NCBI GenBank assembly: GCA_050250895.1
Contig: JBFWNU010000001.1
Span: 1,838,884 to 1,902,883, forward strand
DNA length: 64,000 bases
Reading direction: 5' to 3'
Source of the DNA: Vulcanimicrobiota bacterium
Lineage (GTDB): Bacteria; Vulcanimicrobiota; Xenobia; Xenobiales; JADMJV01
Shown here piece after piece: positions 1-64,000 of the stretch (positions within the stretch are counted from its first letter, which is position 1; each line of letters opens with the position of its first letter). The notes under the pieces were generated by a model that saw nothing but the letters and a program-made list of their open reading frames with translations, did no database searches and was not told the DNA's origin. A program made the translations under genes and the position numbers.

Positions 1-489
1 CCGTCCGAAGCGTTGTTGTCCGTAGTAGTTGGCCCAGCCGGTTTGGGCCAGGCGGCTGGCGATGGCCTGAGTGCGACTGAGGGTGTCGGGATGGCAATCT
101 CGAATCACCAGCCGAAAGCGATTGCCGCGCAGGTGGCCCCGGCGCAACTTGTTGGCGTGCAGGCCGAGAAAGTTGACCTCGAGCACTCCCTCGAGCTGGC
201 CGAAACCGCTCTCGATGTCGGGCCAATCGGCCGGGCAGCTGATGCGCTGGGTGGTGACGGCATGGCGGTCTTTGCGACCCGCGTACCCGAACTCGCGCGC
301 GTCAAGCCCTCGCTTGGCGGCCACCTGGCGTAAGAGCGCCTCGGTGGACCAATCTCGCTTGGTCACCTCGTAGTAGGCGTGATGACCCTCTCCGGCCGGC
401 TCATAAGCAGGCAGTTCCCAGACTCGAAAATCCTCGGGCTGTGCCTTGAGATGACCCCCCACCCCGGGCAGGTCGGCTGTGATCCACAT
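1..489 (-). CDS. truD: tRNA pseudouridine(13) synthase TruD, 5' part (runs off window start)
   Basis: Hand translation from ATG at 489 (absent from the ORF track): MWITADLPGVGGHLKAQPEDFRVWE...FGYAGRKDRHAVTTQ...KLRRGHLRGNRF...NYYGQQRFG, all TruD motifs. Confidence 0.93.
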   Translation of the reverse strand, partial: MWITADLPGVGGHLKAQPEDFRVWELPAYEPAGEGHHAYYEVTKRDWSTEALLRQVAAKRGLDAREFGYAGRKDRHAVTTQRISCPADWPDIESGFGQLEGVLEVNFLGLHANKLRRGHLRGNRFRLVIRDCHPDTLSRTQAIASRLAQTGWANYYGQQRFGR

Positions 490-564
490 GGGGGCAGTTT
501 TATCACGGTTGCTTGACCCCCCTCTCTTGAGTTATAGTAAAGCACTTTTTCCCTGGAGGTTATC

Positions 565-2181
565 GTGGAGATTCGCCCCATCGACAGTGCTCAACTCAAG
601 ACCCCGCGCCCGGCCCCGGCCGCCGCCCCCAGTCACGAGATAAGAGACACTTTCACTCAGGCGGTGCGAGTCAAGATCTTTCCCCAGGATCCCCTGGTGG
701 GCAGTACCGAGAACTTCGAACTGCCCGCAGAAGTGATCGGCACCCGCCTCGAGTCGGAGCGAATCAAGACCGAAGATCGCTCTCCCATCGCCATCGCCGA
801 TCCCGACGGCAACTACGACTATGAGGTGGGCACTCCCCAGTTCGACCAGGTCAATGCCCACTCCGTGGTGGCCAGCACCGTGTCGATGTATGACCGCTAT
901 CTCGGCCGCCCGGCTCGCTGGGCCTTCAGCGGACCGCTTACGGTCAACCCTCACGCCGGCACCGGCAAGACCGCTTACTATAGCCGCTGGGACCGCTCGA
1001 TCAACTTCTTCGAGTGGCTCTCTGCCTCGCTCGGCAAACGGGTGACCACGGCTCAGTCGGCCGATGTGATCGCTCACGAGATAGGGCACGCGGTCTGGGA
1101 CGGTATCCGCCCGCGAGCCGGCTATTCCAACGAAGCCGGCGCCTTTCACGAGGCCTTCGGTGACTGTTCGGCTTTGTTGCAGGCTCTGCAGCATCCTACC
1201 AATCTGGTCAAAGCTCTCGAGCAAAACGGCGGCGACTTCAGCCGGCCCAGCCTGCTCAGTCGCATGGCAGAAGAGTTCGGCACGGCCTTCAACAAAGAAG
1301 ACCGCGACCCTAACAACGACAACAACATGTATTATCGCACGGCTCTCAACGAGTTTCGCTATATCGATCCTCGCGAACTGCCCGATGATGACTACCCGCC
1401 GACCGTGCCCGAAAACGTGCTCACCCGCGAATTCCACTCCTTCTCGCGGGTGTGGACCGGTACCTTCTATAACATGCTGGGCGCCCTTTATGAGGCCCGC
1501 GTCAAGAAGGGCGACCAGCCTCTTGAGGCGCTCACCGCTGCCCGCGACCAGCTGGGCAATCTGTGGGGCAAAAGCCTCGACGAACTGCCGCCCACCGGCA
1601 TCCGTTATCGCCTGGTTGGCGAGTCGATGCTAACCCAGGCCATGCGTGGGGGGGACCTGGACGTGTTTTCGGCGGTGGCCTCAGTGCTGGTCGACCGGCG
1701 CATCCTCACCCAGGCAGAGGTCGACGCCATCCGCTCGCGGACCCAACCCGAGCTCAAGTTGGCCGAGCCCGAGCAGGTGCTCGAGGCGGCCAGGGCTCAC
1801 TTTCCGCTGCCCCAGGGCATGCAGCTCGAGTCCGAGCCTTTGAAGACCGACGATGGTCGCACCATCATGCTGTTCACGGCTCCCGAACGGCACACCATCC
1901 CCTCGATGAATCTGGAAGGCGACCAGGTTGAAGTCGAGCTGCGCTCAGGCTTGATGCTGGCCTTCGATGCCGAAGGCAATTTGATGAACAGCAGCTTCAC
2001 GCCGGTCGACGCCCAAGCCGTCGCCGACGCTCGCACCTTCATCACCGATCTGGATCGGCGCGGCCGCCTGGCCGACAATATCTTCAAGAGCGAGGATCCG
2101 CTAGGTCGTCCCTATCTGGCGCGGGCTTTGCCCGACCGGCCGGGGGTGCGCCTCATCGAGCGAGTGCCAGTCTTCGATTAG
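565..2181 (+). CDS. Zinc metalloprotease, M4/M36 (thermolysin/fungalysin-like)
   Basis: HExxH (AHEIGH), downstream EAFGD third ligand, AYY motif; GGAGG SD before GTG; no hydrophobic signal peptide. Confidence 0.8.
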   Translation: MEIRPIDSAQLKTPRPAPAAAPSHEIRDTFTQAVRVKIFPQDPLVGSTENFELPAEVIGTRLESERIKTEDRSPIAIADPDGNYDYEVGTPQFDQVNAHSVVASTVSMYDRYLGRPARWAFSGPLTVNPHAGTGKTAYYSRWDRSINFFEWLSASLGKRVTTAQSADVIAHEIGHAVWDGIRPRAGYSNEAGAFHEAFGDCSALLQALQHPTNLVKALEQNGGDFSRPSLLSRMAEEFGTAFNKEDRDPNNDNNMYYRTALNEFRYIDPRELPDDDYPPTVPENVLTREFHSFSRVWTGTFYNMLGALYEARVKKGDQPLEALTAARDQLGNLWGKSLDELPPTGIRYRLVGESMLTQAMRGGDLDVFSAVASVLVDRRILTQAEVDAIRSRTQPELKLAEPEQVLEAARAHFPLPQGMQLESEPLKTDDGRTIMLFTAPERHTIPSMNLEGDQVEVELRSGLMLAFDAEGNLMNSSFTPVDAQAVADARTFITDLDRRGRLADNIFKSEDPLGRPYLARALPDRPGVRLIERVPVFD

Positions 2182-2223
2182 GCTCCAGAGGATTTCGCCC
2201 ACAGCCTAAGAAAACCAGGCCTG

Positions 2224-5200
2224 ATGGCGCTCTACAAGGCAGAACTCCTGAGCCAACTGATCAGGGTTCCTCGTGCCAGGCCGCGGCCAAATCGCAGCTA
2301 CACCCCGCCCCACCGGGTGGCCGACGAGTTGCTCGAGAGCGTGCTGGCCCATCAGAGCGTATTGCTCTGCGGGGTTCCGGGCTCAGGTAAGTCGACGACC
2401 GTCGACCTTTTGAGCGATCGTCTCAAAACGCTGACGCCCCTCTGGCTGGTGGTCCGTTGGCGGCCCGGCCAGAGTGCCGATCAGGTCCTCGAGCAGGTCG
2501 TCGAGGCGGGCGGTTTCACGGCTTTGTCGGGCTGGGGCGAACTGGTCACTAGATTGCGTTGCAGCCCGGTCCTGGCCGGTCTGCTGCTGGTGGTCGAAGA
2601 GTTCTCGCAGACGGGGCTCGAGCCGGTCAGCCAGTTGGCCGCTCAGCTCGAAGAGGTGGGCGCCCCCATCTCGCTGCTGGCCACCATGGCCTGCGCCCTG
2701 GGCAGTCTCGAGGCGGGCCAGGAAGCCGAGCTGCGCCAGACGTTCCGCCGACTCAAGCCGATCTCCCTGCCGGGACCGCCCGGGGCCTTCGAGAGCCTGC
2801 TGACCGACGGTTACTTCGAGCGGCGCGAGTGGGACCATTGGTCTACTCTCGAAGCGGATGCCGATCTGGCTTATCAGTTGGCCTGCCTGACGCGTCTCAA
2901 GGTATATGATTCCGACGAGCTCGCTCGCATCGTGGTGGAGAACGGCTATCCGCTGCATCCCACCGTAACCTTCTTGCTGCCCCGGTTGGCCGAACGACTC
3001 AACGCCGATCCATTCGAGCCGTTCACCAATGAACGACGTGGAGGCTTCGGCTATTTTCTCAACAACTTTCGGGTGGGGCAGCCCTCGGGGCGTTTGTCTC
3101 TCTATCTTCTGGATCAGCTCTACGGTCATTTTGAAGCGCGTCTGCCGACCCGGGTGCTGGCTTGCGTCGAGGCGGTCGAGAGGAGCGCCCGGGACCTGCC
3201 CCTGGCCTCGCGGTTGGCTCGCACCCTGGCCCTGCTTCAACTGGTGAACCACGATCGTCTAATGGCCAGTAGCGGCATCGTCTTGTGGGCTTTGCACCTC
3301 AATCGCAAAGAGACGGCCTCGGCCCAGGCCACTCTTGACGCCCTGGTGGAGCGGGGTCTGATCGGCCAGGTCGAACAGCGACTGGAACTGGATTTCGAGC
3401 CTCCTGGTCAGAGTCTGAGTGCCTGTGTGAGAGAGCTGCGCCGGCGGCTGCCCGAGCGGGTCGATTCGTTTGCGCTGCTGCAAGAGGCGGCGCCTCCCCG
3501 ACGCATCTTCTTGAGCGCCCACAACCAGCGCCACCATACCGACCGCTACGTCGATGTCGTTTACGCGCGTCCTGAAGAACTCGAACGACATGACGGGATC
3601 GAGGCCCGGCTGTCGCGCTATCAGCTCGGACGCCGGCCCTACGCCGGCGATTTCCTGCTGGTCTATCTCATTGCCCAGCGGCGAGAAGAACTCGAGCGGA
3701 TCGACCAGCTCTACGACCAGGGACGCTTTCGGCAGGATCGCCTCATTCTGGCCCTGCCCATGCGAAGCTATAACTTCGCCGCCGAGTCCAATCGGCTGGC
3801 CGCTTTGGAGAGGTTGCTCGAGGGGCACCCGCCCTACAGTGACCCGACCACCCGGGCCCATCAGCAGGCGCTCGAGGCCCACGGGGCTGCCCGGGCCAAG
3901 CTCGACGAGAGCCTGAGGCTCTATCTCTCGCCCGAGTATCTTGAGTTTCGTCATCAGAACGAGGTCAAGCGTCTGCTCGACGGAGGCACCTTCCTCGACT
4001 ATCTCCACGAGCTGCTCGAGCAGCAGATCGGCCAGCCCCCGGTGGTTCCCCACCCTCAGTTCGCTAGCCTGATCGACTCGATCCGCAACCAGACCCGGCG
4101 GCGCAAAGCTCTCGATTATCTGTTGGCGACGCGCGGGCCGCTCCTGCTCTATAAGAACGGGAGGCCCTTTCATCTGGCTCTGCACCGGGGCTTGATCGAG
4201 ACCGGCCTGGTCGAGGCCTGTGCTCAAGGCGCCACCCGCTCGAGCTATCTTCCGGCTGGCATGCCCACCAGCCGCCTGGGTCGCCTGTTTCGCGACCTGC
4301 GCTCGCGATTTCTCGAGCAACCGCGCCTGGAGCTATCCTTCGCCAGCCTGGTCGACGAGTTGTTGCGCCCGCCCCACAGTCTGGCCCCGGCCACTATCGA
4401 ACTGGTGGTGGCGGCGTTGCTGTGGAGCTTCGAGGGGCGCCTGCAGCTGTGGGGCAACCGGCCCAATCTCTTCACCGATAGCGCGATGCTGGCGGCGGCG
4501 GTGGCCGCCCCCACCGGGCACCGGTTGGTCTATGAGCGTTGGAGCCCGTCGCTCGAAACCTTCCTCACCGGGCTCACCGAGCAACTCGGCCTGCCGGTCG
4601 AGGCCTCGGAACAGCGCCTGGTTCGTGAGTTGCTCAGCTGGTATCGCGGTCTCTCCGAGGCGGCCGTAGCCATCGGCCGCGACAAGACCAATGAAGCCGA
4701 GTGGCTGGTGGACCTGTTGGAGCATCCCGTCGAGGACCCGGCCGAGTTCCTCTCCCAGGCCCTCCCCCGGGCCCTGGGTTTGCCGCTCGAAGACCCCGAG
4801 ACCCTGCTGGTCTATCTGGCCGAGACGCAACGCACCCTGGAAGACGCGGTCGAGCGCACCCGCCGTGAACTCAACAGCAAGCTGCGCGAGCTTTTCGCCT
4901 CGACCGGCGCCGACCTGGAGCACCCCTGGCCGGCCCTGGTGGCCCGCTGGTGCGCTCGCCTGCCGCGCGAGTCGGCCGACTCACCGATGGCCGATCTGGG
5001 TCACCTGTTGGCCACCTATTCGGCTACCACCACCGACGAGGACGAGACCCTCGAGGATCTTCTCTATGAGCTCGACTACGGTCCGGTGGACCGCTGGCGA
5101 CAAAACTACACCGACGAGGTGTTGGCCCGTGTTCGCGAGGTCAAATCGGTGCTAGAGCACGCACCGTTTCACGGCCTCTATCCGATCGAAGACGGCCAGC

Positions 5201-5292
5201 AGCGTCAGGCCGCTCGACGGCTGATCGCCTGGCTGGCCCGGCAGTCTGGCCTGGGTCCTGAAGCGTTCAAAGAACGTTCGCTTTCGCTTTAG
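2224..5292 (+). CDS. Large P-loop ATPase-like protein (BrxC/SspC-like motifs)
   Basis: 1022 aa; Walker A GVPGSGKST; Walker B-like LLVVEE; YPLHP...LPRL...FTNERR segment. Confidence 0.55.
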   Translation: MALYKAELLSQLIRVPRARPRPNRSYTPPHRVADELLESVLAHQSVLLCGVPGSGKSTTVDLLSDRLKTLTPLWLVVRWRPGQSADQVLEQVVEAGGFTALSGWGELVTRLRCSPVLAGLLLVVEEFSQTGLEPVSQLAAQLEEVGAPISLLATMACALGSLEAGQEAELRQTFRRLKPISLPGPPGAFESLLTDGYFERREWDHWSTLEADADLAYQLACLTRLKVYDSDELARIVVENGYPLHPTVTFLLPRLAERLNADPFEPFTNERRGGFGYFLNNFRVGQPSGRLSLYLLDQLYGHFEARLPTRVLACVEAVERSARDLPLASRLARTLALLQLVNHDRLMASSGIVLWALHLNRKETASAQATLDALVERGLIGQVEQRLELDFEPPGQSLSACVRELRRRLPERVDSFALLQEAAPPRRIFLSAHNQRHHTDRYVDVVYARPEELERHDGIEARLSRYQLGRRPYAGDFLLVYLIAQRREELERIDQLYDQGRFRQDRLILALPMRSYNFAAESNRLAALERLLEGHPPYSDPTTRAHQQALEAHGAARAKLDESLRLYLSPEYLEFRHQNEVKRLLDGGTFLDYLHELLEQQIGQPPVVPHPQFASLIDSIRNQTRRRKALDYLLATRGPLLLYKNGRPFHLALHRGLIETGLVEACAQGATRSSYLPAGMPTSRLGRLFRDLRSRFLEQPRLELSFASLVDELLRPPHSLAPATIELVVAALLWSFEGRLQLWGNRPNLFTDSAMLAAAVAAPTGHRLVYERWSPSLETFLTGLTEQLGLPVEASEQRLVRELLSWYRGLSEAAVAIGRDKTNEAEWLVDLLEHPVEDPAEFLSQALPRALGLPLEDPETLLVYLAETQRTLEDAVERTRRELNSKLRELFASTGADLEHPWPALVARWCARLPRESADSPMADLGHLLATYSATTTDEDETLEDLLYELDYGPVDRWRQNYTDEVLARVREVKSVLEHAPFHGLYPIEDGQQRQAARRLIAWLARQSGLGPEAFKERSLSL

Positions 5293-5320
5293 CCGGGCTC
5301 GATCTGGGTAGAGTGGAGGG

Positions 5321-6529
5321 ATGGAAAGCTACATCCAGGAACCGATGGCGGTATTGGCCGTGCTGCTGGCAGTGCTGGCCGCCCTGTTTGGTCTTGACCG
5401 CCACCCCGAAGCGAGCAAAGTCTTCAAAGTCGTCCCGCTGCTGGTGTTTGCCTATTTCGTACCCACCATCTTGTCGAATACCGGCTTGATTCCCCTGGAC
5501 GGGGATTTCGTGCTTTATGAGTTCATCAAAGACTGGTTGCTGCCGGCCAGTCTGGTTCTCTTGATCCTGGCTGTGGATGTGCCGGCCATCGTCGGCCTGG
5601 GACGCAACGCCGGGCTTCTTTTTCTGGTTGGCACCGGGACCATTGTGGTGGGCGGTCCGCTGGCCATGCTTTTGTTCGGCTGGATGCTGCCCGCCGATAT
5701 GGGCGAACAGGCCTGGAAGGGTCTGGCCGCCCTGTCTGGTTCGTGGATCGGGGGTGGAGCGAACTTCACGGCCATCGGCGAGAGCGTGGGGGCCACTGAT
5801 TCTACCCTCTCCTTGATGGTGGTGGTGGATGTGGCGGTGGCCAATGTCTGGATGGCCATCCTGTTAAGCTTCGCGGCGCGCGAGAAGGAGATGGACGCCC
5901 GCATCGAGGCCGACCGCACCACGGTCGACGAGTGCCTGCGGCGAGTGGAAGAGTTTCAAGGCCAGGTGGCTCGCCCTACTAATCTGCCGGATGTGCTGTT
6001 GATGCTGGCGGTCGCCTTCGGCGGCACTGCCCTGGCGCATTTCGTCGGACCCCGGCTTCCTCAGACCGACCTGATCGGCGGCTTCACCTGGGTAGTCATT
6101 CTGGTGACCGCACTGGGTCTGTCTCTTTCCTTCACCTCGCTACGTTCGCTGGAGGGCGCCGGCGCCAGCGCGCTGGGCTCGGTCTTTCTCTACCTGTTGG
6201 TGGCAACCATCGGAGCCAAAGCCGAGTTCAGCCGCGTCTTCGAGCCCCAGAATGCCGTCTTCGTGTTGGTGGGAGCGGTCTGGATGATGTTCCATGGCGT
6301 GCTACTGCTGTTGGTGCGGCGCTGGTTGAAGGCTCCGATCTTCTTTGCGGCGGTCGGTTCTCAGGCCAATGTCGGCGGGGCCGCCTCGGCTCCGATCGTG
6401 GCCTCGGTCTTCCATCCGTCGCTGGCTCCGGTCGGCGTGCTATTGGCCATCGCCGGCTACGTGATGGGGGTGTATGGTGGCCTGGTCTGCGCCGCCTTGC
6501 TCAGGGCGGCCTACTTCGTTTGGCACTGA
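5321..6529 (+). CDS. DUF819 family multi-pass membrane protein
   Basis: Many TM segments; GSWIGGGANF and SQANVGGAASAPIVA motifs. Confidence 0.85.
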   Translation: MESYIQEPMAVLAVLLAVLAALFGLDRHPEASKVFKVVPLLVFAYFVPTILSNTGLIPLDGDFVLYEFIKDWLLPASLVLLILAVDVPAIVGLGRNAGLLFLVGTGTIVVGGPLAMLLFGWMLPADMGEQAWKGLAALSGSWIGGGANFTAIGESVGATDSTLSLMVVVDVAVANVWMAILLSFAAREKEMDARIEADRTTVDECLRRVEEFQGQVARPTNLPDVLLMLAVAFGGTALAHFVGPRLPQTDLIGGFTWVVILVTALGLSLSFTSLRSLEGAGASALGSVFLYLLVATIGAKAEFSRVFEPQNAVFVLVGAVWMMFHGVLLLLVRRWLKAPIFFAAVGSQANVGGAASAPIVASVFHPSLAPVGVLLAIAGYVMGVYGGLVCAALLRAAYFVWH

Positions 6530-7350
6530 GGTAGAGGCCGCCGCCGCTCGCCACGTCGGGCCGGCGTCAAAACGTGGGCCACGGTATAGGCCTCGTCATA
6601 CCGCTCCTGCTCGAGCATGGCGTCTAGATGGGCCAGCAACTGGCTGCAGCGGCGCCGCGCAAACCTCAGCCGCACCTCTTGTTGGCACGTCAACGAGCCC
6701 ACTCGCCGCAGCCGCTCGAGTTCGCTGATCAGAAAGTAGCGACGCATCTGCTCACTGAGCCGATCGGGATACTCCCTGAAGCCGAATTTCCTGTGCCAGG
6801 CCGCGCTCGGCAGGTTGGCCAGTTGGTAGGCGCTGGTCAGGTGGGTCTCGCCGCTCTCCAAGAGCTGCCGACAGCAGGCTCCCACGGCCACCGCGGCCAG
6901 CCCTCGCCGATGGTGGTCGGGAGCCACGAACAGCAAGTCGAGGTGAGGCCCGGTCACGGTCTCGACCAGCAAGGCGGCGGCCAGCGGCCGACCGTGCTCC
7001 TCTAGCACCACCGACTCGGGTCGAGGCTGACCCCGTTCCCCCTCGAAGTAGGTGGCGATGGATTCGCGGGCCGCGTTCTCGGCCTGCTCGGGGCTATAGC
7101 CGGCGTACTCCACGGAAGGGCCGAAGGCGGCCAGGCAGAGTGGCCATAGGGTCTCGCTCTGGCTGGGTCGGGGAGCCTGGCCGGCGGATGGATGGCCGAC
7201 CCGCAATTCTAATGATGCTACCACACAGCAGGCTCCGGGCTCGATTCGAGCCACACCGTCGAGATACTCGTAGCGCCAGCCGAGGTGGCGAGGGAGGCGC
7301 CAGAACTCCTCCCTGGTTAACCGCTGGGTGCCGACGAGGAACGAAGTCAC
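6511..7350 (-). CDS. GNAT family acetyltransferase
   Basis: LFVAPDHHRRGLA acetyl-CoA motif and N...WHRKFGF; start moved to GTG 7350 because the track ORF overlaps the divergent gene. Confidence 0.7.
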   Translation of the reverse strand: MTSFLVGTQRLTREEFWRLPRHLGWRYEYLDGVARIEPGACCVVASLELRVGHPSAGQAPRPSQSETLWPLCLAAFGPSVEYAGYSPEQAENAARESIATYFEGERGQPRPESVVLEEHGRPLAAALLVETVTGPHLDLLFVAPDHHRRGLAAVAVGACCRQLLESGETHLTSAYQLANLPSAAWHRKFGFREYPDRLSEQMRRYFLISELERLRRVGSLTCQQEVRLRFARRRCSQLLAHLDAMLEQERYDEAYTVAHVLTPARRGERRRPLPQCQTK

Positions 7351-7422
7351 CTCGATGGCTTCGCGTCCGGTGCGGTCGGGCCCTGGAAGGTGAATCAGTC
7401 GGTCGTGAGAATCCTGGGCGCT

Positions 7423-8080
7423 ATGAATCCCGAGTTGTTCGAGTTTTTCCGCGAGCTCAAGGCCAACAATCAGCGCGAGTGGTTCGAGGCTAACAAGAAG
7501 CGCTATCACCAGCAGGTGCGCGACCCTCTGCTGGCCTTCATCGAGGCGTTCGCTCCCCATCTCGAGGCTATCAGCCCCCACTTTCTGGCCGAACCCAGAG
7601 CCAACGGCGGATCGATGTTTCGCATCTATCGGGACGTTCGTTTCTCGAAAAAACAAGAGCCCTTACAAGACCCACGCCGCCCTGCAGTTTCGACACGAGG
7701 CCGGGCGCGATGTCCACGCTCCCGGCTTCTATCTGCACCTAGAGCCCGGCAACGTCTTTTGCGGGGCCGGGCTGTGGCGCCCCGACAACCAGGCGCTGGC
7801 CGCCATTCGTCAGGCCATCGACGAGCGGCCCGGCGACTGGGAAGAGGCCAGCCAGGGCAACTTTCGGATCGAGGGAGACAGCCTCAAGCGTCCTCCTCGG
7901 GGCTACCCTCTGGACCATCCGTTGCTCGAGGCGCTCAAGCGCAAGGACCATGTGGCCGTGGTCGACCTTGACGAAAAGTTGGCCACCAGTTCGAATTTTC
8001 TCGAAATCTTCGCTGGACACTGCCGTGAATTCTCAGGTTTGATGCGATTTCTGACCCGTTCGGTAGGATTGCCGTTTTGA
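7423..8080 (+). pseudogene. DUF2461 family protein with a frameshift in an A6 run (7648-7653)
   Basis: LKANNQREWFEANK...SMFRIYRDVRFSK; removing one A continues as NKSPYKTH...APGFYLHLEPG...LKRPPRGY to TGA 8080. Confidence 0.8.
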
Positions 8081-8147
8081 TCCGGATCAGCCAGGAACCC
8101 CGGGAGCGAACAAAGAACACAGTCGGCCAGCGATTAACGCGGAGCGC

Positions 8148-9236
8148 TTGATGGAAACGAAGACTGACAACCCCACCGAGGAGTTACCACCGATTAAAGC
8201 TGAAAACACGGGCGATTCGGAGGAAATCGGCAGCGAGACCGATCAGGTCACCCGAACCCTCGTGGCCATCGGCGATTTGCACGGCGACTATTTCCGCATG
8301 CTGCGACTGCTGCGCGAGAACGACCTGATTCTGCCGGGCACGACCGTGTGGAACCCCGACAAAAAGCGCGTCGATCTGGTCTTGATCGGCGATTATGTCG
8401 ATTGGCGCAACGAGCCTCTCGAGGGGCCTCAAGAGCAGTGGGTCGAGGGCGCTCGGCGCATCATCGAACTGCTCTTTAGTCTGCACCACCAGCTCGAAAA
8501 GCTTCGCTCCAACGACGATTCGTTCAAGAGTCACATCTACGCCCTGCTCGGCAACCACGACGAAATGATGATCGAAGCGCACACTCTGTTCGATTTCATG
8601 GGTCTCGATAAGCTCGAAGAGTTTCTGCAGTCGGTCGAGGGCAATATCCAGGTTCGCACAGCCATTCAGGGTCTGGGCCTGGGTCCGGGCGAAGTCGAGA
8701 AAGTGCTGAAGTTCCTGAACTGGTATGTTCAGGGTGGCCGCGCCACCATCGAAGGCTATAAAGGCATTCGCGAATGGAAAGAGGCCATGGATACGGACAT
8801 GGGCGATTTCCTGCGCACCTACCTGCGGCTGGGCGTGGTGGTCAACAATCGGCTGTTCGCCCACACCGCCCCCGATCCGCGCCAGTTCTGGCTGCCGATC
8901 AACGACATCATGGAGCTGCCCGAGTCCACCTACCGTCAGGCCAAAGAGGCCTTCCTGTGGAGCCGCAAGGTGTGGGGGTACGACTACTGCACCGGCTCGC
9001 GCACCGTCCCGTTCACGGCGGAAGAGATGGACGAGATGCTCGAGAATATGGGCGTCGAAGGCGTAGTGGTCGGCCACACTCCCCTGCCCCACGACGGCAA
9101 ACCGGTAGTGGCCTACGACGGTCGCGTCATCAATATCGACCTGCACGCCTTTCCGGGGAGCGAAGCCTACATCGAGACCTACGTCCCCAACGGCGACAAT
9201 CGCGACCCTCTGAGAGACCCTTCCCTCGGTCGTTAA
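8148..9236 (+). CDS. Calcineurin-like metallophosphoesterase (PPP-like)
   Basis: GDLHG, GDYVD, LGNHD and VVGHT motifs. Confidence 0.85.
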   Translation: MMETKTDNPTEELPPIKAENTGDSEEIGSETDQVTRTLVAIGDLHGDYFRMLRLLRENDLILPGTTVWNPDKKRVDLVLIGDYVDWRNEPLEGPQEQWVEGARRIIELLFSLHHQLEKLRSNDDSFKSHIYALLGNHDEMMIEAHTLFDFMGLDKLEEFLQSVEGNIQVRTAIQGLGLGPGEVEKVLKFLNWYVQGGRATIEGYKGIREWKEAMDTDMGDFLRTYLRLGVVVNNRLFAHTAPDPRQFWLPINDIMELPESTYRQAKEAFLWSRKVWGYDYCTGSRTVPFTAEEMDEMLENMGVEGVVVGHTPLPHDGKPVVAYDGRVINIDLHAFPGSEAYIETYVPNGDNRDPLRDPSLGR

Positions 9237-10159
9237 TGCTGGTTGACGAGGTTCGGGCCCTTATCGACAATGTCGAAAGGGTCATTCTGGGCAAACGCGA
9301 TACGATCGAGATCGTCGTCGTCGCTTTGCTCTGTGAGGGGCACGTTCTGCTCGAGGATGTGCCCGGCGTAGGCAAGACCATGCTCAGTCGCGCGGTGGCG
9401 CGCTCGCTCGGCTGCAGCCATGCTCGCGTGCAGTGCACCCCGGACCTCCTACCCACCGACTTGACCGGGGTCAACGTTTTCAACCAGAAGACCTCTGACT
9501 TCGACTTTAGGCCCGGGCCTCTCCACCATCAGGTCATTCTGGCCGACGAGATCAATCGAGCCACGCCCAAGACGCAATCGGCGCTGCTCGAGTGTATGGA
9601 AGAGCGCCAGATCACCATTGATGGCGTGACTCATCCCCTGCCTCGTCCGTTTCTGGTGCTGGCCACCCAAAACCCGGTCGAGCACGAGGGCACTTTTCCT
9701 TTGCCCGAGGCGCAACTCGACCGCTTCATGGTGCGGGCTCGCCTGGGCTATCCCAGCGCCGAAGCCGAGAAGCAGATGCTCAAAGGCCAACAGATGGCCC
9801 ACCCGGTCGAGAGCGTGAGCCAGGTGCTCGAGGGGGCGCGGCTGCTCGAGCTGCAGGCCGAGGTGCGCAAAATTCACGTCAGCGAGAGCCTGCTCGACTA
9901 TCTGGTGCACCTGGTTCGTCAGACCCGCGAGAACGCCGACCTGCGCCTGGGGGCCAGTCCCCGGGGCAGCCTGGCTCTCTTTCGGGCGGCCCAGGCCTGC
10001 GCCGCCCTCGACGCGCGCGACTTCGTGCTGCCCGACGACATCCAGAAGATGGCCCTGCCCACCCTCGGCCACCGTCTCTTGCATCGAGGCGACCTGACCG
10101 GGCAGGCCAGCGAACAGCTGATTGCCGAGCTGGTCTCTCGGGTGCCCGTGCCGGTTTGA
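9236..10159 (+). CDS. MoxR family AAA+ ATPase
   Basis: EDVPGVGKT, QCTPDLLPTD, DEINRA, ATQNPVE, LPEAQLDRF; ATG overlaps the upstream TAA (taatg). Confidence 0.93.
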   Translation: MLVDEVRALIDNVERVILGKRDTIEIVVVALLCEGHVLLEDVPGVGKTMLSRAVARSLGCSHARVQCTPDLLPTDLTGVNVFNQKTSDFDFRPGPLHHQVILADEINRATPKTQSALLECMEERQITIDGVTHPLPRPFLVLATQNPVEHEGTFPLPEAQLDRFMVRARLGYPSAEAEKQMLKGQQMAHPVESVSQVLEGARLLELQAEVRKIHVSESLLDYLVHLVRQTRENADLRLGASPRGSLALFRAAQACAALDARDFVLPDDIQKMALPTLGHRLLHRGDLTGQASEQLIAELVSRVPVPV

Positions 10160-10231
10160 AACTGGCGGTGGTCGGTAGAGGAGGCAGGACCTGGGGCGAG
10201 AACACCGGCCCAATCTTGCTTGGAGGCTTCC

Positions 10232-11677
10232 ATGGTCAGAGTTCGATTTGCTCCCAGTCCCACCGGCTATCTTCACGTCGGTGGATTGCGGACCGCACTG
10301 TATAATTTTCTGCTGGCTCGTCAGCAAGGCGGCAAGTTCTTGTTGCGGGTCGAGGATACCGACCGTAATCGCTATGTCGAGGGCGCAGTCGAGAGCATGA
10401 TCGAGTCGCTGGCCTGGGCCGGAGTGACCATCGACGAGGGGGTGGGCGCCGGAGGCGAGCTGGGACCGTATACCCAGAGTGAACGGCTCGATATCTATCG
10501 CCAGCACGTCGACATCTTGCTGGACAACGGCCACGCCTACTATTGCTTCGCTACTCCCGAAGAGCTGCAACAGATGCGCGATGAGCAGACCAAAGCCGGC
10601 CAGATGGTAATGTACGATCGTCGCTACCGCGGGCTTGACCCGGCCGAGGCCAAAAGCCGCGTCGAGGCGGGCGAGAAGCACGTGGTGCGAATGAAGATCC
10701 CCGACCACGAGACGGTGGTCATCGACGACCAGGTGCGGGGAGAAGTCAAGTTCGATACGAGTCTGGTGGACGACCAGGTGCTGCTCAAAGCCGACGGGTT
10801 TCCGACTTATCACCTGGCGGCCGTGGTCGACGACCATCTCATGGAGATCACCCACGTGATCCGGGGCGAAGAGTGGCTCACCTCGACACCCAAGCACCTG
10901 CTGCTCTATCGGTTCTTCGGCTGGGAGCCGCCGCGGTTTGCCCACCTGCCTCTGATCGTCAATCAACAGAAGAAGAAGCTGTCCAAGCGTGACGGCGATG
11001 TGTCGGTCGAGGCCTATCGCGAAAAGGGGTACCTGCCGCTCGGTCTGGTCAACTTTCTGGCCTTGTTGGGCTGGAACGCTGGGGACGACAAGGAGTTCTA
11101 CGCCAGTCTTGACGAGTTGAGCCAGGCTTTCAGCGTCGAGCGGGTCCACAAGTCCTCGGCCGTCTTTGATTTTGACAAGCTTAAACACATCAATTTCCTG
11201 CATATGCGGGCCACTCCCAGCCAGGAGCTAAGGAAAGAGCTGGTCCCGTTCTTCGCCAGGGCCGGCATCGAGATGCCTTCGGCCGATTATCTCGACGGGG
11301 TGATCGAACTGATGCGCGAGCGGGCTAGCCTGCTCACCGACCTGGTCGAGGGAGCGCGCTATTTTTACGAAGACCCCACCGAGTTTGACACCAAGACCCT
11401 CAAGAAGCGCTGGAAGGACGATTCTCCCGAGCTGCTCAGGGCTTATGCCGATGCCCTCGAGAGCTGTGAGTGGAAAGCCGATCAGCTGGAAGCGGTTCTG
11501 CGCTCGGTATGCGAGGCTCGCGAGGCCGGGGCCGGTAGGCTGATCCATCCCGCCCGGCTGGCGGTCAGCGGGGTGGGCGGTGGCCCGGGCCTCTTCGAGA
11601 TGCTCGAGCTGATCGGACGGCAAGCATGCGTGCGGCGGATGCGCCGGGCGGCCGAGACGTTGGCGGTGACGCCGTGA
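10232..11677 (+). CDS. gltX: Glutamate--tRNA ligase
   Basis: RFAPSPTGYLHVGG (HIGH), RVEDTD, THVIRGEEW, KLSKR (KMSKS). Confidence 0.97.
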   Translation: MVRVRFAPSPTGYLHVGGLRTALYNFLLARQQGGKFLLRVEDTDRNRYVEGAVESMIESLAWAGVTIDEGVGAGGELGPYTQSERLDIYRQHVDILLDNGHAYYCFATPEELQQMRDEQTKAGQMVMYDRRYRGLDPAEAKSRVEAGEKHVVRMKIPDHETVVIDDQVRGEVKFDTSLVDDQVLLKADGFPTYHLAAVVDDHLMEITHVIRGEEWLTSTPKHLLLYRFFGWEPPRFAHLPLIVNQQKKKLSKRDGDVSVEAYREKGYLPLGLVNFLALLGWNAGDDKEFYASLDELSQAFSVERVHKSSAVFDFDKLKHINFLHMRATPSQELRKELVPFFARAGIEMPSADYLDGVIELMRERASLLTDLVEGARYFYEDPTEFDTKTLKKRWKDDSPELLRAYADALESCEWKADQLEAVLRSVCEAREAGAGRLIHPARLAVSGVGGGPGLFEMLELIGRQACVRRMRRAAETLAVTP

Positions 11678-12432
11678 GCTGGTTGTTAGCTCTGGATTTC
11701 GACGGAGTCATCTGGGATAGCGTCGGCGAATGCTATCAAGTTGGCCGGCGCACCTATGAGAAGCTGTTTGGCCCTCTGCCAGAACTCGAGCACGGTTTTC
11801 GCCGGGGTCGGTGGCTGGTGCGCACAGGCGACGACTTCTATGTGGTCTTTCGGCTTTTGCTCGAGAACCCGGACATCGATTTCGAGGCCATGGACAAGAC
11901 CGCGTTTCTGGCCCAGAAGCTCGAATGGCAGGCGAACTGCGAACGCTTTCACCGCGAGTTCTACGCGGCCCGAGAAGCCCAGCGCGAGAACGACTTCGCG
12001 ACCTGGGCCAGCTTCCAGCGACCCTATCCCGAGTTCGTGGCTCAGTTGCCGCGCCTGCGCGAGATGTTCTCGACGGTGGCCATCTGCACCACCAAGGACG
12101 AGGCTTCGGTGGCCCGTTTGCTGGCCACGATCGGATTGGACCTGCCCGTCTACGGCAAGGAATTCTCCACCGACAAAGCGGTTCAGATGAGTCGTGTCTG
12201 CCAGGAGTGGAACGTCGCTCCGGCCAAGGTCTTCTTCATCGACGATCTGATGGATAATTTGTTGGCGGTAGCCCCCACCGGCGCCCGTCCGATGCTGGCA
12301 GCCTGGGGCTACAACACGCCGGCCGAACAATCCGAAGCCCAGCAGCGAGAGATTCCGGTGCTGGGTCTCGAGGGACTGGCTGAGCAACTGGCTGAGCTGA
12401 AGGAACGCTATAACCTCGGTCCGTGCGCCTGA
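11674..12432 (+). CDS. HAD family hydrolase
   Basis: LDFDGVIWDS motif I, FIDD motif IV; GTG overlaps the gltX stop. Confidence 0.8.
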   Translation: MSWLLALDFDGVIWDSVGECYQVGRRTYEKLFGPLPELEHGFRRGRWLVRTGDDFYVVFRLLLENPDIDFEAMDKTAFLAQKLEWQANCERFHREFYAAREAQRENDFATWASFQRPYPEFVAQLPRLREMFSTVAICTTKDEASVARLLATIGLDLPVYGKEFSTDKAVQMSRVCQEWNVAPAKVFFIDDLMDNLLAVAPTGARPMLAAWGYNTPAEQSEAQQREIPVLGLEGLAEQLAELKERYNLGPCA

Positions 12433-13106
12433 TCCTGTTTGACATCGACGGAACGCTGATCGCCACGGGAGGGGCCGGCATGCGGGCCCTCGGTCGGGCC
12501 TTTCTAGAAACTTGTGGTCTGGCCATACCGCCCGAGGTGCAGGCGGCCGGCATGACCGACCCCTTGATCGTGCGCGAAGCTTTTCGGTTGGCGGGGGTGG
12601 CCGGTCAGGCCTGGGCTGCTCACGAAGAGGTCATCTGGAGTTTGTATCCGGCCTATCTCGAGCAAGAGATGACCTCGGTGTGCACCCGCTCGGGTCTGTT
12701 GCCGGGCGTCCTCGAACTGCTCAAAGGCCTGGTCGACAAAGACGTGCGCCTGGGTCTCTTGACCGGCAATCTCGAGACCACCGCCCGCATCAAGCTTCAC
12801 CCGTTCGGTCTCAACGAGTTCTTCCCCATCGGAGCTTATGGGTCCGATTGCGCCGACCGGTGCCGATTGGGGGCGGTGGCGCTCGAGCGGGCACGCCGTC
12901 ATTATGGATTGGATTTTCGGCCCGAAGCCACCTGGTTCGTGGGCGACACTCCTCGCGACATCGCGGCTGCTCGGGCCACCGGAGCGCGGGTGCTGGCGGT
13001 GGGGACCGGGCCCATGACTCGGACGGTTCTCGAAGAGTTCTTGCCGGACGCGGCCCTGGACCATCTCGGCGAGCTGGAGGCGACTCTCGAGGTGTTGCTG
13101 GGCTGA
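12423..13106 (+). CDS. HAD family hydrolase (phosphoglycolate phosphatase-like)
   Basis: FDIDGTL, LLTGN, VGDTPRDI. Confidence 0.88.
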   Translation: MRLILFDIDGTLIATGGAGMRALGRAFLETCGLAIPPEVQAAGMTDPLIVREAFRLAGVAGQAWAAHEEVIWSLYPAYLEQEMTSVCTRSGLLPGVLELLKGLVDKDVRLGLLTGNLETTARIKLHPFGLNEFFPIGAYGSDCADRCRLGAVALERARRHYGLDFRPEATWFVGDTPRDIAAARATGARVLAVGTGPMTRTVLEEFLPDAALDHLGELEATLEVLLG

Positions 13107-13396
13107 TGTTTGTCGGGATAGCTCATTTTGACCTGTTTTTGCTCGAGCAGCCGAATTCGTTGAAGGGCAAGCGTTCGGTGGTGCGGCGACTGGTCGATCG
13201 TATCCGCTCTCGATTGAGTGTGTCAGTGGCCGAAGTGTCTCACCAGGAACTCTGGCAACGGGCCGGTCTGGGGATAGCCGTGGTCAGCTCGGACCAGAAG
13301 TTGGCCGAGAAACTTCTCGACGACGTGGCTCGCTTGATCGTGGGGGAGGGAACGGTGGAAATCGTGGACCAGCAGGTGGAAGTTTCAAGCTGGTAA
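13106..13396 (+). CDS. DUF503 (YlxP-like) protein
   Basis: MFVG...SLKGKRSVVR...VSVAEV...LWQRAGLG; ATG overlaps the upstream TGA. Confidence 0.88.
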   Translation: MFVGIAHFDLFLLEQPNSLKGKRSVVRRLVDRIRSRLSVSVAEVSHQELWQRAGLGIAVVSSDQKLAEKLLDDVARLIVGEGTVEIVDQQVEVSSW

Positions 13397-13447
13397 ATGG
13401 GGGTCTTTTTTTGCCGATGTCGAATAGGTAGGGTGGAAAAGAGGCAA

Positions 13448-15004
13448 ATGATGCAAGAAAATGCGTTCGCAAATCTACTGGGCGCCCGGGAGCGACGATC
13501 GTCGCTACGAGGCTTCGAGAAGAAGGCCGTTATCGGGTTTTTGGTCACCCTGAGCACGATGCTTGTGGTTGGGGTGGGTGTAGGCGCCCTGATGGATAGC
13601 TCGGTCTCGGTCGAGCAGCTCGGATTTGGCTTGATCCAGTTGTTGTTCTGGCCGCTAATCTTCATCCTGGCGCTGGCTCTGCCGCTGCTACAGGTGGGGC
13701 GCGATTCTTCGGTCCACGCTTCTTTTCTGCAAGGGGGCTGCTACTCCGAGGTACTGGCCACCCGGCTCACCAGCCGCGAGGTGGTCGACGGTGTCGCCCT
13801 GCATTCGGCGCGCGCCGCTGTGGGTTCTTCCTGGCGAGGAGTGTTGTTTGGCGCGTTGGTGGGCAGTGTCGCCTACCCTCAGCACCTCGACCTGATCTGG
13901 GCCATGACTTTGCTGTGGTTTCCCATCACCTGGGTGACCTGCTTGTGCGGCTCTTACCTCAACCAGCAGATGGGCATCTGGCGTGGCCAGTTGCGCAAGG
14001 ACCTGGGCGCCTTCTTTACCGACCTGTTACTGGTGGCCATTCTCTGTCTGCCCTTGCTGTTGGCGGCCACAACCGTCGAGTTGATGACGGTTTCAGGTAT
14101 CGAAGAGGGACCGCTGCTGGTATTGCCTCTGCTCATTCTGGCCGGCACGGCTCTGACGCGTTACCTGGCCATCCTTGGCCTCGAGCGCCTGCCCCGGATG
14201 CAGGGTCAGGCTCGCCAGACCGGCAGGCGGCTACTGGGGACCACCCGCAATCCCTGGATCAAACCCTGGAGCGACAACGCGGTGGTGGTGCGGGAAGCCT
14301 ATAAAGAGTCAGCCCGCACTCCCGGTGGTCTGGTGGGTTGGCTTTTCCTCAAACATTGGTTCTTACTGGGAGCGCTGGCCATGTGCACTCCCCTGCTGTT
14401 GATCGACGACAGCGAAGCAGCCATGGCTTGCTACGCTATCTTCCTGTTCCTGTTTGGGACGACTCAATGGGTGCTGGCAGGCCTGCGCACTCGCTCGGCC
14501 GTCATCGGCGAGATCGAGAATCGCACCTTCGCCATGCTGGAGAATACCTGTCTGACGACGGGCGAGTTCGTGCAGGGTTGGTTGACCGTGGGTTCGGTTC
14601 GAGGAGTGTTGCAAAGCCTCATCTTGCTGGTGCCACTGACCCTTTTTGCCCTCAAAGGCGGGGTGCCGCTCTCGGTGGCGTTCTTCCTCGGACTGGGCTT
14701 CGTCGGTCTACCCCTTTTCGGGGCGGCAGCCGGGCTCTATGCCTCGGTGGCTCCGACCCGGCGCGATGTCAATACCCGCTTCGGTATGACCCTGATGCTG
14801 TGGCCCTGGCTTTATGGCTTTTGCGCCATGATGCTGCTGCAGGCAGTGCTGTTACTGAGCATCCTCGCCGGCTCGGGCCTCAATGTCGAAGACTATGTGC
14901 TGACCGGGCCCAACGTGGCTGCCTTCACCTGCCTGTTCGTGGCTGGTTGCATCCTGTTGCTGTGCCGTTCGGTCAGCGAGAGCATCGGCTTGATGAAGCG
15001 CTAA
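13448..15004 (+). CDS. Multi-pass membrane protein, ABC-2 permease-like, two similar halves
   Basis: Many TM helices; repeated GCYSEVLATRLTSREVVDG / RTFAMLENTCLTTGEFVQG motif typical of ABC-2-type permeases. Confidence 0.55.
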   Translation: MMQENAFANLLGARERRSSLRGFEKKAVIGFLVTLSTMLVVGVGVGALMDSSVSVEQLGFGLIQLLFWPLIFILALALPLLQVGRDSSVHASFLQGGCYSEVLATRLTSREVVDGVALHSARAAVGSSWRGVLFGALVGSVAYPQHLDLIWAMTLLWFPITWVTCLCGSYLNQQMGIWRGQLRKDLGAFFTDLLLVAILCLPLLLAATTVELMTVSGIEEGPLLVLPLLILAGTALTRYLAILGLERLPRMQGQARQTGRRLLGTTRNPWIKPWSDNAVVVREAYKESARTPGGLVGWLFLKHWFLLGALAMCTPLLLIDDSEAAMACYAIFLFLFGTTQWVLAGLRTRSAVIGEIENRTFAMLENTCLTTGEFVQGWLTVGSVRGVLQSLILLVPLTLFALKGGVPLSVAFFLGLGFVGLPLFGAAAGLYASVAPTRRDVNTRFGMTLMLWPWLYGFCAMMLLQAVLLLSILAGSGLNVEDYVLTGPNVAAFTCLFVAGCILLLCRSVSESIGLMKR

Positions 15005-15040
15005 GGGCCGGTCAGGAATAAACTAGGAAACGGTGCGGGC

Positions 15041-15925
15041 GTGACCGTCTTTTATCTCGTCGAAGAGCAGCCGATCAGTCTTTATTGGGCTCGCGACGCT
15101 GCGCTGAACTGGCTCTATGCCCACCATCTGCAGGTTCCGTTTCAATTGGGTGGCCCGGAGTGGGCTCTTGAGCAGCTAGGCTGGTTGGGGCTCGATTGGC
15201 TTCCCATCGAGTCCCAGGCCGGCCAGGCGCTGGTGGACGAAGCCCGCCTGGACACGCTGGCCGAGCTTTTTCGCGCCCGAGGGATTCAAGTCGAACTCAA
15301 GCCGTTGCCCCGGTTCCATAGCGAATCAAGCCAGTTGAGTTGCTATCAAGCCCAGGGACTGGTAGCCGAGGCCTTGCTGACCTGTCTGGTCGAATCGAGC
15401 TGGAGTTCACCGCGCGGGGGACAGGATCTGACCCGGACGGAACTGCTGCTCTATTTTTCGCTTGACGGCCTGAAGTCGGCGGCGGCCGGGATCGAGGCTG
15501 AGCGTCTCGAGGCGGCCCATCGGTTCTTTCTAGAGGAACTGACTCCCAAAGAGCTTCTCGCGCGCACCCTCGGGTCCCGACTGCCCTGGCTCAGCGAGCG
15601 CGAGCAAATGGAACTGGAAGGGCTGGCCCTCCTTTACGGCGAGGAGGTAGAAGACCTCAACGAGTTTCGCCAACGTCTGGACTTTTTTTTCGAGCCGCCT
15701 GCTGCGCCAGCGGTCCCGGTGGCAGGCGCCGGGTTTGCCGGGCTGGAGAAATGGAACACGGCTACCCTGCGGGACCAGCTAGACGGTCTCGACCCCGCCG
15801 CGCGCGAGGCCGTGGCTTTAGCCACCGTAGGCCGTGACGAGCCTTTTCTGGCCGAGGCGCTGGCTCTGCTAGGCCGTGACAAAACGCTGGCCAGACTTGA
15901 GAAGGGTTCTTCGCTCGCAGGTTGA
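15041..15925 (+). CDS. Degenerate glutamyl-tRNA synthetase paralog lacking HIGH and KMSKS
   Basis: Collinear by-eye similarity to the gltX product in this window (see findings). Confidence 0.65.
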   Translation: MTVFYLVEEQPISLYWARDAALNWLYAHHLQVPFQLGGPEWALEQLGWLGLDWLPIESQAGQALVDEARLDTLAELFRARGIQVELKPLPRFHSESSQLSCYQAQGLVAEALLTCLVESSWSSPRGGQDLTRTELLLYFSLDGLKSAAAGIEAERLEAAHRFFLEELTPKELLARTLGSRLPWLSEREQMELEGLALLYGEEVEDLNEFRQRLDFFFEPPAAPAVPVAGAGFAGLEKWNTATLRDQLDGLDPAAREAVALATVGRDEPFLAEALALLGRDKTLARLEKGSSLAG

Positions 15926-15976
15926 AAATTCAACCATGCCAGGGAAAAATATTCAAACTACTCGGCGGGCCGTCTG

Positions 15977-18385
15977 ATGCTGGCCCCCGAACGAGTGCTG
16001 GTCGAAGATGTCGATCGTGTCCGAGCGCAAGAACTAGCTGAAACTCTGGGCGTTTCGCCCGTCCTCGGACAGTTGCTGTGGCAGCGCGGCCTGCAAGAGG
16101 CGGGTCAAGCTCGAGCTTTTCTGAGCGACGGCGTCGAGGCCTTTCACGACCCGTTGCAGATGCGCGACATGGCCGCCGCGGTGTCCCTGGTGCGGGTGGC
16201 CATTCAAGACCAACTGACCATCTTCGTTCATGGTGACTACGATGTCGATGGCATCAGCTCCACCGTCTTGCTGGTCGAAGCCCTGACCGAATTGGGGGCA
16301 AGCGTCGAGCACCACGTTCCGGATCGCTTCACCGAGGGTTATGGGGTCTCGATCCAGGCGGTCCAGGCCGCCGCCGAGCGGGGTTGCCGGGTCTTGCTGA
16401 CGGTCGACTGTGGCTCGAGCAGTGTCGAGGCTGTCGACCTGGCCCATCGGCTGGGCATGCAGGTCATCATCGCCGACCATCACCACATCCCCGCCGAGGC
16501 GCCTCGGCCCGAAGCTTTCCTCAATCCTCACCTCGAGGATTGCGAGTATCCTTTCAAGCCGCTGTGCGGCACCGGGGTGGCTTACAAACTCTGCGAAGCC
16601 CTCTTTGCCAGCTTCGGTAGACCCTCTCCCCACCATTTGCTGGATCTGGTGGCCATGGCTACCATCGCCGATGTGGTTCCACTCACTGGCGAGAATCGGG
16701 CTCTGGTGCGGGTGGGTCTCGAGCGTTTAGCCGAGTTTCGTCGCCCCGGTCTCAAAGCGCTGGGTGAGATCGCCGGGACCGAATCAGGGCGTCTTGGCGC
16801 CTGGGCAGTGGCTTTCGGCCTGGGCCCTCGCCTCAATGCCGCCGGCCGCCTCGAGCACGCGAAGCTTGGGGTCGAACTGCTGCTCTGTCGCGAACTAGAC
16901 CAGGCCCGCAAGTTGGCCGAGCGGCTCGACAATCTCAACCAGAAGCGACGGGACATCGAGCGACGAATGCGCGACGACATCGTCGAACGTCTGACGGAAA
17001 GGCCCGAACTGCTCGACCGAGGGGTGGTGGTCGAGGCCGGCGAGAGTTGGCACCAGGGGGTCATCGGCATCACGGCCGCCCGCATCGTCGACCTGTATGC
17101 CGTGCCCGCCTTCGTGATCAGCATCGAGGGCGACCTGGCCAAAGGCTCGGCTCGAGCCCCCGAGAACGTTGACCTCTATCAAGCCATGTGCCGTTGCTCG
17201 GATGTTTTCGTCAAGTTTGGTGGTCACCCCCGGGCCGGCGGTTTCACGGTCGAGACGGCCCGTATCGACGAGCTGCGCGAACGGCTCACTCCCATCGTGC
17301 AAGAACTCAGGACGGGGCCGGCCCCGGTGCGGGTCGACATGACTTTGCCGCTAGAAGAGGCCACCCTCGAGTTGAGCCACGAACTTGATCGGCTCGAGCC
17401 CATCGGCGAAGCCAACCCTCGGCCGCTGTTTCTAGCCAAAGGCGTTTTGTGCGAAGGGGCGCGGGCGGTAGGCAAGCACCGTGACCACCTGCAGCTCTAT
17501 CTAGGCCAGGGGGCTACTCGCCGCAAAGCGATAGCCTTTCGTCAGGCCTGCGATCTTGAGCAGCTTTCGCCCCATCGCCTCTATTACGACGTGCTCTATC
17601 ACTTGCAAGAAGAGACCTGGGAGGGCCAGCGGCGGGTGTCATTGGTGGTCGAGGCCATCCTCGCTCCGGAGCCGAAGCTGGTGCGACTGCTGGAGGGCCA
17701 TGGTCTCGACGGTCAGCGGGTCGGTTTTGATGGTCCCGAGCTGTGGGACCTGCGCAATCTGCGCGACCGCTCTAAAGCCCTGCGGTGTCTGCTCGAGCAG
17801 TGTGAGTCCAGTCTGGTGCTGGTGTCGGGCCAGAATCAGGCCGAGAAGCTTCGCCGCCAACTGGGCTGCCAGGTAGCTCTGCTCGACGAGGTGCCCCGAC
17901 CGGCCAAAGATATGATTTTGCTGGCACCACCCACCTCCTTGAGTTGGTTTCGCCACGCCGCCGTGCTGGAGGCAGGTCGTCTGCATCTTCTCTTTGGCCA
18001 TCGTGAACTGGCCCAGGAATACGCTCGTCAGCGCAGCCTCTGGCTTGATCGCCAACAGATGGAGCAGATCTGGCGCGGATTGATGCGCTCGGCTCGAGCC
18101 GGTGTGCTCAGCGAGTCTGAGCTGGCCCGAGTGGCCAAGACCGTGCCCGCTGCTTTCGAGACGGTCGAGGCGGCGGTGGGCGTGCTGGAAGAACTCGGAG
18201 TCGCCACCTGGGAGTTGGCCGAACGGGAGCGTCTTTTGCGCCTCGGCAAGGGCAGCGGGCAAAGTCTCGAAGACTCGAGCCGGTTTCGCGAGTTGAGGGC
18301 CCGGCGCTCCCAGTTCCTTTCGCTACGCTACGCCTTTGGCCAGCGACACCTGCGCCTGAGCGAGGAACTCCGCGGCGTTTCTTGA
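15977..18385 (+). CDS. recJ: ssDNA-specific exonuclease RecJ with long C-terminal extension
   Basis: HGDYDVDG, TVDCG, ADHH, TIADVVPL, PRLNAAGRL, FGGH; precedes apt and rel. Confidence 0.95.
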   Translation: MLAPERVLVEDVDRVRAQELAETLGVSPVLGQLLWQRGLQEAGQARAFLSDGVEAFHDPLQMRDMAAAVSLVRVAIQDQLTIFVHGDYDVDGISSTVLLVEALTELGASVEHHVPDRFTEGYGVSIQAVQAAAERGCRVLLTVDCGSSSVEAVDLAHRLGMQVIIADHHHIPAEAPRPEAFLNPHLEDCEYPFKPLCGTGVAYKLCEALFASFGRPSPHHLLDLVAMATIADVVPLTGENRALVRVGLERLAEFRRPGLKALGEIAGTESGRLGAWAVAFGLGPRLNAAGRLEHAKLGVELLLCRELDQARKLAERLDNLNQKRRDIERRMRDDIVERLTERPELLDRGVVVEAGESWHQGVIGITAARIVDLYAVPAFVISIEGDLAKGSARAPENVDLYQAMCRCSDVFVKFGGHPRAGGFTVETARIDELRERLTPIVQELRTGPAPVRVDMTLPLEEATLELSHELDRLEPIGEANPRPLFLAKGVLCEGARAVGKHRDHLQLYLGQGATRRKAIAFRQACDLEQLSPHRLYYDVLYHLQEETWEGQRRVSLVVEAILAPEPKLVRLLEGHGLDGQRVGFDGPELWDLRNLRDRSKALRCLLEQCESSLVLVSGQNQAEKLRRQLGCQVALLDEVPRPAKDMILLAPPTSLSWFRHAAVLEAGRLHLLFGHRELAQEYARQRSLWLDRQQMEQIWRGLMRSARAGVLSESELARVAKTVPAAFETVEAAVGVLEELGVATWELAERERLLRLGKGSGQSLEDSSRFRELRARRSQFLSLRYAFGQRHLRLSEELRGVS

Positions 18386-18424
18386 AGTCGTGCCTATTCA
18401 GGCTAACTGACCGAGGTGATGTCC

Positions 18425-18952
18425 ATGAGCAGAATTGTCGATTTGAGGTCGCATATTCGCGACATTCCTGACTTTCCCAAGCCAGGGATCCTCTTCAAAG
18501 ACATCACCACGCTGCTCCAGGACCAGAACGCTTTTCGCGCTTCGGTCGACCAGTTGGCCGAGGCTTTTGCTGGCGTCGAGGCCACTCACGTGGTGGCCCT
18601 CGAGGCTCGCGGCTACATCTTTGGGGCTCCTCTCGCCTATAAGCTGGGGCTGGGATTTGTGCCGGTGCGTAAACCGGGTAAGCTACCGGCCGAGACCGTC
18701 TCGGTCGACTATGAGCTAGAGTACGGGACGAACACGCTGCACATCCACCACGACGCCCTCAACCAGGGGGATCGGGCCCTGGTCATCGATGATCTGATCG
18801 CGACCGGCGGCTCGGCTGCGGCCACCGTGGCTCTGGTCGAGCGACTGGGGGCGCAGGTCGTAGGGTTCGGGTGCGTCATCGAGTTGACGTTTCTTCAGGG
18901 CCGCGACAAGCTCAACGGCTTACCTGTTCAAGCTTTGCTTAGCTACGACTAG
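18425..18952 (+). CDS. apt: Adenine phosphoribosyltransferase
   Basis: PDFPKPGILFKDIT, EARG, RKPGKLP, VIDDLIATGG. Confidence 0.97.
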   Translation: MSRIVDLRSHIRDIPDFPKPGILFKDITTLLQDQNAFRASVDQLAEAFAGVEATHVVALEARGYIFGAPLAYKLGLGFVPVRKPGKLPAETVSVDYELEYGTNTLHIHHDALNQGDRALVIDDLIATGGSAAATVALVERLGAQVVGFGCVIELTFLQGRDKLNGLPVQALLSYD

Positions 18953-18954
18953 CG

Positions 18955-20595
18955 GTGCTCAACCCATATCGCGACAACCCCTACCGGATTCTCGGCCTGA
19001 CCGTCGGCCAGGGAGGGCCGGGGCAGTCGCGCGAGGGCGAACTTCCCGAGCCTCTCGACCTGCCCGGGCTGCCTCTGCCGGTGCGCAATCATGACAATCT
19101 GATGGCCGCCTGGGACAAGGTGGCCGATCCGCGCACCCATCGGCGCTATGACGCTACCTGGTTTATCGTCGTCAACACCATAGATAAGACGGGGCTTGAC
19201 TACCTGCGCGGGGGCCAGGTCGAGCAAGCCCTCGAATTGTGGGGCCGTCCCCAGGCCGACCAGGAGCCATCGACACTGCAAAATCTAGCTGTCTTGAGCC
19301 ATCTCCTGGCGTTGGCAGAATCGCCTGGGCAAGAGCGTTTTTGGCTGCTGTGGGAGCAGGCCTTGCGGTCCTGGCTGCGTCTGACCGGGTTCAAAGTCCA
19401 GGATGTCTATCTCAACGAAACCATCGAGGCTATTATCGAGGACCTGGTCGAATTGGCTCAGACAGAGTTGCGCGATGGCCGGCCCGAGGCCGTAGCCAAC
19501 GTTCTTCGCCTCTTTCAGCGGGCCGGTTTGCCCCAAAGCCGGCTGGCCACCCTCGACAAGCTCTTCCTGGGGGACGAAGTGGACCGGCTGCGCTATCGTT
19601 GCGCTCGAATTCGCGAGCGTCTGATCACCATTATGCGCGAGCGCCCACCGGAAGTCTCCAAGGTCATCTCGGAGGTCGAGCGCGAGATGTCGGGAGAGAT
19701 TCTGCCAGCCATCGATTGGATCGGACGGGCCGGCCTGGATGGCAGCCAGCGTGTGGCCAAGGCCCACGAAGAAGTCAGCTTGCTTTATCGCACCCTGGCC
19801 AGGACCTGGGGCACTCTGGCCGATGACGACCACCGGCAGGCTCGGGCCCTCGAGGCCGCCCTTCGTTTCGCTCCCCCCACCCTTGAAGACGAGATGGAGC
19901 TCGAGCTGGAATCGCTGCGAAAGCAAACTCGAGCCCCCGAACTCATGCCTCCTTTGCCGCAGCCCGAGAAGAGGAAGGAAGCCGAGGAGGAAGAGCCCGA
20001 GCATCCCCCCCGCGACTACGCCTTCCTCAACACGGGCCTGGAGATGGTCCAGACTTCAATCTTTCACCACCAGCAGGTGGGGGAGGGAGTCTATTACGTG
20101 CGGCTCCTGGGGCTAAACGTGCTGCCTCTGGCCCGCTATCGCCTTTTTTTGACGGCCACGCATGATGTGGGCGGGGTGCATCGGTTACCCTTGACGGGGG
20201 GACTGGCGGCCCGAGCGGTGGTGTCCTTGCTGGCGCTCTTTTTTCTGGTCGCTTTTGGCTTGCAGCACCTGGCCGGACCGCCGGCCGGGGTCGAGCTTGA
20301 ACTCGAGCAGGCGGGACTGCGGGCCAAGGTCGACTATCTAGTCTCGGAAGCCTCACGGCTGGCCACCCGCGCGGCCGAAGCGGCCGAGACGGTCGAGAAA
20401 CTCGAGGTCGAGATGGCCGACCTGGAATCGAGACTGGCCTTGCACCCCGACGATAAGACCCTGCGAGAGAAGGCAGAAGAGACCAAAGTGCGTCTGAAGA
20501 AGGCCAGGATCACCTTCGAGAAGCTCGAGAGCGACCGGGCGGCGCTGCTTCGACGCGCAAATCGACTCAACGAGGCTCTCGAAACCTACAAGTGA
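18955..20595 (+). CDS. Hypothetical helical protein with late TM segment and C-terminal coiled coil
   Basis: 546 aa ORF tightly packed between apt and rel; NPYRILGL start; hydrophobic AVVSLLALFFLVAFGL; charged heptad tail. Confidence 0.6.
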   Translation: MLNPYRDNPYRILGLTVGQGGPGQSREGELPEPLDLPGLPLPVRNHDNLMAAWDKVADPRTHRRYDATWFIVVNTIDKTGLDYLRGGQVEQALELWGRPQADQEPSTLQNLAVLSHLLALAESPGQERFWLLWEQALRSWLRLTGFKVQDVYLNETIEAIIEDLVELAQTELRDGRPEAVANVLRLFQRAGLPQSRLATLDKLFLGDEVDRLRYRCARIRERLITIMRERPPEVSKVISEVEREMSGEILPAIDWIGRAGLDGSQRVAKAHEEVSLLYRTLARTWGTLADDDHRQARALEAALRFAPPTLEDEMELELESLRKQTRAPELMPPLPQPEKRKEAEEEEPEHPPRDYAFLNTGLEMVQTSIFHHQQVGEGVYYVRLLGLNVLPLARYRLFLTATHDVGGVHRLPLTGGLAARAVVSLLALFFLVAFGLQHLAGPPAGVELELEQAGLRAKVDYLVSEASRLATRAAEAAETVEKLEVEMADLESRLALHPDDKTLREKAEETKVRLKKARITFEKLESDRAALLRRANRLNEALETYK

Positions 20596-20598
20596 TTG

Positions 20599-20607
20599 TG
20601 GTATAAT
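20599..20607 (+). promoter_or_regulatory. Extended -10 promoter for rel-dtd
   Basis: TGgTATAAT just after the upstream stop codon. Confidence 0.6.
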
Positions 20608-20664
20608 CCTCGGTGATGCGCTGGGGGGCGCAGATAGGTTGTGGTGTCCGTCAATCCGAGAGCA

Positions 20665-22905
20665 ATGGATAGAGCAACTCTCGAGAAAGAGCAGCAGGCA
20701 GAGGAGAGACCAGAATCTCTCGACTCGCTGCTAGAAACGATCTCGGGCTACTTCGATCCGAAGGATCGCGAAGTGGTCGAGAACGCGTTCGCTTTCGCCG
20801 AGAAATGTCACCGAGGCCAGACCCGGGCCTCTGGCGAGCCTTATATTCTCCATCCGGTTGAAGTGGCCCAGATTCTGGCCGAATACCGGATGGATTGTCC
20901 GACCATCGTGGCCGCGCTGCTCCACGACACCGTCGAAGACACCGAGGTCAGCCTGGTTGACATCGAGGAGAACTTCGGCGCCGAGGTCCGGATGCTGGTC
21001 GACGGCGTCACCAAGTTGACCGCCATCTACTCTCGCCAGGGCCGCGAGGCTCCCACTCCACGCTCCAAGCAGATGGCTCGAGCCGAGAATCTCCGCAAGA
21101 TCTTTCTGGCCATGGCTCGCGATCTGAGGGTTATTCTGATCAAGCTGGCCGACCGCTTGCATAACTTGAGGACACTGGACATTCTTCGGCCAGACAAACG
21201 GGAGCGTATCGCTTCGGAAACCCTCGAAATCTTTGCCCCCATTGCCTCGCGCCTGGGGGTCTTTCAAATGAAGCGCGAGTTGCAGGACCTTTGCTTCAAG
21301 TATCTCCATCCGGAGGAATACGAAGAGGTGGTGGCCGCCAGCGAGCGCCTGCGCGAGGGTCGCGAAGCGGCCATCGAAGAAGCCGTCGCCCAGATCCAGG
21401 AAAAGCTCAAGCGTCTCAACATCGAGGCCCAACTCGAATGGCGCGAGAAGCACCTTTACAGCACGTTCCAAAAGATGGAGCGAACCAACCGCAGCCTGGA
21501 GGAGATTTATGACCTGGTAGCCCTGCGCGTGATCGTGCCCAGAGTCGAGGACTGCTACAGCGTGTTGGGCGCCATCCACTCGGTGTGGATCCCGATGAAA
21601 GACCGCATCAAAGATTATATCGCGGTTCCCAAATCTAATAACTATCGCTCTTTGCACACCACCGTCTACGGCCCCAATCAGCAGCCGTTGGAGATCCAGA
21701 TTCGAACCTGGGAGATGCACCGGGTCAACGAGTTTGGTATCGCCGCTCACTGGGCCTACAAGGAAGGCAACAAGCCCTCTAAAGACGCCGGCCTGTTCAA
21801 GGAGATCTACCCCTGGATCCGGGCCATTCTCGACTGGCAGGCCGACTCGCGCGACGCGCGCGAGTACATCGAGAACCTCAAGCTTGACCTGCTCTCGAAC
21901 GAGGTCTTCGTGTTCACGCCTCGGGGTGATGTCATCGACCTGCCTAACGGGTCCTGCCCTATCGACTTCGCCTATCGCATCCATACCGAAGTCGGCCACA
22001 GTTGTGTGGGCGCGCGGGCCAACGGCAAGATGGTCCCTCTGACCTACAAGCTTCAGAACGCCGATATTCTCGAGATCATGACCTCGAAGACCGGTACCCC
22101 GTCGCTCGACTGGCTGCGCATCTGCAAGAGCAACCAGGCGCGCAACAAGATCAAGGCCTGGTTCAAGCGCGAACGGCGCGACGAGAACGTGGTTCGCGGC
22201 CGCGAGATGCTGCGGCGCGAGCTGGGCCGCCAGCGAATGGACAACATCCTGTCCGACAACGACATGCTCACTCGAGTGGCTACCCGCCTCAATTTCGTCA
22301 CCGTCGACGACCTCCTGGCCTCACTGGGATATGGCGAGACCACCCTGCCGCAGGTGCTGAGCCGGCTGCGCGACGAGCTGCCCAAGGAGGTCTCTCAGAC
22401 CCTGTTGCCGGCTCCCCGACGCACCGCGGCCAAGAAGGGCCTGGCTCAGGCCATTCGGGTCAAAGGGATGGACAATATCCTGGTCAAGTTCGCTCGCTGT
22501 TGCGCCCCCGTGCCCGGTGACCCCATCGTGGGCTACATCACGTTGGGCAAAGGCGTCTCGGTGCATGTGACCGACTGCTCGAACTTCAAAGCCCTGGTCG
22601 AAAGCTCGCCTGAGCGTTTCATCGAGGTTGCCTGGGATTCGCCCCTGGAAGACCCCATCTATCAGGTCGACATCGAGATCGAGGCGTGGGACCGCTCGGG
22701 CCTGCTATCCGACGTCATGAACGTGATCAACGAGTCCAAGGTGCCGACCCGTTCCTGTCGAGCCTGGGCTCGTAAAGATCGGGCCTGCATCAAGATCGCC
22801 GTCGAGATCGCCCACAAGAAGCAGCTCGAAGAGCTGATGAAGAAAATTCGTCATCTGCGCGATGTCATCCAGGTGGCGCGCATGAGCCAGCTGCGCTCAA
22901 AGTAG
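20665..22905 (+). CDS. relA: Bifunctional (p)ppGpp synthetase/hydrolase Rel (RelA/SpoT)
   Basis: Intact HD hydrolase (ALLHDTVED), KLADRLHN, synthetase YRSLHT/EIQIRT, TGS ([11 protein letters not shown]), ACT; alternative start 20641. Confidence 0.96.
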
Positions 22906-22907
22906 TC

Positions 22908-23348
22908 GTGCGGGCAGTGGTGCAGCGGGTCTCGCAGGCCCATGTCGAAGTTTCCGGAGAGGTCGTCGGCCAGATCGAAGCCGGCCTTTTGATCCTGTTG
23001 GGAGTAGCTCCCGAGGACGGAGACACCCAGGCCGCCTGGCTGGCCGAGAAAGTCGCCAATCTGCGCATCTTCGAGGACGCCGAAGGCAAAATGAACGTCT
23101 CGCTCGTCGAGTCGGGCGGTTCGGCCCTGGTGGTCTCGCAGTTTACTCTCTACGGCGATTGCCGCAAAGGACGGCGTCCGAGCTTTATTGGGGCCGCCCG
23201 CCCCGAGCTGGCCGACCGTCTTTACCAGGTCTTCTGCGAGCGCCTGCGGACGCTGGTGCCGAAGGTGGAAGAGGGCGTTTTTCAAGCCACCATGGCGGTG
23301 AACCTGGTCAACGACGGCCCCGTCACCCTGATCCTCGACACACCCTAG
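22908..23348 (+). CDS. dtd: D-aminoacyl-tRNA deacylase
   Basis: RAVVQRV, VSQFTL, KGRRPSF, NDGPVT. Confidence 0.96.
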
Positions 23349-23353
23349 TAAGC

Positions 23354-23381
23354 AAAAAGGCCGCCCTGGTTGGCGGCCTTT
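23354..23381. terminator. Bidirectional intrinsic terminator between dtd and rpsR
   Basis: AAAGGCCGCC-ctggtt-GGCGGCCTTT between convergent genes. Confidence 0.8.
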
Positions 23382-23401
23382 CTAGCTGGTCGGTAGTTCG
23401 C

Positions 23402-23641
23402 TTAGTCGCAGTAGGGGAGCAGAGCCAAAAAGCGGGCCCGCTTGACGGCGGTGGTCAGCATGCGCTGATACTTGGCCGAAGTCCCGGTGATGCGGCGAGG
23501 CAGAATCTTTCCGCGCTCGCTGACGAACTTGCGCAGCAGCCCCACATCTTTGTAATCGATCGTCTTGATCTTATTGGCCGAGAAGTAGCACACTTTCCGG
23601 CGGGGGCGCCGACCGCGACGTTTATAATCCATTGCTGCCAT
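23402..23641 (-). CDS. rpsR: 30S ribosomal protein S18
   Basis: [26 protein letters not shown]...[19 protein letters not shown]. Confidence 0.97.
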
Positions 23642-23676
23642 AGGTTTAACTCTCGCCAATCTTTTAAATGCCCCCT

Positions 23677-23706
23677 ATTTATGCACATGACCAAGTAGCT
23701 TGTCAA
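23677..23706 (-). promoter_or_regulatory. Probable sigma-70 promoter of rpsR
   Basis: Perfect TTGACA (23706-23701) with AT-rich CATAAAT 17-18 nt downstream. Confidence 0.5.
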
Positions 23707-23810
23707 GGCTCGCTTCGCTCGCCAGGGAGCGCTCGCTTTGCTCGCGGGAGAAGGAGCGCCGACTGCGTCGGCGGGAGTAGGAGCGGCCCTTCGGGCCGGG
23801 ACCAGGGCCT
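23707..23810 (+). repeat. Short hairpin/purine-linker array (same type as 43.6 kb)
   Basis: Hairpins CGCCGAC-TGC-GTCGGCG and CGGCCC-TTC-GGGCCG joined by GGAGAAGGAG / GGAGTAGGAG linkers. Confidence 0.65.
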
Positions 23811-23861
23811 GTCGATGGCGGGGTGAGGGCTGGTCGGCATAGGGGCTTCTCTGACGGCCGT

Positions 23862-23892
23862 AAAAGAAAAAGCCCCGGCTTTCACCGGGGCT
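23862..23892 (-). terminator. Intrinsic terminator downstream of the RRE/Cys-rich gene
   Basis: AGCCCCGG-tgaaag-CCGGGGCT followed by TTTTCTTTT on the minus strand. Confidence 0.8.
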
Positions 23893-23982
23893 GAAGGTCC
23901 AACCAAATGCTCATCTCACTGAAATCAGTTTAGGCCGGCAGCGTCACAAGGGCGTCAAAGGACGCCGGAAGGCCTGAAGCCT

Positions 23983-24552
23983 CTAGGGGCAGATGAAACC
24001 GCTGGCGGTTGGAAAAGGGGCGACACAAGGCGTCCCCACCGACACGCAAATGTAGTAGAACCCATTTGTTCCTCCCCCGCAGGCGGTGTTACAGAAGCCA
24101 CCGTCGCCCCCGGGTGGGCAGGCCGCGACGCAGGAGGAAGTTCGACACTGGGTCTCCCCAGAGGAGCAGGCGCCACCGCCTGACTGGCACTGATTCGCCC
24201 CAACACAGGTCCCAACCAGGGGCCCGCTGTCGGCCGCGGCCGGTTTTGGCAAAGCCACAGTTGCCACGAGGGCTGCCGAGGCCACGGTTTTGAGAAACTG
24301 GCGTCTCGGAGCGTCGTCGAAAGCGATGAGCTCAGCTCGGCTCAATTCCAGCAAAGCGTGTTCGAGTTCGAGCGAAGAAAGGGTGGTGAGGGCCCTTTTG
24401 AGGGCTTCCAAATCAGGATGGGCTTGGGCTGCCTCATAGACGCTGGCCGCTGGCTCACGAAGTGCGTGGACACAGAGCGCAGACGCGTCGTAGATAAGAA
24501 GCTCGTCCCCCACCCATTGGCCAATCAGGCCACGACGGAGCTTTATTTTCAT
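23983..24552 (-). CDS. PqqD/RRE-like domain + twin-arginine-like signal + Cys-rich C-terminal peptide
   Basis: GDELLIYD...VHAL...AASVYE (PqqD-like), RRQFLK + hydrophobic stretch + PAAA, then a Gly-rich tail with 11 Cys. Confidence 0.7.
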   Translation of the reverse strand: MKIKLRRGLIGQWVGDELLIYDASALCVHALREPAASVYEAAQAHPDLEALKRALTTLSSLELEHALLELSRAELIAFDDAPRRQFLKTVASAALVATVALPKPAAADSGPLVGTCVGANQCQSGGGACSSGETQCRTSSCVAACPPGGDGGFCNTACGGGTNGFYYICVSVGTPCVAPFPTASGFICP

Positions 24553-24621
24553 GATGTCAGAATTATTTGATGACATCATGACACTTCCTGCCGGCTCGCG
24601 AAGCTCGGTTTGGAGACGGAG

Positions 24622-24800
24622 CGGCCCTGCGGCCGAGGTCTTCGCGCGAAGCGCCCGGCTGTTTCCTAGCGGCGTCAGCCGCTCTCCTTGTCGTGTGCCA
24701 GGCCGAGGTCTCCGCGCGAAGCCCACGGCTCCCTTTCCCTGCGGCGCAGCCGCAGCTCCCCGTCGACGCGCAGCGTCGAAATCTCAGCCGCAGGCTGCTC
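24622..24800 (-). repeat. Two degenerate units of the 44.27-44.65 kb repeat
   Basis: GGCCGAGGTCT(T/C)CGCGCGAAGC at 24631 and 24701 (70 bp apart), followed by AGCGGCGTCAGCCGCT-like hairpins. Confidence 0.75.
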
Positions 24801-24858
24801 CCTGTTCAGCATAGTTTCAGAGAGTGGGGGTAGGGTGGCCATGGCAGGAGATATACAC

Positions 24859-25905
24859 ATGAACGTTGCCAACCACGCCAAATCACTGGGATTTCCCATT
24901 CCCAAGGACTATACTGGCCCGCCCGACGGGCTGTCTCACCCTCATCACCGCGAGCTACTGCGGCCGGTGGCCCGAGGGCTGCTAAGCCTGGGCTTTCGCA
25001 TCCAGGTCGAAGGGCGCGAGAATCTGCCAGAGGACGGGCCCGTCATCTTTGCCGGCAACCACCCGTCCACGGTCGAACCGGCCCTGATGGACCTGGTCAC
25101 CCTGGGCGACACCCGCTATATGGCCGACTATCCAAACTTTAGCGGCTTCGGGGGCAAAGTGGTGACGGCCATGGGAGCCTATCCCGTGGACCGCCTCAAT
25201 CCTTCGCTCACGGCCGTCAAGCACAGTCTCGATCTGCTCAAAGACGGCGTCAATCTAGGCCTGTTTCCTGAAGGGCAAATGAGTGAAAACCCGCAGCAAG
25301 TGGGTCCTTTCAAGCCCGGAGTGGGCACGCTGGCCGTGCGTGGCAAGGCCGAGGCGGTGGTGCCCATGGCCTTTCACTACAAGCCCGACGACCAGCCTCG
25401 CTGGGGCGAGAAGCTGGCTGGCTGGGGCGCTGCCCTGGCCGTGGGTGCCGGGGCTGTCCTGGCTTCGAGTGCCGGGCCCGCTGCAGCCAGCCTGGCCGGG
25501 GTGGTGACGGGAGCCCTGACCGGCGCTTTCACAGCCGGGGCGGTAGCTCACCACTTTACCAGACCGGCGGATGCCCGGGTGCCTTACAACCAGTTGATGG
25601 CCACCGCCCTGGCGGGAACGGCCGGGGCCGTGGTGGGAGGCGTGTTGGGGGGGCTGGTGCCCAACCCCGTTTTCACCGCGACCGGGTCTCTATCCGTGCT
25701 GGGGATGACCCACGCCTGGCAGCAGCGGCCGGTGGCCGCGGTCAAGATCGGTCAGCCCCTCAAAGTCGAACCTTACACTCAGCAATACGGCCGAAAAGAC
25801 GCCCCGCTCGTGCTCACCGAGGACGTGCACCGGGCCGTCGGCCATCTCAAAGCCGAACTGGGCGGAGCCGCCTACGACGAGTCCGCCCCCAAGGTCCGTG
25901 ATTAG
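24859..25905 (+). CDS. Lysophospholipid acyltransferase (PlsC family) with Gly/Ala-rich hydrophobic insert
   Basis: NHPSTVE (HxxxxD variant), LFPEG, FKPG; AGGAG SD before ATG 24859. Confidence 0.8.
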   Translation: MNVANHAKSLGFPIPKDYTGPPDGLSHPHHRELLRPVARGLLSLGFRIQVEGRENLPEDGPVIFAGNHPSTVEPALMDLVTLGDTRYMADYPNFSGFGGKVVTAMGAYPVDRLNPSLTAVKHSLDLLKDGVNLGLFPEGQMSENPQQVGPFKPGVGTLAVRGKAEAVVPMAFHYKPDDQPRWGEKLAGWGAALAVGAGAVLASSAGPAAASLAGVVTGALTGAFTAGAVAHHFTRPADARVPYNQLMATALAGTAGAVVGGVLGGLVPNPVFTATGSLSVLGMTHAWQQRPVAAVKIGQPLKVEPYTQQYGRKDAPLVLTEDVHRAVGHLKAELGGAAYDESAPKVRD

Positions 25906-25914
25906 GAGTCACCA

Positions 25915-27210
25915 ATGCGAATAACCCATTCCGCCGCCAGAAAACCCCAGATCCCCTCGGTCTTCAAGCCCTACCTGGTCGACCCGCCGGCCCCGGTGCC
26001 TCAGCTGCAGCGTCCCGTGTTGATTGTCCCCGGGGGACGCAGCCAGCGAGTGGGGCTGCCGGCCCTGGTGAATTTTCTCACCGAGGGCAGCCCCAATCAG
26101 TATGCGGGGCACTACAACGTCGAGCAGAAAGACAAGTTCGAAGAGACCTATCGCGAGCACGGCGGCAACGTTTTCACCCTGCAATATACCCACAAGTTCG
26201 GGTCGGTCGAGCGTAACGCGGGCGAGATCAAGCAGGCTATCGAGGACATCCGCCGGGTAACCGGGGCCGATGAAATCGACGTGGTGGCCGAGTGTAAGGG
26301 CTCGGTGGAAGAGCGGCAGTACCTGCACGATGTCGAGGAGGGCCAGGACGGCATTCGCAATCTGGTGCAGTTGGTTCCGCCCAACCACGGTATCCCGGCG
26401 GTGGGCGACGTGACGAACCTTTGGGTTCGCTTGATCGAGGGACTGAAACTACCGGTCAAGAGTTTTCACGGGGTAGCGCTCGATTCGGAAGCGTCCGAAG
26501 CCTATAAGAGCTTTGGGGGTGACTGGAAGGTCGGGCCCCTCGAGGGCAATCCGCGCATTCGCCAGTTCAACTCGCCTGAGAGTGTGGCCAAAGAGAAGCG
26601 GGCGTACCATTCCTTGACGGTGGTCGGCGGCGACGGCCACAACCAGCTCAAGATGATGGGTATGCCGGGGCTGCCGCTACCCTGGCTCCAGGGCGACAAC
26701 GAGTTGCCCCGTTCGGCGGCCTATCTCGAACACGCTGACAACAACTTTTTCTACAACGGAGAGAACGGCGAGCACGCCAAGGTCCAGTTTCATCCCAAGG
26801 CCCTGGCCAAGATCGCCGAGACGCTGGTGACCGACGGCAATCCCAGCCGCGACGAGCACTACGTAGGCGAGCAGCCCAGCATGACCGACATTCGCATTCG
26901 AACCGGCCTCTACGGCGTCTCGCTGGCAGGACGGCTCGGGGCGGCTGGGTTCGCAGTGGCCGGGGCGCCCATGGGTTTGGCCGGCAACGCCCTGGCCATG
27001 GTTGGCCTGGGGTTGACGGCGGTCGATGCCGGTTGGCAAGTCAACCGCATCCTCAAGGGCGAAGAAGAGGTCGTCAAAGGCAGTATCGGCGTGTTGGCCA
27101 AGGCTGCCCAGGTGGCCGGAGTCGGGCTGGCTTTGACCGGCACGGGCTGGCCGGCGGCTGTCTTGATCGGCGGCGGCCTAGCCGCCAGCGCCTGGGCCTG
27201 GCATAACTAG
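25915..27210 (+). CDS. Alpha/beta hydrolase (lipase-like) with hydrophobic C-terminus
   Basis: PVLIVPG oxyanion strand, IDVVAECKG nucleophile elbow, PNHG, GDN, EH. Confidence 0.65.
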   Translation: MRITHSAARKPQIPSVFKPYLVDPPAPVPQLQRPVLIVPGGRSQRVGLPALVNFLTEGSPNQYAGHYNVEQKDKFEETYREHGGNVFTLQYTHKFGSVERNAGEIKQAIEDIRRVTGADEIDVVAECKGSVEERQYLHDVEEGQDGIRNLVQLVPPNHGIPAVGDVTNLWVRLIEGLKLPVKSFHGVALDSEASEAYKSFGGDWKVGPLEGNPRIRQFNSPESVAKEKRAYHSLTVVGGDGHNQLKMMGMPGLPLPWLQGDNELPRSAAYLEHADNNFFYNGENGEHAKVQFHPKALAKIAETLVTDGNPSRDEHYVGEQPSMTDIRIRTGLYGVSLAGRLGAAGFAVAGAPMGLAGNALAMVGLGLTAVDAGWQVNRILKGEEEVVKGSIGVLAKAAQVAGVGLALTGTGWPAAVLIGGGLAASAWAWHN

Positions 27211-27846
27211 CAAGGCCAGCAGCAGCCCCTCCTGCAAGGCGATGGTGGCCTCGGTTTCGAGGATTCGATTAGACAGCGTGCGGCTGCTGGCTCGGGTCAA
27301 GGTTTCACCCTCCAGCGGAAAGGCAAAGCCCTTCAGGTCGACCCCGGTGCAGGTGTCAGAGAGGCAGAGCAAAGAAGCGATCCAGCCCTGGCGTTGGCTA
27401 ATCAGGTGGTTGGGCTCGACCAGAAAGGCCTCCTGGTCGTGGCTGGCCAGGATCGTTCGCATGCCGGCCTGGCGACAGTAGCAAAGACCGGCCACCAGGT
27501 TGAAGAGCAGGTGGTCGGTGCGCCCGCCCAGGGCTCCCAGCACCACCAGGTCGCGGGCCCCCCAGGCGTGAGCCAGCTGCATGGCCAGTTCCAGGTCGCT
27601 GGCGTCTTTGCCCACCGGCAGTCGCCGCACCGGGATACGGCTACGCTCGAGGGCTGCGACTTGCTCCAGGGTCAGGGAATCCAGGTCGCCCACCACCGCG
27701 TCGGGGGTCAATCCGAGGAACATGGCCACGGCGTAGCCGCCGTCGGCACAGATCAGACGGTCGGCGCGAGCGACCTGGTCCCGACAAAAATCGGGATCGG
27801 GGGGCTCGCCACCAGCCAGGATGGCCACGCGGAATCGAGTTTGCAA
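27178..27846 (-). CDS. thiN: Thiamine diphosphokinase
   Basis: ICADGG, VGDLDS, KDASD, GALGGRTDH, TLSN. Confidence 0.9.
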   Translation of the reverse strand: MQTRFRVAILAGGEPPDPDFCRDQVARADRLICADGGYAVAMFLGLTPDAVVGDLDSLTLEQVAALERSRIPVRRLPVGKDASDLELAMQLAHAWGARDLVVLGALGGRTDHLLFNLVAGLCYCRQAGMRTILASHDQEAFLVEPNHLISQRQGWIASLLCLSDTCTGVDLKGFAFPLEGETLTRASSRTLSNRILETEATIALQEGLLLALLVMPGPGAGG

Positions 27847-27880
27847 AGGTTCGTCGGTTTCTGGCTCGAAGCTGCCCGCC

Positions 27881-28372
27881 GTGGATGACGAGCTGAAGCT
27901 TTTCGTCTATGGCTCTCTCAAGCCTGGAGAGTGCAATGACGAGGTGATTTCGGCCTGGGTGCTCGAGGCCCTGCCCGCCAGCATCGCGGGCCAGATGTAC
28001 CTGCGGCCCGACGGCTATCCGGCCCTCTGGCTTGAGGGCACGTTTGCGCTGGGGACGGCTGACTACGAGGCTGACCTGGCTCGTTGCCGTCAGCCGGTAG
28101 TGGGCGGCGGGGGCGGGGTCCAGGGCCAGTTGCTGCATCTGCGTGAAGGACGAACGATGCTGGAACGGCTCGACCAGTTCGAAGGTTACTATCCGGGCCA
28201 GCCGTCCGAATACGCGCGTTTGCTCGTGCCAGTGGCCACGCCCGCGGGCGTGTGCGCGGCCTGGACCTATGCCTGCCCCGAAGGAGGCCCCCGGCCCCGC
28301 TGGGTCGGCATCGATTGCTGGCCCCCGCCAGGCTCGGAAAAACCGGCTCCCTACCGCGTCCCTCCCAGGTGA
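27881..28372 (+). CDS. Gamma-glutamylcyclotransferase (AIG2-like) family protein
   Basis: LFVYGSLKPG, GYPAL, LDQFEG, AWTY. Confidence 0.85.
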   Translation: MDDELKLFVYGSLKPGECNDEVISAWVLEALPASIAGQMYLRPDGYPALWLEGTFALGTADYEADLARCRQPVVGGGGGVQGQLLHLREGRTMLERLDQFEGYYPGQPSEYARLLVPVATPAGVCAAWTYACPEGGPRPRWVGIDCWPPPGSEKPAPYRVPPR

Positions 28373-28400
28373 TGCCCGGCTCGGTTACGAAGGGGGCGCA

Positions 28401-28829
28401 ATGCGCGCACGATTCGTCCTCATTTTGGCTCTGTTGCTGACCTTGCCGGGCCTCGCCCAAGAACAGCTATCGGCTCGATTGACCGTTTATAACCCCGGAG
28501 ATGGTCCGGTGCGGCTCATCTTGAGGGTCGAGAACCTTACCGGTCAGACCGTCACGGTGCCCCAGTCCTCGGGTCAAACCCACGAGTTCGTGATCACTTG
28601 CAAGGGCGAAGTGGTGTGGACCTGGTCTCACCTGCGCTATTTTCTGCAAAGCACTGGCGCGGTGGTGTTTGCGCCGGGCGAGATCAAGGCCTTCGACGCC
28701 GAATGGGAAGGCTTGATGAACAACGGCAAGCCGGCCCCCAAGGGGCACTACCTGGTCGAAGGCTACCTGCTCAACAGCAGCGGTGAGCCGATCCGGGCCG
28801 AGGCGCGTCAGTTGGTGCTCACCCCCTAG
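28401..28829 (+). CDS. Secreted BsuPI-like (proteinase inhibitor) domain protein
   Basis: Signal peptide; SSGQTHEFVI...VVWTWS...F.Q...APGE...W pattern. Confidence 0.7.
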   Translation: MRARFVLILALLLTLPGLAQEQLSARLTVYNPGDGPVRLILRVENLTGQTVTVPQSSGQTHEFVITCKGEVVWTWSHLRYFLQSTGAVVFAPGEIKAFDAEWEGLMNNGKPAPKGHYLVEGYLLNSSGEPIRAEARQLVLTP

Positions 28830-28909
28830 TCGGCCCAGCGGCGCGGCGCGAAGCGCCGAGGCCGGGCGGTTGATGCTGGCTTAACGCCGCGGCTTTAGAG
28901 TGGGGCGGT

Positions 28910-31018
28910 ATGCTGGTGAGACCACACCCTGGTTGTCAGACTCGATTGGCCATCGGACCCCGTTCGGCTCCGCCCAATGGCGAGCCGTGCGAGGTATTCG
29001 AGCCTGTCGATCTGACCGTTTCCAGTTTGCCCGAGCCAGCTCCCCAGCCCACGGGCTGGAAGCGCTCGGCTGCTTGCGTCGGCCTGGCTCTGCTCAGCGG
29101 AGTGTCGGCCCTGGCCGGCATCGGCTACTACGGCAACCGCGAGGCCCTGCGCGAGCCGATCTCGGTGTCTTTTACCCTCGATTCCGAGGTGGCCACCTTG
29201 GCCGCACCCGCGCCGGGCCCGGGGCAGCAGACTCGACCGCGCGGCAAGGTGGCCGTGTCGGTGCCGGCCCGGCAGACCACCGAATTCGCCCAGCAGTTGC
29301 GTCGCCAGCCCCACACCCGGGCTTTGTTGCGCCAGGCGCTCGAGCGGGTCAAAGCCTCGGTGGATGCCGAACTGCAGGGATTGTCGGTGCCACCCGATCG
29401 CACCTTGCTCGACCTGAAGGCGCCTCTGCCCACCTCGCCGCGAGCGTTCTTCCATCTGGGCGGCATCGACCTCCCCTCGCTTGGCTATGGGGCGCTCCAG
29501 GCCGAGTCGGTTCCGCTCACTCTCGATTATCAAGTGGCGCCCTTCACGCCGGCGCTGGAGGTCGACCTGCAGCTGCTGGATCAGGGGCCACCCCAGGCCG
29601 ATGTGGATGGGGTTTATCTGGGCTCGGTCAAAGTGGGGGTTCGCGTCAATCAGCCTTCGCACACCTTGACCGGACAGGCTCGCCTGGAACTTGACCTCGA
29701 GGGACGCGACTCGCAGGCGGCGGCCCAGGCACTGCGGGCTCAACCCGAGACTGAGCACAATCGGCGCCAGCTCGAAAAGCTGGGCCAGCGACTCGAGCGA
29801 GGCCGGCGGCTGGCGGATGGGCCGGCGGCAGGTTTGTTGCAGGATGCCTTTCACGACCAGCGGGTGGACTTTGCCGTCAGGCTCGACTCGGGTCAGGGCG
29901 AACTGGCTTCGTCGGTATATCACTTCTGGCTGGGTCCCGATACGTCCGGCGATGGCCGGGCGGATCTGGTCGTGCGCGAGCAGATGTCGGTCGAAGGGCT
30001 GGCTCGAATCCAACTGGAGCTAGACAAGCTCGAAGCGGTGGGTCAGGCTCCCGAGGGCTGGGTCGGCGGTCTTCTGCACGGTCAGGTCGAGGACGCCTTG
30101 CTGGCTGGCGTCCGCCAGTTGGTGCCGAGCGCCGCCGAACAGGTCAAGGGTCTGGCCGCCCAGGCGGTCGAGCGCGAGTTTCACCAGGCCAGTCAAGAGC
30201 TCGAAGACCGTCTCAATCCCGAGTTGGGCCAGCTCTACGGGCAGGGTCGCACTCTTCAGGTGCGAGTGGGCGATCAGACCATCAAGCTGCCGCTGGGAGC
30301 CATCCGCGCCGACCGTCAGGGGGTTGCGCTTGCCTTCGGCCGAGGAGCCAGTCAGGTTCGGGCCGGCCAGGGTGTCAGTCTGGCCGTGGGGGCCGAAGAG
30401 CTATCCCAGGCTTTGCGCGACAGTTCGCAGGGCGGCTCGGTCGACTGGCGTGGTCTGCTGGCCGAGGTGCGCGAGGCCAACGGGCTCAAGCGGCTGAACT
30501 TTGGCCAGCGCGACGGTCAGACGGTGTATCCTCGACTGGTCCATCGCCCGGGGGAGACCGTGCTCAAGTTCGATATCACCGCCGAATTCAAGCGGCTTTT
30601 GCCCATACCCGGTCTGCCGGTCCTCGACCCCGTGCTGGGCCTGGGCCGTTGGCTGCTGGGAGCCACCATCCACACCGGGGTCGAGATTCCCCTCGCTCTC
30701 GAGACCCAGGACGGGGTGTTGGGACTGCGCGCAGTCGACGACCAGGTGCGCTTTGTCCAGGCCGAGACGACGTTGCCTTTTAGTCCGATTCGCTTGTTGC
30801 CCACCCGCCTCGTGGGCGACGTCCTGGCCAACCTGCTGGTGCGAACCCAGGGTGGCACCGTCGGAGCCGGTCTGCGCGAAGCTCGACTACAGGTGGATTT
30901 GCGTGACTACGGCCTGCGTTTTGAAGAGGCTCGCTGGCATCCTTCGCAGGGGCTCGACCTCCAAGTGGGAGTCACTTCCGAGGCGGTTCGGCAGGTGGAC
31001 CGGCTGGTGGGTCAGTAA
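28910..31018 (+). CDS. Hypothetical protein with N-terminal TM segment
   Basis: 702 aa ORF; AACVGLALLSGVSALAGIG; no recognised domain. Confidence 0.6.
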   Translation: MLVRPHPGCQTRLAIGPRSAPPNGEPCEVFEPVDLTVSSLPEPAPQPTGWKRSAACVGLALLSGVSALAGIGYYGNREALREPISVSFTLDSEVATLAAPAPGPGQQTRPRGKVAVSVPARQTTEFAQQLRRQPHTRALLRQALERVKASVDAELQGLSVPPDRTLLDLKAPLPTSPRAFFHLGGIDLPSLGYGALQAESVPLTLDYQVAPFTPALEVDLQLLDQGPPQADVDGVYLGSVKVGVRVNQPSHTLTGQARLELDLEGRDSQAAAQALRAQPETEHNRRQLEKLGQRLERGRRLADGPAAGLLQDAFHDQRVDFAVRLDSGQGELASSVYHFWLGPDTSGDGRADLVVREQMSVEGLARIQLELDKLEAVGQAPEGWVGGLLHGQVEDALLAGVRQLVPSAAEQVKGLAAQAVEREFHQASQELEDRLNPELGQLYGQGRTLQVRVGDQTIKLPLGAIRADRQGVALAFGRGASQVRAGQGVSLAVGAEELSQALRDSSQGGSVDWRGLLAEVREANGLKRLNFGQRDGQTVYPRLVHRPGETVLKFDITAEFKRLLPIPGLPVLDPVLGLGRWLLGATIHTGVEIPLALETQDGVLGLRAVDDQVRFVQAETTLPFSPIRLLPTRLVGDVLANLLVRTQGGTVGAGLREARLQVDLRDYGLRFEEARWHPSQGLDLQVGVTSEAVRQVDRLVGQ

Positions 31019-31027
31019 CGCTCTTCC

Positions 31028-31753
31028 ATGGAAGTGGCCCAACCCTCGCGGCGCCTCGAGCCCGACCAGCTGTGGTCGCTGGTGGACCGTCACCATAACG
31101 CCTTTATCGCCGAGCGCCTGTCGGGGCCCCGAATCCTCGACCTGGGCTGCGGCTACGGCACTCTGGTCGAGTTTCTGAGTCGCCAGGGGCGCCAGGTGGT
31201 CGGCATCGACCTCGACGCTGAGAGTCTGGCCGTGGCCCGTCATCGGTATCCCGACCGTGAATTCGTCGAAGGCGACTTCGTAGGTCGCTATGACGAGCAG
31301 AGCTTTGACCATGTGGTGATGCGCGATGCCTGGCATCATCTCTATGAAGAATCCGAAAACCCGGCGGGCCTGCTGGAGGAAGTGGCCCGACTGCTGGCGC
31401 CCGGAGGCTCCCTGGTCATCTTCGACCCCAATCTCAACTGGATCTTGCGAACCGGTCGCAAACTCATTGGCCATCGTGACGCCGAATGCTCGCTCGAAGA
31501 CGCCGAGAGGTTTCTAGCCGACCACGGCTTTCGAGTGGTCGGGCGCAATTTCTACGAACTATTCGCCCTCGCCGTCAGCGGTGGCTATGTGGGCCCGCGG
31601 CTGGCCCCTCCCTGGCCGCTGCTCAATCGCCTGCTCGCCTGGCTCAACGATCGGCTTAGTCGCGGGCTTGACGGCACTCCGCTGGCGCCGGTTTTGCTGT
31701 GGCGTTACTGCCTGGTAGCCTTGCCAGGAGGTCCCTCCAGGGTCTCGAACTGA
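31028..31753 (+). CDS. Class I SAM-dependent methyltransferase
   Basis: ILDLGCGYG, VGIDLD, RLLAPGG. Confidence 0.88.
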   Translation: MEVAQPSRRLEPDQLWSLVDRHHNAFIAERLSGPRILDLGCGYGTLVEFLSRQGRQVVGIDLDAESLAVARHRYPDREFVEGDFVGRYDEQSFDHVVMRDAWHHLYEESENPAGLLEEVARLLAPGGSLVIFDPNLNWILRTGRKLIGHRDAECSLEDAERFLADHGFRVVGRNFYELFALAVSGGYVGPRLAPPWPLLNRLLAWLNDRLSRGLDGTPLAPVLLWRYCLVALPGGPSRVSN

Positions 31754-31776
31754 CCGAAACCAGGAGGAGCAGCCCA

Positions 31777-32742
31777 ATCAAGATTCTCATCACCGGGGTG
31801 GCCGGTTTTATCGGTTCCAATCTAGCCGCCACCTTGCTCGCCAGGGGCCACGAGGTGGTGGGCATCGACAATCTCAGTCAGGGCTGTCTTCGCAACCTGG
31901 AGGCCTTTCGTGACTCGCCGGACTTCGAGTTTCTCCACGGCGACCTCAACAATCCGCTCATTCTTAATGGCCCCAGGGTCGACGTGGTGGTCCATCTCGC
32001 GTCCCAGAAGATCCCGCGCTATTCGAGCGCTCAGGCCTGTCTTGACGAGAATTCGCGGGTGCTCAAGTACGTGCTCGAGAAGTGTCTGCGCGACCGAATC
32101 CGATTGGTCTATACCTCCACCTCGGATGTCTATGGCAAGAACCCCAAAGTGCCTTTCGACGAAGAGTCGGATCTGGTCCTGGGGCCGACCCGAGTCAAAC
32201 GGTGGGCCTATGCGCTCTCGAAAATCTACGGCGAGCACACTATTTTGGCCCACCATGAGGAGTACGGTCTCGAGTTTACTATCGGACGCCCCTTTGGTTC
32301 CTATGGCCCTAACCAGCACCTGACCTGGTGGGGGGGGCCGCAGGCGGTGTTCATCGGGTTGGCTCTCAAAGGCGAACCGCTGCCCATTCACGGCGACGGC
32401 CAGCAGACGCGAACTTTCTCCTACGTGACCGATACGGTCGACATCCTGACCGCTTTCATCGAAAAAGACGAGGCCCGCAACGAGATCTTCAATGTGGGAG
32501 CGATCGTCGAGGAAGAGACGACCATTCTCGACCTGGGCAAACGCATCTGGCGCTTGATTCACGGGATCGACAGCGAGCCCCGCCTCGAACTCATTCCCTA
32601 CGAATCGTTCGGACGTTATGAAGACGTGCGGCGACGCGTGCCCTGCAACCAGAAGCTCGAGCGTCTGCTGGGCATCACGCCACGGGTGGGCCTCGACGAA
32701 GGCCTGGCCAGGACCATCGCCTGGCAGCGGGGGCTGGTATGA
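31777..32742 (+). CDS. NAD-dependent epimerase/dehydratase (UDP-glucuronate decarboxylase-like); apparent ATC start
   Basis: ITGVAGFIGS, TSTSDVYG, YALSK, YGP, GDGQQTRTF; AGGAGG 9 nt before ATC-AAG-ATT. Confidence 0.88.
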   Translation: MKILITGVAGFIGSNLAATLLARGHEVVGIDNLSQGCLRNLEAFRDSPDFEFLHGDLNNPLILNGPRVDVVVHLASQKIPRYSSAQACLDENSRVLKYVLEKCLRDRIRLVYTSTSDVYGKNPKVPFDEESDLVLGPTRVKRWAYALSKIYGEHTILAHHEEYGLEFTIGRPFGSYGPNQHLTWWGGPQAVFIGLALKGEPLPIHGDGQQTRTFSYVTDTVDILTAFIEKDEARNEIFNVGAIVEEETTILDLGKRIWRLIHGIDSEPRLELIPYESFGRYEDVRRRVPCNQKLERLLGITPRVGLDEGLARTIAWQRGLV

Positions 32743-33470
32743 TCTACTTTCTGGTGCCGGTGTTCAACGAATCGCCCAACATCGAGGGACTGGCCGCCTC
32801 GCTCAAGGCCATCGTCCCTGACCAGCCGAAGTTCTTCGTGCTGGTCGACGATTGCTCGAGCGATGATACCATCGCCCAAATCCATCGGCATTTCGGCGAC
32901 AGCGACTATCAAGTGCTCGACAAGGCCGCCAATCGAGGGCCCGGGCACTCGTTTAACCTGGGCTTCGGCTGGATTCTTCGCCACGGTTCGCCGGGCGACC
33001 GCGTCGTCACCCTCGAAGGCGACAACACCTCGGATGTCTCGAGCTTGAGCGAGATGCTGGCCATTTCGGGGCTGGGCTACGATCTGGTGCTGGCCTCGGT
33101 TTACGCTCAGGGCGGCTCGCTGGGCAGCACCACCGTCTGGCGCAAGACGATCTCGTTTGTGGCTAACGCGCTACTGCGCTCGGTTTTCGACATTCGCGTT
33201 GCGACCCTTACTTCGTTCTACCGAGTCTATGGCTACGAATTGCTCACCCGCATCCAGGCCGCTTACCCCGAAATCATCGAAGAGCCCGGCTACATCTCGA
33301 TGACCGAGGTGCTCATCAAAGCGATCCGGGTGGGGGCTCGCATCATCGAGGTGCCCACCCGCATTCTGTCCGAGAAACGAGCCGGCCAATCCAAAATGAA
33401 GATCGTGAGCACGGCCCTGTCCTATCTGCGTTTTCTGCAGCGCGACCTGCGCCCGCGAGGCCAGGGATGA
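32739..33470 (+). CDS. GT2 polyprenol-phosphate glycosyltransferase (DPM1/ArnC-like)
   Basis: VPVFNE, VDDCSSDDT, NRGPG, EGD, R..GQSK. Confidence 0.85.
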   Translation: MIYFLVPVFNESPNIEGLAASLKAIVPDQPKFFVLVDDCSSDDTIAQIHRHFGDSDYQVLDKAANRGPGHSFNLGFGWILRHGSPGDRVVTLEGDNTSDVSSLSEMLAISGLGYDLVLASVYAQGGSLGSTTVWRKTISFVANALLRSVFDIRVATLTSFYRVYGYELLTRIQAAYPEIIEEPGYISMTEVLIKAIRVGARIIEVPTRILSEKRAGQSKMKIVSTALSYLRFLQRDLRPRGQG

Positions 33471-34963
33471 ATCGCGAGCGGGCCGCCCTGTTGGTGGTGC
33501 TGGCCGTCACCCTGCTGCTGAGAATCGGTCACCTGGCTGGGCCCACCCTGCGCGACGAGGGCGTCCACGGCTATATGGCGCAGGAGATTTTGCGCGGCCA
33601 TTTGCCTTTCGAGACGGTCTTCGATAACAAGGGGGTCCTGCTCTATGGCGAGCAGGCGGCTGCCCTGGCCGTCTTCGGTATGCACTCGATCGCGGGCATT
33701 CGCTTACTGGGCATCGCCTTCGTGCTGGGTTCGATGGTGGCGCTCTACCTCTTGCTGCGCGATCAATACGGTCACGCCGAAGGGGTGATGGCGGTCGCCC
33801 TTTTCGGTTTCTATTCCAGCCTGATGCAGATGCAAGGCCACTACTACGGCTCTGAAGTCTTCACCTTGCTGCCCACCAACCTGGCCGCCCTGTGCGCCTG
33901 GCGGGGGCTGGTCAAAGAGGACCGGCGACTTTTCTTTCTGAGCGGCCTCTTCATGGGGCTAGGCATCTGGACTCGGCTCACGGTCGCGCCTTTTGTCGGC
34001 TCTTTCGGCCTCTTTCTCTTGCTCTATTACCACCGGTCTCGCCTGGCCGGACCGTGGTGGATGGGTGTCGGGCTGGCTGTTTCATGCGTGCCCTTTATCG
34101 GGCTCTATCTGGTGGCCGGGCGAATGGATCTGCTGGCCCAATCGTATTTTCTCTTTAGCGGCGCGCAACTGGTGACCGCCGATGTGCCAGGCACGCCACT
34201 CGAGCAACTGGGGCGCATCCTGGCTGTGGCCCTGCCCAACATGCTCATCCTGATGGTTTTTTTGGCCGGCTTGCCGTTCTCGCCCTGGTGGCGCGATCGT
34301 CGCACCACCTTTCTGGCTCTATGGTTGGGCGGCGGGTTGCTCTGCTTTTTGCTGACGGGCCAGTATCTCAGCAAGCAGCTGCACCAGGCCTTGCCCCCGC
34401 TCTGCGGTTGGGCAGCGGTGGTGCTGGTGGACTGGATCGGTCAGGCCAACTGGCGGCGGACGGTGGCCTGGCTGCTGCTGGCGGTCTCGGCCCTGGGGGC
34501 GGCCGGCCTGAATTTCCCTCGCTATTATCGGTTGACGGTCGACGACCCCTCGGCCAGCGAGCCGATCATGGTGGTAGGCGAGCGAGTGGCCGACTGGGTC
34601 CGGGAGCATAGCCAGCCCGGGGACGGCCTGTTCGTGTGGGGAGTCGAGTGGCAAGTCTATTTTCGGGCCGAGCGGCGCTCGCCGTCGCGCCACATCAACC
34701 TGCTGGCCGTGATCCTGATCGCCATCGCGGCCCAGCGAGGGGCCCCGGTGGGTGACGTTCTGGCTCAGGTGCAAAACGAGATGTCGACTCAGCTCAAGGC
34801 CCACCCGCCTCGCTACATCCTGGTCACTTCCTCGGTCAAGAACTACGGTATCGAGGCCTATTATCTGCCGGCCGAATTCGACGCCATGCTGCAACGGGAC
34901 TATCACTTGCTGTTCAAAGACGACCCTTACTGGGTCTTCGAGCGCAACAACTCCTCGAGATAG
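33467..34963 (+). CDS. GT-C fold membrane glycosyltransferase (ArnT/PMT-like)
   Basis: RDEG motif after TM1, FDNK, many TM helices. Confidence 0.75.
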   Translation: MNRERAALLVVLAVTLLLRIGHLAGPTLRDEGVHGYMAQEILRGHLPFETVFDNKGVLLYGEQAAALAVFGMHSIAGIRLLGIAFVLGSMVALYLLLRDQYGHAEGVMAVALFGFYSSLMQMQGHYYGSEVFTLLPTNLAALCAWRGLVKEDRRLFFLSGLFMGLGIWTRLTVAPFVGSFGLFLLLYYHRSRLAGPWWMGVGLAVSCVPFIGLYLVAGRMDLLAQSYFLFSGAQLVTADVPGTPLEQLGRILAVALPNMLILMVFLAGLPFSPWWRDRRTTFLALWLGGGLLCFLLTGQYLSKQLHQALPPLCGWAAVVLVDWIGQANWRRTVAWLLLAVSALGAAGLNFPRYYRLTVDDPSASEPIMVVGERVADWVREHSQPGDGLFVWGVEWQVYFRAERRSPSRHINLLAVILIAIAAQRGAPVGDVLAQVQNEMSTQLKAHPPRYILVTSSVKNYGIEAYYLPAEFDAMLQRDYHLLFKDDPYWVFERNNSSR

Positions 34964-36162
34964 TCGGCAAACCCGCCGTAGACGGCCTGATCGTTGTACT
35001 GTTCTTCAAAGGCCCGGCGGGCCCGCCCGGCATAGGCCTGGCGCAACTCGGGCTGGTCGGTCAGGCGCGACACCAACCGGGCCAGGGCCTGGTGGTCGCC
35101 GGCCGGATAGTAGAATCCCAACTGCTGCTGTTCGAGTAGATGCTCGAGTTCGCCCACGCACGACGACAGGATGGGCAAACCGGCGGCCATGTATTCAAAG
35201 GGCTTGTTGGGCATGGCGTCAGGATGGCCGTCGCCCCAGGGAAGTAGCCCAACCTGGCAACGCCGCAGCACCGAGACCAGGGTGTCACGCTCGAGCCAAC
35301 CGGGCAGACTGACGTTGGGCAGCCCCTCGGCTTTCTTGAGGCACAATTCGCGCTGTTCCCCCAGCCCGGCCAGCAAGAAGTGGACCCGGCGCTCGCCGGC
35401 CTGCCAGAGTTGGCGGGCCACCTCGATCACGAAGGGCACGTCGTAAGAGCCGCCGATGGTGCCGGCAAAAGCGAAGATGGTTTTGTCGTCGAGACTGGCC
35501 AGCACCTCGGGAGCCTGGCCCGGGCTGGCCGGGTCGTGATGGCGATAACCGTGAACGAAGACGCGGTCGAATCTACCCGCCGGTCGCCCGGCGTAATCCA
35601 GGCCCCAGTCGAGCAAGCCCTTCGAGATCGCCGTAAGACCGCTGGCCGGACGCAGGATCGAGCGGGCCTGTTGGCGCCACGGCCAGATGAGCAGCTCGAC
35701 CAACGGATGGGCCCAGAGGGGAACCCGCCGTAAAAAGATATCTGGCCAGATGTCGCGGATGTCGATGACCACCGGCAATCGATGGCGACGACCCAGTTCG
35801 ATACTGGCCAACCCCAGGGCCGGGATGGGGTGGCAGCACAAGATCATCTCGGGCGGCGGTTGCTGGCGGGCCACCTGACGAAAGCGTCGAGCCAGGCGCA
35901 GGTGATGGAGGACTCGACCCAGCGAAATGTTGCGCTGGTAGCCGCCCGCATGCAGTAGCCGCAGCTCGAAGCCCGGTTCGATCGCATAGGCGCCGTCCTG
36001 GTCGCTGACACACAGCTTCTTCTGGTGCGAGTGGGTGCTCGACCACCAGGTGACCTGGTGGCCGCGCCGGGCTAGCTCGGCCGCCAGCAACCAGATCCGC
36101 TGCGGCCGAGCCCCTTCGAGAACGGGCAACTGCTCGCCATCTTTGACCAGCCAGATGCGCAC
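34927..36162 (-). CDS. GT4 family glycosyltransferase
   Basis: DIRDIWPD, PNKPFEYMAAGLPI. Confidence 0.88.
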   Translation of the reverse strand: MRIWLVKDGEQLPVLEGARPQRIWLLAAELARRGHQVTWWSSTHSHQKKLCVSDQDGAYAIEPGFELRLLHAGGYQRNISLGRVLHHLRLARRFRQVARQQPPPEMILCCHPIPALGLASIELGRRHRLPVVIDIRDIWPDIFLRRVPLWAHPLVELLIWPWRQQARSILRPASGLTAISKGLLDWGLDYAGRPAGRFDRVFVHGYRHHDPASPGQAPEVLASLDDKTIFAFAGTIGGSYDVPFVIEVARQLWQAGERRVHFLLAGLGEQRELCLKKAEGLPNVSLPGWLERDTLVSVLRRCQVGLLPWGDGHPDAMPNKPFEYMAAGLPILSSCVGELEHLLEQQQLGFYYPAGDHQALARLVSRLTDQPELRQAYAGRARRAFEEQYNDQAVYGGFADYLEELLRSKTQ

Positions 36163-36180
36163 TGGCTGGGTGTTCGATGT

Positions 36181-38334
36181 CTAGGCTGGGTCACCTACGA
36201 CCTGAAGGTTGTCGAGGTAGATGCCGTCCTGGTTGCTCGAGCTGTCGGATTTGAGGCGGAAGCGAATTCTCACGCTGTCGCCGTCATAACCCGAAAGGTC
36301 GAGGACATGCTGTTTCCAGTCGGAGTTGCCGGTGAACACGGCCTGATCGTTCCACCACGAATACCAGTGGCCGTTGTGGGCCTCCACGATGACCTGGTCC
36401 TGGCCGTCTTCGAGCGAGTACTTGGCGTCGAAAACCAGGGCCGGGTTCTTGATGCCCTTGAGCGAGAAGGTCTTGGTCACCAGCGAGTTGTTGGTGTTGG
36501 GGTCGTAGTTGCCGTCGGGACTGTCGGTCCAGACCTGACCACGACCTTCGACCTCGACCTGAGCCCAGGTGCCCTGGGGGTCGAAGCTGGCCGCGCCGCC
36601 ATCCTGGAAGGCGACCTGGCCGGCCGGCATGTTGACCTGAGTGACGGCCACCGGCGAGAAGTTCGAGGCGTTGTCGTAGGCGCGCACCGCGAAGTGCAGG
36701 GTGCGGTCCTGACCCGAGGGGGCTACGGTGACCTGAACCTCCTGAGGAGCTCCGGCTTCGGCCACGGGCGGGCTCTCGACCGGGGTGGCCGTCGAGAAGT
36801 CCTCGTCATTGGTGATCGGCTCGCTCGAGTAGCGAATCTCGTAGCCCCGGGCTTTGCCTTCCATGCCGTCGTCGCCGGGGGCGGTCCAGCCGAGCTTGAC
36901 CTTGCGGCTGCCGTCGGCGGTGGCGGTCAGGCCGGCGGGTGTGGATGGGGCGGTGGTGTCGTTCTCGACCGCGTTGGCGGCGTTGATTCGACCACCGGTC
37001 AGCACTTTGCCCTGCAGGTTGTCCTGGGGAACCACGCTGTCGAGCAGGCGAGCCTTGATTTCTTCGTTGCTGGCGTCGGGATAGGCGGTGGCGATCAGTC
37101 CGGCCACGCCGGCCACGTGGGGGCAGGCCATCGAAGTGCCGTCAAAGCTGGCGTAGCTGCCGTTCTTGATGGTCGAGTAGATGCCCACGCCCGGCGCGGC
37201 CACGTCGACGCTGGTGGCGCCATAGTTCGAGAAGCTGGCCAGGCGGCCGTTCTTGTCGATAGCGGCCACCGACACGATGTTGGGCAGGTCATACGAGGCC
37301 GGATAGCCGGGACGGCTGTCGTTGTTGTTGGATTCGTTGCCGGCCGCGAAGATGTGCAGGCAAGGCGAGGCCTTCAGGGTGTCATAGAGGGCCTGGTTGT
37401 AGCCGCCACCGCCCCACGAGTTGGAGGTGATGCGGGCGCCGTTGTTAGCAGCGTAGAGGGTGGCTTTGATGGCGTCGGCCGTGGTGCCGCTGCCGCTGGC
37501 CGAGAGAAACTTGGCGCCCATGATGCGGGCCTCCCACTGGACTCCGACTACACCCACACCGTTGTTGCCTTCGGCCCCGATGGTGCCGGCACAGTGGGTT
37601 CCGTGGGCGTGGTCGTCGAGGGGGTCGCCGCTGTCGCGGATGGCGTTGATGCCGTGGACATCATCGACCACGCCGTTGCCGTCGTTGTCGATGCCATCCC
37701 CGGCGATTTCTCCGGGGTTGGTCCACATATTGTGGCGAAGATCAGGGTGGTTGTAGTCGACACCCGTGTCGATGACGGCGATAACCGGGCCGTGGGTGCG
37801 GTCGCCCTTGACGGTGGCCCAGGCTTCGGGGGCGTCGATATCGATACCGTTGGGGTTGTTCAGACCCCACAGCTTGGGGTTGAGGTCGTCGGGAAGGACC
37901 GGCTCGGCCGACCCGTAGGCCTGCAGAACGTCGTTCGAGCAGGCATAGGCGATGCGGGGGTCCTTTTCCATGGCGGCGATGGCCTGGGCGGTGCTCATAT
38001 CGGCCGGAAGTTTGAGCTGCAGCAGGTCACCGCCGAAGCTCTGATAGAGGTTCTTGGGGATGTCGAACTTGTGCTTCACCTCGGCGCCGTATTCGCCGGC
38101 CAGGTTCTGCATGGCCGCAAAGGCCATTCCCGGCTTGACTTTGATCAGCACTTCGCCTTCCACATGCTCGGGCAATTTGGTGGCCAGATCGGCCGCTTCG
38201 GCAGCGGTCTTTTCGAGCATCGCTCCGAGCTGCACCCGGTCCTGGGGGTCCTGGGCTGCTTCGGTCCTGGGCGCGGCGGCGGCCTGACGGGCCACCGGGG
38301 CAAAATTCTGGATATGAGCTACATCGCGAATCAT
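36181..38334 (-). CDS. S8 subtilisin-like serine protease with prodomain, FN3-like and C-terminal beta domains
   Basis: AVIDTG, HGTHCAG, GTSMACP triad; WTAPGDDG FN3-like; GAGGAGG SD; no Sec signal. Confidence 0.93.
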   Translation of the reverse strand: MIRDVAHIQNFAPVARQAAAAPRTEAAQDPQDRVQLGAMLEKTAAEAADLATKLPEHVEGEVLIKVKPGMAFAAMQNLAGEYGAEVKHKFDIPKNLYQSFGGDLLQLKLPADMSTAQAIAAMEKDPRIAYACSNDVLQAYGSAEPVLPDDLNPKLWGLNNPNGIDIDAPEAWATVKGDRTHGPVIAVIDTGVDYNHPDLRHNMWTNPGEIAGDGIDNDGNGVVDDVHGINAIRDSGDPLDDHAHGTHCAGTIGAEGNNGVGVVGVQWEARIMGAKFLSASGSGTTADAIKATLYAANNGARITSNSWGGGGYNQALYDTLKASPCLHIFAAGNESNNNDSRPGYPASYDLPNIVSVAAIDKNGRLASFSNYGATSVDVAAPGVGIYSTIKNGSYASFDGTSMACPHVAGVAGLIATAYPDASNEEIKARLLDSVVPQDNLQGKVLTGGRINAANAVENDTTAPSTPAGLTATADGSRKVKLGWTAPGDDGMEGKARGYEIRYSSEPITNDEDFSTATPVESPPVAEAGAPQEVQVTVAPSGQDRTLHFAVRAYDNASNFSPVAVTQVNMPAGQVAFQDGGAASFDPQGTWAQVEVEGRGQVWTDSPDGNYDPNTNNSLVTKTFSLKGIKNPALVFDAKYSLEDGQDQVIVEAHNGHWYSWWNDQAVFTGNSDWKQHVLDLSGYDGDSVRIRFRLKSDSSSNQDGIYLDNLQVVGDPA

Positions 38335-38421
38335 TTGAGTCCTCCTCGCCCTATGGGGCGTGCCGCCATGGTATTGAGTGGAGAGGGCAGAACAATGAAC
38401 GTCGTATGAATTTTCGGTCAG

Positions 38422-39099
38422 CTAGGCCGTGCCCGCGATGATCAGGCCGGCTCCCTGAAGATAGCTACATTCGCGATACTCGAGCAGGTTGGCCCTGAGG
38501 ATGGCTTTGCCTCTGGCCCAACGCTCTCGCAGCCTCTGGTCGTCGAGGTCTTCGACCGAGTCGATGCCCGCCTTTTCGAGGCCCAGGCGATAGAGAGGGT
38601 AGAGCCAGCGGAGCCAGCCATCAGGTTTGACCTGCTGGAAGTCCATGATGGCCAGCCGGCCGCCTGGCTTGAGTATCCGTAGGCACTCGTAGAGAGCGGC
38701 CTCGAAGTCCTCGACGATGCCCAGACACCAGACCGAGATCACGGCGTCTACCTGGCTCGGCACGGGGGGTAGTTTGGCCGCGTTGGCGCGCCGGAGCTGG
38801 ATCTGAGGGCGCCACCCATTGCGTTCGACGCGTTGGCTGGCCTGGACCAGCATTCCCGAGGAGTAATCCATCCCGATGACCCGCCCGCCGCTACCGAGCT
38901 TGGGTATCAGCAGGGGGAAATTCAACCCCGTTCCACAGCCCAGATCCAGCACCCTGGCCCCTTCCAGGTCACCCAGCAGGTTGACCGTGGCTTGACGGCA
39001 GCCGCGGGTGCCAAGCAGCAGACGAAAGAAGACCTTGACCAGGGTGTCGTACCAGCCGGCCACGGCGTCATAGTTCTTGGCAACCACGGGGAGTTTCAC
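38422..39099 (-). CDS. Class I SAM-dependent methyltransferase (UbiE-like)
   Basis: VLDLGCGTG, GMDYSSGML, RILKPGG. Confidence 0.85.
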   Translation of the reverse strand: MKLPVVAKNYDAVAGWYDTLVKVFFRLLLGTRGCRQATVNLLGDLEGARVLDLGCGTGLNFPLLIPKLGSGGRVIGMDYSSGMLVQASQRVERNGWRPQIQLRRANAAKLPPVPSQVDAVISVWCLGIVEDFEAALYECLRILKPGGRLAIMDFQQVKPDGWLRWLYPLYRLGLEKAGIDSVEDLDDQRLRERWARGKAILRANLLEYRECSYLQGAGLIIAGTA

Positions 39100-39254
39100 T
39101 CTTCCAGGCTAACGTCCGGCGATACTGTCGCCAGCCTCCTCGGGGCGCCGGGGGGGGCATTCCAAAGGCTATCTTTTGTCCAGCTTCTCGCTCTTCTCGG
39201 CGTAGACTTCCTGGTCGGGGTAAAGCTCGGCCAGGAACTCTACGCCAGAACACG

Positions 39255-39794
39255 CTACTTCTCAGAGTGGGGCTCGAACGAGTCGAGCAGCGCCAGGGCC
39301 GCTTCCTGGGCGGCCGGTGAGACTTCCTGGTCGCCGCTGAAGACGCACTCGAAGGCGACCACCTTTTCCCCCAGGGGGACGTAGGCCCACCAGTTGGGAT
39401 CGGACCGCTTGAAGATGCGAAAGGCCTGGGTGCCGCCGATGGTCGAGCGCCTGACGTCATAGTCACCCCCGTCGGCCCGCTCCAAAATCCACTTCTCCAG
39501 CTCGGAGGGTGTGGTTTCGCCGGTCAAGCCGATCTTGAGGTCGACCAGGGTGCCCGACTCCACCGTAAGATTGCCGTCTTTCATGACCACTTTGGCCTCG
39601 CCTCCCGAGGCGGGTCCGAACACCCTTTGAAGCCGAATCAGGCTGGCCTGGTCGGCTCGTTGGCCGCGGGTGGGGATCAGCTTCCAGCCGACTCGCTGCA
39701 CGCGATAGCCCAGGGCCCGGTTGACGTAATGGGTCTCGGGCGGGGGCGGTTGACAGCCCAGCAGCAAAACCAGAATGAGCCACCAGTTCTTCAT
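39255..39794 (-). CDS. Hypothetical lipoprotein
   Basis: MKNWWLILVLLLGC lipobox. Confidence 0.65.
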   Translation of the reverse strand: MKNWWLILVLLLGCQPPPPETHYVNRALGYRVQRVGWKLIPTRGQRADQASLIRLQRVFGPASGGEAKVVMKDGNLTVESGTLVDLKIGLTGETTPSELEKWILERADGGDYDVRRSTIGGTQAFRIFKRSDPNWWAYVPLGEKVVAFECVFSGDQEVSPAAQEAALALLDSFEPHSEK

Positions 39795-40576
39795 GGGTCG
39801 ATCTGCAGCATCACCAGCGTGGCGTTGTCGCCATCTCGCTCGGCCGCCTCCCAGAGCATGGGGTCGAGGATGAGTTCGGGCTCTTCGGCCGAGTCCAAAA
39901 ACTCGAGTATGGTCGGGGCATCCAGGCCGCGGCCCGGGCTGCAGACGCCGTCGGTCATCATCAAAAAGCGATCGCCCGGCGAGAAAGTGATGGGGCGAAA
40001 CTCTACTCGGGTGTCCCCGATGAGTCCCAACGAACGGGTCAGCTGAAAGGCGTCACGTCGCTGCACGGCTTCTTCCACGGTGGTGCGCCCGAAGGCCAGA
40101 TCCTCACCTACCGGCGTGTGATCGATGGTCAGCCCCCGCAGTCCGCCTTCGGTGAAGCGCACCACTCTGCTATCGCCGATATGAAAGACGATGCCCTGGT
40201 CGGGCGCCTGCAAAACGACTCCGGCCAGGGTGGTACCGGCCTCTTTGCATTTCTCTTTCTTCAGCACCTTTTGCAGCCTTTTGGTGGCGGATTTGATGGC
40301 CGCCGTCAGGCGGGCCTCGAGGTCGCCTCGGGTCTGCTTCTGGAAGTCGGCGGCCAGGCTTTCGAGCATGGTGCGACTGGCCAGGGCGCCGCCTGCGTAG
40401 CTGCCCATTCCGTCCGCGACGGCCGCCATAAAACCCTGGTTGTGAAAGACCCGATAGCTTGAGTCGAACGCGTCCGACAGTAACTTCTCCTGGCTTACCT
40501 GGGTGCCGATGCAGAAGTGGTCGTCGTTCTTGTCGCGTGCGCCGGGCACACTACCCCCACAGATTCGGATCCTCAC
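39791..40576 (-). CDS. PP2C-family Ser/Thr protein phosphatase
   Basis: RDKNDD, AVADGMG, AGTT, HIGDSR, TDG, DNAT; start reset to GTG 40576. Confidence 0.9.
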   Translation of the reverse strand: MRIRICGGSVPGARDKNDDHFCIGTQVSQEKLLSDAFDSSYRVFHNQGFMAAVADGMGSYAGGALASRTMLESLAADFQKQTRGDLEARLTAAIKSATKRLQKVLKKEKCKEAGTTLAGVVLQAPDQGIVFHIGDSRVVRFTEGGLRGLTIDHTPVGEDLAFGRTTVEEAVQRRDAFQLTRSLGLIGDTRVEFRPITFSPGDRFLMMTDGVCSPGRGLDAPTILEFLDSAEEPELILDPMLWEAAERDGDNATLVMLQIDP

Positions 40577-40655
40577 CGCCGGATCTTGTTTCTTGCCGCT
40601 TCGCCTCCTGCTGACAACGACGATTGAATGTCTCTCATCATGACAAGGCGGTGGG

Positions 40656-40747
40656 TGGCGGGAATGGGAGGGAGTCGAACCCTCCGAGCGCGCTAACGCC
40701 CCAACGGTTTTGAAGACCGCGGAAGCCACCGGACCCCATCCACTCCC
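40656..40747 (-). tRNA. selC: tRNA-Sec (UCA)
   Basis: 8-bp acceptor stem GGGAGTGG/CCATTCCC, anticodon loop CTTCAAA, long variable arm, GGTTCGACTCC, G discriminator + CCA; 92 nt. Confidence 0.93.
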
Positions 40748-40820
40748 GTCGCCTTCTTAGCCGCCGGAGTGCCAAATCCTGCGGAGGACTCGGCCCCGGA
40801 GCGGGAGAAACGGGCCGAGG

Positions 40821-41363
40821 ATGGACGCCGACTTTCAAGCAGAGGCTCTGGTACACCTGGACTCTCTCTACCGTTATGCCAGGCGTCTTACCAATCAGGA
40901 GAAAGACGCCGAGGATCTTCTCCAAGAGACTTTTCTCAGGGCATTTCGGTTCTGGGACAAATATCAAAAGGGCACTAACTGCCGGGCCTGGCTCTATCGA
41001 ATCATGAAGAATCTGGCCATCAATAAAGCCCAGTCCGCCGCTCGCAAGCCCAATTCGACTTCCCTGGATGACACCGAGGAATGGTATCTCTATCGGCAGC
41101 TTTTGGAGCAAGAGTCGACAGAGGCAAAGAGTCCCGAGAAGCTTTTCTTTGAGCGCAACTGGAGCCCCGAGATTCGTGAGGCTCTGGCCAGCCTGCCCGA
41201 GGATTTTCGCGATCCCATCTTGCTGTGCGATGTCGAGGGCTTCTCTTACCAGGAGATCGCCGACCTGCTCGAGGTGCCCATTGGAACGGTTCGCTCGCGA
41301 TTGAACAGGGCCAGGCGCAAACTTCAGAAGCACCTGGCCCAGTATGTGACTCAGCCGACCTGA
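40821..41363 (+). CDS. ECF RNA polymerase sigma factor (SigR/SigH-like)
   Basis: DAEDLLQETFLRA, AWLYRI, SYQEIA...IGTVRSRLNRAR. Confidence 0.92.
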   Translation: MDADFQAEALVHLDSLYRYARRLTNQEKDAEDLLQETFLRAFRFWDKYQKGTNCRAWLYRIMKNLAINKAQSAARKPNSTSLDDTEEWYLYRQLLEQESTEAKSPEKLFFERNWSPEIREALASLPEDFRDPILLCDVEGFSYQEIADLLEVPIGTVRSRLNRARRKLQKHLAQYVTQPT

Positions 41364-41369
41364 GCCTGG

Positions 41370-41903
41370 CTACACGCGAATGGTGGCGTCAGCCGAGTGC
41401 TCGCGCACGGCCTGCACGAAGTGCTCCAGCACCTCGCTGGCGATGGGCAATACCTCACGCTTGAGGATGATGCGCAGGGCTTCGTTGCCGTTGCAGCCGT
41501 GATTTTCGGCCACTTTACTGATCTCTTCGTCGGACAACCAATCACCGGTATTGAGGGTATAGGCGGGCTCGACGAAGTACTTGCCCGACTTGCCAGCATC
41601 CGTGCTGGTACGCATGATGACTTCGTGCAGCAGCTTGGAGTGGGGCCCTTTCTTGAGAGCCTTTTCGATGACTTGTTGGTTGCCTTCGAAGGGGGCCGAG
41701 ATGATGAGCATGTTGCCATTTTCGTTGGCTCTCGTCTTCTCGAGGGCAAACGTCCTGGCGCTGGGAACATCCAGAAAACGCAACCCGCCCAGTTTGGTAG
41801 GGGACCCTTTGGCCACGTAGCGCCCATAGATCTCGGTGAGCAAGATATCGATCTCTTCGCCGATGCGGGTGAAATTTAGCCCTGTTTCTTTCTTTTTAGC
41901 CAT
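41370..41903 (-). CDS. Hypothetical protein
   Basis: 177 aa ORF with GGAG SD; downstream of serA on the same strand. Confidence 0.6.
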   Translation of the reverse strand: MAKKKETGLNFTRIGEEIDILLTEIYGRYVAKGSPTKLGGLRFLDVPSARTFALEKTRANENGNMLIISAPFEGNQQVIEKALKKGPHSKLLHEVIMRTSTDAGKSGKYFVEPAYTLNTGDWLSDEEISKVAENHGCNGNEALRIILKREVLPIASEVLEHFVQAVREHSADATIRV

Positions 41904-41963
41904 TCTTTACTCCAAAAGCTCGTATCAAGCCCAAGCTCTACGACTCAGCTAGAAAAAATCCTG

Positions 41964-43544
41964 CTAGAGTGTCACCAGTTTAGCGTCTTCAATACCTTCC
42001 AAACGGCGAACCTCTTCCAATACGGCCGCTGTAGGCTTCTCGTCCACCGACATTACCATGACGGCCCGGGTCCGCGCCTCGGCCCGGCCGACCTGCATTT
42101 CGGCCACATTGATATCCTCGCGGCCGAGCACCGTGCCCACGCGGCCGATGACTCCGGGCTGGTCGTTCTGCCAGGTGATCAACTTGTGACCCTCAAGAAT
42201 CACCGACAAACGCAGGCCATCGATGCTCACCACTCGGGGCTGGTCGTCCTCGAAGACGGCTCCTACACAGCAGCGCTTGGCCCGGTCGGTCTCGACCGTC
42301 ATTTCGATCACGCTGGAGTAGGCCGACAGCGCGCCACCTTTGCTCTCGGTGACATCCACGCCCCGCTCTTGAGCCACCAGTTTGGCGTTGACGAAGTTGA
42401 CGGTCTCGGGGCTGCCAGCCGCCAGAATGCCTTTCAAAGCGGCCGTGGTCAAAAAGGATACCTGGGAATCGGCCAGGCGTCCGCGATAGACCACCTGGAC
42501 CCGCCGCAGTTTGCCGCCCGCGGTGCAGGCCAGAAAGACTCCCATTTTCTCGGCCAGGTTCAGATAGGGCTTGAGAAAGGCCAGGACCTTCGGAGGAACA
42601 TAGCTGATGTTGACGGCCGAGCGGGGTGGACCCCCGGCCAGAACCTCGACGACCTGCTCGGCCACATCGGTGGCCACCCTCAGCTGCGCCTCTTCGGTGG
42701 AGGCGGCCAGATGGGGCGTGGTCACCAGCCGGTCGGTGGAACGCACCGGCGAGTCCTTGGCCGGCGGCTCAGACTCGAACACGTCCAGGGCGGCTCCCCC
42801 CAGTTGCCCCGAGTTGACGACCTCGACCAGGGCGGCCTCATCCACGATGCCCCCTCGGGCGCAGTTGATGAGAAAGGCGCCTTTCTTCATTTTGGCCAGG
42901 CGCTCGGCATTAAACAGGTTCTCGGTTTCGGGCACTTTCGGCACGTGCACGGTGATGAAGTCGGCCTGGGCCACCAGTTGGTCGATCTCGGCCGAAGTGG
43001 CGCCCGTGCTGGCGATCATCTCGTCGGAAACGAACGGATCGTGGGCCAGCACCTTCATCTTGAACGAAGCCGCCCGCGAGGCTACCTCGCGGCCGATCCG
43101 GCCGAACCCCACCACGCCCAGCGTCTTGTTGTAGAGTTCGTGGCCGGTGAAGGTCTTGCGGTCCCACTCGCCGCGCTCCATCGAGGCGTGCGCCCAGGGC
43201 AGCCTGCGAGCCGCCGCCAACAGCAAGGCCATGGTATGCTCGGCCGCCGAAATCGTGTTGCCTTCCGGCGAGTTGATCACCAGGATACCGCGGGCGGTGG
43301 CCGCCTTTACATCGACGTTGTCTACGCCCACGCCGGCCCGCCCGATGACCTGCAGGTTCTTGCCAGCTTCGATGACCTCGGCGGTGACCTGGGTCGCACT
43401 GCGAATCAACAAGGCGTCGTAATCCCCAATGATGCTGACCAGTTCTTGCGGACTCAAGCCCGTCTTCACATCCACCTCGGCGGATTTTCGCAACGCCTCG
43501 AGGGCCTCTTCGGCCAGAGAATCGCTCACCAATATGCGTGCCAC
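41964..43544 (-). CDS. serA: D-3-phosphoglycerate dehydrogenase (long form with ASB and ACT domains)
   Basis: GRAGVGVDNVD, GFGRIG, INCARGG, TPHLAASTEEAQ, NDQPGVIG. Confidence 0.96.
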   Translation of the reverse strand: MARILVSDSLAEEALEALRKSAEVDVKTGLSPQELVSIIGDYDALLIRSATQVTAEVIEAGKNLQVIGRAGVGVDNVDVKAATARGILVINSPEGNTISAAEHTMALLLAAARRLPWAHASMERGEWDRKTFTGHELYNKTLGVVGFGRIGREVASRAASFKMKVLAHDPFVSDEMIASTGATSAEIDQLVAQADFITVHVPKVPETENLFNAERLAKMKKGAFLINCARGGIVDEAALVEVVNSGQLGGAALDVFESEPPAKDSPVRSTDRLVTTPHLAASTEEAQLRVATDVAEQVVEVLAGGPPRSAVNISYVPPKVLAFLKPYLNLAEKMGVFLACTAGGKLRRVQVVYRGRLADSQVSFLTTAALKGILAAGSPETVNFVNAKLVAQERGVDVTESKGGALSAYSSVIEMTVETDRAKRCCVGAVFEDDQPRVVSIDGLRLSVILEGHKLITWQNDQPGVIGRVGTVLGREDINVAEMQVGRAEARTRAVMVMSVDEKPTAAVLEEVRRLEGIEDAKLVTL

Positions 43545-43600
43545 TCTACACCTCCTACAGGGTGCTCCGCATTACGGGGGGGGCCGGGGTGGATCCTTCT

Positions 43601-44253
43601 GGCGACGACTGTCGTCGTCGAGAAGGGGAGCGTCCGCTTCGCGGCCGAGAAGGGAGCCGGGCGGTCGCCCGGAGATGGGAGCGGCGACGACTGCCGTCGT
43701 CGAGAAGGGAGCGTCGGCTTCGCCGCCGAGAGAGGAGCCCCTCGGCTTCGCCGGGGAGATGGGAGCGGCCACCTTCGCTATCGCTTTCGGTGGCCGAGAG
43801 GGGAGCGAGGTTCGCTGGGCTCACCTCGAGTCTTGAGGTACTCGACGCGCGACGACTGCGTCGTCGAGAGGGGAGCGTCCGCTTCGCGGCCGAGAAGGGA
43901 GCCGGGCGGTCGCCCGGAGATGGGAGCGCTGGCTTCGCTTGCGCTCGCCAGCGAGAAGGGAGCGAGGTTCGCTGGGCTCACCTCGAGTCTTGAGGTACTC
44001 GACGCGCGACGACTGTCGTCGTCGAGAGGGGAGCGTCCGCTTCGCGGCCGAGAAGGGAGCCGGGCGGTCGCCCGGAGATGGGAGCGGCGACGACTGCCGT
44101 CGTCGAGAAGGGAGCGTCCGCTTCGCGGCCGAGAAGGGAGCCGGGCGGTCGCCCGGAGATGGGAGCGCTGGCTTCGCTTGCGCTCGCCAGCGAGAAGGGA
44201 GCGAGGTTCGCTGGGCTCACCTCGAGTCTTGAGGTACTCGACGCTTCGCGTCG
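43601..44253 (+). repeat. Modular hairpin array with constant AGA(A/T/G)GGGAG linker
   Basis: 21 hairpin modules of 5 types separated by 18 purine linkers (counted by hand). Confidence 0.9.
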
Positions 44254-44261
44254 TAACCCTG

Positions 44262-44650
44262 GTCGGCCGCAGGCCGAAATCTCCGCGCGACGCGCCGGCT
44301 CCTTTCTCAGCGGCGTCAGCCGCTGCTGCTTGTCGGCCGCAGGCCGAGATCTCCGCGCGAAGCGCCGGCTCCTTTCTCAGCGGCGCCAGCCGCTGCCAGG
44401 CCGAGATCTCCGCGCGAAGCGCCGGCTCCTTTCCCAGCGGCGTCAGCCGCTGCTGCTTGTCGGCCGCAGGCCGAGATCTCCGCGCGAAGCGTCGGCTCCT
44501 TTCTCAGCGGCGTCAGCCGCTGCTGCTTGTCGGCCGCAGGCCGAGATCTCCGCGCGAAGCGCCGGCTCCTTTCTCAGCGGCGCCAGCCGCTGCCAGGCCG
44601 AGATCTCCGCGCGAAGGGTCGGCTCCGTTCTCAGCGGCGCCAGCCGCTGC
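44262..44650 (-). repeat. Six tandem 57/70-bp palindromic units; hairpin-linker array in inverted orientation
   Basis: AGGCCGA(A/G)ATCTCCGCGCGA at 44271, 44341, 44398, 44468, 44538, 44595; minus strand reads hairpin-AGAAAGGAG-hairpin. Confidence 0.9.
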
Positions 44651-44662
44651 TCCCCGGCCCTC

Positions 44663-44691
44663 TAGACAGGTCCTGTCCACATGTGTATTAT
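44663..44691 (+). promoter_or_regulatory. Sigma-70 promoter of tRNA-Ser
   Basis: TAGACA-17 nt-TATTAT just upstream of the tRNA. Confidence 0.7.
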
Positions 44692-44704
44692 GGAACGCAC
44701 ACAC

Positions 44705-44793
44705 GGAGTGGTGGCCGAGCGGCTCAAGGCGCACGCCTGCTAAGCGTGAGGGGGGAAACTCCCACGTGGGTTCGAATCCCACCCACTCCGCCA
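44705..44793 (+). tRNA. tRNA-Ser (GCT)
   Basis: GGAGTGG/CCACTCC acceptor stem, anticodon loop CTGCTAA, long variable arm, GGTTCGAATCC, G+CCA. Confidence 0.95.
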
Positions 44794-44800
44794 ACTCCAG

Positions 44801-44824
44801 CGGGGACGGCAGGTCCCCGTTTTT
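44801..44824 (+). terminator. Intrinsic terminator after tRNA-Ser
   Basis: CGGGGAC-ggcag-GTCCCCG-TTTTT. Confidence 0.75.
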
Positions 44825-44830
44825 GCATGT

Positions 44831-45802
44831 ATGCGATACGAACGAGCCGACCTGATCGTGGTAGGAGGGGGCCTGGTGGGTAGCCTGGCCGCTCGTGCCG
44901 CTGTGGCCCGCGGGCTGACGGTGCGTGTCATCGACGAGGGACGCCCGCGTTTGCTCGAGCCCGTGACTTACCACTGCGCCTACGACGAGGCCGACCTGGT
45001 GCGTTGGTTGGAGCCTTCGCTGAGCGTCTGGCAAGAGTTCGATTCGGCCCGCTACCCGCTCGACCTGCAGGCCTTCGAGCGGCTCGAGGTGGGGCCTGAA
45101 CTGGGCGGTTTGCGCGCGGCGCTCGAACTGGGTGGAGAGGCTCATCGGGTGCTGGATTCGGAAGAAGCCAATCGGACTTATCGCTATCTGCGTCTGCCCG
45201 AGGGGTGGACGGCCATTCGCATGGTCCGAGCGGGGCGACTGAATAGTCCGCAGCTGCTGGCCCATCTTTGGGAGAACCTGGCCGGGGTGCACTCGGACAC
45301 CCAGGTTCGCTTTATCGACTTCGAGCACGAGTCGCCCACGGCGGTGAGTTATGAGGTGGCCTTTCGCGGGCGTTACCTGCTGGTGGCCGCCGGCCAGGCC
45401 ACGGCCGGGTTGTTGGGTCTGGATTTGCCCGGGGGGGTCGAGCGGCGGGCCGTCTTCTTCGGAGGCGGGGAACCTCTTTATGGGGGGGCTCGCCTGGAGA
45501 AGAACTGGGAGTTCGAGCCGGGTGACCAGGGCTTCGAGCTAGTAGGGCCCGACCAGGAGATGCCGGAAGAACTCAGACGGTTGGCGCCGAGTCTGTTCGC
45601 CCACCGCCTCGGTCAGCGACAGACCCAGGAACAGGAACGCCCCTATCTGGGCGAGCTTGATTTTCGCTCGGACATCGGCGGTTATACGGCGCTCGGGGCG
45701 GGGCACCGGGGATTGGCACCGCAGTTGGCCGAGGTTGCCATCGAGCGCTTGTTGGGCGAGCGCGGGGTCCCGGCCGCCCTGGCCTACGGCCGCTCGGAAT
45801 AG
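44831..45802 (+). CDS. FAD-dependent oxidoreductase (DAO/sarcosine oxidase-like, divergent)
   Basis: DLIVVGGGLVG...VRVID dinucleotide-binding fold; LLVAAG. Confidence 0.7.
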   Translation: MRYERADLIVVGGGLVGSLAARAAVARGLTVRVIDEGRPRLLEPVTYHCAYDEADLVRWLEPSLSVWQEFDSARYPLDLQAFERLEVGPELGGLRAALELGGEAHRVLDSEEANRTYRYLRLPEGWTAIRMVRAGRLNSPQLLAHLWENLAGVHSDTQVRFIDFEHESPTAVSYEVAFRGRYLLVAAGQATAGLLGLDLPGGVERRAVFFGGGEPLYGGARLEKNWEFEPGDQGFELVGPDQEMPEELRRLAPSLFAHRLGQRQTQEQERPYLGELDFRSDIGGYTALGAGHRGLAPQLAEVAIERLLGERGVPAALAYGRSE

Positions 45803-47715
45803 ACCATCTCGGGCAACACGATGCGAAAGCCTAGATCGCTGCGGCGAAAGTCTTCATTGGCGGCCACTCGGGCCCCTGAGCGACACTTCGAGGGAATACT
45901 CTCCCAGCCACCGCCGCGCATGACTCGCAGAGTGCCGTTCATCGGGCCCAGCGGGTCGAACTGGGCCGTCGAAGGATACTCGGCGTAGAAATCGTCGCAC
46001 CATTCCCAGACATTGCCATGCACATCGTAAAGGCCGAAGGCGTTGGCCGCTCCTAGCGAGCCCACGTCGATGGGAGTGAGGCGATAGACCCCCTTGCCAC
46101 CCATGCCGTAGGTGTGGTCTGCCTGATAGTTGGCCACATCGCTCGAAAGCGTGAGGCCGAAGGTGAAGGGCGTGGTGCTACCGGCCCGACAGGCGTACTC
46201 CCATTCGGCTTCCGTGGGCAAACGATAGGCTCGCCCTGAGGCCCGGGTCAGGCGGGCGCAGAACTCTTGCACTTCGAGCCATGAAACCGACTCCACCGGC
46301 AGGCCGTCGCCGCGGTATTCTGAGGGTTGCAAAGGCAAGGAGGCGCGCACGGCGGTCTGAGAGGCCATCACCCGCCACTGCTTCTGGGTGATCTCGTAGC
46401 GCGACATGTAGAAAGAGCGGATGGTCACCTGGTGCTGGGGAGACTCGGAGGGATCGCGGTTGGGCTCGTCGTCGGGAGTTCCCATCCAGAAGGTCCCACC
46501 CGGCACCTGGACCATCTCGATGGCCACTCCTTCACCCAGGTTCTCGGCGAAGCCGACGGTCTGGCCCGGCCGGCGACTGGGAAAGCGACCCTTGGGGTCG
46601 AGAGAAACCACTTCGTAGTTGAGACTGTAAAGCTGATCCGGCGGCACGTTGGGCACCGGCACCACCGGGTCGCGGGCCCCGCCCCAGCCGATGGCAAACC
46701 CGATGGCCAGCACCAGTAGCAGACCGGCGATGTAGATCGGCGTGCGGTAGATGGGCCTCGGCTCGGGCGGGGGCGGCGGCGGTTCGGGCGGAGGCGGGGG
46801 CGGTGGTTCTTTCTTGGGTGGAATGTTGGCCGGCAGCACGCTGCCATGACCCGAGACCTCGGGGGCGGGAGTGGGCTCGGGGGGGAGTTCCTCGGCCGGT
46901 TCCTCTCCGTCGAGAAAGGCGATGGCCCGCTGGGCCGTCCAGCGGTCTTTTGGCTCTCGTCGCAGGCATCCCCGGATGAGAGGGTCGAGCTTGGAAGGCA
47001 GATCGGACAGTTCTGGCAACTGATTGAGAATTCGCCAGATAAGATCGCCTTTTGAACCCTTGTCGCCTTGTTCGAAGGGCAGTCGGCCGGTCACGGCCAC
47101 AAACAGCATGATGCCTAGAGACCAGAGGTCGCTGGGAGCTTCGACCACGTCTTTTTCGAACGTCTCGGGGGCGCGATAGATGAAGTGGCGTTCGTCGACG
47201 TGGACTTCGCGCAACCGGGAGCGAATGGTCAGAAACTCGGTTCCGCCGAGCTTCCAATCTTTGCCCACTCGCAACAGGTTGGTGGGTCGCATGTGACCGT
47301 GCACGTGATCTTGTTCGTGGAGAAAGGTCAGAGCCTCGAGAGCACCGCGCGCCAGGGCCTCGACCTCTTCGGACTCGAAGGTCTTGGACTCGTCCAGCCG
47401 TTTGGCCAGGCTTTCGTCGGCCAGTTCGACGGCGGCATAGAGCGCGCCGGTGGCCGGTCCGGTGCGGATGACCCCATAGTTCTGTAAGTTAACCAGACTG
47501 GGGTCGTTGAGTTTGAGGCCGCGGGCTTCAGAGACCAGCTCGTCGGGGTCTTCGCCTTCGAGCGGATAGGCGATCTTGATGGCACATTTCCCGACCGCTC
47601 GCTTGAGCGCCAGCAGATCGGCCAGAAAGACGTCACCTACCGGCCCCTGGCCCAAATGCTCGGCCAGACGGAGGCGGTCGGAAAGCTGGAAGCCTATGAG
47701 CTGGTCCGGCTCCAT
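45784..47715 (-). CDS. Ser/Thr kinase-like domain (probable pseudokinase) + Pro linker + TM + FGE/SUMF1 domain
   Basis: AIK, YRAPE, DLWSLG; RLPTEAEWEYACRAG, NAFGLYDVHGNVWEW, RGG, GFR. Confidence 0.88.
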   Translation of the reverse strand: MEPDQLIGFQLSDRLRLAEHLGQGPVGDVFLADLLALKRAVGKCAIKIAYPLEGEDPDELVSEARGLKLNDPSLVNLQNYGVIRTGPATGALYAAVELADESLAKRLDESKTFESEEVEALARGALEALTFLHEQDHVHGHMRPTNLLRVGKDWKLGGTEFLTIRSRLREVHVDERHFIYRAPETFEKDVVEAPSDLWSLGIMLFVAVTGRLPFEQGDKGSKGDLIWRILNQLPELSDLPSKLDPLIRGCLRREPKDRWTAQRAIAFLDGEEPAEELPPEPTPAPEVSGHGSVLPANIPPKKEPPPPPPPEPPPPPPEPRPIYRTPIYIAGLLLVLAIGFAIGWGGARDPVVPVPNVPPDQLYSLNYEVVSLDPKGRFPSRRPGQTVGFAENLGEGVAIEMVQVPGGTFWMGTPDDEPNRDPSESPQHQVTIRSFYMSRYEITQKQWRVMASQTAVRASLPLQPSEYRGDGLPVESVSWLEVQEFCARLTRASGRAYRLPTEAEWEYACRAGSTTPFTFGLTLSSDVANYQADHTYGMGGKGVYRLTPIDVGSLGAANAFGLYDVHGNVWEWCDDFYAEYPSTAQFDPLGPMNGTLRVMRGGGWESIPSKCRSGARVAANEDFRRSDLGFRIVLPEMVYSERP

Positions 47716-47797
47716 CGGCGGGCAATTCAAGCTCGCCGGCCGGGATCCCCTCTCGGCCGGGGGGAGTTTCCAGGCTTCGACCGAACGGGCCCAGACT

Positions 47798-48571
47798 GTG
47801 TATCTTGAGCGGATCTTGAACCACCGTAGGGGCGGCCATCGCTACGGCGATTCGGCCGCTCAGCTTCGCCGCTGGCGCGAACGGGCGGCCGATGGGCCCG
47901 CCCCCCGCGACTTCGCCAAAGCGCTGGCGCAAGGCACATTTCCAACCATCATCGCCGAGATCAAGCGGGCCTCTCCCTCGAAGGGGCCGCTGCGACCCGA
48001 TCTCGACCCGGCCCAACTGGCCAGGGCCTACGAGGCTGGGGGCGCGGCTGCCCTATCGGTGCTAACCGAAGAAGAGTACTTCCGAGGAAGCCTCGACGAT
48101 CTGGTGGCGGCCCGCAATGCCTGCGTCCTGCCGGTGCTGCGCAAAGATTTCTTACTTGAGCCCTGGGAGGTGTACGAAGCCCGCGCCCACGGTGCCGATG
48201 CGGTGTTGCTGATAGCGGCCGCCCTCGAGACCCCCAGGCTGGCCGAGATGCAAGCGCTGGCCCACGAACTGGGCATGGCCGCGCTGATCGAAGTGCACGA
48301 CGAGAAAGAACTCCGCGATGTTTTGACGGTTGAACCTCGCATTGTGGGAATAAACAATCGGAATCTGAATACCTTCGAGGTGGATCTGCACACGACCACC
48401 CGGTTGGTAGCCGCCCTTCCTCAGGGCGTTCTCAGCGTTAGCGAGAGCGGTTTTGGAGGGGTCGCCGATCTGGCCGGCTTCGAAAATTTGGTAGATGCTT
48501 TCCTTATTGGCGAAAGCCTGGTAACATCTCAAGATTCCGAGAGTGCCCTCAGGAGGCTGAAAAACTGTTGA
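47798..48571 (+). CDS. trpC: Indole-3-glycerol phosphate synthase
   Basis: IAEIKRASPSKG, SVLTE, LRKDF, GINNRNL, SESG, LIGESL. Confidence 0.96.
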   Translation: MYLERILNHRRGGHRYGDSAAQLRRWRERAADGPAPRDFAKALAQGTFPTIIAEIKRASPSKGPLRPDLDPAQLARAYEAGGAAALSVLTEEEYFRGSLDDLVAARNACVLPVLRKDFLLEPWEVYEARAHGADAVLLIAAALETPRLAEMQALAHELGMAALIEVHDEKELRDVLTVEPRIVGINNRNLNTFEVDLHTTTRLVAALPQGVLSVSESGFGGVADLAGFENLVDAFLIGESLVTSQDSESALRRLKNC

Positions 48572-50922
48572 TGAGAAGATTTCGCTGGTTGGCAATGTTG
48601 CTTGCGGTGCTGGTGTTGTTCGCGCCGCTACGGGCCCAGGAGCCCGGCGAGAATTTGCCGCCGCTGAACCTGCCGCCCTTGCCCGGCGAGGAGGGTCCCG
48701 CCGAGGACCTGAATCTGCCTGACCCCAACGAAGAACGACCGGACATCCCCCCGCCTCCTCCGCCGCTGCCGCTTCCCGAGGGACCGGCCGTGGTCAAGCC
48801 CAACATTCCCGTCAGCGGCAACCGATTCTTCAAGTTGCTTTACGCCGACGAACTGGTGGGCTACAGCACCTTCCAGGTTTCGTCGACCATGAAATTGGGC
48901 GGCGAAGAGTTCGTGATTTTGCAGTCTCAGGGCGAGATGAAGCTGGGCTTCGGAGCCGTCGAGCCTTCGACGTTCTTCGCCAAGCTGGCCCTGGATCGCA
49001 ACGATCTGAGGCCAAGTTACTACAAGTGCATGCAGAAGTCGGGTGGTAGCTCCTTCGAGGTCGAGTGCGTCTATTCCGACACCATGGTGGCTCAGACCAA
49101 TCGCACCGGTGACGCCAAGAGCGTGCACTTTCACAACTACACGGGTCGCCCTCCGGCGCTGTTGTTCAACAACCTGTGGGGTCACATCGACACGTTTCCC
49201 GAGCACTACTGGCTACTGGTGCGCTCGGCCGTCAACGGCGGTATCCTGGACGCCTATGACCCCATCCTACGGGGAGGCGGAGACCTGGTCGTCTATGACC
49301 CCAAGTCAGAAACCATCGACTGGAACGGCACCAAGCTCAACACCAAGATTTATCCCGTCAGCGATCTGAAAGGCACCTTGCTGGCGCGCGTGCGGGTCAA
49401 GGCTGACGACCTCGAATTGCTCGAGGTGGACGAGGTCGGCTCGGGACTGCGGATGGTGCGGACCGACTCGAGCGTGGTGGCCAAGGTCGCCAAAGTCAAA
49501 GGCGTAGACCTGCTTAGCCACCGGGTGGTGCCTTCCAACGTGGTCTTTTCGGACCCCGACCGCTTGACCTCGCTCGAGGCCGACGTCGAGATCTCGCTGC
49601 GGGGCGGACAGTTCGCCGACCACCGCATTCCCGGCTATCGCCAGTATTTCACCGGCGAACTCAGAGAAGGCTACATGAAAGGGCGAGTGGTGGTTCGTTC
49701 GGTTCCCCGTCAGGGCGGTTACACCACCAAGTATCCGCTAAAAGGGCCGCTGAGCCCCGAGATCGAGGCCTATACCAAGGCCGGCCCGGGGGTCGAATCA
49801 GAGTTTCCCGCGCTGGTGCTGAAAGCCCGCGAGCTGACCTGGAAGTCGGGCACCACCTTCGAGGCCGCTCGGCGTCTGATGAACTTCACCTCACAGGTCG
49901 AAGAAGGCGTCTCTCTTCCGTCCGCCCGCTATGCCCTCGAGAGCGGGGTCGGAAACCCCGAGAGCAAGGCCCTGCTATTTATCGCCATGGCTCGAGCCGC
50001 CGGGCTGCCGGCCCGACGGGTGGGTGGACTGCTCTTCCGCGATGGCTCCTTTGTCCCTCACCATTGGGCCGAAGTGTGGCTGGGCGAATCCGAGACCTGG
50101 TGCCCGTTTGACCCGACCACGGCCGAGGCCGGACGGGTGGGCGCCACCCACATTGCCCTGTGGGAGAGTGGTGACGTGCAGGATCTGCACATCAAAGTCA
50201 CCGACTATGCTCCCCGCGCCGCCAGCAAGGTGGCCTACGTCAATCAAGAACTCAACTGGGGAGTGGGCGAAGAACGCGTTTATGCCATCATGCGCGATGG
50301 TCAGAAGGTCGGCGAAGAAGTGGCGGCCATCAAAGAGCTGCTGGTCGAAGGCAGCGACGAGGTCTATCGTTTCGTCGCCCACAGCGAGATCCAGGAGGGC
50401 GAGAAAACGCAGAGCATCGACTGCCAGGCCTTGCTCAGTCCGGTCGGCTTGCCGGTCAAAGTCGCGATGCGCGACAACCAGAACAATCAGGAGAACTTCG
50501 AGTTTCTGGCCGACACAGCTCGCTGCGAAACGACCCTGGCCAACGGAAAGCCCTCGGTGCGCGACGTTCCTTTCGCTCGTGGGACCTACCTGACCGACCC
50601 CCGTGTGCTATCGCAGTGGGCGCTGGTGGTGGGGCAGACCCCTAAGGGCGAGAATTCTCAAGAAGAAGAGCAGCGTTATTCCTTCTACATCTTCTTACCT
50701 CAGGAGCTCAAGACGCGCGAAATGGTGCTCGAAGGCGCCCAGGACGAAACGGTCACCCTGCCCGATGGTAGCGAGGTTTCGGCCCGCAAGCTCGAAGCCG
50801 ACTCCGGCATGGCTTTCTATCTCAATGACAAGAACCAGGTCGTCAAGATCGACATCCCTTCGCAGAAGATCGAGCTCTTGCTCGAAGAGACACGCACCAG
50901 CCTGGGCACCAATCTCGAATAG
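48571..50922 (+). CDS. Secreted transglutaminase-like domain protein (catalytic Cys absent)
   Basis: Signal peptide; GVGNPESKALLFIAMARAAGLPARRVGG, HHWAEVW, PFDPT. Confidence 0.75.
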   Translation: MRRFRWLAMLLAVLVLFAPLRAQEPGENLPPLNLPPLPGEEGPAEDLNLPDPNEERPDIPPPPPPLPLPEGPAVVKPNIPVSGNRFFKLLYADELVGYSTFQVSSTMKLGGEEFVILQSQGEMKLGFGAVEPSTFFAKLALDRNDLRPSYYKCMQKSGGSSFEVECVYSDTMVAQTNRTGDAKSVHFHNYTGRPPALLFNNLWGHIDTFPEHYWLLVRSAVNGGILDAYDPILRGGGDLVVYDPKSETIDWNGTKLNTKIYPVSDLKGTLLARVRVKADDLELLEVDEVGSGLRMVRTDSSVVAKVAKVKGVDLLSHRVVPSNVVFSDPDRLTSLEADVEISLRGGQFADHRIPGYRQYFTGELREGYMKGRVVVRSVPRQGGYTTKYPLKGPLSPEIEAYTKAGPGVESEFPALVLKARELTWKSGTTFEAARRLMNFTSQVEEGVSLPSARYALESGVGNPESKALLFIAMARAAGLPARRVGGLLFRDGSFVPHHWAEVWLGESETWCPFDPTTAEAGRVGATHIALWESGDVQDLHIKVTDYAPRAASKVAYVNQELNWGVGEERVYAIMRDGQKVGEEVAAIKELLVEGSDEVYRFVAHSEIQEGEKTQSIDCQALLSPVGLPVKVAMRDNQNNQENFEFLADTARCETTLANGKPSVRDVPFARGTYLTDPRVLSQWALVVGQTPKGENSQEEEQRYSFYIFLPQELKTREMVLEGAQDETVTLPDGSEVSARKLEADSGMAFYLNDKNQVVKIDIPSQKIELLLEETRTSLGTNLE

Positions 50923-51566
50923 TGTGCGGGCGGTTTAGCCTGGACCTGCCCCCGCAGGTCCTCAAGGACGAGTTCGGTTGGCTCGAGGGTGAGATTCTCG
51001 GCCTGCCGCGCTATAATGTGTCGCCCACCGAAGAGGTGGTGGCCGTGACCAGTGACAGCCAGCCGCTTTTTTTGCGTTGGGGCTTGATACCGTGGTATGC
51101 CAAGAAGCCTGGCAAACCACTGATTCAGGCTCGCAGCGAGACGGTGGCCGAGAAGTCAGCCTTCGCCCAGAGCTTCCAGCGCCGACGCTGCCTCATTCCG
51201 GCCTCGGGCTTTTTCGAGTGGGACCGCAGCAGCGGTAAGCCGCTTCCGTATCACATCCGTCGCCGGGACGGTCATCCCCTGGTGATGGCCGGCATCTACG
51301 ATTGGTGGAAGTCGCCCCAGGGCGAGCGGTTGGGCAGTTGCTGCGTGTTGACCACCGAAGCCAATCGGGATGTGGCCACGGTTCATGATCGCATGCCGGT
51401 GGTCATCGAGGCCGGGGACTATGCTGGCTGGCTCGAAGGCGATCTCGACCAGGCCGCGGGCTTGCTCGGTCCGGCCAGGGCCGACCTTGAAGTCTATCGA
51501 GTATCGACGGTGGTCAACAAAGCGGGCCACGATGTGCCCGAGTGCCTGGTTCCGCTGGAAATGTGA
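50922..51566 (+). CDS. SOS response-associated peptidase (SRAP/YedK family)
   Basis: MCGRF N-terminus, RWGLIPW, ARSET, GFFEW, HDRMP. Confidence 0.93.
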   Translation: MCGRFSLDLPPQVLKDEFGWLEGEILGLPRYNVSPTEEVVAVTSDSQPLFLRWGLIPWYAKKPGKPLIQARSETVAEKSAFAQSFQRRRCLIPASGFFEWDRSSGKPLPYHIRRRDGHPLVMAGIYDWWKSPQGERLGSCCVLTTEANRDVATVHDRMPVVIEAGDYAGWLEGDLDQAAGLLGPARADLEVYRVSTVVNKAGHDVPECLVPLEM

Positions 51567-51639
51567 ACTAGCTCACAGACCGGTTGGGGCCAACGAGGTA
51601 TTCTATGGTCACACGAAACCCCAAGACACCCAATCCCCC

Positions 51640-51671
51640 AAACCCCGGCTCCCAACCGGGGTTTTCCTCTT
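51640..51671 (+). terminator. Intrinsic terminator-like hairpin
   Basis: AAACCCCGG-ctcccaa-CCGGGGTTT followed by TCCTCTT. Confidence 0.65.
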
Positions 51672-51691
51672 CTGTATGGAAGTGTTACTGG

Positions 51692-52351
51692 ATGGAGACC
51701 TTCTGGCAGAAACCTCCCCGCTGGCTGGTGCTGCTGTTTGGGGGTGCCATGCTGGTCTTCGTGGCCTCGATGTGGACCTGGTGGGAGGGTCGGCGTTTTG
51801 CCTCGCGCCCGCTCGAGCGCGCCGAAGCCCAGATCGTGGCCCAGGCATTGCAGACGTGGCAGACGCTGGCTCCCGAGGTGGATGGATGGCGCGACCTTCG
51901 GACCCTGTTGGCCGCCCGCAAGGTGCGAGCCATGGACAAGGCAAGCTTCGGTCGAAAGGCAGAGCGTATCACCCTGGGTTACACCGACGAGTGGGGTCGG
52001 ATTCTGCTCAATCCCAATATCTGTTTTTCCGCCTATTCGACCCTTGGACCGCGAGTCTGCCAGGGAGTCCAAAAGAGCGACCTGGTCCGGACCATGACCA
52101 CCCTGCATCACGAATATCACCACCTGATCCGGCGCGCGGTCGAGTCCGAAGCCTATGCAGCCGAGTGGAACTTCGTTCGAATTTGCCTGGAGCGTTCGCG
52201 GGAGCGTGATGACCCCGCGCTGACGGCTGCCCTGGCCGAGTGGGAGGGCGAGATGCAAGAACGCATCCGGCTTTACGTGGGCAATACTCGCTTCGAGCGC
52301 CTCAAGGAGAACCTCAACCGCTCCGCCCCCAAAGCTGACCAGCCTTCTTGA
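51692..52351 (+). CDS. Membrane-anchored protein with HExxH (zincin-like)
   Basis: N-terminal TM; TLHHEYHH followed by ESEAYAAE. Confidence 0.55.
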   Translation: METFWQKPPRWLVLLFGGAMLVFVASMWTWWEGRRFASRPLERAEAQIVAQALQTWQTLAPEVDGWRDLRTLLAARKVRAMDKASFGRKAERITLGYTDEWGRILLNPNICFSAYSTLGPRVCQGVQKSDLVRTMTTLHHEYHHLIRRAVESEAYAAEWNFVRICLERSRERDDPALTAALAEWEGEMQERIRLYVGNTRFERLKENLNRSAPKADQPS

Positions 52352-53207
52352 AGCCGAGCGAGCGCTGAGCGGTGCGATAGGAGCGGGGGTTGTCAGCCGA
52401 GATGTCGGCGTAGATCTCGCGGTAGCCGCGCTGCACTAACTCGTTCTCGGCCGCCCTCACCAGAAACTGGGCGGCGTAGCGTCCCCAATACTCGGGGCGC
52501 ACACTGATGTCTCGCAGGTAGGCTAGCCCCTCGCTCTCGAGGTTGACCAGGATATAGCCAATGGAGCGTCGAGTGCTTTTCTCGACGGCCACCAGGCCGA
52601 TCAGGTCGGCGGCCATGGGATCGAACTCCTCGAAGTACTGCTGGGTGGCCGACTGGAACTGATCGAGTTCTTCCTGGCGACCGGCGGGCAAAGTGTGCGT
52701 CAGGTTGGTGGCAGCTAGCACGCGCAACAAAGCCCGGTCGCCATCGCGCAGGGGTCGGGCTCGAAAGGAACTCAGGCGAGGGCCATCTAGCCGGTGGTGG
52801 CTCAGTTCTCGTGTCATGCGCAAAGTCTCGACCTCATAACCGCGGGAGGCCAGAATGGGGCTCCAGTGGCCGTCTTCGGCTGTGGTCAGGACCAACCTGT
52901 GCAGACCCTTAGGCAGCTCGGCCTCGGAGGCATCGAGCAACGCCGCCGCCACCTGCAGGGCGTTATGCTCGGGAGCCACCTGCAGGTCCCAAAGGCGGGC
53001 TATGGGACGCCGGGTGGTGCGCTCGTGGCCGGCCAAATCCCAGAGCGCGTAACCTGCGCCAGGCAGCACCCAGAACGGTAGCTCGGGGCGACTCCAGGGC
53101 TCGACCAGACGCACCGTCTCGAGCAGATTCGGTTTGGCCTGGCGACCAACTTGCAGTTCTTCGAGAAAGGGCAGGTCATCGCGCGAACCGCGACGGCAGG
53201 CCATCAT
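52314..53207 (-). CDS. Tandem GNAT acetyltransferase
   Basis: DISVRPEYWGR...N.RS...LGF in the C-half; degenerate GNAT in the N-half. Confidence 0.7.
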   Translation of the reverse strand: MMACRRGSRDDLPFLEELQVGRQAKPNLLETVRLVEPWSRPELPFWVLPGAGYALWDLAGHERTTRRPIARLWDLQVAPEHNALQVAAALLDASEAELPKGLHRLVLTTAEDGHWSPILASRGYEVETLRMTRELSHHRLDGPRLSSFRARPLRDGDRALLRVLAATNLTHTLPAGRQEELDQFQSATQQYFEEFDPMAADLIGLVAVEKSTRRSIGYILVNLESEGLAYLRDISVRPEYWGRYAAQFLVRAAENELVQRGYREIYADISADNPRSYRTAQRSLGFKKAGQLWGRSG

Positions 53208-53764
53208 TCGATTTCGGCCAGAGCCTCAGAGGCTGAGAGTTCGCTGTCGTCGACCTCGGCCAGGGCTATCTCGACCTGATTCAGGCCCCGCTCGGCGGGC
53301 GAGAAATCTCCGTCGCCCGAGTAGCCCATCATCATCTCGCAGCCAGCCTGAAAGGCCTCGAGGGCGGCTACGGCCCGGCGGTGGATGGCGATCAGAGCCT
53401 CGTCTTGTTCTTTGAGCGACTCTACGATGATGGGCGAGGTGAGTAGTTCGAGGTTGTTGGTGACCTCGTCATAGACCTCGCCGACCTGATCGAGATACTC
53501 CACCAGGCTCATGGTCTGCTTGTGCACGCCCTCGACGCAGCGGCGCAGCCGGCGCAAGTTGGCCGACCCTTCGGAGGAGTCGGGACGCAGCGTCTCGAGA
53601 CCCGCCTGGTGCAGAAAGGAAAGTGGAGCGGACTCTTCCTCGCGAGGAAGGTCCCCTCCACAACCCGAGCACTGGGTAGCGCTCATCGGCAGGTCCTGAG
53701 CACAGGCAGGACAACGTTTCAGAAAAGCTGCCTGGAATGCATTGACGAGTTCTGACTCTCGCAT
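53204..53764 (-). CDS. Hypothetical protein with N-terminal zinc ribbon
   Basis: CPAC...CSGC followed by a helical domain. Confidence 0.6.
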   Translation of the reverse strand: MRESELVNAFQAAFLKRCPACAQDLPMSATQCSGCGGDLPREEESAPLSFLHQAGLETLRPDSSEGSANLRRLRRCVEGVHKQTMSLVEYLDQVGEVYDEVTNNLELLTSPIIVESLKEQDEALIAIHRRAVAALEAFQAGCEMMMGYSGDGDFSPAERGLNQVEIALAEVDDSELSASEALAEIE

Positions 53765-53782
53765 CCCGGGCCTTTCCCGGTG

Positions 53783-54046
53783 CTAGGCCATCATCCCTCC
53801 GCCGGGGGCCCCGCCCGGGGCTCCACCTTTCGAGGACATCAGGGCCTGGACGATGGCCATCAAAATTTTCTTCTGCTGGTCGTTTTGCTGTGGGCCTTTA
53901 GCGGCGCCAGCCTGTTGGGCTTTCTTTCCTTTTCCACCCTTTTCGGCTTTCTTGGCCTTCTTCGACTCTTTCGCGTCTTTTACGGCTCCGGCGATACCTT
54001 GAACGCCTTCCATGATTCCAGCGACTTGTCCCATAATTTTGCACAC
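53783..54046 (-). CDS. Small Lys/Gly/Ala-rich protein
   Basis: 87 aa; AAGGGAG SD before GTG; TACCAT -10 upstream. Confidence 0.55.
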   Translation of the reverse strand: MCKIMGQVAGIMEGVQGIAGAVKDAKESKKAKKAEKGGKGKKAQQAGAAKGPQQNDQQKKILMAIVQALMSSKGGAPGGAPGGGMMA

Positions 54047-54173
54047 TCTCCCTTCGCTATGCCTCTATGGTAAGGGCTGGCCAGAGGAATCCATGTAACG
54101 CGGATGTTAACAGGGTTGCCGACATGTAAACTTTCAGGCCGGATTTGGTAGATTTTTGTCGAATTTGGTGGGT

Positions 54174-54713
54174 ATGGGTCGTTCTCGCCTTCCTGAGTTG
54201 ATGCTTTTGCTCTGCGTCGTGGCCGTGGCCATGGGGTTCTTTCTCAAGCAAGACGAGGCGGGCCCGCCCGTACCCGCTGTCAGCCCACGGCTGAGCACAG
54301 CCCCCGTGGAGATAGGCCAGCCTGTGCCTGCTTTCACTCTCAAGCACCCCGACGGGTCCTCCTTTACCTTCGAACAGGGCCCGTTGCTGGTCGTGCTCAC
54401 GGCCACCCCCTGCGGCGAATGCCTGCAGCGGATCGACCAGGCCGACCTGAGACTCTATCAAGCCGCCCGCGAAGCCGGTCTGCCCAGCGCCAACCTGCTG
54501 GTCTATGCGGGCGAATCGGTCGGGCAGAGCTTTCTCGACGAGCACTCGCCGGCTGCGGACATGGTTTTGTGCGATCCCAGCGCCGACATCTCGGTGCAGA
54601 TGCTGGGCGGCAGCGACGCTACCTGCTGGTTGCTCATCGACCGCCAGGGCAAACTGGCCTGGCGCGGTCCGGCCGACGGCAACCGGATCGGCGAGCTACT
54701 GGCCGCGCTTTAG
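54174..54713 (+). CDS. Membrane-anchored thioredoxin-fold (TlpA/AhpC-TSA-like) protein
   Basis: TM anchor, GQPVPAFTL, TPCGEC, LIDRQGKLAWRG. Confidence 0.7.
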   Translation: MGRSRLPELMLLLCVVAVAMGFFLKQDEAGPPVPAVSPRLSTAPVEIGQPVPAFTLKHPDGSSFTFEQGPLLVVLTATPCGECLQRIDQADLRLYQAAREAGLPSANLLVYAGESVGQSFLDEHSPAADMVLCDPSADISVQMLGGSDATCWLLIDRQGKLAWRGPADGNRIGELLAAL

Positions 54714-54907
54714 CCTGAGAACAGCCACCTCGGGCGGACAGTGGTAGCCCCCCGTGGGTGGCTTCCCAGCACGGCCCCCACCCCCCGCCGGGCCCGCCGG
54801 CCGCTCGAAAGCGGGGCCACGCTGGCTGAGATGGCCGATGGTCAATCCATCTACGAAGGCCTTCCTGGCTGCAGGCGGGGCCACCTTCGGCCAAGAACGC
54901 CGCTGGC

Positions 54908-55291
54908 ATGAGCGACTTGCGCCAACCGGCTATTCGGGTCACCATGATGCCCCGCGACACCAACCACCACGGCACTATCTTCGGAGGCGTGCTCTTGAGC
55001 TATATCGACCAGGCCGGGGCGGTAGCCGCCTCTTTGCACACCAGGCGCAAGCTGGTCACGGTGGCCATGCGCGAGGTGGTCTTTCACGAGCCGGTCAAAG
55101 TCGGTGATCTGGTCAGCTTTTATGGAGAGATCGCCCGCATCGGTAACACTTCGGTTACGGTCAAAGTAACGGTGGTGGCCGAGCGCTTGCTTGAGCCGGG
55201 CCAGGTCTCGATCGAAGTCACCGAGGCTGAAGTGGTGTATGTGGCCGTCGATGACGAGGGCCATCCGATCCCCTTCTCCCAGGGCCCCTAA
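54908..55291 (+). CDS. Acyl-CoA thioesterase (YciA-like hotdog fold)
   Basis: PRDTNHHGTIFGG...IDQAG, VVFHEPVKVGD, IGNTS, YVAVD. Confidence 0.92.
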   Translation: MSDLRQPAIRVTMMPRDTNHHGTIFGGVLLSYIDQAGAVAASLHTRRKLVTVAMREVVFHEPVKVGDLVSFYGEIARIGNTSVTVKVTVVAERLLEPGQVSIEVTEAEVVYVAVDDEGHPIPFSQGP

Positions 55292-55689
55292 GCGAGTTCT
55301 TCGCGACTGAAGTTGAAGAGGTATTGGTTGCGATCGATGTTGCGCTTGAGGCTGGCTCGCTCGCGAACCCTGCCATCAGCGTCGTGGCGCAGGTAGAGAT
55401 AGCTCTCGCTCGAGCCTTCTCGCTCGTAGTGCCATTGGCGGGTGATGGTGCGACCGAAGCGGCTGCTCGTCTCGCTGAGGTTGAGGTGGCCCACGCGGTC
55501 GAAGAAGCGGTCCGAAGCTCGATTGGCCTCAAAGCATAGGCGCGCGCTGGCAAGAGAATCCCGAAAGGCGTTGAGACGCTGGTTCTTGATGACCATCACG
55601 CCAGGGGTTTGCTCGGCCGCCTGGGGCGACACGCGGACGGTCTGGGCCAGAGTCTCGAACTCTTCCATCAAACGGGATGCGGTTTTCAT
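55288..55689 (-). CDS. Hypothetical protein, paralog of the ORF at 63747
   Basis: MKTASRLMEEFETLAQTVR...; AGGAG SD; collinear with the 63747 ORF. Confidence 0.75.
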   Translation of the reverse strand: MKTASRLMEEFETLAQTVRVSPQAAEQTPGVMVIKNQRLNAFRDSLASARLCFEANRASDRFFDRVGHLNLSETSSRFGRTITRQWHYEREGSSESYLYLRHDADGRVRERASLKRNIDRNQYLFNFSREELA

Positions 55690-55755
55690 TGCTACACTGC
55701 TCCTACTCTTACAGTCTAGAGAAGCCAACTTGGATTGGAGTTGTATTGTCGGCCA

Positions 55756-55780
55756 GAAAGTTAACAGTGTGTTAACTTTC
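55756..55780. promoter_or_regulatory. Palindromic / direct-repeat operator
   Basis: GAAAGTTAAC-AGTGT-GTTAACTTTC: perfect 10-bp inverted repeat with GTTAAC repeated at 11-bp period. Confidence 0.65.
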
Positions 55781-55813
55781 GGCCAGGTCGGACGGCGACG
55801 CAAAAAAAGCCGC

Positions 55814-55842
55814 TTGACAGATGGTTCTTGAGCAGGTAATAT
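55814..55842 (+). promoter_or_regulatory. Near-consensus sigma-70 promoter
   Basis: TTGACA-17 nt-TAATAT with an upstream A7 tract. Confidence 0.8.
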
Positions 55843-55848
55843 TGGTCT

Positions 55849-55980
55849 GGTGGCCACGCGCCCCGACCGAGAAAGCTTACATTCTAGCTCATTGGTAGAG
55901 CAGTTGTTCCTGAAACAACCTGAGCGGGTTCGATTCCCGCGAAAACCCCAAAACGCTTTTTCAACTTGCGCGAGCCCCTT
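55849..55980 (+). ncRNA. tRNA-like structured RNA (Y-RNA-like candidate or tRNA pseudogene)
   Basis: D, anticodon and T arms intact; acceptor stem only 3 bp; enclosed by GAGAAAGC/GCTTTTTC and CGCGC/GCGCG stems. Confidence 0.6.
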
Positions 55981-56041
55981 CCCCGCGGCTATGCGCGGCA
56001 GGTTAGAAGGTTAGCGTTCAGGCCGAAGAGAAGATTTCAAA

Positions 56042-56371
56042 GTGCGAAAAATCCTGATTTTATGCCTGTTGTTGTTGTTTGTGCTGCCGGCCGGCGCCGA
56101 GGGTCTGGTGACCATCCGAGAAAGTCGAGGCGACCTGGTCAAGGTGCTCAAGCGCATCGCCTCGGCTACCGGTAAGAACATTTATGTGGGGCCCGAGGTC
56201 TCGGGCCAGGTGACGGTCGACCTGCGCCAGGTGCCGGCCATGGGGGCTCTGGACACGGTCTTGCGGCTGCAGCCCAAGCCGTATGCCTATAAGGTGGTGG
56301 GCTCGACCATCGTGGTGGCCTCGCCCGAGCGCCTCGACAAGATCCCTGACAGTCTCTTCAGCGAGTTTTAA
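56042..56371 (+). CDS. Small secreted protein: lone secretin N-terminal (STN-like) domain
   Basis: Signal peptide; DLVKVLKRIA..TGKNIYVGPEVSGQVTVDLRQVP...ALDTVL. Confidence 0.7.
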   Translation: MRKILILCLLLLFVLPAGAEGLVTIRESRGDLVKVLKRIASATGKNIYVGPEVSGQVTVDLRQVPAMGALDTVLRLQPKPYAYKVVGSTIVVASPERLDKIPDSLFSEF

Positions 56372-56394
56372 GCGGGCCGGCCTAAGCTGGGCGT

Positions 56395-56781
56395 ATGGTT
56401 ATTCACAACGCCCACCGCGCCAGCGGAGTTTTCCGCTACGATCCCGCCCAGTTGCCCCAACCCGACGAACTCGAGCAAAAGGCCCTGGCTTGCGAAGAGC
56501 AAGCCAACTTGAGTCTACAGGCCTCGCAGCTGGCCCGGGATGGAGCCACCGGCTCCACCGTGGTGGGTGGCTTGGGAGCGCTGGCCTCGGTGGCCGGTTC
56601 TTTGCTCGACTCCAACGGTCTGTTGCTGGGCGGAGCCGTGGTGGCCCTGGGCGGAGTGGCGGTGGCGGTTTATCAGGGCAACCGCTCGTTAGAGCTCGGG
56701 CAGCAGGCCTGCGACCACACCCTCAAGGCTGCCCACTATCGCCTCGCCGCTCGCCTCTCGCAAGAGTTGGCCAAGCCCTAA
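56395..56781 (+). CDS. Hypothetical protein with hydrophobic Gly-rich hairpin
   Basis: 128 aa; two Gly/Ala/Val-rich segments. Confidence 0.5.
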   Translation: MVIHNAHRASGVFRYDPAQLPQPDELEQKALACEEQANLSLQASQLARDGATGSTVVGGLGALASVAGSLLDSNGLLLGGAVVALGGVAVAVYQGNRSLELGQQACDHTLKAAHYRLAARLSQELAKP

Positions 56782-56817
56782 AAGATTCGGCAGCCTGACC
56801 TCGAAAGGGCCCACAAC

Positions 56818-58695
56818 TTGGCTGCCCAACCTCTCCGATATCGGGATTCGCTCAGTCTGTGGCTGGCTCTAGGCTTTAACTTCATGATGCTCGATGCGGC
56901 CTTCCGCCTCGACGGGCTACTCAGTTCGTTGTCGCCCGGGCAGATCGCCGTGGGCGGCTCGTTCGTCTTCTTACTGGTGCTAGCTGGTTGCGCCCTGGCC
57001 GCTCTGCCGTGCTGGTGGCTCGAGAAGAAGCTGGAGCACCAGCGTCCCTGGCGTCTCACCATGACCGTGGTGGGCCTGTTGATCGCCTATCTCAATACCC
57101 TCTATCTTAAGTTCTATTTGCGGGTGACGGCGCTACCCGACACTCGTCAATTGCTGGTCGTGGTGAGCCTGGTGCTGGTCCTGGCGTTGGTGATCGTGGT
57201 GCTGGTGAGTTTGAAGGTCTCCCTCGAGCAGTTTCGTGACCAACTCGATTTTCTCTATTGGGCCAGCCTGGGGTTGAGTGTCCTGGCGGTGGTCTGCCTT
57301 GGGTGGGCTTTGGTCGCCCACCATTCCTATGAGTCTGGTTTCGCCCCCAAAGACCGCCCCCACGTGGTGTTGCTGAGCTTTGACTCGCTGACGGCGACTC
57401 ACATGTCCCTCTACGGCTACCAGCGCGAGACGACTCCCTTTCTGGAGCGGCTCGCTCAGGAGTCGACCGTTTTCGAGCGGGCCATCTCGAACGCCGACCA
57501 CACCCCCGAGGGTCTCACCGCCCTCATCGGCGCTTACCCTATGGGGGATGCCCTGCTCGAGCCCGAGCACACCGTCTTGCCTTTGCTCGAGCAGGCCGGC
57601 TATCAGCAGCGCGTGCTCTACTCTTTCATGTGGGGCGGTCCCAACTTTCGACGGGGCTTTACCCGCCTGGACAAAGTGGAGCGCTCGGAAACCACCGGGC
57701 TGGTCCGCTTCTTGAAGACCGCTGTAGGGCGCCAGAACGTGATGTGGCTGACCACGCTGCTGAGTCTCGATTCGCGTTCTTACAATCTCTGGCACCCTCA
57801 GGACCCCCGGGATCGATTTTATCCAGCCATCGACCCCTACCCGCTGCCCGAAACCATGGACGCTACCCTGGAGACCCTCAAACGAGCGCCGGGGCCGGCC
57901 CTGGTTTGGGCCCATCTGTGGCAGCCTCACGCCAACTACTGTCCCTATCCGGGCTTTGTCTCCCCCTTCGGCGACCAGCCGGCCGACAAGTTCGACGGAG
58001 TGGTGGCCTTTGTCGACAGCGAAGTCGAGCGATTCGTCACGGGCCTGAAAGAAGCGGGCCTGTGGGAGAAGACCCTGCTGATCATCACCGCCGACCACGG
58101 TGAATCGTTCGGTGAAGAGAACCCCGAATGCGTGGGACACTTTCACGGACCCGACTGGTTCAACCCGGCCGTCACTCATATCCCGTTGATCTTTCACGCC
58201 CCCGGCCAGACCGCCGGCAGCCGACCCCAGACCTTTGCCGATCAGATGGACATTGCCCCCACTCTGCTGGAAATGCTGGGAATCGCGATTCCCGAATGGA
58301 TGCCCGGCGAGTCGCTGGTGCCCTACTTTGACGACCCGACCCGCATGAGCAGTCGGTTACGTCTGTCTATCCCCTCGTCCTGGCACTTGCGCAAGACCGA
58401 CCCGCTAGTGCCTTTGCCGGCCCTGTGGGCCTTCGGTGATCGCGAGATGTTTCTGGCCCATTGGAGCCGCTATCGGGTGGGCTGGATGCAGAGCTATCAG
58501 CCGCGTCCCGACAAGCCTTCGCGCATCGATATTTTCAAGGACTTCGGCTTCACCGCCATCTACGACCTGGTGGGTGACCCTGAACTGAGTCGCAATCTGC
58601 TGGCCAAACCGTCTGGACAACTCGACAACCAGCAACTGCTGGATCAGGTCTATCAGGATCCGGTGGTGACCCGCTTGCGAGCAGCAAAGCCTTGA
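56818..58695 (+). CDS. Membrane-anchored alkaline-phosphatase-superfamily (sulfatase-like/LtaS-like) protein
   Basis: About 5 N-terminal TMs; VVLLSFDSL, DHTPEG (Thr nucleophile), HLWQPH, ITADHGE. Confidence 0.8.
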   Translation: MAAQPLRYRDSLSLWLALGFNFMMLDAAFRLDGLLSSLSPGQIAVGGSFVFLLVLAGCALAALPCWWLEKKLEHQRPWRLTMTVVGLLIAYLNTLYLKFYLRVTALPDTRQLLVVVSLVLVLALVIVVLVSLKVSLEQFRDQLDFLYWASLGLSVLAVVCLGWALVAHHSYESGFAPKDRPHVVLLSFDSLTATHMSLYGYQRETTPFLERLAQESTVFERAISNADHTPEGLTALIGAYPMGDALLEPEHTVLPLLEQAGYQQRVLYSFMWGGPNFRRGFTRLDKVERSETTGLVRFLKTAVGRQNVMWLTTLLSLDSRSYNLWHPQDPRDRFYPAIDPYPLPETMDATLETLKRAPGPALVWAHLWQPHANYCPYPGFVSPFGDQPADKFDGVVAFVDSEVERFVTGLKEAGLWEKTLLIITADHGESFGEENPECVGHFHGPDWFNPAVTHIPLIFHAPGQTAGSRPQTFADQMDIAPTLLEMLGIAIPEWMPGESLVPYFDDPTRMSSRLRLSIPSSWHLRKTDPLVPLPALWAFGDREMFLAHWSRYRVGWMQSYQPRPDKPSRIDIFKDFGFTAIYDLVGDPELSRNLLAKPSGQLDNQQLLDQVYQDPVVTRLRAAKP

Positions 58696-59834
58696 TATCT
58701 GGCCTCAAGAATCTGGCCATCGAGCTGCTGACGCGCGTCCGTATCGACAGCAATCCGGCCGAAGAACGAGCCTTCATGGTCTACAGCGAAGACCGTGCGT
58801 CTTATCTGCAGTTTGGCCCCTATCTCGAGGCGCTCGAGGGGTGCAGGGTACTGTATCTCACCTCGGCCCCTGACGACCCGTTGCTCAAGAGCAGCCCTGA
58901 CCATCTTACGGTGGGGTATCTACGCTGGCTGGCTCCCAATTTTCTGGCCGGAACCGACGCCCGCCTGCTGATGGTGACGATGCCCGAACTCGGCTGCCCC
59001 GGCGCCCCCCGCCCCCAGAAGACCCGCTGCGTTTATATCTTTCACTCGCTGATCAGTGTGCACATGGGCTATCCCGAGGGGGCCTTCGATCACTATGACG
59101 ACTTCTTTTGCACCGGTCCCCACCATCAGCAAGAGCTAGAGAAGCGCTTCGCCGATCTTGGCCGACCACCACCCCGGCTCCACCAGGTCGGCTATGCCAA
59201 GCTCGACGCCATCCACGCTGAGCATCAGACCTATGCGCCGCGCCATCCCGAGCTGGAAACCGTGCTGGTGGCGCCCTCCTGGGCCACCGAGAACATTCTC
59301 TCGCTCTATGGCACCGAGCTGGTGCGTCAGTTGCTGGGGGCCGGTTACCGGGTGGTGGTGAGACCTCATCCCTGCTTTTTTCAGAGCCTCTACCCCGAAG
59401 GCCAGAAGGTGGTGGCCGACCTCGAGCGAGCGTTTGGCGGAGACTCGCGCTTCGTGCTCGAGAAGACCATCCACGGCAACGACTCGTTTCATGAGGCGGC
59501 GCTGATGATCGGCGACTGGTCGGGGGCCGCCTTCGAGTACGCTTTTGCCACGGCCCGACCCGTGCTGTTCGTGGATACCCCGCCCAAGGTGCGAAACCCT
59601 AACTGGAAGGCCTGCGGACTGCCGGTCTTCGAGGACGTTACTCGCTATGAGGTGGGGCGGGTGGTGGGGGGGTTGGATGGTCTGTTGGCCACCGTCAAAG
59701 AACTGCTGGGCGAAGGCGACGAGGGCCGCTCGCGGCGCCGGGCCCTGCGCCAGGAAAAGGTCTATCACTTCGGAAGTAGCGCCGAAGTCGGGGCCCGGCT
59801 CTTGGAACAGCTGTTGGCAGAAGGAAAGTCGTGA
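58692..59834 (+). CDS. CDP-glycerol glycerophosphotransferase-family protein
   Basis: IFHSL, GYAKLD, VLVAPSW, VRPHP, IGDWSGAAFEYA, RPVLF. Confidence 0.8.
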   Translation: MISGLKNLAIELLTRVRIDSNPAEERAFMVYSEDRASYLQFGPYLEALEGCRVLYLTSAPDDPLLKSSPDHLTVGYLRWLAPNFLAGTDARLLMVTMPELGCPGAPRPQKTRCVYIFHSLISVHMGYPEGAFDHYDDFFCTGPHHQQELEKRFADLGRPPPRLHQVGYAKLDAIHAEHQTYAPRHPELETVLVAPSWATENILSLYGTELVRQLLGAGYRVVVRPHPCFFQSLYPEGQKVVADLERAFGGDSRFVLEKTIHGNDSFHEAALMIGDWSGAAFEYAFATARPVLFVDTPPKVRNPNWKACGLPVFEDVTRYEVGRVVGGLDGLLATVKELLGEGDEGRSRRRALRQEKVYHFGSSAEVGARLLEQLLAEGKS

Positions 59835-60634
59835 AAGCCAGCTATCTTCGCTACTATCAGAAGCACTCGCCGCTAGCGGCGATGGTCTTTCTTTGGGACA
59901 GCCTCTTCCTCAAGTCCAAAGTGGCCCGCCTGTCGCTGGCCAATCGCCAGCAAGACTATGTGGCCCTGGCCGACCAACCCGACCTGCTCAAGCTGCACCA
60001 CGATCTGCACCAGATGGTGCTCGAGGCCAGTCAGCAGTGGGGCAGCTACGACTATGGCGAGGGCTATTTCTATCAGAGTAGCCCCGAGCTAGGCATTCGC
60101 GGCTTGCGGGACACCAGGGCCCGCCTCGAGGGGATGGAGCTCAAACGCTGGTTGGCCGGTAAGAGCGTGCTCGAGATCGGCTGCAATTCTGGTTTTCTGG
60201 GGCTGGCCGTGGCGGCCTTCGCGAGTCACCTTACCGGCTTTGACATCAACCCCCACCTGGTGGCCATGGCCAACCGGGCCGCTCAGTATCTAGGTCGGCA
60301 GAATGCCACCTTCACCGCATCTTCTTTCGAGGATTTCGACTGCTCACAAAGATTCGAGGCGGTGCTCTCGTTTGCCAACCATTCGACCTATGACCAGAAC
60401 ACCCGGCAATCGATCGAGCAATACCTCGACCGCTGTGTGGGGTTGCTCGAGCCTGAGGGACTCTTTCTCTTCGAGTCGCATCCTCCCGAGCTAGAGGGAG
60501 AGTCGCTGGCTCACGTGCTCGAGCTGATCGGTGAGCGCTTCGAAGTGCTCGAGACCCGCGTGCTCAAGGCCGGCTCGTTCATGGACAAAGAACGTACCTA
60601 TCTGGTCGGCCGCCGCAAGAGCGGCGAGTCATAG
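59831..60634 (+). CDS. Class I SAM-dependent methyltransferase
   Basis: VLEIGCNSG, GFDIN, LLEPEG. Confidence 0.85.
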   Translation: MKASYLRYYQKHSPLAAMVFLWDSLFLKSKVARLSLANRQQDYVALADQPDLLKLHHDLHQMVLEASQQWGSYDYGEGYFYQSSPELGIRGLRDTRARLEGMELKRWLAGKSVLEIGCNSGFLGLAVAAFASHLTGFDINPHLVAMANRAAQYLGRQNATFTASSFEDFDCSQRFEAVLSFANHSTYDQNTRQSIEQYLDRCVGLLEPEGLFLFESHPPELEGESLAHVLELIGERFEVLETRVLKAGSFMDKERTYLVGRRKSGES

Positions 60635-61392
60635 AATCTGGCCAGCTCGCCCTTTTCGAGCAGAGCATGATAGATGTCGAGGTCCTGCCCCGAGTCGACC
60701 TCGAGCCAGCCGTTGTCGACCTGGGCGGCGGCCACCTGCCAGCCACGGTCGATGAGATGCTGGAGAAAGCTGGTCATGAACATGTTGTCGAAGTCGCGGC
60801 CGTCGTAGCGAGCCTGGCGGTCGAGGCTATCATAGGCCTGGCAAAAGGCCTCGAGGTGGTCGGCTCGGACCTTGATGAGGCCCATATACTGCCCCTCGAT
60901 CTCGTGATAGTCGCGGGGCTTTTTGCCCAGCTCGACGATGAAGCCGTTACGCAGCTTGAGGGTTTCGGCGTCGGCCAGGGGGTCGTCCATGCGAATCTGC
61001 CAGTAGTCGCGCCACCGACGGTCGATGCCCAGCACCAGCGGGGCATCGGTTCGCCGCACCGCTTCGAGGACCCGGGGCTCGTAGACGAGGTCGGCATAGG
61101 CGATGAGTACGTCCTGGTCGCCCGCTAGCTGGGTCCGGGCGCAAAAGAGGCTGGCTACCATGTTGGTGGTGGCGAAGTCGGGGTTGGGTAAAACCGGCAG
61201 CCCCCAGCGCTCAAGCTGGTCTTTGCGATAGCCTCCCACCAGATAGACTTCCGTGACGCCAATCTCGCCCAGGGCCCAGAGCTGGTATTCGAGCAGGGGA
61301 TGGCCGGCTAGCGGGACCAGGCACTTCGGTCGGTCGTCGGTCAGGGGCGCAAGTCGCGTTCCCTGGCCGGCGGCCAGGATGATAGCTTTCAT
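60598..61392 (-). CDS. NTP transferase (phosphocholine/phosphoglutamine cytidylyltransferase family)
   Basis: MKAIILAAGQGTRL...RPKCL, TTNMVASL, YADL, WLEVD. Confidence 0.88.
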   Translation of the reverse strand: MKAIILAAGQGTRLAPLTDDRPKCLVPLAGHPLLEYQLWALGEIGVTEVYLVGGYRKDQLERWGLPVLPNPDFATTNMVASLFCARTQLAGDQDVLIAYADLVYEPRVLEAVRRTDAPLVLGIDRRWRDYWQIRMDDPLADAETLKLRNGFIVELGKKPRDYHEIEGQYMGLIKVRADHLEAFCQAYDSLDRQARYDGRDFDNMFMTSFLQHLIDRGWQVAAAQVDNGWLEVDSGQDLDIYHALLEKGELARFYDSPLLRRPTR

Positions 61393-61985
61393 GGTTTGCT
61401 CCCTCGGAAGAACTGTTCGAGCCAGTCGCGATCGGGAAAGTTCGGCTCGCGCTCGGGGTGCCACATCACGGCCTGCAGTCGGTGGTGGGTGTGGCGCACG
61501 GCCTCGATGCTGCCGTCGGGGGCGCTGGCCACGGGTTGCAAACCCTCGCCCAGGCGCCCCAGGGCAAAGTTGTGAAAGCTGTTGACCGGACCGGTGAACA
61601 AGCCCTCGAGAGGGTGGCGGGTGGCGGTGTGGTCGGTGATGGCGGCCAGGCTGCCGCCAAAGAAGCAGTTGAGAAACTGCAGTCCGCGGCAGACTCCGAG
61701 CACGGGCAGGCCGCGCTCGAGGCAGGCCTGGGCCAGTTCGCCCTCGAGGGCGTCGCGCTCGGGGGCCGTGTTGGTGCCGCCGGGAAGGTCGGCCAGGTCG
61801 TTGCCGCCAGAAAGGATGAGCCCGTCGGCCAGGGCGGCGAAGTCGCCGGCTCGGGCGCGATTGGGGACGGGGATACACTGCATCGACAGCTGGGCGAGCA
61901 AGACCGTCCATTGTTGGTCGAGACAATCTCTCCGCTCGCCATAGCTGGCCACCACCTCGACTCGCTGGGTGACTACGATTCGCAT
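61389..61985 (-). CDS. Class I glutamine amidotransferase-like gamma-glutamyl hydrolase
   Basis: VTQRV...YGERRDCLDQ.W, LSGGND, GVCRG, WHPE. Confidence 0.88.
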   Translation of the reverse strand: MRIVVTQRVEVVASYGERRDCLDQQWTVLLAQLSMQCIPVPNRARAGDFAALADGLILSGGNDLADLPGGTNTAPERDALEGELAQACLERGLPVLGVCRGLQFLNCFFGGSLAAITDHTATRHPLEGLFTGPVNSFHNFALGRLGEGLQPVASAPDGSIEAVRHTHHRLQAVMWHPEREPNFPDRDWLEQFFRGSKP

Positions 61986-62031
61986 GGACTCTCCTTGCTA
62001 CAAGGCAGCGCCAAGTCCCTGTGCCAACCCC

Positions 62032-62874
62032 TCACGGGAAGAGCTTTCTCAGGGCCCGGGCCCGCAGGCGGGGGTGCATGAAGTGGTAGGTGACGCCCTC
62101 GTCGGCCGTCTGAGGCTGGGCCGGCCAACTGATCGGGTCTTGCCCGAGCAGGCGGGTGACCAGAAATTCGGCCCGTAACAACGGATCGCAAAAGCAGAAG
62201 AGGGCCCGATAGAGGGTTTGATCGTCGGGACGCTCGCCGAGTCTGAAAGTCAGAGCCGGAAAGTCGCCCGCAGCGATCAGGTCACCCATGTCGATGCCGG
62301 GAGCCATGAAGAAGGCCGACATCCCGGGACATCCTCGCACCAGCACCGACCACAGCAGTCCGTCGCCGCCACGCACATGGGGTAGATGGCCCGGGTGAAC
62401 GTGAACCATGGTCAGACCCGGTCGCTCGAGCAAGGCTCGGGGCACGATGCCTCCGCCCGTGAACAAAACCAGGCCTTTTCCGTGCAGGCGCTCGCTCAGG
62501 GCGGGGTCTTTGAAGTCGTCGACCAACACTCGCTCGACCGGTGCGAAGGCCTCCCATTCGAAATCGGAATACATCTCCTGATAGAGCTGAGCTGCGCCGG
62601 GGCACGCCTCGGCCAACCCCTGCCCGATGGCCTCGGCCAGGTCGGGGCGTTCGCGCCGCAGCTTAAGGGGCCAGAATAGCTGGGTCTGGGTCCCGACCGC
62701 CTCGGCGTAGCTGCGCCGCCAGCTGCCTGGCAACCATCGCCCCACGGGCTTTCCGGCCGAATTACGGGCCGCCACCATGAGCAAGATGCGGGCAAAACCG
62801 AGGCCGGCCTGGCGGGCGCGCACCAGATAGGCGCGGGCCTGGGGACCTTCATTGACCAGCACGGTGATGGGCAC
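62032..62874 (-). CDS. Formyltransferase-like protein
   Basis: HVHPGHLPHVRG and GIDMGDLI match the Formyl_trans_N pattern; start reset to GTG 62874. Confidence 0.6.
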   Translation of the reverse strand: MPITVLVNEGPQARAYLVRARQAGLGFARILLMVAARNSAGKPVGRWLPGSWRRSYAEAVGTQTQLFWPLKLRRERPDLAEAIGQGLAEACPGAAQLYQEMYSDFEWEAFAPVERVLVDDFKDPALSERLHGKGLVLFTGGGIVPRALLERPGLTMVHVHPGHLPHVRGGDGLLWSVLVRGCPGMSAFFMAPGIDMGDLIAAGDFPALTFRLGERPDDQTLYRALFCFCDPLLRAEFLVTRLLGQDPISWPAQPQTADEGVTYHFMHPRLRARALRKLFP

Positions 62875-62882
62875 GCGTCGCT

Positions 62883-63290
62883 CTATGGCAGCAGTTGTTC
62901 GAGCCAGCTCGACAGCTCCTCTCGAGCCTCGGTCTCGCCCTCGAGTTCGAGCGATTGCAGCGCGCCGTTGAGAGCCTTCAGGCTCAGGCCGAGCTGGTCG
63001 ACCTGAGCCCGCGGAACGAGGCGGAAATGTCCCAGCCACAGGGCCAGCAGGGCGCGTTCTCGGGGGTCGAGGGGCTCCGGCCGGGGAGGGGGCGTCCAGT
63101 CTCGCAGGTAGAATCGCAACACCCGCTTTTTGACCGCAATCTGACGACACAAGGCGTCGATAGCCCCGCGCTGCTCGAGCGCCCCGCCCACACCACGGCA
63201 CAGCTGAGGCACCGACACCTGGTCGGGGGGAGCGGTCACCAACGAATCGCTCTCGAGGCGAGTCCGCAGTTGCTCATAACCCTCAAGCAT
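62883..63290 (-). CDS. Hypothetical protein
   Basis: 135 aa ORF co-oriented with and directly upstream of the formyltransferase-like gene. Confidence 0.5.
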   Translation of the reverse strand: MLEGYEQLRTRLESDSLVTAPPDQVSVPQLCRGVGGALEQRGAIDALCRQIAVKKRVLRFYLRDWTPPPRPEPLDPRERALLALWLGHFRLVPRAQVDQLGLSLKALNGALQSLELEGETEAREELSSWLEQLLP

Positions 63291-63391
63291 TCGGGGGGCT
63301 TCGCTTTGAGGGTTGAATCTCCCGCCGAGACGCGATTACTAAAGGGTTTTGGGCCCGCCGAACCGAAGTTTTTGCGACCTGGAGGTGTAGC

Positions 63392-63646
63392 TTGGCCTAC
63401 TTGACCGTGACGTTTTTGGTGCTCAACCTGCTGCTGAGTGCGTTGCCGGCTCATGCCTATCTCGACCCCGGGTCGTTGGGACCCCTACAGCAGTTCGGTT
63501 TGATGATCGTCTACGGCATCTCGTCGATTTTCGTGCTCTTCTTCCGGCCGTTCAAGCTGTTTTTCATGAAGCTGTTCGGTAAAAAGCCGGCCCCGCCGGT
63601 CGCCAAAGAAGAGTCAGAAGAAGCCGATTCCGAGCCGGAAGTCTGA
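63392..63646 (+). CDS. Small membrane protein with AHAYLDPG motif
   Basis: GGAGG SD; signal-like segment, AHA-YLDPGS, TM helix, basic then acidic tail. Confidence 0.7.
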   Translation: MAYLTVTFLVLNLLLSALPAHAYLDPGSLGPLQQFGLMIVYGISSIFVLFFRPFKLFFMKLFGKKPAPPVAKEESEEADSEPEV

Positions 63647-63652
63647 CCGGGA

Positions 63653-63716
63653 GTTTACAAACTTTTTACAATTGGTGGTCCCGGACAACCTGTGTCCAAC
63701 CGCCCGACGCTATCCT
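63653..63716 (+). promoter_or_regulatory. Promoter conserved with that of the 55689 paralog
   Basis: GTTTAC-AAACT-TTTTAC, ACAAC, TCCAA and TATCCT at the same spacings as upstream of 55689. Confidence 0.6.
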
Positions 63717-63746
63717 CGTAGTAAGATTTTCGCGAGGAGAGTGACC

Positions 63747-64000
63747 GTGAATACCGCCAGTCGTCTGATCGAAGAGTTCGAAAGTGTAGTCCAAACCGTC
63801 CGCAGCTCCCCCCACGCAAATGCCGTGATGCCGGGCGTCATGGTCGTGCACAACAGTCCCCTCAACAGTTATCGCAACTCCGTAGCCGACGCCCGCATCA
63901 GCTATGCCGAGCGGGCCGCGTCGCCCAGGTTTCTCGACCGTGTCGACCGCTTGAACTTGCGCGAGACCAGCCGCAACACCGGAATGACCGTCACCCAGGA
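63747..64000 (+). CDS. Hypothetical protein, paralog of 55288-55689 (runs off window end)
   Basis: Hand translation MNTASRLIEEFESVVQTVRSSP...PGVMVVHN.PLN.YR.S..DARI...FLDRVDRLNLRETS; GAGGAG SD. Confidence 0.75.
   Translation, partial: MNTASRLIEEFESVVQTVRSSPHANAVMPGVMVVHNSPLNSYRNSVADARISYAERAASPRFLDRVDRLNLRETSRNTGMTVTQ

Follow-up and report, generated by a model that had tools for sequence, protein, structure and literature searches.

A dispersed, lineage-specific hairpin-and-linker repeat family in a Vulcanimicrobiota genome and its association with PF05635 genes

Within a 64,000-nucleotide stretch of the genome of a Vulcanimicrobiota bacterium (hereafter, the window), positions 43601–44253 hold variable stem–loops joined by a nearly constant purine word. 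What is this array, and on which nucleic acid and which strand does it fold? We lean, with moderate confidence, towards a joint reading in which the stretch forms the longer of two arms in a mosaic repeat element of ~1.06 kb that is non-coding and contains no gene (43601 to ~44656). The element would be a REP/BIME- or STRR-like DNA repeat, selfish or nearly neutral, with its structure maintained on the pyrimidine-linker strand (cGNAg mini-hairpins and G·A juxtapositions) and with a linker related to repeats that bracket PF05635 genes. The stretch is not an RNA gene.

Reading 43601–44253 returned the module order given in an earlier note on this DNA, ABC AB'C'D'E ABCDE ABC ABCDE, together with its 18 AGAnGGGAG linkers. 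Of the 21 units, 18 end in AGA(A/T/G/GA)GGGAG and the remaining three are module E, each with a 'tail' after it (AGTCTTGAGGTACTCGACGC...). Each unit stands within the frame GGAG-C...G-AGA, and on the purine strand the units may be described by the grammar (C-stem / T-N-C triloop / stem-G + AGAnGGGAG linker)n, then T1-T2-T3. The B-type loop reads TTC on the + strand and GAA on the − strand, as the note had said of many loops. Its claim that variant modules keep their pairing stands for B', which differs from B by a compensated C-G to G-C swap (a T·C juxtaposition is common to both), and for D', as D and D' are different perfect stems; C' can pair only with a 2-nt bulge. Two truncated copies of the terminal module lie inside the first arm (~43795–43858 and ~43952–44015). 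Nor is this a CRISPR array, as had been recognized: CRISPR arrays have repeats of 23–55 nt, unique spacers and cas genes, whereas here the constant word is only 9–11 nt long and the 'spacers' are self-complementary and recur.

The array does not end where it was first delimited. Position 44253 closes terminal hairpin T2 and lies inside the element; beyond it are T3 and a second arm that carries its linker on the − strand (Table 1). The cGAAg and cGCAg mini-hairpins of arm 2 are on the + strand, in units of 57 or 70 nt (periods 57, 70, 127 and 197). Inverted repeats I1–I16 make the two arms 70–82% complementary, through their linkers. Because the arms face each other, either DNA strand presents a purine-linker arm first and a pyrimidine-linker arm second. 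The terminal module has 61 BLAST matches in the genome, always 3' of arrays in the purine sense, and 30 of 61 runs have T2 at most 130 nt downstream.

Table 1. Features of the element and its neighbours (positions in the window)
Feature	Position	Strand	Basis or content
D-3-phosphoglycerate dehydrogenase (serA-like), left neighbour	41964..43544	−	Pfam
Ancestral serA leader/promoter stretch	43545..43600	−	ends ...GGATCCTTCT; left insertion boundary of the element
Arm 1	43601..44202	+	modules A–E, mini-hairpins joined by 18 purine linkers AGAnGGGAG; repeat families D2–D7
Terminal module of arm 1	44202..44277	+	T1, spacer AGTCTTGAGGTACT, T2, TAACCCTGG, T3
T1, module E hairpin	44202–44224	+	sequence reading
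T2, CGACGC-TTC-GCGTCG	44239–44253	+	sequence reading
T3, TCGGCC-GCA-GGCCGA	44263–44277	+	sequence reading
Arm 2, opposite polarity	44278..44651	−	six G(A/G)GAA(A/C)GGAGC linkers on −, CTCCTTTCTC on +
Right insertion boundary and tRNA promoter	44652..44691	+	boundary between …CCCCGGCC and CTCTAGACA
Sigma-70-like tRNA promoter, TAGACA-17-TATTAT	44663–44691	+	promoter scan
tRNA-Ser(GCT), right neighbour	44705..44793	+	ARAGORN; Rfam tRNA 60.8 bits

The element lies between two divergent genes. The serA-like product matches 2-Hacid_dh_C (1.6e-64), PGDH_inter (4.5e-30) and ACT (3.5e-12) in Pfam, and AGGAGG stands upstream of its GTG start. A scan of the locus found no promoter or terminator belonging to the element itself: the tRNA promoter is the sole promoter-like site, and terminators number zero. 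Between 43545 and 44700 there is no PF05635 open reading frame, and the lone long frame has no Pfam match. The element probably yields no product and may do no more than space the two promoters with a cruciform-prone stretch.

Comparison with relatives dates the element to this lineage. In 10 of 13 relatives' serA loci (one from the same genus, G001, and nine of the same family; the other three have no tRNA there), serA and tRNA-Ser are divergent neighbours separated by a spacer of 100–160 nt, and the array is absent. The motifs that border this spacer in relatives border the element here: CTACG...N~17...TCCTTCT beside serA is kept, the −35 box of the tRNA promoter follows a few bases beyond it in those genomes, and a promoter occupies the same position (TGGACA/TAGACA-17-TATACT/TATCAT). 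Insertion between serA and tRNA-Ser is thus specific to this lineage; the element would have been inserted, or have grown, in the spacer in this species-level lineage only.

A genome-wide search for linkers and hairpins, as the earlier note had suggested, showed the array to be one copy of a dispersed, intergenic and lineage-specific family, which has spread recently among the genes of this uncultured bacterium. Strict linkers number 359, in 92 clusters, and 72 clusters have at least four linkers (537 linkers in total). No called gene is overlapped by 54 of 56 hairpin-plus-linker clusters, a count that depends on our own, crude codon-usage gene caller. The family comprises at least 56 loci and at least 537 linkers. 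Loose linker patterns gave equal or more matches in the reversed sequence, because of Glu-rich coding repeats and because the linker is nearly identical when read backwards, and were dropped for strict two-linker patterns. One of these, GGGAGC-N11-25-GAGADGGGAGC, has 208 matches in this genome, none in its reversed sequence and zero or one in each of 40 relatives. Consecutive units stay on the same strand in 251 (++) and 191 (−−) steps and change strand in 23, of which 20 go from + to − and three from − to +.

We found no recurrent neighbour gene when the 216 proteins flanking the 56 loci were compared all against all, a comparison that left out the PF05635 genes (through gene calling or locus merging); families had at most four members. 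A TAG or CTAG target site is too weak to claim: the stop codon is TAG in 15 of the 23 runs that follow a co-oriented gene (genome share 40%, with the crude caller), and TAG lies within 60 nt of 26 of 61 runs, compared with 36% of random intergenic 60-mers.

Outside this genome, hairpins between linkers occurred at none of 48 loci from 185,579 species genomes and at none of 100 metagenome loci, and a three-linker pattern matched only unrelated plain tandem repeats in public collections; these scans may have omitted records of this genome itself. Among the genomes searched, the hairpin-and-linker family thus appears to have no other host.

Copies of the units covary, one of the tests proposed at the outset, and pairing survives changes in the stems. 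Watson–Crick pairing reaches 83.8% in 17-nt units, against 53.1% in shuffles (maximum 60.6% of 1,000), and 94.4% in 15-nt units, against 68% (maximum 79.4%), with up to four pair types per stem position. On the purine strand the loops are TGC (151), TTC (55) and TTT (24), and non-Watson–Crick juxtapositions are T·C (30) and C·T (28), compared with three A·G and one G·A. This spectrum corresponds to GNA loops and G·A pairs on the other strand and so favours the pyrimidine-linker strand as the one that folds. Against this, the energy model rates the purine (+) strand as the more stable: its DNA fold is at −193.1 kcal/mol (z = −4.47) and that of the − strand at −177.7 kcal/mol (z = −3.22), with none of 20 shuffles as good in either case, under a nearest-neighbour model that gives no bonus for GNA loops or G·A pairs.

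The asymmetry tells which strand folds and is silent on DNA versus RNA. Loops typical of RNA are GNRA and UNCG tetraloops. The DNA hairpin GCGAAGC melts at 76.5 °C and r(GCGAAAGC) at 39 °C, according to PMC13037366. The cGNAg triloops of the array are of the DNA-favoured kind, and folding as single-stranded DNA fits best.

If the array is a DNA repeat, what maintains or spreads it? The genome has three genes for PF05635 (23S-rRNA-IVS) proteins, on other contigs, and each of them has full elements on either side, in the same layout. The genes stand in the gaps between complete elements, not within an element, and the linker and terminal module of the flagged element also flank each of them. The three proteins are only 55–57% identical to one another. 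Their other neighbours are ordinary (M13 peptidase, isocitrate lyase/malate synthase and ammonium transporter), and a search for a DGR context showed no reverse transcriptase beside any of the three. PF05635 comprises the S23p proteins of 23S-rRNA intervening sequences, cyanobacterial 'four helix bundle proteins' and relatives of DGR Avd; members also occur within cas operons and at hundreds of further sites, and to our knowledge the function of this four-helix-bundle family has never been explained.

The linker itself equals (GGGAGAT)n, a repeat that stands on both sides of a PF05635 gene in a relative, G018, and is dispersed there as well. The G018 gene is bracketed by AGATGGGAG repeats, a word that occurs 309 times in that genome (control, 3) and not at all in G000 or G001, and GAGATGGGAG is common to the flagged element and the flank of the G018 gene. 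The (GGGAGAT/GGGAGTA)n arrays of G018 show the same pairing of a purine arm followed by a pyrimidine arm as the flagged element does. Among five genomes of its genus, G018 alone has both a PF05635 gene and the repeat; another genome, G057, has seven matches to similar heptamers and no PF05635 match at E ≤ 1e-10, counts to be read knowing that fragmentation of metagenome-assembled genomes can hide repeats. Other PF05635 genes of Eremiobacterota have plain repeats without mini-hairpins, the density of which is at background around 20 loci from 11 genomes. Across phyla, at least two inverted 9-mers are common to both flanks at 19 of 22 PF05635 loci, compared with 39 of 520 control intervals. PF05635 genes are therefore associated with the repeat elements, in a correlational sense. 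What is new here is that all three PF05635 genes of this genome stand between such elements, that the linker is the PF05635-bracketing repeat of a relative, and that inverted short repeats bracket most of the PF05635 loci compared across phyla.

How do these elements compare with known systems? The suggestion of an undescribed REP/BIME-like family of single-stranded DNA elements holds in that the family is dispersed, intergenic and lineage-specific, keeps its pairing and has a GNA-loop strand; it does not hold for the GTAG head and the RAYT. Like REP/BIME, these are short, GC-rich palindromic units in high copy number, nearly always extragenic, forming mosaics with conserved linkers, lineage-specific and variable between strains. 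REP/BIME, however, have a GTAG/CGTC head and a RAYT (Y1 HUH) enzyme and the flagged family has neither: GTAG and CTAC each occur zero times in 43601–44253, and the RAYT search that had been suggested gave no PF01797 match in a genome that is 99.64% complete; run on 14 known genomes as a control, the search detected the family in 6. Neighbouring REP/BIME units alternate in orientation, whereas all units in an arm face one way here; stems vary freely, a constant purine linker of 9–11 nt is combined with a cGNAg cap, and a defined terminal module closes every arm.

A second likeness is to the STRR heptanucleotide repeats reportedly described by Mazel and co-workers in 1990 from heterocystous cyanobacteria, which are also dispersed, intergenic, strand-asymmetric short tandem repeats. 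The G018 arrays are exactly of that sort and use the same word as the linker. The flagged family differs in having a mini-hairpin between every two repeat words (the hairpins are 13–31 nt in this genome) and is not a plain tandem repeat: the plain heptamer pattern has no match here, against 309 in G018, and the words do not stand head to tail. Literature searches found no printed link between STRR and PF05635.

The third comparison is with the intervening sequences of 23S rRNA in Leptospira and Coxiella, in which, according to PMC4990558, an S23p open reading frame can lie between terminal inverted repeats. As described there, the likeness lies in a PF05635 gene between complementary flanks able to form a long stem, and in a patchy distribution like that of selfish elements, with versions lacking the frame much commoner than those bearing it. 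Compared with that account, the elements here lie between protein or tRNA genes instead of in rRNA, have arrays of short repeats or mini-hairpins in place of one 28-bp stem (PMC4990558), and, in the flagged copy, lack the frame. The arrangement of PF05635 cassettes, arms of the same word with the purine arm followed by its complement, is found in the flagged element, and strand changes across the family show the polarity of 20 to 3.

The linker would descend from the heptamer (GGGAGAT)n that brackets genes for PF05635 proteins (23S-rRNA-IVS protein or Avd-like four-helix bundle), which makes a PF05635 protein the likeliest partner for the upkeep or spread of the elements. That partner would be encoded at the three other loci, and the flagged copy would be a gene-less derivative. 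More broadly, PF05635 proteins may be dedicated partners of dispersed short-repeat arrays. In such a cassette model, the PF05635 gene would lie in a small selfish cassette between a purine-rich repeat arm and its complement, and the repeat word would spread as gene-less copies, giving arrays of plain heptamers (STRR-like) in most hosts and, in this host, arrays punctuated by hairpins; the flagged array would be one such copy, non-autonomous. By binding the repeat or hairpin units in single-stranded form, the pentameric protein would promote their copying or protect them. We put this complete model forward tentatively and consider it doubtful as a whole, protein binding included.

The paired arms could instead work as RNA: transcribed at gene ends, they would form long branched stem–loops that, like REP/BIME in enterobacteria, protect mRNA 3' ends or terminate transcription in both directions, and the usefulness of such ends would drive the spread of the family. 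Placement lends this some weight, as 23 of 61 runs start no more than 75 nt past the stop codon of a co-oriented gene, mixed clusters are enriched between convergent genes (11, compared with 2 in divergent and 13 in tandem contexts), and the heptamer composites of G018 also start directly after stop codons. When the complete element is folded to minimum energy, the complementary arms are also predicted to pair across their junction, in 188–218 bp, for either strand and with DNA as well as RNA parameters. The flagged copy, however, sits between two divergent promoters, upstream of both, so transcription by either neighbour is not expected. Orientation to genes is inconsistent (eleven clusters lie in divergent contexts and, of those with '−' units alone, one in nine is followed by a co-oriented gene), U-tract terminators number zero, and the loops are triloops, not RNA-typical tetraloops. 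We judge this RNA-level role improbable.

The earlier note had also offered a multivalent protein-sponge RNA, in which a transcribed + strand would present 18 GGA/GGAG linkers that titrate CsrA or, as Shine–Dalgarno mimics, the 30S subunit. The genome does have one csrA gene, A-N-GGA occurs inside the linkers, and the arm-2 linker AGAAAGGAG complements the 16S 3' tail ...CCTCCTTTCT exactly; the arm-1 linker differs from that of arm 2 by one G·U. A CsrA sponge is encoded by one conserved sRNA gene that has a promoter and a terminator of its own, and its GGA lies in loops. The flagged element resembles CsrB/RsmZ in its many GGA-containing words separated by hairpins and has none of those features: it is one of more than 50 dispersed copies, 10 relatives lack it at the orthologous locus, it has no promoter or terminator of its own that a scan could find, and its GGA words sit in linkers between hairpins, not in loops. 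CsrA occurs in 6 of 21 genomes, this one among them, and its presence does not follow that of the arrays; the five CsrA-bearing relatives are without them (zero or one pattern match each). Mismatches on the GGA strand are the destabilizing T·C and C·T, and 96 of the 359 strict linkers carry a T that is unable to pair with the 16S tail. No CsrB or RsmX/Y/Z match was obtained even at E ≤ 10. The sponge is thus not supported, and we give it very little credence.

Rfam matched no Csr/Rsm or other family, and gave only sub-threshold matches to M23 RNA (RF03006), on arm 2. This RNA was rejected as an identification (best score 34.1 bits, below the gathering score of 41.2). Like the flagged element, it has two GC hairpins followed by GGAAAGG (Weinberg et al. 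2017, PMC5737381); the flagged element differs in not being upstream of an M23 peptidase gene. The resemblance of arm 2 is compositional.

That the array is an assembly artefact, as 10-N gaps in some arrays elsewhere in the assembly might suggest (for example, C1:519992–520030), or a protein-coding repeat, as an 889-aa open reading frame through the region (42186..44855, +) might, is barely credible: the flagged copy contains zero N, contigs from other samples tie its unique flanks to array sequence, unit periods of 25–31 nt are not multiples of three, and the frame is without a Pfam match and runs across the real serA gene, which is on the opposite strand. Those contigs are independent of this assembly (short-read, other sludge metagenomes, four of five DNA runs) and belong to a strain ~94–95% identical; they connect unique flanks with array sequence on both sides, although no one contig covers the whole element, and their array copy numbers differ from those of this genome.

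By itself, the array is a further example of a REP-like repeat confined to one lineage; its grammar is unusually strict, and no enzyme is known for it. Such arrays break assemblies and can be mistaken for CRISPR arrays or structured RNAs. Its linker, however, connects dispersed repeats of the STRR kind with the PF05635/S23p four-helix-bundle proteins, both of which, as far as we know, have stood unexplained for about 30 years. Should the association be causal, it would account for repeat-filled genomes beside sister species that have none, and the function of PF05635 would become testable through binding of the protein to its own flanking repeat.

The array comprises 21 hairpin units in the order ABC AB'C'D'E ABCDE ABC ABCDE, as the earlier note had read it, and the 18 purine linkers counted there are present: 18 of the 21 units close with AGA(A/T/G/GA)GGGAG, and the three E units are followed instead by AGTCTTGAGGTACTCGACGC. 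Tandem Repeats Finder returns periods of 26, 81 and 158 nt, and the array folds better than 20 of 20 shuffled sequences on either strand. A terminal hairpin closes at position 44253, so the flagged interval breaks off within a larger element of about 1.06 kb, in which a terminal module separates this array (arm 1) from a second arm of opposite polarity. On the purine strand an arm reads as n hairpin-linker units and then the terminal module, in the order T1 (module E), AGTTTTTGAGGTACT, T2 (CGACGC-TTC-GCGTCG), TAAnCnTGG and T3 (GCGGC-TTC-GCCGC). The terminal module of the serA locus yields 61 BLAST hits, all 3' of arrays, and T2 follows within 130 nt downstream in 30 of 61 runs. Arm polarity changes from + to - 20 times and from - to + three times, and all 27 mixed clusters open with + units; with the + to - order, each strand reads a purine arm and then a pyrimidine arm. 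The two arms are mutually complementary through their linkers, and minimum-energy folds of the whole element, computed without a shuffle control, place 188-218 pairs across the arm junction. An 889-aa open reading frame across the element has no Pfam match.

Features of the element and its neighbours (window positions)
Feature	Positions	Strand	Place	Linker	Basis
Arm 1 (flagged array)	43601-44253				
Arm 2 (same repeat family)	44278-44651			G(A/G)GAA(A/C)GGAGC on minus strand	sequence and repeat searches
serA-like phosphoglycerate dehydrogenase gene	41964-43544	minus	left neighbour of element		
Sigma-70-like promoter	44663-44691		right of element		
tRNA-Ser(GCT)	44705-44793		right neighbour of element		

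Because the serA-like gene reads leftward and the promoter and tRNA-Ser rightward, the element lies upstream of two divergent genes. We compared this site with serA loci fetched from 13 relatives. Ten, namely G001 from this genus and nine others from this family, have serA and tRNA-Ser as divergent neighbours only about 100-160 nt apart, without a hairpin array; the other three have no tRNA there. A CTACG...TCCTTCT motif on the serA side and the -35 box of the tRNA promoter, T[G/A]GACA, are separated by a few bases in those ten relatives and by 1.06 kb here, which marks the element as inserted, or grown, between two promoters specifically in this lineage. The motif, with an internal spacing of about 17 nt, is kept beside the serA start here (43545-43600) and in most relatives (loci L014-L025), and may be a non-canonical promoter or a serA leader element.

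A strain about 94-95% identical appears in contigs of four sludge metagenome runs, in which one end passes from serA into 58 nt of arm 1, the other passes from arm 2 into the tRNA, and skips of 59 and 250 nt reflect differing copy numbers. These unique flanks and skips indicate that the arrays are genuine DNA of recent origin whose copy number varies. A run of 10 Ns interrupts another of the family's arrays (G000:C1:519992-520030, G000 being this genome), and assembly gaps at family repeats may make copy numbers elsewhere uncertain.

The family is dispersed through the genome (9.5 Mb, 62.7% G+C, 17 contigs). The genome-wide linker-plus-hairpin search that had been proposed, run as GGGAGC-N11-25-GAGADGGGAGC, gives 208 matches and none in the backwards sequence. 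Strict linkers number 359, grouped in 92 clusters; the 72 clusters with at least four linkers total 537. Among 56 clusters of at least three hairpin-plus-linker units, 54 overlap no gene called by our own codon-usage caller, and the gene contexts are tandem (26), convergent (16), divergent (11) or contig edge (3). In 40 relatives the two-linker pattern gives 0-1 matches each, the level of the backwards control, and none of the loci matching a three-linker pattern in 185,579 species genomes (48 loci) or in metagenome contigs (100 loci) has hairpins between the linkers. Looser linker patterns were rejected, as long coding repeats rich in Glu, Ala and Pro (for example GAGGAAGCCCCCGCCGAGGAGCA units) mimic them; such repeats occur at G000:C1:2494021, C3:729552 and C13:63467. 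The control scan also encountered a different tandem repeat family, from G000:C1:3045008 onward, with units of about 55 nt (for example GAGGCAGAGCGGGCTTGCTCCGGGG...GTGGGAGCA(A/T)GCTCCGG). Stop codons from a crude caller are TAG 2874, TGA 2868 and TAA 1509, a TAG share that is high for 63% G+C and may be a gene-caller artefact.

Covariation was assessed on 245 segments between strict linkers (126 distinct), delimited without reference to pairing. Some are perfect mini-hairpins, whose stems take many different sequences; the others have the form xxTCGC-loop-GCTCxx, with two pyrimidine-pyrimidine juxtapositions. The claim that variants change sequence and keep pairing holds across the family: 17-nt segments (37 distinct) are 83.8% Watson-Crick paired versus 53.1% when shuffled (maximum 60.6% in 1000 trials), 15-nt segments (21 distinct) 94.4% versus 68%, and stem positions show as many as four pair types each. 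Within the array itself, B and B' are a compensated swap, D and D' each form a perfect stem of different sequence, and C' pairs only with a bulge. Purine-strand loops are TGC (151), TTC (55) and TTT (24), and non-standard juxtapositions on that strand are T.C (30) and C.T (28) versus A.G (3) and G.A (1). The complementary strand accordingly carries the GNA-type loops noticed earlier, as cGCAg and cGAAg triloops with G.A pairs. According to a review of mini-hairpin DNA (PMC13037366), d(GCGAAGC) melts at 76.5 C and r(GCGAAAGC) at 39 C, and the stability of mini-hairpin DNA is not captured by conventional thermodynamic models. A nearest-neighbour DNA model makes the purine strand the more stable of the two; although this blindness may explain the ranking, we still count it against reading the cGNAg (pyrimidine-linker) strand as the structured one.

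Three genes in this genome encode proteins of PF05635 (23S_rRNA_IVP/S23p, a four-helix-bundle family), and all three are flanked by two complete elements. In gene orientation the layout is constant: purine arm, centre, pyrimidine arm, a leader of about 70 nt, gene, purine arm, centre, pyrimidine arm. Since the three proteins share only 55-57% identity, recent duplication of a single segment does not account for the loci. One protein is matched by 2gsc, the pentameric S23p structure from Xanthomonas, at E = 4e-24. No reverse transcriptase lies near the three genes, whose neighbours are ordinary. The leader is conserved at all three (L175-L177; …TGGACA(T/G)(T/A)CGTTCGACGGGA…GAAGA…) and opens with TGGACA, resembling the -35 box of the relatives' tRNA promoters.

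PF05635 is rare, being present in 12 of 401 genomes of the phylum, and was found in none of the 15 other genomes of the same family. Loci outside this genome are without mini-hairpins; their genes have short tandem repeats on both sides, G-/purine-rich upstream and the reverse complement downstream, a polarity judged by eye. Scored as at least two inverted 9-mers common to both flanks, the arrangement is found at 3/3 loci here, at 8/9 loci in other Eremiobacterota (full-length ones, with 11 matches that were partial or at contig ends set aside) and at 8/10 loci on plasmids of cyanobacteria and Gemmatirosa (chosen non-randomly from 23 records for taxonomic spread). In total, 19/22 PF05635 loci are positive versus 39/520 random control intervals, and 15/22 lie above the control maximum of four inverted 9-mers; the two failing plasmid loci each have a tandem array on one side. 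Plasmid PF05635 genes also occur inside cas loci (Anabaena, Pseudanabaena and Picosynechococcus). At L201 (Nostoc edaphicum pNe_5), L202, L203 and L216 they are wedged in operons with gaps of 35-215 nt, between ribonucleotide reductase beta and alpha (on the opposite strand), cas6 and cas4, or cmr2 and cmr3.

In the relative G018, a PF05635 gene is flanked by the word AGATGGGAG, identical to the flagged array's linker. As (GGGAGAT)n it is dispersed in G018 (309 matches versus 3 in the control), with no match in this genome or G001. Gene and repeat occur together in G018 alone among five genomes of genus g4, and in genus g1 this genome has both PF05635 and the hairpin-linker arrays, G001 neither. 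All four genomes of genus g26 (G054, G059, G063 and G066) have PF05635 genes, and (GCGTGAC)3, the word flanking one of these genes, has 600-2,200 matches per genome and none in the control. In these low-GC Eremiobacterota, which are not cyanobacteria, the repeat has undergone STRR-like expansion on a very large scale.

We favour, with somewhat better than even confidence, a reading in which the array forms one arm of a REP/BIME- or STRR-like DNA repeat element that carries no gene, is young and lineage-specific, keeps its structure on the cGNAg strand, yields no RNA product at the serA locus and belongs to the repeat system that surrounds PF05635 genes. In G018 the (GGGAGAT)n repeats often form purine-then-pyrimidine composites immediately 3' of stop codons. 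A role at RNA 3' ends for the repeat family as a whole is a less probable but serious alternative, and does not match the position of the serA/tRNA-Ser copy. Five sub-threshold Rfam matches to M23 RNA (44301-44600, minus strand; best 34.1 bits versus a gathering score of 41.2) trace to a pair of GC hairpins in arm 2 with G(A/G)GAAAGG after them. The arm-2 linker complements the 16S 3' tail exactly. This Shine-Dalgarno likeness is probably a by-product of a word rich in GGAG, given that a T unable to pair with the tail occurs in 96 of 359 strict linkers; destabilising mismatches, too, sit on the GGA strand. The suggested CsrA sponge is not supported, as CsrA, present here and in five of the 20 relatives that were searched, does not track the arrays, all five relatives being array-free. 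As to classical REP elements, the GTAG head is absent here and the proposed check for RAYT (PF01797) gave no match in the genome, the control search being positive in 6 of 14 known genomes. No recurrent neighbour gene emerged from 216 flanking proteins, whose largest family has four members.

For the DNA repeat element that we favour, the association with PF05635 raises the tentative possibility that the protein binds, spreads or maintains these repeats. Published papers describe a Coxiella intervening sequence with an S23p ORF inside and terminal inverted repeats forming a 28-bp stem, and cite an early proposal of a mobility role for the ORF (PMC4990558); count 18 23S_rRNA_IVP genes within cas loci (PMC3936711); and relate PF05635 to Avd of diversity-generating retroelements (PMC10053308). 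Our literature search, covering main texts and few subscription journals, found neither a published link between PF05635 and flanking or dispersed short repeats nor a description of this hairpin-repeat family. What is new here is an insertion demonstrated by orthologous-site comparison, a linker identical to the PF05635 flank repeat of a relative, and a controlled cross-phylum test of PF05635 flanks.
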